A DNA stretch of 29,529 nt from Cladosporium halotolerans (Eukaryota), in NCBI RefSeq assembly GCF_011745625.1, contig NW_027191504.1, forward strand, positions 62,001 to 91,529, in the 5' to 3' direction. How positions within the stretch are numbered: the stretch's first letter is position 1; every line of letters begins with the position of its first letter. A program made the translations under genes and the position numbers. Shown piece by piece: positions 1-29,529 of the stretch. The notes beneath the pieces were generated by a model. That model was not told the origin of the DNA and ran no database searches. It saw nothing but the letters and a program-made list of their open reading frames with translations.

Positions 1-354
1 CCGAGCAGGGTCCAGGGCTTAGAAGTGGGACATAAGCCTTCATGTTTCCCCCCCTTGCAGTAATTGATTACCCCAGTGACCCTAGATGGAGCTCGTTGTG
101 GGCACCCTACTCCATACTATTGTAATGAGGTGCTTGAACAGCATTGTTCTCACTCTCGTGGATGTAAGGTCTGTGGACGTCCATCCGATGATACGCAATT
201 GAGCAGAGCTGACAGAAAGCTTGATCAGTGGTTCAGACACAGAGCGGGCTGCTAGAGTCATTACAGCTTCGTATCCCATCTTGCATTCATGGACAATTCC
301 TAATCGTGCTAATCTCTATCCACAGTATGCACAGTAAGCACAGCATATTCCCAT

Positions 355-1368
355 CTACGCCTTATCAGCCGGATACCTCACACCACCCTGCCTCCTCAAA
401 TCACTCGTTACACCAATAACAATCTTCGAAATCCTCTCTAAATCCTCCGCAGCCTTAACATCCTTCTCGCCCACAATCCGCGCAAACTCCTCCGCCTCCT
501 CCTCCATATTCACCTGCGCCTTCTCGTCCCTCAGCGGCCCCGCCAGCTCCTCGCTCTTCTTCGTCCTAGGGTCCCAGTGCACCACGCTCTTAATATCCGT
601 CGTCGCATTCACACTGATCGTACCCTTCTCGCCGTACACCTCGCACGGCGCGAAGCTCTGGTAGCCCTTGGACTGGTTGATCTGCACGCCGAAGCCGTCG
701 TACTGCAGCAGCACGACGCCGCCGCCGTCGACGCCCGTCGCGCAGATGAAGGGCACGTACGACTGCGCTTTGGGCGCGCCGAAGAGCGCCACCGCGAACG
801 TGATCGGGTACACGCCGATGTCGACCAGGCTGCCGCCGCTGAAGTCGAGCGAGAAGATGTTCGGCACCTCGCCCGCGAGCACGTTGTTGTAGCGCGAGCT
901 GTAGGAGGCGTACGTCAGGCTGGCGCCGTAGATGGGGCCCAGGCGCTGCTGGTCGACGATCAGGCTGCGGAGGAGCTTGTAGTTCGCTTCCTGAATGTGC
1001 CGGAAGGCTTCGATGAGGAAGACGTTGTGCTGCTTCGCGGTCTGGAACAGGTCGTCGAGCTCCGCGGGCGTCGACGTCGCGGGCTTCTCGAGGATGACGT
1101 GCTTGCCGGCTTGCAGGAGCTGTTTGGCGTGCGCGTGGTGGTGGGAGTTCGGGGAGGCGATGTAGACTGCTTGCATGTCCTTGTCGGCAGCGAGGCCGTC
1201 GAGCGAGGTGTACAGGTTCTTGCAGCCGAATTTGGCGCCGAAGGCTTCAGCTTGCTCTTGTTTGCGCGAGTAGACGGCGTGTAGCTGCCATTGGCCTTTC
1301 TTGGAGGCGGCTTTGATGAAGGCCTCGGTGATCCAGCCGGTGCCAATTGTGCCGAAGGTGATCGCCAT
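355..1368 (-). CDS. Gfo/Idh/MocA family NAD(P)-dependent oxidoreductase (YgjR/IolU-like), 337 aa, intronless
   Basis: Rossmann start TIGTGWIT; VYIASPNSHH; family motif HVILEKPAT; GGSLVDIGVYP; strong GC3 codon bias. Confidence 0.92.
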   Translation of the reverse strand: MAITFGTIGTGWITEAFIKAASKKGQWQLHAVYSRKQEQAEAFGAKFGCKNLYTSLDGLAADKDMQAVYIASPNSHHHAHAKQLLQAGKHVILEKPATSTPAELDDLFQTAKQHNVFLIEAFRHIQEANYKLLRSLIVDQQRLGPIYGASLTYASYSSRYNNVLAGEVPNIFSLDFSGGSLVDIGVYPITFAVALFGAPKAQSYVPFICATGVDGGGVVLLQYDGFGVQINQSKGYQSFAPCEVYGEKGTISVNATTDIKSVVHWDPRTKKSEELAGPLRDEKAQVNMEEEAEEFARIVGEKDVKAAEDLERISKIVIGVTSDLRRQGGVRYPADKA

Positions 1369-2313
1369 GTTTGTAAGTGTTTGAGGGGTGCCGGGAGAGT
1401 CGATGAAGAAGATTGACTATGGAGTGTAGGTACTGGAGGGTAAGAAGGATCAGAGAAAATAGATTTGTATGTACAGGTTCACAAGAAAGCCAAAGTGTCG
1501 TCAAAGGCGTGTGGACCTTCCTCCACAACAGCAGTTGAGACTCACAAAAGTTGAAGGAAGTGGGGGGCGATGACGGAGCGCGGGGCGCCAGCTCCAAAGC
1601 TCCAGGTCAAACAGTCGACATCATTTGCAACGGAAACATTCAACTAGTGGTCGATTCGGAGTGGACTTGCGTGTTCTCTTTGTTGTTTTTGAAGACAGCC
1701 ACTGATAGTGCAAATCTAAATTTGTGATTGACTTTGTGCCAGACATCACTCTGTTCGTCTTCGTTGATATCCTCTTTTGTTGAAAGCCGCAGCCTCAATA
1801 TCAACAACTCCCTTCCCTTCGACTCATTGGACAGCCACAAGACGACATTGGGAGCGAATCGCATGCGAAATGCGCCCAGGTATACCTGCATGATCTATAC
1901 ACACAAAGCACATTGTCAAACGCATCCATAACTACCGTGAAAGATTCGAAGCAGAAGCCCAGTAAATGGCCTTAAGATTGTAAGGGTTAGGGTTGGGGCA
2001 GCCTTCCAGCGGCCACTTATCCGGAAGTTTGCAGATTGAAGGCTCACCAAACAGAGGACCAATCCTGATGGGGTAGAGCAAATGATAGAATGTCAAACGT
2101 GATAAGAAACGAAACACTTTTCAAGATCATCAAGGAGCTTTTAATGCTTCTCGGAACAGTTATTTTGCCTCATCCGCGCTCACAAAAATTTCCAAGACGC
2201 CTGCAAACTTCTAGAAAGACGATGACCTCTTCTATATCCGAGGTCGTCCCCTCATGAGAGGGTTTTCCGCACACCGGCGGCTCAGCTCGCCACATTCACA
2301 ACCGCCCACAACG

Positions 2314-4566
2314 ATGCCATCCGACACTGATCTGCCTCCATCTAAGCGACGGCGCGTGACGCGAGCTTGCGATCATTGCAAGTCTCGCAAAAGGCGTTGC
2401 AATGGGCAAAAGCCATGCGCGTACTGCACCGAGCATAGAACGAAGTGCACCTACGACGCGCCCTATACACGCGGCAAGCATGCTCAGCATCCTGCAATAC
2501 CAGATGCCAGTATTGCAGAGGTCCCAGAAATTGACGCGTCAAGTCCACGTATGGCTGGACGATGGCCGCGACTCTCTCTCTCACACACCGCGCCGGTTGT
2601 TGTGAATGATGGTGATCGCAGTGGCGTGCAAAGCAGTAGGGCAAGATCGCCCGTTGGGGGCGAGAGTGCAGGGCCTCTGGGACAGCAATACCTTGGCCCT
2701 ACATCACCTTTCTCGGTACGTTCAGATCTGTATTTGTGTCTCTCCATCTCAAGTAGTCGGCTATCTTCTGACGCCAGGCAGTTCATCCGTCGAGCGACCC
2801 GACGATTTGGCAACCTGAACGCAATTTCGACGGCAACGCTATCTGAAGAGCCAAAGAATGGAGTTTCTATCTTCAGTACTGGCGATCGACAACTTCCAGA
2901 AGTGGATGTGTCGACCATACAGCTGCCTGATGAGGCGCAATGCAAGATGTTCGTCAATCGCTATTTCGACTTTGCCATGGCAACTTATCGATTCTTGCAT
3001 CACCCAACTGTCCTCCAATGGGTTGATCGGTTACCAGGGCACAAAAATCCTCATCCGCTACCTCCAGTTCAAAAAGCGATCCTTCTCTTGGTATTTGCAA
3101 CGGGTACCTTGTACAATGTAGATGACAGCCACAACGTCTTGCCGGACAGAGACGGAGGGCGTCATCTTGCTGGTGAGCGGTACTTTCAGGCTGCGCAGAA
3201 GATCATTGCGGGCGAGACTGGTTCTTTGCAGCTGGAATCTGTCCAAGCACGGTTGGCTGCGACTCTGTACCTGCTGAACACTTCCCGTCTCAACCAGGCG
3301 TGGTACTTGTTTGGTACTACCTACCAACTGGTCATCGCCCTTGGACTCCACAGGAGAAGCGCCACTTACCAGATTCAGAAGGATTACGTTCTCTCGGAAT
3401 GTCGGAAGAGATCCTTCTGGGCGGCGTATACACTGGATGGCTACTTTAGTGTCATGCTTGGTCGGCCTCCTTTTCTGAATGATGACTTTGTTGACCAGGA
3501 GTACCCACAGCCTTTGAACGACCAAGATATCACTCCAGGGGAAATCACAAGAAAGTCCAAAGGAATCGACTGTCTCATAACGGCTTCAATCCAGCACGCA
3601 AAGCTGGCTCATGTCGTTAGAAGAGCTTCCAAAGACCAATACCTGCTTCACCAAGTCAGTGAAGAGCGCCAGATACAGACTGCGGCTCAGCTAAACAATG
3701 AAATCGCGAAGTGGCAAGATGAGCTTCCGATCTTCCTCTCTGGCGCCATTAACCCTGCCAGTCTCATTCCAGTCTTCCGTCGTCAAGTCACAGTATTGAG
3801 AATGGCGTGTGCGCATGCTATCATGCTGGTTAACAGACCCTTAATACTGAGCCGCCACGCAAAGCCTGTAGGTGTTCAGCCTCATGTTGAAGAGTGTTTA
3901 TCAGCCGCAAAGCTGATGCTCGAGTTGGTGCTCGACTTTGTGGCAGACAACCATATGTTCCAGGGGTTTTGGAAGACTCAGGTAGGCGTCACGCCCAATA
4001 TACGAGTAACTCTAACGACTGCTGACTCCTTCATAAAGTACGTCACGTTCAACGCACTTTCAATAGTCTACGTGTGGATCATTCAACGCAAAATTGGCCG
4101 GCTAGCCACCGTCCCCTCGCAATACGAAGAGTCAGACCTGTTCAACATCGCGGAAGCCGTGCAGACGCCATTAGCGAAAGCAACGCAAAGCAATGCGCCC
4201 AATCTTCGATACACCATAATACTGGGAGAGCTGCAGCGAGAAGCCAGGAGGGTCATTGCGTCAGCATCTTCCAATGGTGATCCTGGTACCTCAAGCTCTT
4301 CCGATCAAGCCGAAGCCAGCCACATAGACACCGCATCCTTGAGCGGACAGCCGCAATCGCTGGGCTCCGCTGAGTGGGACCTTGGAAGCATGGACTTCCC
4401 ACTTGATCCGAACCTGTGGATGCAGTTGGATTCGTTCCCCTTTAGTAAGTCTTTGGCTGACCGAACTCACGCGCATATTTGAGCTGACATATTGGTAGCC
4501 GACGAGCATTTTCACCAGGGTGGCTACGGGTTCTCGACAAACACAGACCTTGGTGGCACGATGTAG
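2314..4566 (+). CDS. Zn(II)2Cys6 fungal transcription factor with middle homology region, about 691 aa. Exons 2314-2715, 2782-3981, 4039-4444, 4499-4566
   Basis: Binuclear cluster ACDHCKSRKRRCNGQKPCAYCTEHRTKC; MHR motifs LGLHRR, ECRKRSFWAAYTLD, LGRP. Introns: GTACGT..CAG (2716-2781), GTAGGC..AAG (3982-4038), GTAAGT..TAG (4445-4498), each with a CTGAC branch. An alternative in-frame ATG lies at 2254. Confidence 0.9.
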
Positions 4567-4701
4567 CCAGTTGATGCATCTATCGTCTCTGGGTTCCTAC
4601 AACTGCGTGATGGATCACAATGAACGAACAAAAAGAGAGTCAGATTGTGTGGTCGTAAATTTGTATTCCCCTTCTACCTTGGTACCCAACTCCGAACAAT
4701 T

Positions 4702-7700
4702 CTATATCTTAACCATTCCTTGGAGAATATCCTGACACTCTGAGAGCACTTCCTCTAAATCTCGAGCAGCATCGACCGGCACAACATCAACCTCACTATC
4801 CTGAGCCGCCTCCAAAAGCTCAACTTGCGCATCTACCATCTCCGGCGCCATGTAATGGTCTTCCCGCAAGGAAAGTCTGGTCTTCAACTCATCCCGGCTC
4901 TCCGTCTCAAGCATGACGAAGAGTGTGCGAAAGCCAGCAATCTCCTGCAGAGTCCGCAACTCCTGGCGATAGATACTCCTCAAGGCCGAGCATGTCACAA
5001 GCACCGCAGGTGCCTTGGTGGTATTCAGACGATCGATGGCCGCGCCACGAATGTGCGCCAGCCAGCTCATGCGGTCGGCATCCGTGAGAGCGATCTGGCT
5101 CCCCATCCTCTCGCGCGCTGTTTTCGAGTGCATGTCGTCGCCTTCGATCATGGGAAGACTCAGCTTGTCCGCCAGCGCGCGAGCGATAGTCGATTTGCCG
5201 GAGCCGCAGGGGCCGCCGACGACTATCACGGCGGGTTCGTTTTCGGAGAGGCTACCAGCGGACCACTTTGCTTCCAGTGAGGAGACAATCTTGCGGATGA
5301 GACTCTTATCGATGGTCCCGGCATTCTGCAACGACGGCGAGCCGCCCTGAGCCCGAGACGTGGCGTGCGCAAGCGAGCGCCTCGGCTTGTCATTGTCGTA
5401 CTTGCTGGCGAAGAAGTCTACGAGCTTGATCGGAGGGTTCTTCGAAGGATCCGGCTCCGACGCTCGTAGCAGGCGGATCCACTCTTGCTGCGGCACTGTT
5501 TCGAATTGCAGCCCTGCCTCTCTGAGCAGGGGCAAGAGGTCTCTGGACCAGTGGAACGACTTGTCGTTCACGACGTTCATGACGCCGCTTTCGGCCCCTG
5601 AGCACGCGATCTCCGAGCACGCTTTCGCGACGACGTCGACGGGCAGCCAGTAGGGCGTTTCATCGAGCTCGGGCAGAGCGCCGACTGTCTTCGCCGTCTG
5701 GAAGATCAGAGGGATCGCTTCTGTGTTGTTCCAGACGCCGTTCTGCGTGTCGCCGATGATCTGTCCGACGCGCAGCACCCGTGTCCTGAGACCTGTCTGC
5801 CGAGACGCCCGGTCGCAGAGATGCTCCGTGACCAGCTTCGACTGCGCGTAGCCCATGCCTTGAGCGTAGCTGTACGACTCCGGCAACGCTTCCGGGACCA
5901 CATCGACTGGCGTCGCTGCCGTCGCAGAGACGGACGAGCAGAAATTGAACGAAGCGGGCTGCGGGCGCTTGGAGGCTAGGCAGAGATTCATCAGGTTCTT
6001 CGCGCCGGCGATGCAGTCGGCTTCGAAACTCTCGAGGCCTTTGTTAAAATTGACCGACCACGCGAGGTGTAGGAGGTGGGTGATGGAGCTGCTGATGTCG
6101 TCGTAGTCGCTTTGGGCGAGGCCGAGATGGGCGTCGCTGAAGTTTGAGGGCAGGGCGATGATTTTGGAGCGGCTTGGGAGCGACAACTGGTGGTAGAGTA
6201 GTCGCTCTCTGAGAGACTCGCGCACTCTGTAGCCCGCGGATTGCTTGCTGTCTGCTCGGACGAGGCAGTAGACTTTGCGGACGGATGCTTGGGTGACTAA
6301 GTTGGCGACGGCATGGGCGCCGAGAGAGCCAGTCACACCAGTGACGACCTGCAAGTGTCAGTCATGGATCGGAAGGATCAATGGATTGCTGCAACTCACG
6401 ATGTATTTCCCGTCGGCAGGATTGTTCAGGGGAACATGCTGAGGGAACTCCGCGTACTTCTCAATCATGGCCGAAATTCGATCTTCGACACCGACGACCT
6501 CGCGCTCAGGACCGCCCGACTGTAGCCGGACGATCTCGTCCGCCATTTTGCCCAAGGTTGGGAAGTCAAAGACGAAGTTGCGACCAACCTTGTCGCCATC
6601 CACCTTCAGATTCTGCAGAACGAAGCTTCGGACCTGGATGGCTTGCAAAGAGTCGACGCCGAGGCTGAAGAGGTCAGCGTCGTCACCGAGGACGACACCG
6701 GCTTTGAGGGCGACGCGTTTCTGCATCTCTGCTCGCAAAAACTCGAGCAGCTCGCTCCTTGGCAACACTAACGTCCCGGATTGCTTGTCGACGTACGCAG
6801 CATCGATTTGCTTTGCAAAGTCTCGATAGAACGCAGCGCGGATGACGGTGCCTTTGTCGGTACGGCGGTAGTCGACGTCTCGCGGCAGGACCCTGATCAT
6901 GTCCTTCGAGAGCTGGGAGTATGCTGGCATGTTTGCGTTCATTTCTTCGATCTTCGGCATGACTGCGTCAACGAGCTCTGCATCTTCAAGATTCGAGGTT
7001 GTCGTAGGAATGATGAAAGCTCCAAGACGGGCTTTGTTGGCGCCGAATACAACCGCCTCTGCGACGTTGGAATCCTGTCGGATCACACCTTCGACCAGTA
7101 AGGGGTTGGCCTTCTCGCCGTTCTCGAGCACGATGGTATCGTCCAGACGGGCGTAGTACTTCCAAGCATCCGGAATACTAGGATGAGGCTCGAAGAGATC
7201 TTTTGTAGCATACGACCCATCGTCTCTATTCGTCGCGACTTTCGAGCCCCAACCCTCCCTCACACAGAGCTCATAGAGATTCGGCCCTCTGGCCTCCATA
7301 CTGAGGTACGGCTTAAGATGCGGCGGCACGCGCATCCAGTCCCAGCCTTTATCTTGTCGGTGGTCGCGGAAAGACGTCATGAGCTGGCCGACTTCGGTAG
7401 CACCGTAGTGGCCGACGAGGTTCACGCCGCTGGCCACGAGCCTGTCGCCGATGGGCTTGGGGCACGCGGAGCCACCGAACATCACGATCTCCAGTTGGCT
7501 GAGCAGTCTGAGGCCTTCGTCTGTCTCGCTTAGGAGCTTCAGAGCGTAGGGCACGCCGTACAGGATTCGAATGTCGGGGTGCTGCTTCAGCGTTGCAAGG
7601 AGGTGTTTGCTAGCGAGAGGAAGGCGGGCATTGTAGATGTAGATCTTCTTACGCGAGTGGATTGCCCGGAACAGACAGCATATGCCATGGTTGTGGTAGA

Positions 7701-8493
7701 GGGGAAGGGTGATGTGCCCGACCAGACCGAAGTTCTGGGAGTAGGTGTACAGCGCAGCGCGGTGCGTCTGGTAGATGGGCTTCGGCAAGCCGGTTGATCC
7801 GCTCGAATGGATGATGAAGCAGATGTTGTTTGTTTCTCGGGCCGGGTCCAGAGAGGCTGATCTCAAAGTGGTGCTAGTCTCTGGAGACGATGAGGCAGCG
7901 AAGATGGTCCCGGTTTTCAGAGCCGGAATGCTTTGGGATATAATCTCTGCATTTGATGCGAAGATATTCTGATAAATGAGTGCTGTTGCTTTGGTGCTCG
8001 ACAATAAGGACTCGTAAGCTTCATCCGTTATTCTGGTCGACAGGAGCAAGGCGGAGTGACCAAGTCTGGATATGGCGAGGAATGCGACCAAGTAGTCGAG
8101 GTCGGAGTTACCCAAGAGGCCAACGACTTGCACTGGTTCGTCTGAGTGGAGTCTCTGTGGGATCCAGCTGGAGTACTTAACCGCTGCTCTCTCCACCACT
8201 TGATCCAGTTGCCGAGGAGAGTAGTCGACATAGTCGGTGCCTTCGTGTGGGTATGCAACAATGGGCTGGTCGTTGTGAAGCTGTCGTGCCCGCAGAGCAA
8301 TGAGCTCGTTGATAGTCGATGGGATGGTCTTCTCCAAGATCTCAGACGGGCTTGCTGCCACCTCAATCCTCTCAATCGTTTCAACGGCAACGTCCTTCGT
8401 CTTCAGCGGATCGCTAAGTGCGATGGGTGATAGTACGGCCGCCATTGGGGGCTTTTGACGCGGTATCGACCATGCACTGTGGACGGACGCCAT
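4702..8493 (-). CDS. NRPS-like adenylate-forming reductase (A-T-R) fused to a C-terminal gluconokinase-like domain, about 1246 aa. Exons 8493-6400 and 6348-4702
   Basis: A domain: IIHSSGSTGLPKP, YGATEVG, YATKDLF, RLDDTIVLENGEK, RTDKG. T domain: DLFSLGVDSL. R domain: VVTGVTGSLG, GYAQSK, RVGQIIGD. Kinase: GGPCGSGKST, EGDDMH, LTDADRMSWL, CSALRSIYR, HYM..QVELLE. A 51-nt intron (6399-6349, GTGAGT..CTGAC..CAG) joins the two ORFs in frame. The start could instead be the second Met (MAAVLSP, 8445). Confidence 0.9.
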
Positions 8494-8984
8494 CGCAGTT
8501 CTTAAGTGGAAGGGCCACTACCCTTAGACCATCGGACATCAACTAGGCTGTGAGGCACTTTCGAGGTCGGCGGACCAAGACATTGTGCGGGGATGGGTCG
8601 CGGATTGACGTTCGGCTGGCGGCATTCCCATTCCGCCCTTGTTTTTCCGCTCCGTCTTTTGATCCGTTCTCCTTCCGCCTTTTCCATCCAACGGAGAACC
8701 GTCAAAGCCCTAGATTTGGCACGCCACAGTGACTGAACCTGCCGACTCTATTGGAATCTCCTCACTTACGATGCGAGTACCCCAACTACTTCTCCGCATT
8801 GGTGGAGCTGGGGAATCCGGGGTGGCTCAGATGATCTGTGAGCCCGCGCTGTCATATATCAAGTGGAGTCCTTGTGCTTTGCTATCTGTCTGGCTCATCA
8901 GCTCGTCCTCAACTGTCCAAGAACGAGACTTGGCCATTGTTGTCACAGACGCTGTTACCATACCTTGAGCAACGACGAGCCAAC
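8494..8984. promoter_or_regulatory. Divergent promoter shared by the NRPS-like gene and the MFS gene, with candidate Zn2Cys6 and CreA sites
   Basis: 491 bp head-to-head gap. TCCG at 8632, 8646, 8651, 8663, 8674; CGG-N4-CCG at 8692-8701; SYGGRG matches at 8587, 8792 (rc), 8802, 8808, 8817, 8863. Confidence 0.55.
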
Positions 8985-10836
8985 ATGAACCGACAAGACA
9001 ACGAACGGGCTTCGACCCACTCGGTCGATAAAGACCTCGAGAAGGTTGACTACATTGAAGTCAGCCACAACAAGTATGCCAACCTGGGCCTGACCGCGGA
9101 GGAGACCGAATTCTACGAGAACTACCCTGAGGACAAGAGGAAGAAGATGATTCGCAAGGTCGATGTGCGCCTGGTGCCTGTGCTGGCGCTCCTATACCTG
9201 CTGGCTCATATCGACCGCGCCAACATCGGGAATGCTAAGGTAAGCTTCTTGGGATATAGTTAGCGATGAAAGCCTGTAGCTAACAATGGCCTCAATTGAT
9301 CAGATCGAGGGCATGCTCGATGACCTCAACATGAGCGGAATCCAATACAACATCGCACTGTCTATCTTCTTCATTCCCTACATTCTTCTTGAGGGTGAGT
9401 GATATGTACTGCCTAGTTTCTCTTGAGGAATGTGACTGACTCGAATGATTTGCATAGTCCCATCCAACGTTATCCTCAAGAGGTTTAAGCGGCCTTCGAC
9501 CTACATTGGCATCCTTGTCGTCTCTTGGGGCATCGTCATGACTTTCACAGGCATCGTGAAGAACTTTGCTGGCTTGATGGTCTGCCGTGTCTTACTGGGC
9601 GTAGCAGAAGCTGGTTTCTTTCCTGGTGCAGTGTATCTGATTACGAGGTGGTGAGTATCTACGAGGACACCAGAGACAAATGTGAGTCCAAGGCACTGAC
9701 TTTCTCCAATAGGTACGGCCAGCGCCAAGTTCAGACCCGTCTCGCTCTATTTTACTGTGCTTCTGCTCTATCAGGCGCTTTCTCCGGCCTTCTTGCTTTT
9801 GCAATTGCTAAGATGGATGGTGTTGGCGGCAGACCAGGCTGGGCTTGGATTTTCCTGCTGGAAGGCATTGCTACTGTCGTTGTTGGCGTGGCCTGTTTCT
9901 TCATCATGCCTGACACTCCCGCCTTGTCGGGAAGGTGGCTCACTGCCGAGGAGACCCGCTACTTCGCCATCCAGACGATCATCAAGGACGGCGGAAGGAC
10001 GACGTCAGAGAAGGCAGACAAGTTCAAGTGGTCTTACTTGATCGATCTCGTCACCGACTACAAGGTCTACCTGCAAGCTTGGATCCTCTTCACTGCCTCC
10101 GTCTGCGCTTACGGTACGTCTTCTTGATCAGCGACAGCTCGAAATCCTGCTGACACCCTCTAGGCCTTAAGTTCACAATGCCCTCGATTACAAAATCGAT
10201 GGGCTACAGCTCCTCGCAAGCTCAGCTACTGACGATCCCTCCCTACGTGGCCGGCGCGATCTCCGCTGTAACTCTCTCTAAGCTCGCGGATCGCTTCAAC
10301 TGGCGCATGCCATTCATCCTTGGCCCTATGACTTCAGTACTTGTTGGATTCTGCATCTTGCTCCCGTTGGCCAAGAACATTGAGAACCAGATCCCAGCAT
10401 GCTACATCGGCGTCATGCTCATCTGCATCGGCCAGTACCCCGTAAGGCCCCAAGAAACCTGTTACGTCAAAGAAACCACTGACAACCAGTCCAGACCAAC
10501 CCCGCAGGCAGCGCCTGGATCTCAAGCAACCTGGCCGGCGACTCCAAGCGTGCTATGGGCATCGCTCTCAACATCTGTCTCGGAAACACTGGTGGCATCC
10601 TCGGCTCTTACATGTTCCTTGACTCGGAACAGGAGCAGGGCTACCCCACAGGTTTCAGCATTGGCCTGGTGTTCGCTGCCATCACGTTGATTAGCACCGT
10701 TGTACTGGAGCTATCCTACAAGCGGATCAACAAGAAGAGGGACGCCATGAGTGACGAGGACATCAGGGCTCAGTACACGGACGAGCAGCTTGCAAGACTA
10801 GGCGACAAAAGCCCGCTGTTCAGGTACAAGCTGTGA
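8985..10836 (+). CDS. MFS transporter, anion:cation symporter (Dal5/Tna1 allantoate/nicotinate permease-like) family, about 519 aa. Exons 8985-9239, 9304-9394, 9458-9650, 9713-10113, 10164-10441, 10495-10836
   Basis: KVDVRLVP..IDRANIGNAK|IEG, EVPSN, GVAEAGFFPG..TRWY, GWAWIFLLEG, WISSNLAG, C-terminal LGDKSPLFRY. Five canonical GT-AG introns restore one continuous frame. Confidence 0.92.
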
Positions 10837-12400
10837 TCGGCTTTTCCACGGTGGGGACACGGAGAGGGATGGTGGAAACTCGGGAGATGAGGAAGCACTT
10901 GCCAATTTGGAGTGTGATGGAAAACGGATAGAAGCTTCTAGTGATCACGTTTCATTTAGGAACACCGTATTGATCTCGTTGCAAATTCTGCAAGTCATTC
11001 GCGTTGTTTCGTGGCAATGGATTGCGTTGACTGTAGTAAGGTGCTTCGCGAGGAACGAAGGAGGAATCTTGCTGATTCGGACGTCGAGGTCACTGCACTA
11101 GACGCCTAGCTCGAGGAGTCTCCCCCGGTACCTGCGTCTACACTAAGCTTCCTGCGAAAGAGGACATGGAGGCCCATCGATCGAATCGGATGACATCCGC
11201 TATTCGAACTGTACAGTAAATTCTATCACGGGCGTCTGGCGTACCAGCAGATCCGAGAGCTTCGATAGACGACCACGCGTCGCGATCCCTTCCAGTGTCT
11301 ACTCAGGGAACTCTACAATGGACCAATATCATGGTAATTGACGGCGCCATATTATTCTTGACATGTGCCACCAAATCGAGCGGGCGAGTCCGATGGTCTT
11401 TTGACATAATGTGTATGCTTCTCGGTTCCGTCGACACGAGTCAAGCTGACTCAAGCAAGAGAGAAACAATAATATTTGATTCTAAGCTTCCGGCGCCAGG
11501 GGCCCGGAGGCACTAGTGCTGTGAAGATCGTTAGTCCTTGCGAGCAAGCCGACGTGACTGAGTCCTTGGAATGCCGGCTAGCACCCGTGACGACGTATGG
11601 AGACGGAGAAAAGTCCTGACCATTCTTTAGCATGATGTATGGCTGTAATGGTTGATGGGTCCCCACGACAAGAACGGCTCAGAGGAAAAGCGGGATTTGG
11701 TGAGGGGCTTTGGGCACTGGCACATCACCCTTGTCGATCCCGCGCTGACAGACTTTCCCAGCCGCCTTTCAAGCTCCTGCCATCGCCGCCCTCGACACAT
11801 CACTAACACATGCCATCGAGCATTCTTTTCAGGAGGCAAAAATCATCCTTGGGACCTCAGAAGATCCCAGTCGGAGCATCGTCGGATCCGAAATCACCAC
11901 TCAGATCTTCTAAGCCACTGTGATGGAGCGACCGACCTGTCACCTCTGTTGTCACGAATAGTGTGACGAACGCCGTTCGGGTGTCACATGGCAAGGTTCG
12001 TCCCGCGTCCATAGCGTTGGGCACACGATAGAGCGGAGTGCAGACGACGGCAGAAATCTTCTGTACGTCCCTTGATGAACGCGGAGTCGCGGGTCCCGGA
12101 TTCTGGGTCCTTGAATGCGCCCTCAGCAATTTTGGCTTCCAGGCAGACCAACACCCCATTTCCGAGAGCATCTATCCCGGAAAGAAAGCAACATGACACG
12201 GCTTAAGCGCATTATAAGCTTTTTTGACTTGTCAATTCGCTACCGCGAATACGCCGATGATGCCACGAACCCAGTTTGGGCTTCTAACAGTCAAAGATCC
12301 CAGGCAGGAGCATATATCATGTCATTCCTTCGTGCTGCCGTCTTCGTGGAATTATGCGTCCCGACGTATAGTTTCTCGTTTCTCCTTTGACTCCTTCACA

Positions 12401-13778
12401 ATGACAGATCCTGGAGGCCGCGGAGACCGGATTTTGGCGGTTTTCATATTCTTCCTCGTCTTATGCACAATCGCATGTGCACTGCGCGCGTTTACCCGAA
12501 TCAAGATACAGAAGGCGTTCGGATGGGATGATCGGCTTGCGCTCTTGGCCTGGGTATACCTCATGCTTTGTGACTGATGTTCTTGCCTGTAAACTGACTT
12601 TTCTAGATGAGCTTTGTGGCCTTCTCCGCATCAGCCATCACTGGCATATACTATGGAGCAGGACAACACGTTGCGGACATCCAACCTCCAAGCAATGTTG
12701 AAATAGCGTTGAAAGTATATCAATCATGCTGCCCGAAACCATCCACATCAGTTCAGTCTCGCTAACAGATTGCAGTACTGGTGGCTCTGTCCCATACTGC
12801 TGATCACATCAAATATCATCATCAAAGCTAGCATCGGCGTCATGCTCCTGCGACTCAGCGTCCAAAAGGTTCACCGGATCCTCGTCTGTGTCAGTCTTGC
12901 AGTCCTACAGACTTACAACGTCTTCTTTCTATTCCTATTCCTATTACAATGCCAGCCGGTCGACTACTTCTGGAAAAAGGCTGCCGGCGGAGTGGGCTCT
13001 TGTATCAACCCTCGCATCATTAGCATTGCTTATTACGGCTATTCCGCCATTGCATGCGTGACGGACTGGATCTTCGCGACCCTTCCAGCTTTCTTCGTCT
13101 GGCAATTACAGATAAGTGGACGAGAAAAGGCTTCAGTCATCCTGATCCTAGCGACAGGCGCATTGTAAGTATCTGGTGATTGGTCTGCCCACCAGGCTCT
13201 CCTTCACTCTTCTACAGATTCTAGGAACGGTCTCACTGAGACATCATCGCAGGGCTTCTATGGCGACGATCGCCCGCATTCCTTACATCTCGCAACGGGA
13301 GAACACAGACGACTTTCTCCACTCAACCATTGAACTCGCCGTCTGGAGCGACTGCGAGCTCGGCTTGGCTCTGACGGCCGTCTGTTGCGCCACCCTTCGT
13401 CCACTCTTCCGCGCAATCTTCCCACCCTCCGCCTGCACATCTGGTGACCCGGTAGCCGATGGCGCCTCACAACGGGCGATTTTGCCTCCCCAAGTCAGTG
13501 CACCCGACCAGGCTCAGCAAAGACGCTATAGGGCCAGTTGCCCCGATTTCGAAAATGTGGAGATGGGAGAAGTCAGGCAAGCGCCCGACTTCGGCACCAT
13601 CACCATGGTGTGGCATCCGAAAACTCCACGACTGAATGAGGCGAATGACGACGCTGGAAGCAGCCATTCATCGGCGAATGTCATCAACCACAAAGTTTCG
13701 TTCTACCGATCTGAGGATGTCGCTGACGCGACGAATGAGTTCTCGCAGCAGCAAAATCGACCGCGGTCTGATGTCTGA
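12401..13778 (+). CDS. PTH11-like (fungal rhodopsin-domain) 7TM integral membrane protein without CFEM, about 391 aa. Exons 12401-12553, 12607-12714, 12776-13164, 13253-13778
   Basis: LRAFTRI..FGWDD, YGAGQH, IKASIG..LLRL, QCQPVDYFW, TDWIFATLP..VWQLQ, WSDCELGL..CCATLRPLF; three canonical introns. Confidence 0.88.
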
Positions 13779-14129
13779 GATTGCGCTGGGACTTGGACGG
13801 CGACATGAATCGGCACAGAGTTTCGTCGAGAGCGGCCAGTGTATGAAGTAAGGATTGATGAGATCACAGCATTGTCAGCCAGAGGAAAGGAGGCCATGTG
13901 CGTCTGCTTTTCCATCGTATATTAGCTCATTTTAACCATTGTATATGTATCATCAAAAGAGCTCGAGCCAGAGCGGTTTAATCCATGATTACGCTACAAT
14001 GTCTCGCCATCCATGGGACCCTGGCGTTCTCAGTTTCGAACTAGAAACGTGAGGGCTCCGCCTCCGCCACGCAAGCTACTATACGCGATGCCAGAAGAAC
14101 CCAGCAAAGACACGGAACACGTTGTCTAC

Positions 14130-14852
14130 CTACCACGGAATAGGCTTCCCCTCCCTCGTGACAAACATCCCACTATCCTCCGGCTTCAAGCCCTCAATAA
14201 TCGGCAGCATCATCGCAATGGCGTCCTCAGCATCAATCGCACCCTCCTCGCGCACGTGAGTCATGCGACTCTCGACTTTCCCAGGATGGATAATGCCAAA
14301 CGCCACCTCCGGGACGTCGGCCGCGAAACTCTTGACAACATAGTTGAGCCCTGCCTTGCTCGCGCCGTACGCGTAGGCGCCGCCCTTGTTGTTTGCGATG
14401 CTGCCCATACCGGAGCCCATGACAACGACTTTCGCGGCGCCGCCCGAAGCCCGCAGGTTGGGCAGCAGCGCGCGGATGATCATGAACGTCCCCAGCGTGT
14501 TGACCGTTAGCGTCTGCTGGAAGACCTCGGGGTCGGTGGCGTCTAGGGTTTCTGCTTTGGACGGATCGGCCTCGTGCTTTTGGACTTCTGGGTTGAGGCC
14601 GCGCACGGCGGCGGAGTGGATGAAGAGGTCTACGGGGGCGTTTTTGAGGTCTGAGTTCAGGGCGTCGAGGGATTCCTGGGAGGAGCTGTTGACTGTGTGG
14701 GTCGTTATGCTGGCAGCGGCATCCTGAGGCTTGACATCGTCCGACCAAGAGACGTCGATTGCGTGGATCGTGTTGTTGGAGTCTTTGGCGTAGTGCTCCA
14801 GGAAGGTATGCCCAATGCCGGAGCCAGCCCCGGAGATGGCGATGACGGGCAT
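14130..14852 (-). CDS. Short-chain dehydrogenase/reductase, CsgA/C-factor-like, 240 aa, intronless
   Basis: ISGAGSGIG, VNTLG, catalytic YGASK, IHPGKVES, C-terminal G.F....G..IPW. The start is placed at ATG 14852 (MPVIAISG). Confidence 0.88.
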   Translation of the reverse strand: MPVIAISGAGSGIGHTFLEHYAKDSNNTIHAIDVSWSDDVKPQDAAASITTHTVNSSSQESLDALNSDLKNAPVDLFIHSAAVRGLNPEVQKHEADPSKAETLDATDPEVFQQTLTVNTLGTFMIIRALLPNLRASGGAAKVVVMGSGMGSIANNKGGAYAYGASKAGLNYVVKSFAADVPEVAFGIIHPGKVESRMTHVREEGAIDAEDAIAMMLPIIEGLKPEDSGMFVTREGKPIPW

Positions 14853-15421
14853 GGTTGTTAGAGAGGAAGTGATAAGGATTGATGGTCGTTCGAGAGGTTT
14901 CGTCAAATATGAACCGATACAGAGGTGAACGTCCAGGCAGGATTCTAGAACGCTGTATTATAGGCCTTACCTGTAGCTGTGATACTGTTGAGGTGGCCAA
15001 CCTCAAGAAGGGCGCGTACGTCACTCTTGCCGCGTGGTCGAATCTGAGATCATGGTGAGGTGATGATGTATTGAGGCGTCCAGGTAATCAAGCAAGCGGA
15101 CGCTTGTATATATGCCGTATGTACACATCAAGAAGTTTACGATGTTGTCCCGTCGAGTCCAGTGCCAGTGAGAGACTTGAAGACTCGCGGAAACTCCGTA
15201 GCCCATATCTGAATAGACCAAAAGCGGGCCTTTGCAAGCGTGTGCGCCAATGATAGGCTTCCAAACCAACCCAGCCAATTGACACGCGTTCATCACAGTA
15301 TTAACGCGAACCTGTGAGAACGATCCTAGTGACATCGGCATTGGAAGATACTAGTCACTTTGTGCAGGATAAGATCATCTTCCTCCATGAGAGTCATTAC
15401 TTTGGTGTTCCAGTGGGCACG

Positions 15422-16306
15422 ATGGATGTGCCCATCGCTGCAAATGTACTTGGCACACTAGGAGCCGTCTTCTGGTCCATCCAGCTAATACCGCAAATCG
15501 TGGTCAACTATCGAAGGCATAATGCCACAGGCCTTCAGCCGTCGATGGTATTCACCTTCATGTAATACATGCGATCGATATGGTAGATGCTGATAGACCT
15601 TCAGATGATGCTTTGGGCTTGGGCTGGCGTTCCGCTCGGAGTGTACACTATCGTGGAGCAATTCAATATCGCACTTCAGGTCCAGCCACAGATGCTAGCA
15701 TTCTTAAGTCTGGTGACCTGGATTCAGTGCTACTACTACGAGCATAAATGGAGTGTTTTCAGGGCATTGACTGTCGTCGTGCCTATTGGCTGCGCCATGG
15801 CTGGCATTGAAGTCGGCCTCATCTTTGCTTTGCGAGCAGGCAAGCGAAAGGGCACCGACTGGCCTGTGACACTCATGGCTGTCCTGGCGGCTGTTTTTCT
15901 CGCTCTAGGAGTTTTGCGTCATTACTACGATATCTACAAGCACCGGACTGTCAGAGGTATATCTTTCCTGTTCGTCGGCATCGATGCCCTGGGTGACCTG
16001 ACCTCGTTGATATCGGTCGTGTTCCAGCCATCGTTGGACGTGCTCGGACTTGTCATCTACGGCGTCGAGCTGACTTTGTGGATCGGTGTCTTTGCCTGCG
16101 GAGGTTACTATAACCTCACCCCATGGCTGAGAGCGAAGATGGGACAGCGCAATGGGAAGCTTGATCCTGCAGACGGACAGCCTCCGGCGACCGGTGTTGC
16201 TCAGCATGATATGCCGTCATCAACATCTGTTTTTCGGACTCCTTCGAGTGACTCGAATGCGCTACGTTCCAGAGTCAATGCTGGAGGGGTGGAATTGCAG
16301 CCGTGA
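15422..16306 (+). CDS. PQ-loop membrane protein resembling yeast Ilt1/Ydr090c, about 275 aa. Exons 15422-15547 and 15605-16306
   Basis: WSIQLIPQIVVNYRRHNATGLQPSM|MMLW, LQVQPQ, second repeat VRGISFLFVGID; 57-nt intron 15548-15604. Confidence 0.85.
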
Positions 16307-16642
16307 GCCTCTGTAGAGAGAAAGCATAAAGTCTAGGTACCCCTGGAACTCATGCAGTCTAGTCATATCGCATCGCGCAGTGAAAACACACATTGACCAC
16401 TGTTACCTCCCTGAGTATCCTGATCACATGTGTCATGTGAACTTGAAACGACCGTCACATGTCAGTGACTTGTGCTCGCAGTCGCGCAAACCAACTGTGA
16501 ACGCAGCCAGCAGCTTTGCACATGTTCTAACCTCACCTCACGTCTCCCGCGCTAGCCACGCCACCCACAACTTTTTCACAACACCGAACAACACCGCACA
16601 ACAACCCACTACCAACTCCAACCAAATCAATTACCCGCCACA

Positions 16643-17400
16643 ATGGCCACCGCAAAGGAAGACCTCCGCAGCGGCTACAGTAAGCGCACCTCCCCACCAA
16701 CCCCTTATACCCCATCACTCACACCGCCCTCCCAGCCTCGCCCACCATCCCCGCGACACCCGCGACCAGCAACCTCGCGAAACCAAAACGCACCGCCAGC
16801 ACCGAGACCCTCGCGACCACCTTCTCTGAGCTCTCCACCCCATCCGTCGCCTACCCGAACCCGCCGCTCAACACGCCCGCCTCGCCCTCCCTCGCCGGCG
16901 ACGACCTCGCCCTCACCACCCGCCTCTCGCAAGACGACCTCGAGGGCCTCACCCGCCGCCTGCACGTCGCCACGCCGCCGACCTCCCCGCCGTCCACCTC
17001 AGCCCACCAGCCCGGATCCTCCAAGCAAGGTAAACCTCCCCTCCCCATCCCCCTCAAAACCCACCAATCCACCACCCACCCACCAAAACTAACCCTCCCC
17101 CCCTCACCAGCCCCATCCCCCACCCCCTCGCGCCTCCACTCGCGCACCTCCAGCACAACCCCCACCCCGACCGCAACCCCCCAGCTCGAATCCACCGAGC
17201 CCCAAGTCTTCGAATACAGCGCCTGGGCCATGGTCGCGGAGGAAGACACGATGCGGGCGCTGGCGCGCGTGGCGATGCTGGCGCGCGACGAGCACGCCAA
17301 GGACCCGCGGCGCAGCGTCGAGGAGTACTACAGCGCCCGCTTGGCGGCGCTGATCGCGCGCGCGGAGGTCGGGTTCGACGGGGGGTTTTTGGGCAAGTGA
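16643..17400 (+). CDS. Hypothetical protein, about 206 aa, S/T/P-rich with a helical-looking C-terminus. Exons 16643-16679, 16736-17029, 17111-17400
   Basis: CACAATGG start context; introns GTAAGC..CAG (16680-16735) and GTAAAC..CTAAC..CAG (17030-17110). The spliced frame is open with strongly C/G-ending codons and ends EYSAWAMVAEEDTMRALARVAMLARDEHAKDPRRSVEEYYSARLAALIARAEVGFDGGFLGK*. Confidence 0.72.
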
Positions 17401-17791
17401 GGTGCTTGGTTTGACTAGCGGTGGGGAGTTTGGTTGAGCGGCATTCGTGGAGTTGGGATTGGAGGGATATCAACGAGGAGATTTTCTTTGGTCTTCTCTA
17501 TTGTGAAAGCTGGGCGATTGTCAGCTGAGCTGGGATGGGAACCAGGGGAAATGGAAATGGGTGCATGCCGCGGGGTAGGCGGCGAGGAGGGCTCGACTCG
17601 ACTCGACTGGGGTTTGACTTTACTTGGTTGTCGATACCACACTGCGATAACGAAGCGAGTTCCGCGCGGCACGGAACGACGAATGAAAGCTGTTTTGCTA
17701 ATTCGTCATTGATACAAGTAAGCAGTACAGTGCCAGAGGGTATAGTACAGCACGTCGTGTGAGGTTGCATAATAAGCAACCAGAACAGAAA

Positions 17792-17793
<2 letters not shown>

Positions 17794-17813
<20 letters not shown>
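17794..17813. repeat. C20 homopolymer flanked by A5 and A9
   Basis: Read directly, between two convergent genes. Confidence 0.9.
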
Positions 17814-17822
<9 letters not shown>

Positions 17823-17968
17823 CACCCAATCCTAGAAATCGATGAGAAAAGACTCCGCCGCCCGGTTCCGTCGTGAACGTTTTTCCTCTTTGCTGAGCCC
17901 ATAGTCTTTGTTGTGTCGAATAATCAAATCAAATGCGCCGAGCCGATTTTTGCCAAGGCTGGTTGGTA

Positions 17969-19162
17969 TTAGCTGGAAGGTTGCGCCATTGGGTTCTGGG
18001 CTTGAGCTTGAGGGTTCATGCCGCCGTTCATCGAGTTGTTCCGGGGCGAGTTGGCTGCTTGCTGCTGTGCCATGCGGTTATCGTAGCCATTCCAGCCGGG
18101 GAAGAGCTCTCGCAGCTGCTCGTACTTGGCTTGCAGTTGGGGCATGTGGGCCGGAGGGCTCATGTGTGCTGGGCCAGGCGGCGCTTTGGCTGCTTGCTGG
18201 GTGTCCGCTCTAGGCGCGAGGTAGGCGAGGTTCGCCTGTACCCTGCGCAGGCACTGTATGTACTCCTCCGCGGCCATAGACTCGTCCATGTTGAGCGCGC
18301 GCAGCTGGAGCTGGTGCTGAGGGTTCATGGCGCCGCCGCGACCTTGCGCTTGGAGGTTGTTGATCTCCTGCAGCAGTTCGCTGTTGATGTCCAGCAGCAT
18401 CTCGACTCGCTTCTGCTCACGTGCCTGCGTGCCCGGGGACTGCGGGGCTGAAGGAGAGGCACCAGCGTTGCCGCCGCCATGCTGGAAGTTGGCGGCGGGG
18501 GTCTGTGGGAGAGGAGGCGCGGCCATGGGGTACTTGGTCGGCGGGGTTTGCTGTTTGGGCGGCTGGGCCTGCTGCTGCTGCTGGAAGTGAGGTTGGGGAC
18601 CCGCATAGGGCGAGTTGATCTGCTGTGGGGACGCGCTGTGTCTGACGCCGGGCTGCTGTAGGGGCGGCGTCGGCGTGGCACTGGTCGAGGTCACGGACTG
18701 CGCGAAAGGCGCCGAGGTGAACGGGCTCTGCTGGCCTGTCGCATGGTGGATGTCAGCACAGGGTAGGACAGGGCGTCATGCCGGCAGATGAGGCCGTGGG
18801 ACGGGAGTCAGGGAGCAGGCGAGTTAGGGCAGGGTGGAAGGGGCGGGCAGGATATGAGGGTGGAGGGGCGGCGACTCACCGGCGAAGGGGGCGGCGGGGG
18901 AGAAGTGAGGTGGCTGCTGCTGGTGCTGCTGCATGAGACCATCATTGAAGGTCGGAGGCGGCGGTCTGGAGAGAGATGGAGGCGCGCCTTGGTAGGGCGC
19001 GGGCGAGAAAGCTTGCTGCGGTGGTGCAGCAGGGCCGGCGAAGTGGGCAGGCGAGGCGTAGGGGTGCTGCTGCTGTTGCTGCTGGGCTTGCTGTTGCTGC
19101 TGGGCCTGCGCCTGCTGGTGGTGGAAGGGCCCCGGGTGGAAGGGCGTCTCCAAGTGGCTCAT
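17969..19162 (-). CDS. Q/P-rich protein with an SSXT (SS18/GIF/Snf11-like SNH) domain, putative SWI/SNF-associated coactivator, about 349 aa. Exons 19162-18880 and 18735-17969
   Basis: RVEMLLDINSELLQEINNLQAQG...EYIQCLRRVQANLAYLAPRAD resembles the SSXT pattern (LDEN..LI..I...Q..G...NL.YLA..AD). A 144-nt intron GTGAGT..GCTGAC..CAG (18879-18736) joins two Q/P-rich ORFs. Confidence 0.72.
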
Positions 19163-19487
19163 GTTGGCGGGCCCGTGACTGACGACTCGCTGCCTTACGG
19201 GGGCCAGGCGCGCAGTGGTGTACCGTGGCCAGGCCGCGGGACAATCAAACAATAACAACAGGCGGCGGTGATTGGCCGAGTCAGGCGCAAACGCTGTCTC
19301 CTCGTGGTGCAGGCCGACGGCTCACCAGACCGCAAGGGAGGCGATGGAGTTTTCGCTACGCCGGGAAGCGCGCGGCTGTGGCGCCACCGGACCCGCTTGC
19401 CCCCGGGCCAGAGGGCGCGCGCTGCACGCCGGCAGATCAGACGGCGGGCAGAGCATGAGGAGACAGCGCGCAGCAGGCAGCGCGCAG

Positions 19488-19519
19488 CACACAACACACA
19501 ACACACACACACACACACA
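19488..19519. repeat. (AC)n microsatellite just upstream of the ATPase start codon
   Basis: Imperfect CA repeat with a perfect (AC)9 at 19501-19518. Confidence 0.85.
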
Positions 19520-19525
19520 AAAACA

Positions 19526-21676
19526 ATGAGTGGTGGGTTTGCAAAAAACCACCTGACCGCTGCCTCACTTCACCCACCAGGCCTAACCGTTTCTCAGGCA
19601 GAGGCGCGGCCCGCGGGCGTGGCAGAGGCGCCTTCTACAAAGCCAAGTACGGTGGCGGCGGCGCACGAGGCGGCCATCAGAACCACGCCAATGGGACCGA
19701 GACTCCCGCGGCCACACCACACGCCGGCCCACGCGACTGGGATCAGCTGCAGCGCGACCTGAGGAGTATCGACGGTCAGCAATACGGTGAGTGGCCCTCT
19801 TCTGTCACCTCGACATGAGGTATCCTCCCTTTCCACCCAAGCATCAAGTTCTGTCCCCGATGACGTAGCGTGTTGCTTGTTCAGCCAACGTTTAAGCGGC
19901 GTCGCTGATCTCTAACGTCCTCCTCAGGCGCCTACAAGCGATTGCTCGGCCGATACGACCATGCCGGCCCCTCTTTCGCCCTCTCTGTCGATCACGTCCA
20001 AGGCGATGCATATGCCGCGCCGTCTCGCGTGCGGGCGGTGATGCCCCTGGCCCAGACCGGCTTCCCGTCGGGATATCTGCAGTCAGAAATCCGACGTGTC
20101 GCCCTGTGTGACTACGTGACGAGGACAGCTGCGTCTATTATCCGGGACAAGCATCTCGACAGGAATGTGGGCGGCGGAAACGGAGGCTGGAGCTCACCCA
20201 AGGGAGGCGCGTTTAATATCAATGCGCCCGGACAGGAAGTGCTTCCGCGTACCAGCGCAATCGTTAGCGGCGATGAAACCATCGAGCTTCGATTCACCGT
20301 CGCTTTGCCAGCGGCGGGTAGGACTGTTCTTGGTCAACAAGCTAACCAGATCCTTGCCATCAACCTAGTCGAATTGATCAAGAACACCCTACTCCACGGC
20401 AATCTTGACGAGAAGAAGCTGGCTTTGCACATTTCTTCGGTTGAGAACCAGCACCATCTGCGCCAACAGCTTAGTGCGAACAATCTGATCGCCTTCGTCG
20501 CCAATGGCTCCATCCTTCCTCGCGCATCAGGCGCGTCTGCCACGCCAATGCTTGACAATAGCGTGGTGCCCTTCCAATCCCCACCTGAACTGTCAGTGAC
20601 CCTGACGCAAGCCGACGGCGTTGCCGTCTCCGGTATGGGCATCCCCAAAGGCATCACCCTCCTCACCGGCGGCGGCTTCCACGGCAAATCGACCCTCCTC
20701 GAAGCCCTCGAGCTCGGCGTCTACGACCACATCCCCACCGACGGCCGCGAGCGCATCGTCACCGACCCATCCGCCGTCAAAATCCGCGCCGAGGACGGCC
20801 GCCCAGTCACCGGCGCCGACATCAGCCCCTTCATCTCCACGCTCCCCGGCGGCAAAGACCCCAAGCGCTTCTCCACCGACGACGCCTCGGGCTCCACCTC
20901 CATGGCCGCCAACATCCAGGAAGCGCTCGAGGCCGGCAGCACCTCGCTGCTGATCGACGAGGACTCGTCCGCCACCAACCTGCTCGTGCGCGACGCCCGC
21001 ATGCAGGCCCTCATCCAGAACGAGCCCATCACGCCGCTCGTCAGCAAGGTCCGCGCGCTCTACGCCCAGCACGGCGTCAGTACCGTCATGGTCGTCGGCG
21101 GGCTGGGCGACTGGCTCAGCGTCGCGGACACCGTCATCGCAATGGACTACTACGTGCCGCGCCTCATCACGTCGCAGGTGGAAGACGTGCTGCGGCAGTT
21201 CCCCAGCGACGTCGCGCAGGACGCGCAGTACGGCTCCGTCCCGCAGCGAGCCGTCCAGGTCCAAGTCCCAGGCGAAATCTCGCCGTACACGGCTAGCAGG
21301 TCGTTCATCAATATCAAGCCCGCGGTCAGGAATCCCGTCGCGGACCCCGCGCAGGCGCCGCAGGGGATTGACCTGCAGGGCCTCGATCAGCTGGTTGAGG
21401 TCGGGCAGGCGAGGATGATCGCTGCGACGGTGCAGCGGTTCGGGAGGGCTACGGAGGGCAAGCCGTGAGTTGAGAATAATTGGGCTCTACGGGTGACAAT
21501 TTTGCTGACTGACACTTCACAGAGTGGATCTGAAATCCCTCCTCGCGACGCTGGAAGAGGAAGTCAATCTCGACCAGGACATGCCTGCTACGCTTAGTGG
21601 AGGCGAGCTCGTGGCTGTGAGGAAGTATGAGGTCGCGGCGGCGCTTTCGCGTTTGAGGGGCTTGAGGGTCGCTTAG
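19526..21676 (+). CDS. Predicted ABC-class ATPase (COG3044 / MRB1590-like), about 628 aa. Exons 19526-19532, 19598-19786, 19928-21464, 21523-21676
   Basis: N-domain LRSIDGQQY|GAYKRLLG..DHVQGDAYAAPSR; FVANGSILPRASG; Walker A GGGFHGKST; KIRAEDGR; ASGSTSMAANIQEALE; Walker B LLIDEDSSATN; EPITP; C-terminal RKYEVAAALSRLRGL recovered by splicing 21465-21522. Confidence 0.87.
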
Positions 21677-23139
21677 GGTCGTGCACTGGTACTGTACCCT
21701 TAAGCTTCGACCTGGGGCTGCGGACTGCGCTGGCACATGGCTTACTACCTAGGTACTGACAGCTGAGGGTAGGGGTCATACATTGTGGCGGATATAGGTG
21801 TGGGGAGTACATGCAATGACTATAGTAGTTGCGACGGTATGCGCCGCCTCGCGATAATGCGCGCGATGGCGATGTCTGGAATAATGCCTCGTCAGACAAA
21901 ATGCGCGATTTCCCAAAGGCACGATGGATCGCAGCGTCGGCTTGTCCACGGCGCTGGAATATCACGCTCGCGAAGTGCATGGCGCACTCGTTGACAATGA
22001 GCGCATAGACTTTCTCCTTTGTTCTACGTCCCGACGTATAGGATAACCCACGCTGGAGGTAATCCCTCGTGATCAACAAAGAATCTATTCATAGCCCCCC
22101 GTCACACCCCACTCAGAGCCTCAATTCCTCAGGCCGATCGCCTTGAGGCATTGGCAACAGCCCACCTCAGCTCGCGCGCAGACACCAATCCTTCCACACT
22201 CAAACCCTCCTCTCACCTCAATGTCATTCGCCGACCGACCCGTGACCACCGCCCAAACCGCAAGGCGCAAGCGCTGCGCCTCCTTAACCCTCCAATCCTT
22301 CCTCCACCCCCCATGCACCGAAGCCCCATAGAAGCTCAGGCGCCGCAGCCTCAGGCCGCCGATCCGCACAGCTTTCCCCACAAATCTTCGAGAGAGAGTT
22401 CACAAGCACGCATGCCGACTCTTCCGACCCTGGCTGGCGGGCGCAGAGTCGATGGTATCACGACTTGCTGCGCGCGGGCGTCAGCTCTCGCGCGCGCGCG
22501 GTGATTTGTTGGAGCAGACAGTACAGTGTCTGTGCCAGGGCTTCGCGCTCGGCTTGGACACTGCCGAGCGCGACGGCGCATGACAGCGCCAAGGCAGTCG
22601 GCCGGCGATGAGGATGAAGAAGCGGGTCCGATTGTTCCGCCCTATGAGGCTGGCAAGATTGTTAGATGTGACAGGTAGCGGACTGCTCTCTTTGCGCTGC
22701 TGCAGGAGTGCCTCAGTCACCTAAGGGGACTCCACCCGGCACGGCAGCCGGCAGCGCTACCCAATCCTTCGAGGCTTTGCGCTGCTGAGCATCGGGGCTC
22801 ATCTGCGTCTCGTGACTTGCGGGTGGGGTCGTCCATGTGCGGGCCGAGAGCTAGCGCTGCGCGGCCAAGCCGCTTCGCGCGCCGGGGTGCTTGTCTGACG
22901 TGCTGGAGGGAGAGAGGTGGTGAGTACTTGTATGACAGCTGCTGCCCGTCGGAGGGACTGGTGTTGTTGTTCTGATAACATTCAAATACGGTATTATTCT
23001 GAGGTTTTGAAAGAGATCGTTCTTTTTGATACCTTCTGATCAAGTCACTTTACACTCCATCAACTGCGATCGACACTTTCTATCGCTACAGCAAACAAAC
23101 GCCATCAACAAACCAGCCGCCTAAGCAAAAACCGCCACA

Positions 23140-24309
23140 ATGAGCCTCCCTCAAACCAACGGCGGCGGCGACACCTCCAAGCGCGTCTCCCAAGGCGACT
23201 CCACCGCGCCCACGCGCAGCCCCGGCGACCCCATCGTCCACGTCCAGCCGCCGCGCCGCGAGGACCTCCAGCCCTCCTACGCCCAGGTCATCAAGCCGGA
23301 CTCCGAGGATGCCTCCAATACCGGCTGGTACGGCGGCATGATCAACAGCCTGGGCTCCTTCATCGGCACGCTCGGCGCCATCCCCTGCTGCATCGTCTGC
23401 CCCAACCCCTACAAGCCCGTCGAGCAGGGTAATGTCGGCCTGGTCACGAAGTTCGGCCGCTTCGCGCGCGCCGTCGACCCCGGTCTCGTCAAGATCAACC
23501 CGCTTTCGGAGTCGCTTGTGCAGGTCGATGTCAAGATTCAGATTGTTGGTAAGTCGCGGCATATCCCCTTCCTCACACCATGATTGCGATCGCTGACACC
23601 CCACCCAACAGAGGTCCCCAAACAAGTCTGCATGACCAAAGACAACGTGAACCTGACCCTCACCTCCGTAATCTACTACCACATCACGTCCCCGCACAAA
23701 GCCGCCTTCGGCATTTCCAACATCCGCCAAGCCCTCGTCGAGCGCACGCAGACGACCCTCCGGCACGTCATCGGCGCCCGCGTCCTGCAGGACGTCATCG
23801 AGCGCCGCGAGGAGATCGCCCAGAGCATCCGCGAGATCATCGAGGAGACCGCCAGCGGCTGGGGCGCCAACGTCGAGAGCATGCTGATCAAGGACATCAT
23901 CTTCAGCCAGGACCTGCAGGACTCGCTGTCCATGGCGGCGCAGAGCAAGCGCACGGGCGAGGCCAAAGTCATCTCCGCGCGCGCCGAGGTCGAGAGCGCC
24001 AAGCTCATGCGCCAGGCCGCCGACATCCTGTCCTCCGCCCCCGCCATGCAGATCCGCTACCTCGAGGCCATGCAGCAGATGGCCAAGCAGAGCAACTCCA
24101 AGGTCATCTTCATGCCGGGCCCGTCCGCGCAGCCCGCGGGCAACATGCAGGCGCAGTTGGATGCCGTCGGCGAGGGCCCCAGCGCGTATGGGTACGGCGG
24201 TACGAGCCCCGGGCCCGCGGTGCAGGGGCACGGCACGGGCGCGAGCGAGTTCAGCAGCAACCCGCAGTTTCAGAACACGATCAACTCGAGTGTTGTTGAG
24301 AACATCTGA
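23140..24309 (+). CDS. Stomatin-like SPFH/Band 7 protein, about 368 aa. Exons 23140-23548 and 23612-24309
   Basis: GLVTKFGRF..VDPGL, EVPKQVCMTKDNV, QTTLRHVIG, AAQSKRTGEAKVISARAEVESAKLM, AMQIRYLE; 63-nt intron 23549-23611. Confidence 0.93.
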
Positions 24310-25092
24310 GGGGGACGTGTGATGGTGTGAGGGAGGCGCGGGGAGAGGTGGAGAGGGGATGATTGTTTGATACCCATTCTCTTTTTATTTTGGTTTGGTC
24401 ATGATTATGGCAGATTGATGACTTGGGAATTTTAATGACGGTCTTTTGGTTTTGAGGGTAGTCTTTGTATGATTATCCGACGATTTCTCAACTCGACGAC
24501 TTCTCGATTGCCGAAACTCCTGAAGCGCTCACTGCGACGCGGCCATTTCAAAACCCGTTATAACTATGAATTCATAACAATAGACGAAGGCTTAATGAAA
24601 CAATTGGTGACGGAAGGACACCCATGTTGGCAACACGATCACCAGACACTCTCTCTGGTCGATTCTCGTGGTCATCGAGCGAATACGGCGAAATTCAGTG
24701 AGTGACGCAACGGGATAAACGGACTTGAACGCCTTCTTCATCAGAAATCGGGTCTGGACAGAGCACACTTCGAGACAATTGACGTGAATCGATACAGAGC
24801 TTGGGCCGAATCACGTGCCGGTGACCCTTGGACCCTTACCGACCGTGACGACCGAATGAGCCGCAGCCGATCTCTTGCCCTAACCGAAGCCTTTTCCACC
24901 TTTTCCGCCTCCATTCCGACATCCAAGCCGTTGCCGACGAGCACCTCGATGGGTCGAAGGGTCTTGGAGGAAGTGGGACCCCAACAACGACATGTATTGC
25001 TATAAGATCCGTACTCGATCAATTTGCTTGAATTTGAGCAACTCACCTGAAACCACACAAATTCCTCCTCTTTCATATACCTACTTCCAATC

Positions 25093-26131
25093 ATGCTCCC
25101 GACCCACTTCACCCTAAACACCGGCGCCCAGATCCCCGCCGTCGGCTTCGGCACCTGGCAGGCGGCGCCAAAAGAAGTCGAGCACGCCGTCGCCGAGGCC
25201 CTCAAGCAGGGCTACCGCCACATCGACTGCGCCGCCATCTACCGCAACGAAGTCGAAGTGGGCGCCGGCATCAAGCAGTCCGGCGTCAAGCGCGAGGACA
25301 TCTTCATCACGGGCAAGCTGTGGAACACTAAGCATGATCCCGCGGACATCGAGGCGGCGCTGGACAAGACGCTGCAGGATCTGGGGACCGACTACGTCGA
25401 TTTGTACCTGATGCATTGGCCGGTGTAAGTTCTCCCCGGAGTCTGTACAGACATCGAAGTCTTTCGTCCGATCCGCAACTAACACCATTCGCAGTGCCTT
25501 CGCCGCCGGCGATAAATTCTTCCCTCTCGACTCCAACGGCGTCTTCCGCCTCGAGAACATCGACCCCTCCGTGACATACAAAGCGATGGAAGCCCTGCTC
25601 GCCACCGGCAAAGCCCGCGCCATCGGCGTCTCCAACTTCACCGTCCCCGCGCTCACCTCCCTCCTCTCCCAAACAACCGTCGTCCCCGCCGTCAACCAAA
25701 TCGAAGCCCACCCCTACCTCCAACAACCCGACTTGCTCACCTTCTGCAAGGAAAAGGGCATCCTGATCGAAGCTTACTCGCCGCTGGGCAATAACCAGAC
25801 GGGCGAGCCGAGGACGGTCGACGATGAGGTTGTTCACGAGGTTGCGAGGGAGCTCGGGATGGATCCCGGCGTCGTGCTGGGCAGCTGGGGCGTGCAGAGG
25901 GGGACGGTCGTGTTGCCGAAGAGCGTGACGCCGAGCAGGATTAAGTCCAATCTGGCGGTCAAGGCGCTGCCGGAGGAGCAGTTGAGGAAGCTGGATGGGC
26001 TGGAGAGGCACAAGAGGTTCAATTTCCCGGCGAGGTGGGGGTTTGATATCTTTGGGGAAGCGGGGGAGGAGAAGGTGGCGAGGATTGCGAGGGAGGCGGG
26101 GGAGGAGAATAAAACCAAGTTTACTGTTTGA
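25093..26131 (+). CDS. Aldo-keto reductase (Gcy1/Ypr1-like NADP-dependent alcohol/aldehyde reductase), about 322 aa. Exons 25093-25424 and 25495-26131
   Basis: [66 protein letters not shown]; intron 25425-25494. Confidence 0.94.
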
Positions 26132-26528
26132 AGTGGTTTCGTGAAGTAGATAGATATACATGAACTGACGAATGAGCAAAAGTCATTGGTTTGAGAGTTG
26201 GCCTTGACTCGACGACAAGACGATCGCCGCGAGATGAGTCCTTCATTGATCGAGCATTGTCGGACATCGTCGCCCGAACGATCGGCTTTGCTAAATAATA
26301 GAAGAAAGAATTGCGAAAGCCGGTTTGTCCATCGATCGTTTGTTACACACAATGAACAATAACCTCCCCTTTGTCATTCCTTTTATATCCTCCCGCTAGT
26401 CCATTGTCCGATCCCACATTGTATAAGTCTGATCCTCCCTGTCCTGTCCACCCAGTTCCTCCCCTAGAAATCCCATACAACAAAACCACCAACCAAACCC
26501 TGTACCAGTACGAACAGACCCAACTGAA

Positions 26529-26927
26529 ATGCAGCTCATCCACCTCACAACCCTCCTGGCCCTGACCGCCGCCCTCCCCAGCACCATGGCCCTCTACCCC
26601 TGGAACTCGCGCCTGCAAGTCTACGACATCGGCGAGATCCACGGGCGCGTCAAGCGGCCCTCGCAGCCCGCGCGCACCATGGGCCGCTGCGCCGGCGGCG
26701 ACATCCCCGAGGGCGGCTACGGCTGCGGCAACTTCGGCAAGACCGGCACCGCCATCTACAAGTGCCGCGGCGGCTGGCTGCACCACTACGAGACGTGCCG
26801 CTGGGCGAGCGCGGGCGGCGGACAGTGCGTTAAGAACCAGCTGAAGAAGGGCAAGAAGTTCTATCCGTTCCAGGATGGGAAGAAGGTTGTTTGCGTGCAG
26901 CCGAAGGATACGCCGGGGAGGTCGTAG
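26529..26927 (+). CDS. Small secreted cysteine-rich cationic protein (effector/antimicrobial candidate), 132 aa, intronless
   Basis: Hydrophobic N-terminal signal peptide, 6 Cys, Gly/Lys-rich, strong GC3 codon bias, GAAATG start context. Confidence 0.8.
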   Translation: MQLIHLTTLLALTAALPSTMALYPWNSRLQVYDIGEIHGRVKRPSQPARTMGRCAGGDIPEGGYGCGNFGKTGTAIYKCRGGWLHHYETCRWASAGGGQCVKNQLKKGKKFYPFQDGKKVVCVQPKDTPGRS

Positions 26928-27337
26928 ATGAGGTGAGGTAGGTGATGAGATGAGGGCGGTGAGGCCGTGGCAGGTTCCGCGGTCGGTGTCGTCGAGGTGT
27001 GTTTAGAAGATTGAATAGATTTATATTCTTCTAAGTGAATGTCGTTCCGTTTCCCTTCTCCTTTGTTTTCGTTATGCGTCGTTTGTGCTTTGTTGTATGC
27101 TTGCATGCTGTGATTCCAGAGAGATCAACGAGGGTTTGTCACTAGCTCTTCCTGGTATCATCGGAATCTGTCATCTTGCGGAAAGAGTACCGTCAGTCTT
27201 GGATTCACTCCAATGGTGCCTTTGAGTTGTCCTGTTATCGAAAAAGTCCCAACTGGAAGAGAATCTGCAAAGAACTCCTCGCTCCTTGGTGCTGCCAGCG
27301 ATGGATGTCGCGCTCGCTTGGCCAGGGAGGGCTCATC

Positions 27338-28330
27338 TCATACAGGGGAGGCGCGCGAGCTGCGTTTGTAGTTGTCACTCGTGTCCACCATCGCCACATC
27401 TGCAGACTCGCGCGAGCTCGAGTCAACATTGTTCTTCCATCTTCTCGGCTCCAAGTCGCCAATGTACCACGTGGCGAAGATGACCATGACAGCAGCCATC
27501 AGTAGAGCATCCATAATGTAGATGAAGACTTCGTGCGAGATCAGATATCCATCATTGCCTTGCAAGTATTCGACGACACGGAAGATGCTGCGGATGAGGA
27601 TAAGTGTACTCGTGGTGTACAGGACATAAAGGTGCCGCTTCCACGGCACGCGACCCCTGAGAGACTGGCTAGTCGGCGACTTCTGCATGCGCGTGTGGAA
27701 AAGGACGCTGGTGGCGACAAAGAAGCCGAAAATCGCGATCTGCACGAAGAGACCGGCGATAATGATCTTTTCCCCCAGCTCATACATGTCCAGCGTTCCG
27801 GATGATTGGATGCCGCCGCCAGCTGCTTGCAGGCTGAACGCGATCACGTCGCCGGTGACGAAGATCTTTGTGACCCATTTGTTAGGGATGAGCGAGAGGT
27901 GTTCGGCTCCCAGAGCACGGATGAGTCGGCCGAGGATCATATAGATTGAAGCGGCGAAGAGAGCTGGGCTGACGAGGATCAGGATTGCCTGCATGACGAA
28001 TCCTCCGATGGCATCTTGGTTGAAGTGCGACCAGATTCGTCCGCAATAACCGACTGTCTGAACTATAAGCATGTAGCAAGTCAGTATACAATGTGCTTGC
28101 ATGCTTTGAAGGCCTGAATCAGACGATCTCATACATATGCCACCGATCAAAAATGGTGTGAAGTAGTATGCTCGAGCTTTCTTGAGAAGCCATCCGTGGA
28201 GCGCCGTGAGAATGCCAAAGACTATGACAGCGACGATCGCTGCCGGTAATGAAGGATTGTAACGGTAAAGCTTGAAGTCGAAGTATTCGGAATTGGCCTC
28301 AGTGGCCGAGGAAGCGTCATTGGAAGCCAT
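27338..28330 (-). CDS. RTA1-like (lipid-translocating exporter family) 7TM protein, about 306 aa. Exons 28330-28135 and 28062-27338
   Basis: LYRYNPSLPAA, PALFAASIYMILGR, KIFVTGDVIAFSLQAAGGG, LILIRSIFRVVEY, HEVFIYIMDA. A 72-nt in-frame intron (28134-28063, GTATGA..CTGAC..TAG) gives GGIF|QTVGY. Confidence 0.93.
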   Translation of the reverse strand: MASNDASSATEANSEYFDFKLYRYNPSLPAAIVAVIVFGILTALHGWLLKKARAYYFTPFLIGGICMRSSDSGLQSMQAHCILTCYMLIVQTVGYCGRIWSHFNQDAIGGFVMQAILILVSPALFAASIYMILGRLIRALGAEHLSLIPNKWVTKIFVTGDVIAFSLQAAGGGIQSSGTLDMYELGEKIIIAGLFVQIAIFGFFVATSVLFHTRMQKSPTSQSLRGRVPWKRHLYVLYTTSTLILIRSIFRVVEYLQGNDGYLISHEVFIYIMDALLMAAVMVIFATWYIGDLEPRRWKNNVDSSSRESADVAMVDTSDNYKRSSRASPV

Positions 28331-28402
28331 TGCGAGTAGTTATTACGGATTGCAGAGAGGTCAACGCAGTTTGTTGAAGATGTCCTGGTATAACAAAAGC
28401 AG

Positions 28403-28737
28403 TCGTACAGCGTGAGGTGGATTATGCGAAGACGGACCCATCGTACATTTTATCCTGCAGAAGTGTCGGCAATGGTTCCAAGATCGTACCTGGCGTGCGC
28501 GGTTGCTAAACCACTTATGTATCTTCAAATGGCGCGATGTTGTCACCGAGATCTTGGGGCCCGTGGTACAGCTCGCATACCTCGGACAGCAAGCAAGCGT
28601 CCGAGTATGTCCGAGGTCGTCGAAGCAAGATCTCGGACTTTTCGCACTTTTCGGATACCTCGCATTGAACAATTCGTCTAGACCCAAATTTGGTCGATCT
28701 ATTCGGATAGAGTCGGACTTCATGCGAGACATGCGAG
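28403..28737. promoter_or_regulatory. Array of 16 TCG[GCT]A[CT] motifs upstream of the RTA1-like gene (candidate C6 TF binding sites)
   Basis: Copies on both strands, several at 9-10 bp spacing (details in findings). Confidence 0.6.
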
Positions 28738-29118
28738 GTGGCTGAGACTACATTGAATCGTGGACGGCCGATGCTTGCGGAGCCCGAGAGAGATGACCAT
28801 TGAATGTCTGTTGGTTTGCGAGATGCAAAATAGAAACATTTTCTTCGGAAACTTAAATGTTGAGTGTCCCTGATGGCAAAAGTCGCCGGGCAGGTCATGA
28901 CAATACGGAAATATGTCGCCCAGTAAGCCTAGCGCCATCCAATGATGCAAAAGCCCCAAATGAGATCTTGCGCTTGCGTCCATGATGATTGAATTTAGCT
29001 TTCAGCTGTATCGCGCATCCACCATAGTACTTGCGTGCTAAAAAGTGTTGGAAGCGAACTTGAGGCCAGCGTCCCAGCATTGTGTCCACATTGGGAAATC
29101 TTCGCAGCCCGCTCAATT

Positions 29119-29529
29119 TCAGTAAGGAGGTATCCATCCGATTTCTTCGATCGGCCACTGTATCCAAATTCGGTGATCTGCATCAAGGATTTCCCAAGCT
29201 CTCGACAGCAGGAACGTATCCCAGCCATTCAGCCACTTCGACCAATTGACTGCATTCAAAACGATGAGGCTATGGACGAATATCACAACCGCCTCTTGTC
29301 TTCCTTGTTTCAGCAAAGGCATGAAGTCTTCGGCAACGGCAAAGTGCCACACGAAAACATCCGTGATATCCATGTTGTGGGCTTGTGGAGAAAGTGCCAG
29401 GCTCACTTGGCAGCGAAGCTCGCGAATCGCCAGTGCTGTTATTGGTTCGGTTGGTGCTGGTTCTGTGGTCAAACCGACACCAACCGGCAACTCGACATGT
29501 AAGAACCATTTGACCAGATGGTGAACCAT
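29119..29529 (-). CDS. 3' end of a probable Upc2/Ecm22-like Zn2Cys6 transcription factor, truncated by the window edge
   Basis: C-terminal pattern VFVWHFAVAEDFMPLLKQGRQEAVVIFVH....W..GW.......I...L......WIQWP is typical of sterol-uptake-control-like C6 factors. The DNA-binding domain lies outside the window. Confidence 0.72.
   Translation of the reverse strand: MVHHLVKWFLHVELPVGVGLTTEPAPTEPITALAIRELRCQVSLALSPQAHNMDITDVFVWHFAVAEDFMPLLKQGRQEAVVIFVHSLIVLNAVNWSKWLNGWDTFLLSRAWEILDADHRIWIQWPIEEIGWIPPY

Follow-up and report, generated by a model that had tools for sequence, protein, structure and literature searches.

Carboxylic acid reductases (CARs), which are valued biocatalysts, share one logic: the acid is adenylated, loaded onto a carrier domain and released by an NADPH-dependent thioester reductase. 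The fungal glycine betaine reductase, of A-T-R-R type (A, adenylation; T, carrier; R, reductase), has an extra C-terminal domain, a second reductase that acts on the released product. An A-T-R enzyme extended by a kinase is also on record. The Aspergillus flavus protein AFLA_054270 (1251 aa) was given as "A-T-R-gntK" in 2014 (Table 2 of PMC4073137), where it is assigned to SMURF "cluster 18" and shows almost no expression (RPKM 0.1) on potato dextrose agar. This near-silence is compatible with an inducible gene and proves nothing.

A second relevant gene is 39114 of Aspergillus niger (JGI ATCC 1015 v4). The fungus cannot break down galactaric acid without it, and on this acid expression of the gene rises about 8700-fold; its annotation, AMP-dependent synthetase plus alpha-aminoadipate-semialdehyde dehydrogenase, is of the A-T-R type (PMC5153877). 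Oxidoreductase activity of its product on galactarate was undetected in yeast extract, and the accessible text of that paper describes no particulars of the assay and mentions neither ATP nor a phosphopantetheinyl transferase (PMC5153877). Since 2016, 39114 has been put to use in preventing production strains from degrading galactaric acid (PMC5153877, PMC6353982, PMC12076931); the reviews of 2019 and 2025, in their accessible text, give it no settled biochemical function (PMC6353982, PMC12076931).

The window analysed here is a stretch of 29,529 nucleotides from Cladosporium halotolerans. It contains an A-T-R-gluconokinase gene flanked by a regulator and a transporter, with the following features.

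2215..4482, plus strand: Zn2Cys6 transcription factor, putative pathway regulator, convergent neighbour of the enzyme gene
4702..8493, minus strand: whole A-T-R-gluconokinase gene, 1246 aa, two exons (reading frames, profiles, and spliced contigs from three runs in three studies)
6400..8493, minus strand: exon 1, 698 aa, adenylation and carrier domains, starting at 8493 or 8445
6787..8139, minus strand: adenylation domain (AMP-binding and AMP-binding_C_3; Pfam and core motifs)
6535..6696, minus strand: carrier domain, with the phosphopantetheine Ser615 of GVDSL at 6649-6651
6349..6399, minus strand: intron of 51 nt, GT..AG, phase 0, with an in-frame TGA
5275..6348, minus strand: thioester reductase domain (Rossmann motif VTGVTGSLG, YAQSK; fold matches 8aep and 4u7w)
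5227..5274, minus strand: short linker between reductase and kinase, the sole dip in model confidence, differing between strains
4726..5226, minus strand: GntK/IdnK-type gluconokinase domain, with Walker A GPCGSGKS at 5191-5214
8985..10833, plus strand: MFS transporter of the anion:cation symporter type, multi-exon, ends approximate (TIGR00893 best match)

Two abutting minus-strand reading frames, 6358-8517 and 4702-6357, are joined by the intron, whose borders read GTGAGT...CAG (6399-6349) and which is precisely skipped in the X1, X3 and X8 contigs. Exon 2 occupies 6348-4705 (548 aa), with the stop codon TAG at 4704-4702. The ATG at 8493 and the next ATG at 8445 are both candidates for the start codon, the spliced contigs extending to about 8377; sequence P0304 is 98% identical to exon 1 across 98% of its length. 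Among 28 listed single-base differences in related strains (4876-6198), 15 are synonymous and 13 non-synonymous when adjacent changes in the same codon are scored singly, counts on which we base no conclusion. Between the reductase and the kinase there is no stop, frameshift or splice signal, and spliced contigs cross this junction in three of the four runs compared (three studies); one contig, of 3543 nt, spans 4652-8245. The transcript evidence consists of the exact intron-less joint, the RNA nature of the sequencing runs being a guess. The A-T-R-gluconokinase gene is real and transcribed. The original prediction had called for a spliced protein of 1246 aa, the length that the exon reconstruction also gives, and for a frame open from the R domain into the kinase, where the spliced contigs run unbroken; its proposed check for a single transcript across junction and intron was answered by contigs of three runs that cover both in one piece.

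By its domains and motifs, the window protein is an NRPS-like carboxylate (adenylate-forming) reductase of A-T-R type, for which the CAR logic would apply. Pfam returned AMP-binding (2.1e-32), AMP-binding_C_3 (1.4e-38), PP-binding (24.7 bits against a cut-off of 20.8) and NAD_binding_4 (5.5e-42). The adenylation domain shows the conserved core motifs SSGSTGLPK, YGATE, YATKDLF, ARLDDTIVLENGEKANP and RTDKGT, the last with its catalytic Lys, and the carrier motif GVDSL is common to all clades of the family. The putative pocket motifs TLPLYHNHG and GHYGATE(V/T)GQLMTSFR are likewise kept in all clades, those that have no kinase included. The best fold match of the R domain is that of the Neurospora crassa carboxylate reductase (8aep, E 2.5e-22, 27% identity), and TIGR01746 scores 185 bits there, under its cut-off of 213.35; the A domain is only remotely similar to solved adenylating enzymes (best 42.7 bits). 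Two candidate assignments were rejected, namely Lys2 alpha-aminoadipate reductase (TIGR03443, 94.3 bits against a cut-off of 1030.1, R domain only) and the bacterial CAR model NF041592 (30 bits against 1300). Compared to the CARs, the window protein bears an additional C-terminal kinase. It shares with the glycine betaine reductase the possession of one extra C-terminal catalytic domain, here a kinase.

Sequence and modelled fold both identify this extra domain as an intact, full-length gluconokinase of the GntK/IdnK type. The NCBIfam model of that name (TIGR01313, "gluconokinase, GntK/IdnK-type") scores 137.1 bits against a cut-off of 113.75 and is covered from position 1 to 161 of 164, while Pfam matches the segment to AAA_33; the equivalog models of the E. 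coli enzymes give 95 and 85 bits, below their cut-offs of 265 and 304. Full-length matches were obtained to the solved gluconokinases 3t61 (4.8e-22) and E. coli GntK 1knq (5.6e-19). The structure model of the reductase-kinase (R-K) segment is confident (pLDDT 92.3, pTM 0.89), and its kinase superposes on 1knq with a TM score of 0.88 and an rmsd of 2.4 Å over 174 columns. The domain thus resembles E. coli GntK (1knq, 1ko5, 1ko8) and the Sinorhizobium gluconokinase (3t61) in full-length sequence and fold, P-loop and family-conserved residues; unlike these stand-alone enzymes, it sits fused behind a reductase. We called a kinase position conserved when its commonest residue occurred in at least 80% of 126 other kinases compared, which gave 23 positions. 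At all 23 the 51 fused domains share the commonest residue, with a frequency of at least 90% at 18. The set includes G23, G26, G28, K29, D48, H51, D69, R70, W73 and CSAL97-100, as well as R105, R135, R139, H142, Q152 and E157. The window kinase retains 19 of the 23, departing by K58R, G62Q, S151A and P159A, and all but one of 41 fused proteins have an intact Walker A. The fused clade has conserved residues of its own (C25, Y143, M148, V149 and D165), and conservation is relaxed at G62.

The motifs named in the original prediction were recovered in full: YAQSK and GVDSL in the reductase part, and in the kinase Walker A GPCGSGKS, at exactly the predicted 5214-5191, with GDDMH, LTDADR..WL, CSAL...YR and HYM....V.AQ...LE. 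The domain set that it expected (AMP-binding, PP-binding, NAD_binding_4 and a GntK-type kinase) is given, all four members, by Pfam and TIGR01313.

The architecture is neither new to the record nor unique to the window. AFLA_054270 and its annotated orthologues have the same four domains and are listed without an assigned function; over the kinase part the Aspergillus members share 44-52% identity with the window protein, and over R-K 49-55%. We searched the full-text literature for a characterisation of the A-T-R-gluconokinase architecture or family and found none, nor did the literature searched hold a characterised CAR with a built-in kinase. The original prediction likewise knew of no biochemically characterised enzyme of this kind; the arrangement itself was already tabulated in PMC4073137, and UniRef gives many members the name "gluconokinase".

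A search across fungi, also proposed with the original prediction, revealed that the A-T-R-kinase arrangement is conserved in many of them. We compared 111 relatives that are 930 aa or longer; a full kinase is present in at least 59, distributed over Eurotiomycetes, Sordariomycetes and Dothideomycetes. Database clusters with an identical Pfam set number 41, many of them named "gluconokinase" or "NRPS-like enzyme". The kinase is absent in 50 of the 111. A complete R-domain match is present in 46 of those 50, and 44 of these 46 terminate 6-18 aa past that match. The original prediction had counted a general lack of the kinase in orthologues as evidence against it, and this holds in part, for those 50. 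Two gene models of section Nigri have an incomplete kinase and look like cases of missed coding segments. We built trees of the kinase and of the reductase (FastTree, midpoint roots). The fused kinases form a single clade (support 97-98), whose sister group holds all five named fungal gluconokinases and none of the ten named bacterial ones, and this suggests that the fused kinase descends from the fungal gluconokinase lineage. Among the short kinase-only matches within the fused clade, P0042, P0043 and P0046 come from contigs no longer than 6.5 kb (1.1-6.5 kb) and were taken for fragments. In the reductase tree the kinase-less members are nested among the kinase-bearing ones, and because the two kinds are mixed in this way the trees suggest a single ancient fusion followed by repeated loss of the kinase. 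Since the kinase has been lost so often, its coupling to the reductase appears dispensable.

The neighbours point to a linked set of genes. The MFS transporter and the A-T-R-kinase gene are divergently transcribed and about 490 bp apart. A metagenome scan gave at least two confirmed loci (L001 and L002) among the 597 pattern matches listed. In L001 (50% identical), the enzyme, a regulator and an MFS of the anion:cation symporter type are linked as well, in a different gene order; its MFS is colinear with that of the window, and its regulator is orthologous to the window's Zn2Cys6 factor (35% identity, 709 aa, E 2e-115). The GFO/IDH/MocA neighbour of the window gene was not found in L001, and no other backbone gene was present among the ORFs scanned in either locus. 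L002 has only unrelated genes downstream, so the gene-context evidence comes from one informative locus, L001. The transporter may import the substrate and the Zn2Cys6 factor may control the genes.

The A. niger gene 39114 appears to be a kinase-less relative within the same AMP-binding_C_3 family, to judge from its annotation, its gene length and a six-residue match in place of its sequence. The gene, at 3246 bp, is too short for the kinase domain. A primer for its ORF encodes ELVCLD, which occurs exactly at one aligned position in three kinase-less proteins (P0384, P0386 and P0400); in nine further listed proteins it differs by a single residue. Thus 39114 and the window protein are alike in A-T-R type annotation, the apparent clade of 39114 shares the pocket motifs, and 39114 differs in having no kinase. 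Near it lie a co-induced small gene and, two genes away, a constitutive Zn2Cys6 factor; the gene table of the paper places no MFS adjacent to it (PMC5153877), so the module of enzyme, transporter and regulator is not seen at 39114.

We propose, at about even confidence, that the window protein is an inducible catabolic enzyme that reduces the carboxyl of a sugar-derived acid and phosphorylates the aldonic-acid product. The adenylation domain would use ATP to activate the carboxyl of a polar sugar-derived acid, the leading candidate being an aldaric acid such as D-glucarate or galactarate, and the acyl group would pass to the phosphopantetheine arm of the carrier domain. The reductase domain, with NADPH, would release the aldehyde, and the alcohol would arise by further reduction there or by another reductase. 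The fused kinase, an active descendant of a fungal gluconokinase in this proposal, would then take the aldonic acid so formed, phosphorylate its terminal hydroxyl and pass it on to central metabolism. In a specific version the C6-carboxyl of D-glucarate would be reduced to give L-guluronate and then D-gluconate, which would become 6-phosphogluconate; the kinase would here phosphorylate the same carbon that was reduced. Uptake of the substrate would fall to the adjoining acid transporter, and control of the genes to the adjoining Zn2Cys6 factor.

The intact domains and motifs, the old and retained fusion, the linkage to a transporter and a regulator, and the 39114 phenotype suggest such a catabolic role. 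Against it stand the failure to detect oxidoreductase activity of the 39114 product on galactarate (PMC5153877), the frequent loss of the kinase, the lack of a GFO/IDH/MocA match in L001, and a gluconate-type kinase that is no obvious fit to a product derived from galactarate. The original prediction had suggested a sugar or polyhydroxy acid as a possible substrate; the conserved acid-transporter and regulator neighbours, together with 39114, lend this indirect support. The substrate, the order of the steps and the role of the neighbours are inferred. More tentatively, and with doubt outweighing conviction, the family could be the missing first enzyme of a reductive aldaric-acid pathway so far undescribed in fungi. 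Its A-T-R part would reconvert one carboxyl of glucarate or galactarate to an aldehyde or alcohol. In the ancestral form with the kinase, the hydroxyl created at that end would then be phosphorylated, and one polypeptide would bring a diacid into the pentose phosphate pathway as 6-phosphogluconate; kinase-less members of the 39114 type would be derived.

The two activities might also belong to one pathway at non-consecutive steps, the A-T-R part acting early, separate enzymes in between, and the kinase phosphorylating free D-gluconate at the end. The fused kinases keep the gluconokinase residue set and probably descend from that fungal lineage, and the scheme resembles the published fungal D-glucuronate pathway, which finishes with gluconokinase EC 2.7.1.12 (PMC6353982). 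The frequent loss of the kinase would be easily explained, because a stand-alone kinase could substitute. The confident single model of R-K and the very short linker hint instead at a fixed pair. The data separate this scheme from direct coupling in neither direction, and we regard it as unlikely.

NRPS-like enzymes are usually annotated as secondary-metabolite backbones, and the kinase could in that case act on a natural product, phosphorylating its alcohol or aldehyde hydrate. The placement of AFLA_054270 in "cluster 18" (PMC4073137) would agree with such a role, as would labels that some orthologues bear ("putative NRPS-like protein biosynthetic cluster", "ascB like") and the natural-product reductases among the structural neighbours of the R domain. 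Against these stand the lack of a further backbone gene among the scanned ORFs, an acid transporter and a regulator as the neighbours common to both loci, the sugar-acid kinase residues that the kinase retains, and the fact that 39114, which appears to belong to the family, serves to break down a growth substrate (PMC5153877). In a low-scoring alignment to 4-chlorobenzoate:CoA ligase, moreover, the positions equivalent to what we take to be its pocket lining are polar or small here. We consider a secondary-metabolite role quite unlikely.

The kinase could instead act first, an aldonic acid such as gluconate being phosphorylated and then adenylated and reduced to a sugar phosphate. The domain set permits this order, in which a single molecule bearing a free carboxylate would undergo both reactions. 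As the pentose phosphate pathway already takes up 6-phosphogluconate, however, we see no clear use for the further ATP and NADPH spent on reducing it; kinase-less orthologues with the same pocket motifs would also be left without a substrate unless a stand-alone kinase supplied it. This order is very unlikely in our judgement.

That the kinase is a non-catalytic sensor or regulatory module (the original prediction had allowed for a ligand sensor), or is decaying, would agree with its loss in many lineages and with the incomplete section Nigri models, but it is most improbable, because the fused kinases keep their catalytic residues, Walker A included, and the family-conserved ones at least as often as stand-alone kinases do (G62 apart), the model matches the GntK fold with confidence, and the Nigri models look like annotation gaps.

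Should the link between the catabolic enzyme proposed here and 39114 hold, it would provide a testable biochemical role for 39114 and would establish a fungal route for aldaric acids, the first of its kind. A single protein that reduces and then phosphorylates would, if real, be a new coupling of steps in sugar-acid metabolism. Cluster predictors routinely count the A-T-R-gntK family as secondary-metabolite "backbone" genes, and a catabolic role would correct these counts. The relatives and the neighbours of the window gene suggest that it has a part in the use of sugar-derived acids as food by the fungus, along an undescribed route.

The fusion of adenylation (A), carrier (T) and thioester reductase (R) domains to a gluconokinase-like domain is encoded on the minus strand at 4702-8493, where two long reading frames meet at 6357/6358. 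Between the frames lies a short intron of a kind typical of fungi (51 nt, GTGAGT at 6399 and CAG ending at 6349), with a CTGAC branch-like site and an in-frame TGA, and the frames are joined in phase 0. The exons are as follows, and together they give the same 1246 aa as the original prediction.

8493-6400, minus strand: exon 1, 698 aa
6348-4705, minus strand: exon 2, 548 aa, followed by the stop codon TAG at 4704-4702

Exon 1 matches AMP-binding, AMP-binding_C_3 and PP-binding of Pfam, and exon 2 matches NAD_binding_4 and then the P-loop kinase family AAA_33. NCBIfam assigns the C-terminal domain to the GntK/IdnK-type gluconokinases (TIGR01313), with 137.1 bits where the curated cut-off is 113.75, over profile positions 1-161 of 164. 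Three solved gluconokinases align over their full length, the best being 3t61 (4.8e-22), with E. coli GntK (1knq) at 5.6e-19. The motifs named from the sequence were all located where they had been described, with Walker A at 5214-5191, and these profile and structure matches bear out the claim of an intact gluconokinase-like domain fused to A-T-R. We compared 51 fused domains with 126 other kinases at the 23 positions where the commonest residue occurs in at least 80% of the latter. The same residue is commonest among the fused domains at all 23, and at 18 of them it is found in at least 90%. The positions kept include the P-loop, D48 and H51 of GDxxH, D69, R70 and W73 of DxDRxxW, CSAL97-100, R105, R135, R139, H142, Q152 and E157. 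The fused clade also has conserved residues of its own (C25, Y143, M148, V149 and D165), with G62 relaxed. An AlphaFold2 model of exon 2, built from 34 aligned sequences, has a mean pLDDT of 92.3 with a sole dip at the linker. Its reductase half matches the R domains of N. crassa carboxylate reductase (8aep, E 2.5e-22) and of myxalamid (4u7w), and its kinase half matches E. coli GntK (1knq) with a TM-score of 0.88 and an rmsd of 2.4 A. The pTM of 0.89, a value for the whole of exon 2, hints that R and kinase may be a fixed pair. The conserved residues and the confident model matching GntK make a sensor or a dead domain unlikely, and the ligand sensor offered as an alternative in the original prediction accordingly loses ground.

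Contigs of four sequencing runs from four studies, none of the runs recorded as RNA, were placed on 4600-8600. In three of the four (X1, X3 and X8) a contig lacks precisely the 51 bases of the intron, whose ends read GT..AG on the coding strand; the X4 contigs retain them. One X8 contig (3543 nt; 4652-6346 and 6398-8245) starts past the stop codon and takes in the kinase, the reductase, the carrier and the greater part of the adenylation domain; one from X1 spans 4675-6346 and 6398-6644. The contigs placed on this interval show neither a joint nor a loose end at the reductase-kinase boundary. Spliced contigs of X1, X3 and X8, from three studies, cross that boundary, which supports one transcript through both domains. 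Most placed pieces are 95-99% identical to the window, and so derive from close relatives other than the window strain. Contigs cannot show transcript ends, and since the spliced ones extend only to about 8377, the start codon may be either 8493 or 8445. Among related strains, variation is highest in the R-kinase linker (5227-5290), where substitutions cluster at 5241-5243 and 5279-5280; a 1-base deletion at 5280 in one X4 contig is offset by an insertion behind 5283, which restores the frame.

With the kinase part as query among proteins of 960-2740 aa, 41 clusters were found, in each of which the precomputed domains include AMP-binding and NAD_binding_4. They represent Aspergillus, Penicillium, Talaromyces, Verticillium, Plectosphaerella, Parathielavia and Saxophila (39-60% identity); the G....GK[ST] motif is intact in 40 of them. 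A representative library of 1.8 billion proteins placed NAD_binding_4 upstream of the kinase in 10 of the 26 mid-length or top matches scanned. Other GntK-type fusions in this library join the kinase to an FtsJ methyltransferase, a GntR/FCD regulator or a HAD hydrolase (P0095, P0139, P0148). A general lack of the kinase among orthologues had been named as counting against the fusion: among 111 relatives of at least 930 aa it is full in 59, partial in 2 and absent in 50, which bears this objection out in part. A complete R-domain match is present in 46 of the 50 kinase-less relatives, and 44 of these 46 stop 6-18 aa beyond it; they are therefore genuine short forms. Only about 15 residues separate reductase and kinase in the kinase-bearing relatives, and the orthologue at the metagenome locus L001 is a single intronless frame of 1254 codons. 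Two gene models of section Nigri, P0041 (A. carbonarius) and P0380 (A. eucalypticola), have incomplete kinases: one ends after CSALRTVHRD, and the other is without internal segments and keeps the C-terminal HYM...SQL..LE. Coding segments missed in these models seem a likelier cause than decay.

A FastTree tree built from 177 kinase domains places the 51 known fused domains together in a single clade (62 rows, support 98). The remaining 11 rows are short proteins, which we take for fragments because the three examined lie on contigs of 1.1-6.5 kb. When 15 named gluconokinases (5 fungal, 10 bacterial) were added and the tree was midpoint-rooted, the fused clade (support 97) was sister (support 89) to a 39-row group that contains the five stand-alone fungal gluconokinases among the named sequences and none of the ten bacterial ones. 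The 102-row tree of the A-T-R part mixes proteins with and without the kinase, and its starred branches require nine or more changes for the kinase-bearing label and eight or more for the kinase-less one. The window protein groups with kinase-bearing proteins of Saxophila, Elsinoe and one Aureobasidium melanogenum, and also with kinase-less Mycosphaerellaceae (Fulvia, Zasmidium, Cercospora, Pseudocercospora and Dothistroma; 61-70% identity in the A-T part). Kinase-bearing members occur in both deep clades, and the kinase tree repeats the major groupings. The simplest reading is that a duplicated fungal gluconokinase was fused once, long ago, and has since been lost repeatedly; shuffling of domains between paralogues is a possible alternative.

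A multi-exon MFS transporter gene is divergent from the enzyme gene, with about 490 bp between them, and a Zn2Cys6 factor gene is convergent with it on the opposite side. The best NCBIfam match of the transporter is TIGR00893 (family 2.A.1.14, 'D-galactonate transporter'); this anion:cation symporter group also includes bacterial glucarate and galactarate permeases. Farther out are an SDR and the following frames.

355-1416, minus strand: GFO/IDH/MocA sugar-type oxidoreductase (best NCBIfam matches inositol 2-dehydrogenase and D-xylose 1-dehydrogenase)
19909-21468, plus strand: long ABC_N and ABC_ATPase P-loop frame (5.8e-116)

The oxidoreductase could be a sugar-acid pathway partner; no counterpart of it was found in L001. 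GC content around the ABC frame is high, at 0.61-0.66 from 18 to 24 kb compared with about 0.52 near the enzyme gene. Further frames at 12713-13778 and 27338-28339 comprise two adjacent ones with the fungal rhodopsin-type membrane domain PF20684, probably one gene with an intron, and an RTA1-like membrane protein gene. The L001 enzyme is 50% identical to the window protein; gene order differs, and both neighbours recur. The Zn2Cys6 factors share 35% identity over 709 aa (E 2e-115), and the L001 transporter, of the same family (100 bits on TIGR00893), is colinear with the window MFS exons. Upstream of the L001 enzyme, the opposite strand carries a second MFS-like stretch resembling the window transporter (L001:3837-4199, minus), so L001 may have two such transporters flanking the enzyme gene. 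That the linkage is retained despite rearrangement at this identity, in the one informative comparison locus, favours a unit of regulator, transporter and enzyme that handles an imported organic anion.

Solved adenylating enzymes resemble the A domain only remotely, the best match being 4-chlorobenzoate:CoA ligase (42.7 bits), and the A domain has the 'PLYH' motif of acyl-CoA ligases, not the Asp-bearing motif of amino-acid-activating domains. At the positions of the ligase pocket residues, which we take to be F184, H207, F249, A280, I303, G305, M310 and N311, the window protein has T, H, Y, G, H, G, G and Q. This low-scoring alignment suggests a more polar and roomier pocket. TLPLYHNHG and GHYGATE(V/T)GQLMTSFR, which surround the pocket, are nearly invariant in all five clades compared, kinase-bearing or kinase-less, which suggests that the whole A-T-R family may act on one substrate class.

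Kuivanen et al. (2016; PMC5153877) describe gene 39114 of A. niger ATCC 1015, with an annotation of A-T-R type, as rising from 0.6 to 5497 FPKM on galactaric acid. Its deletion blocked galactaric acid consumption fully; the authors proposed that it reduces a carboxyl group, and detected no activity in yeast extract. Reviews from 2019 and 2025 still present the fungal pathway as undescribed and leave 39114 without an assigned function. At 3246 bp the gene is too short for the kinase domain. Its ORF-check primer encodes ELVCLD, which is exact in the kinase-less P0384, P0386 and P0400 at aligned position 385-388 and has one mismatch in nine further proteins among the matches listed. Five of these nine (A. 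oryzae, A. parasiticus, A. melleus, Rasamsonia and Thermoascus) belong to the same kinase-less clade, which is placed, with support 100, within a deep clade also holding kinase-bearing Verticillium, Parathielavia and Cryomyces; the reverse-primer peptide is one residue off A. brunneoviolaceus P0412. On the indirect evidence of primer peptides, gene length and annotation, 39114 appears to belong to the family as a derived form that lacks the kinase. A second AMP-dependent synthetase gene, 1082594 (chr_202 3700736-3704529; supplementary file 1 of PMC5153877), ranks fourth among the genes induced by galactaric acid (0.016 to 50.5 FPKM, about 3060-fold) and adjoins the induced aldo/keto reductase 1082229, near a Zn2Cys6 factor (PMC5153877). 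By size it is a candidate A-T-R-kinase, its 3794 bp equalling a 1247-aa protein plus one short intron.

We give roughly even chances to an inducible catabolic enzyme that reduces a sugar-derived acid and phosphorylates the aldonic-acid product. The transporter would import the acid, the A domain would adenylate one of its carboxyl groups, the carrier arm would receive the acyl group, and the R domain with NADPH would free the aldehyde; it might also yield the alcohol, or a separate reductase would make it. The kinase would then phosphorylate the terminal hydroxyl of the aldonic acid formed. An aldarate version is more tentative: reduction of D-glucarate at its C6 carboxyl would lead through L-guluronate to D-gluconate, and phosphorylation of the C6 hydroxyl so formed, the very group on which a gluconokinase acts, would yield 6-phosphogluconate. 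From galactarate the product would be a galactonate, a poorer fit to gluconokinase, which could explain kinase loss in a galactarate-specialised paralogue. That the two activities serve non-consecutive steps of one pathway is unlikely. A secondary-metabolite enzyme is a somewhat weaker candidate. In its favour, a 2014 study (PMC4073137) gives A. flavus AFLA_054270 (1251 aa; RPKM 0.1 on potato dextrose agar) as 'A-T-R-gntK' in SMURF cluster 18; against it, no other secondary-metabolite backbone gene was found among the frames scanned in the window and L001. It is distinctly improbable that the kinase acts first, and a sensor or decaying kinase is the least credible of all.

The domain kinds are already known, and the fusion is visible in databases and in one 2014 table (PMC4073137); no characterisation of the architecture or family was found in the full-text collection searched, which covers few subscription journals. 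What is new is the evidence that the kinase is intact and expressed, that its fusion is ancient and that it has been lost repeatedly, together with the conserved linkage to transporter and regulator and a proposed connection of the A-T-R-kinase family to the unsolved fungal aldaric acid pathway.
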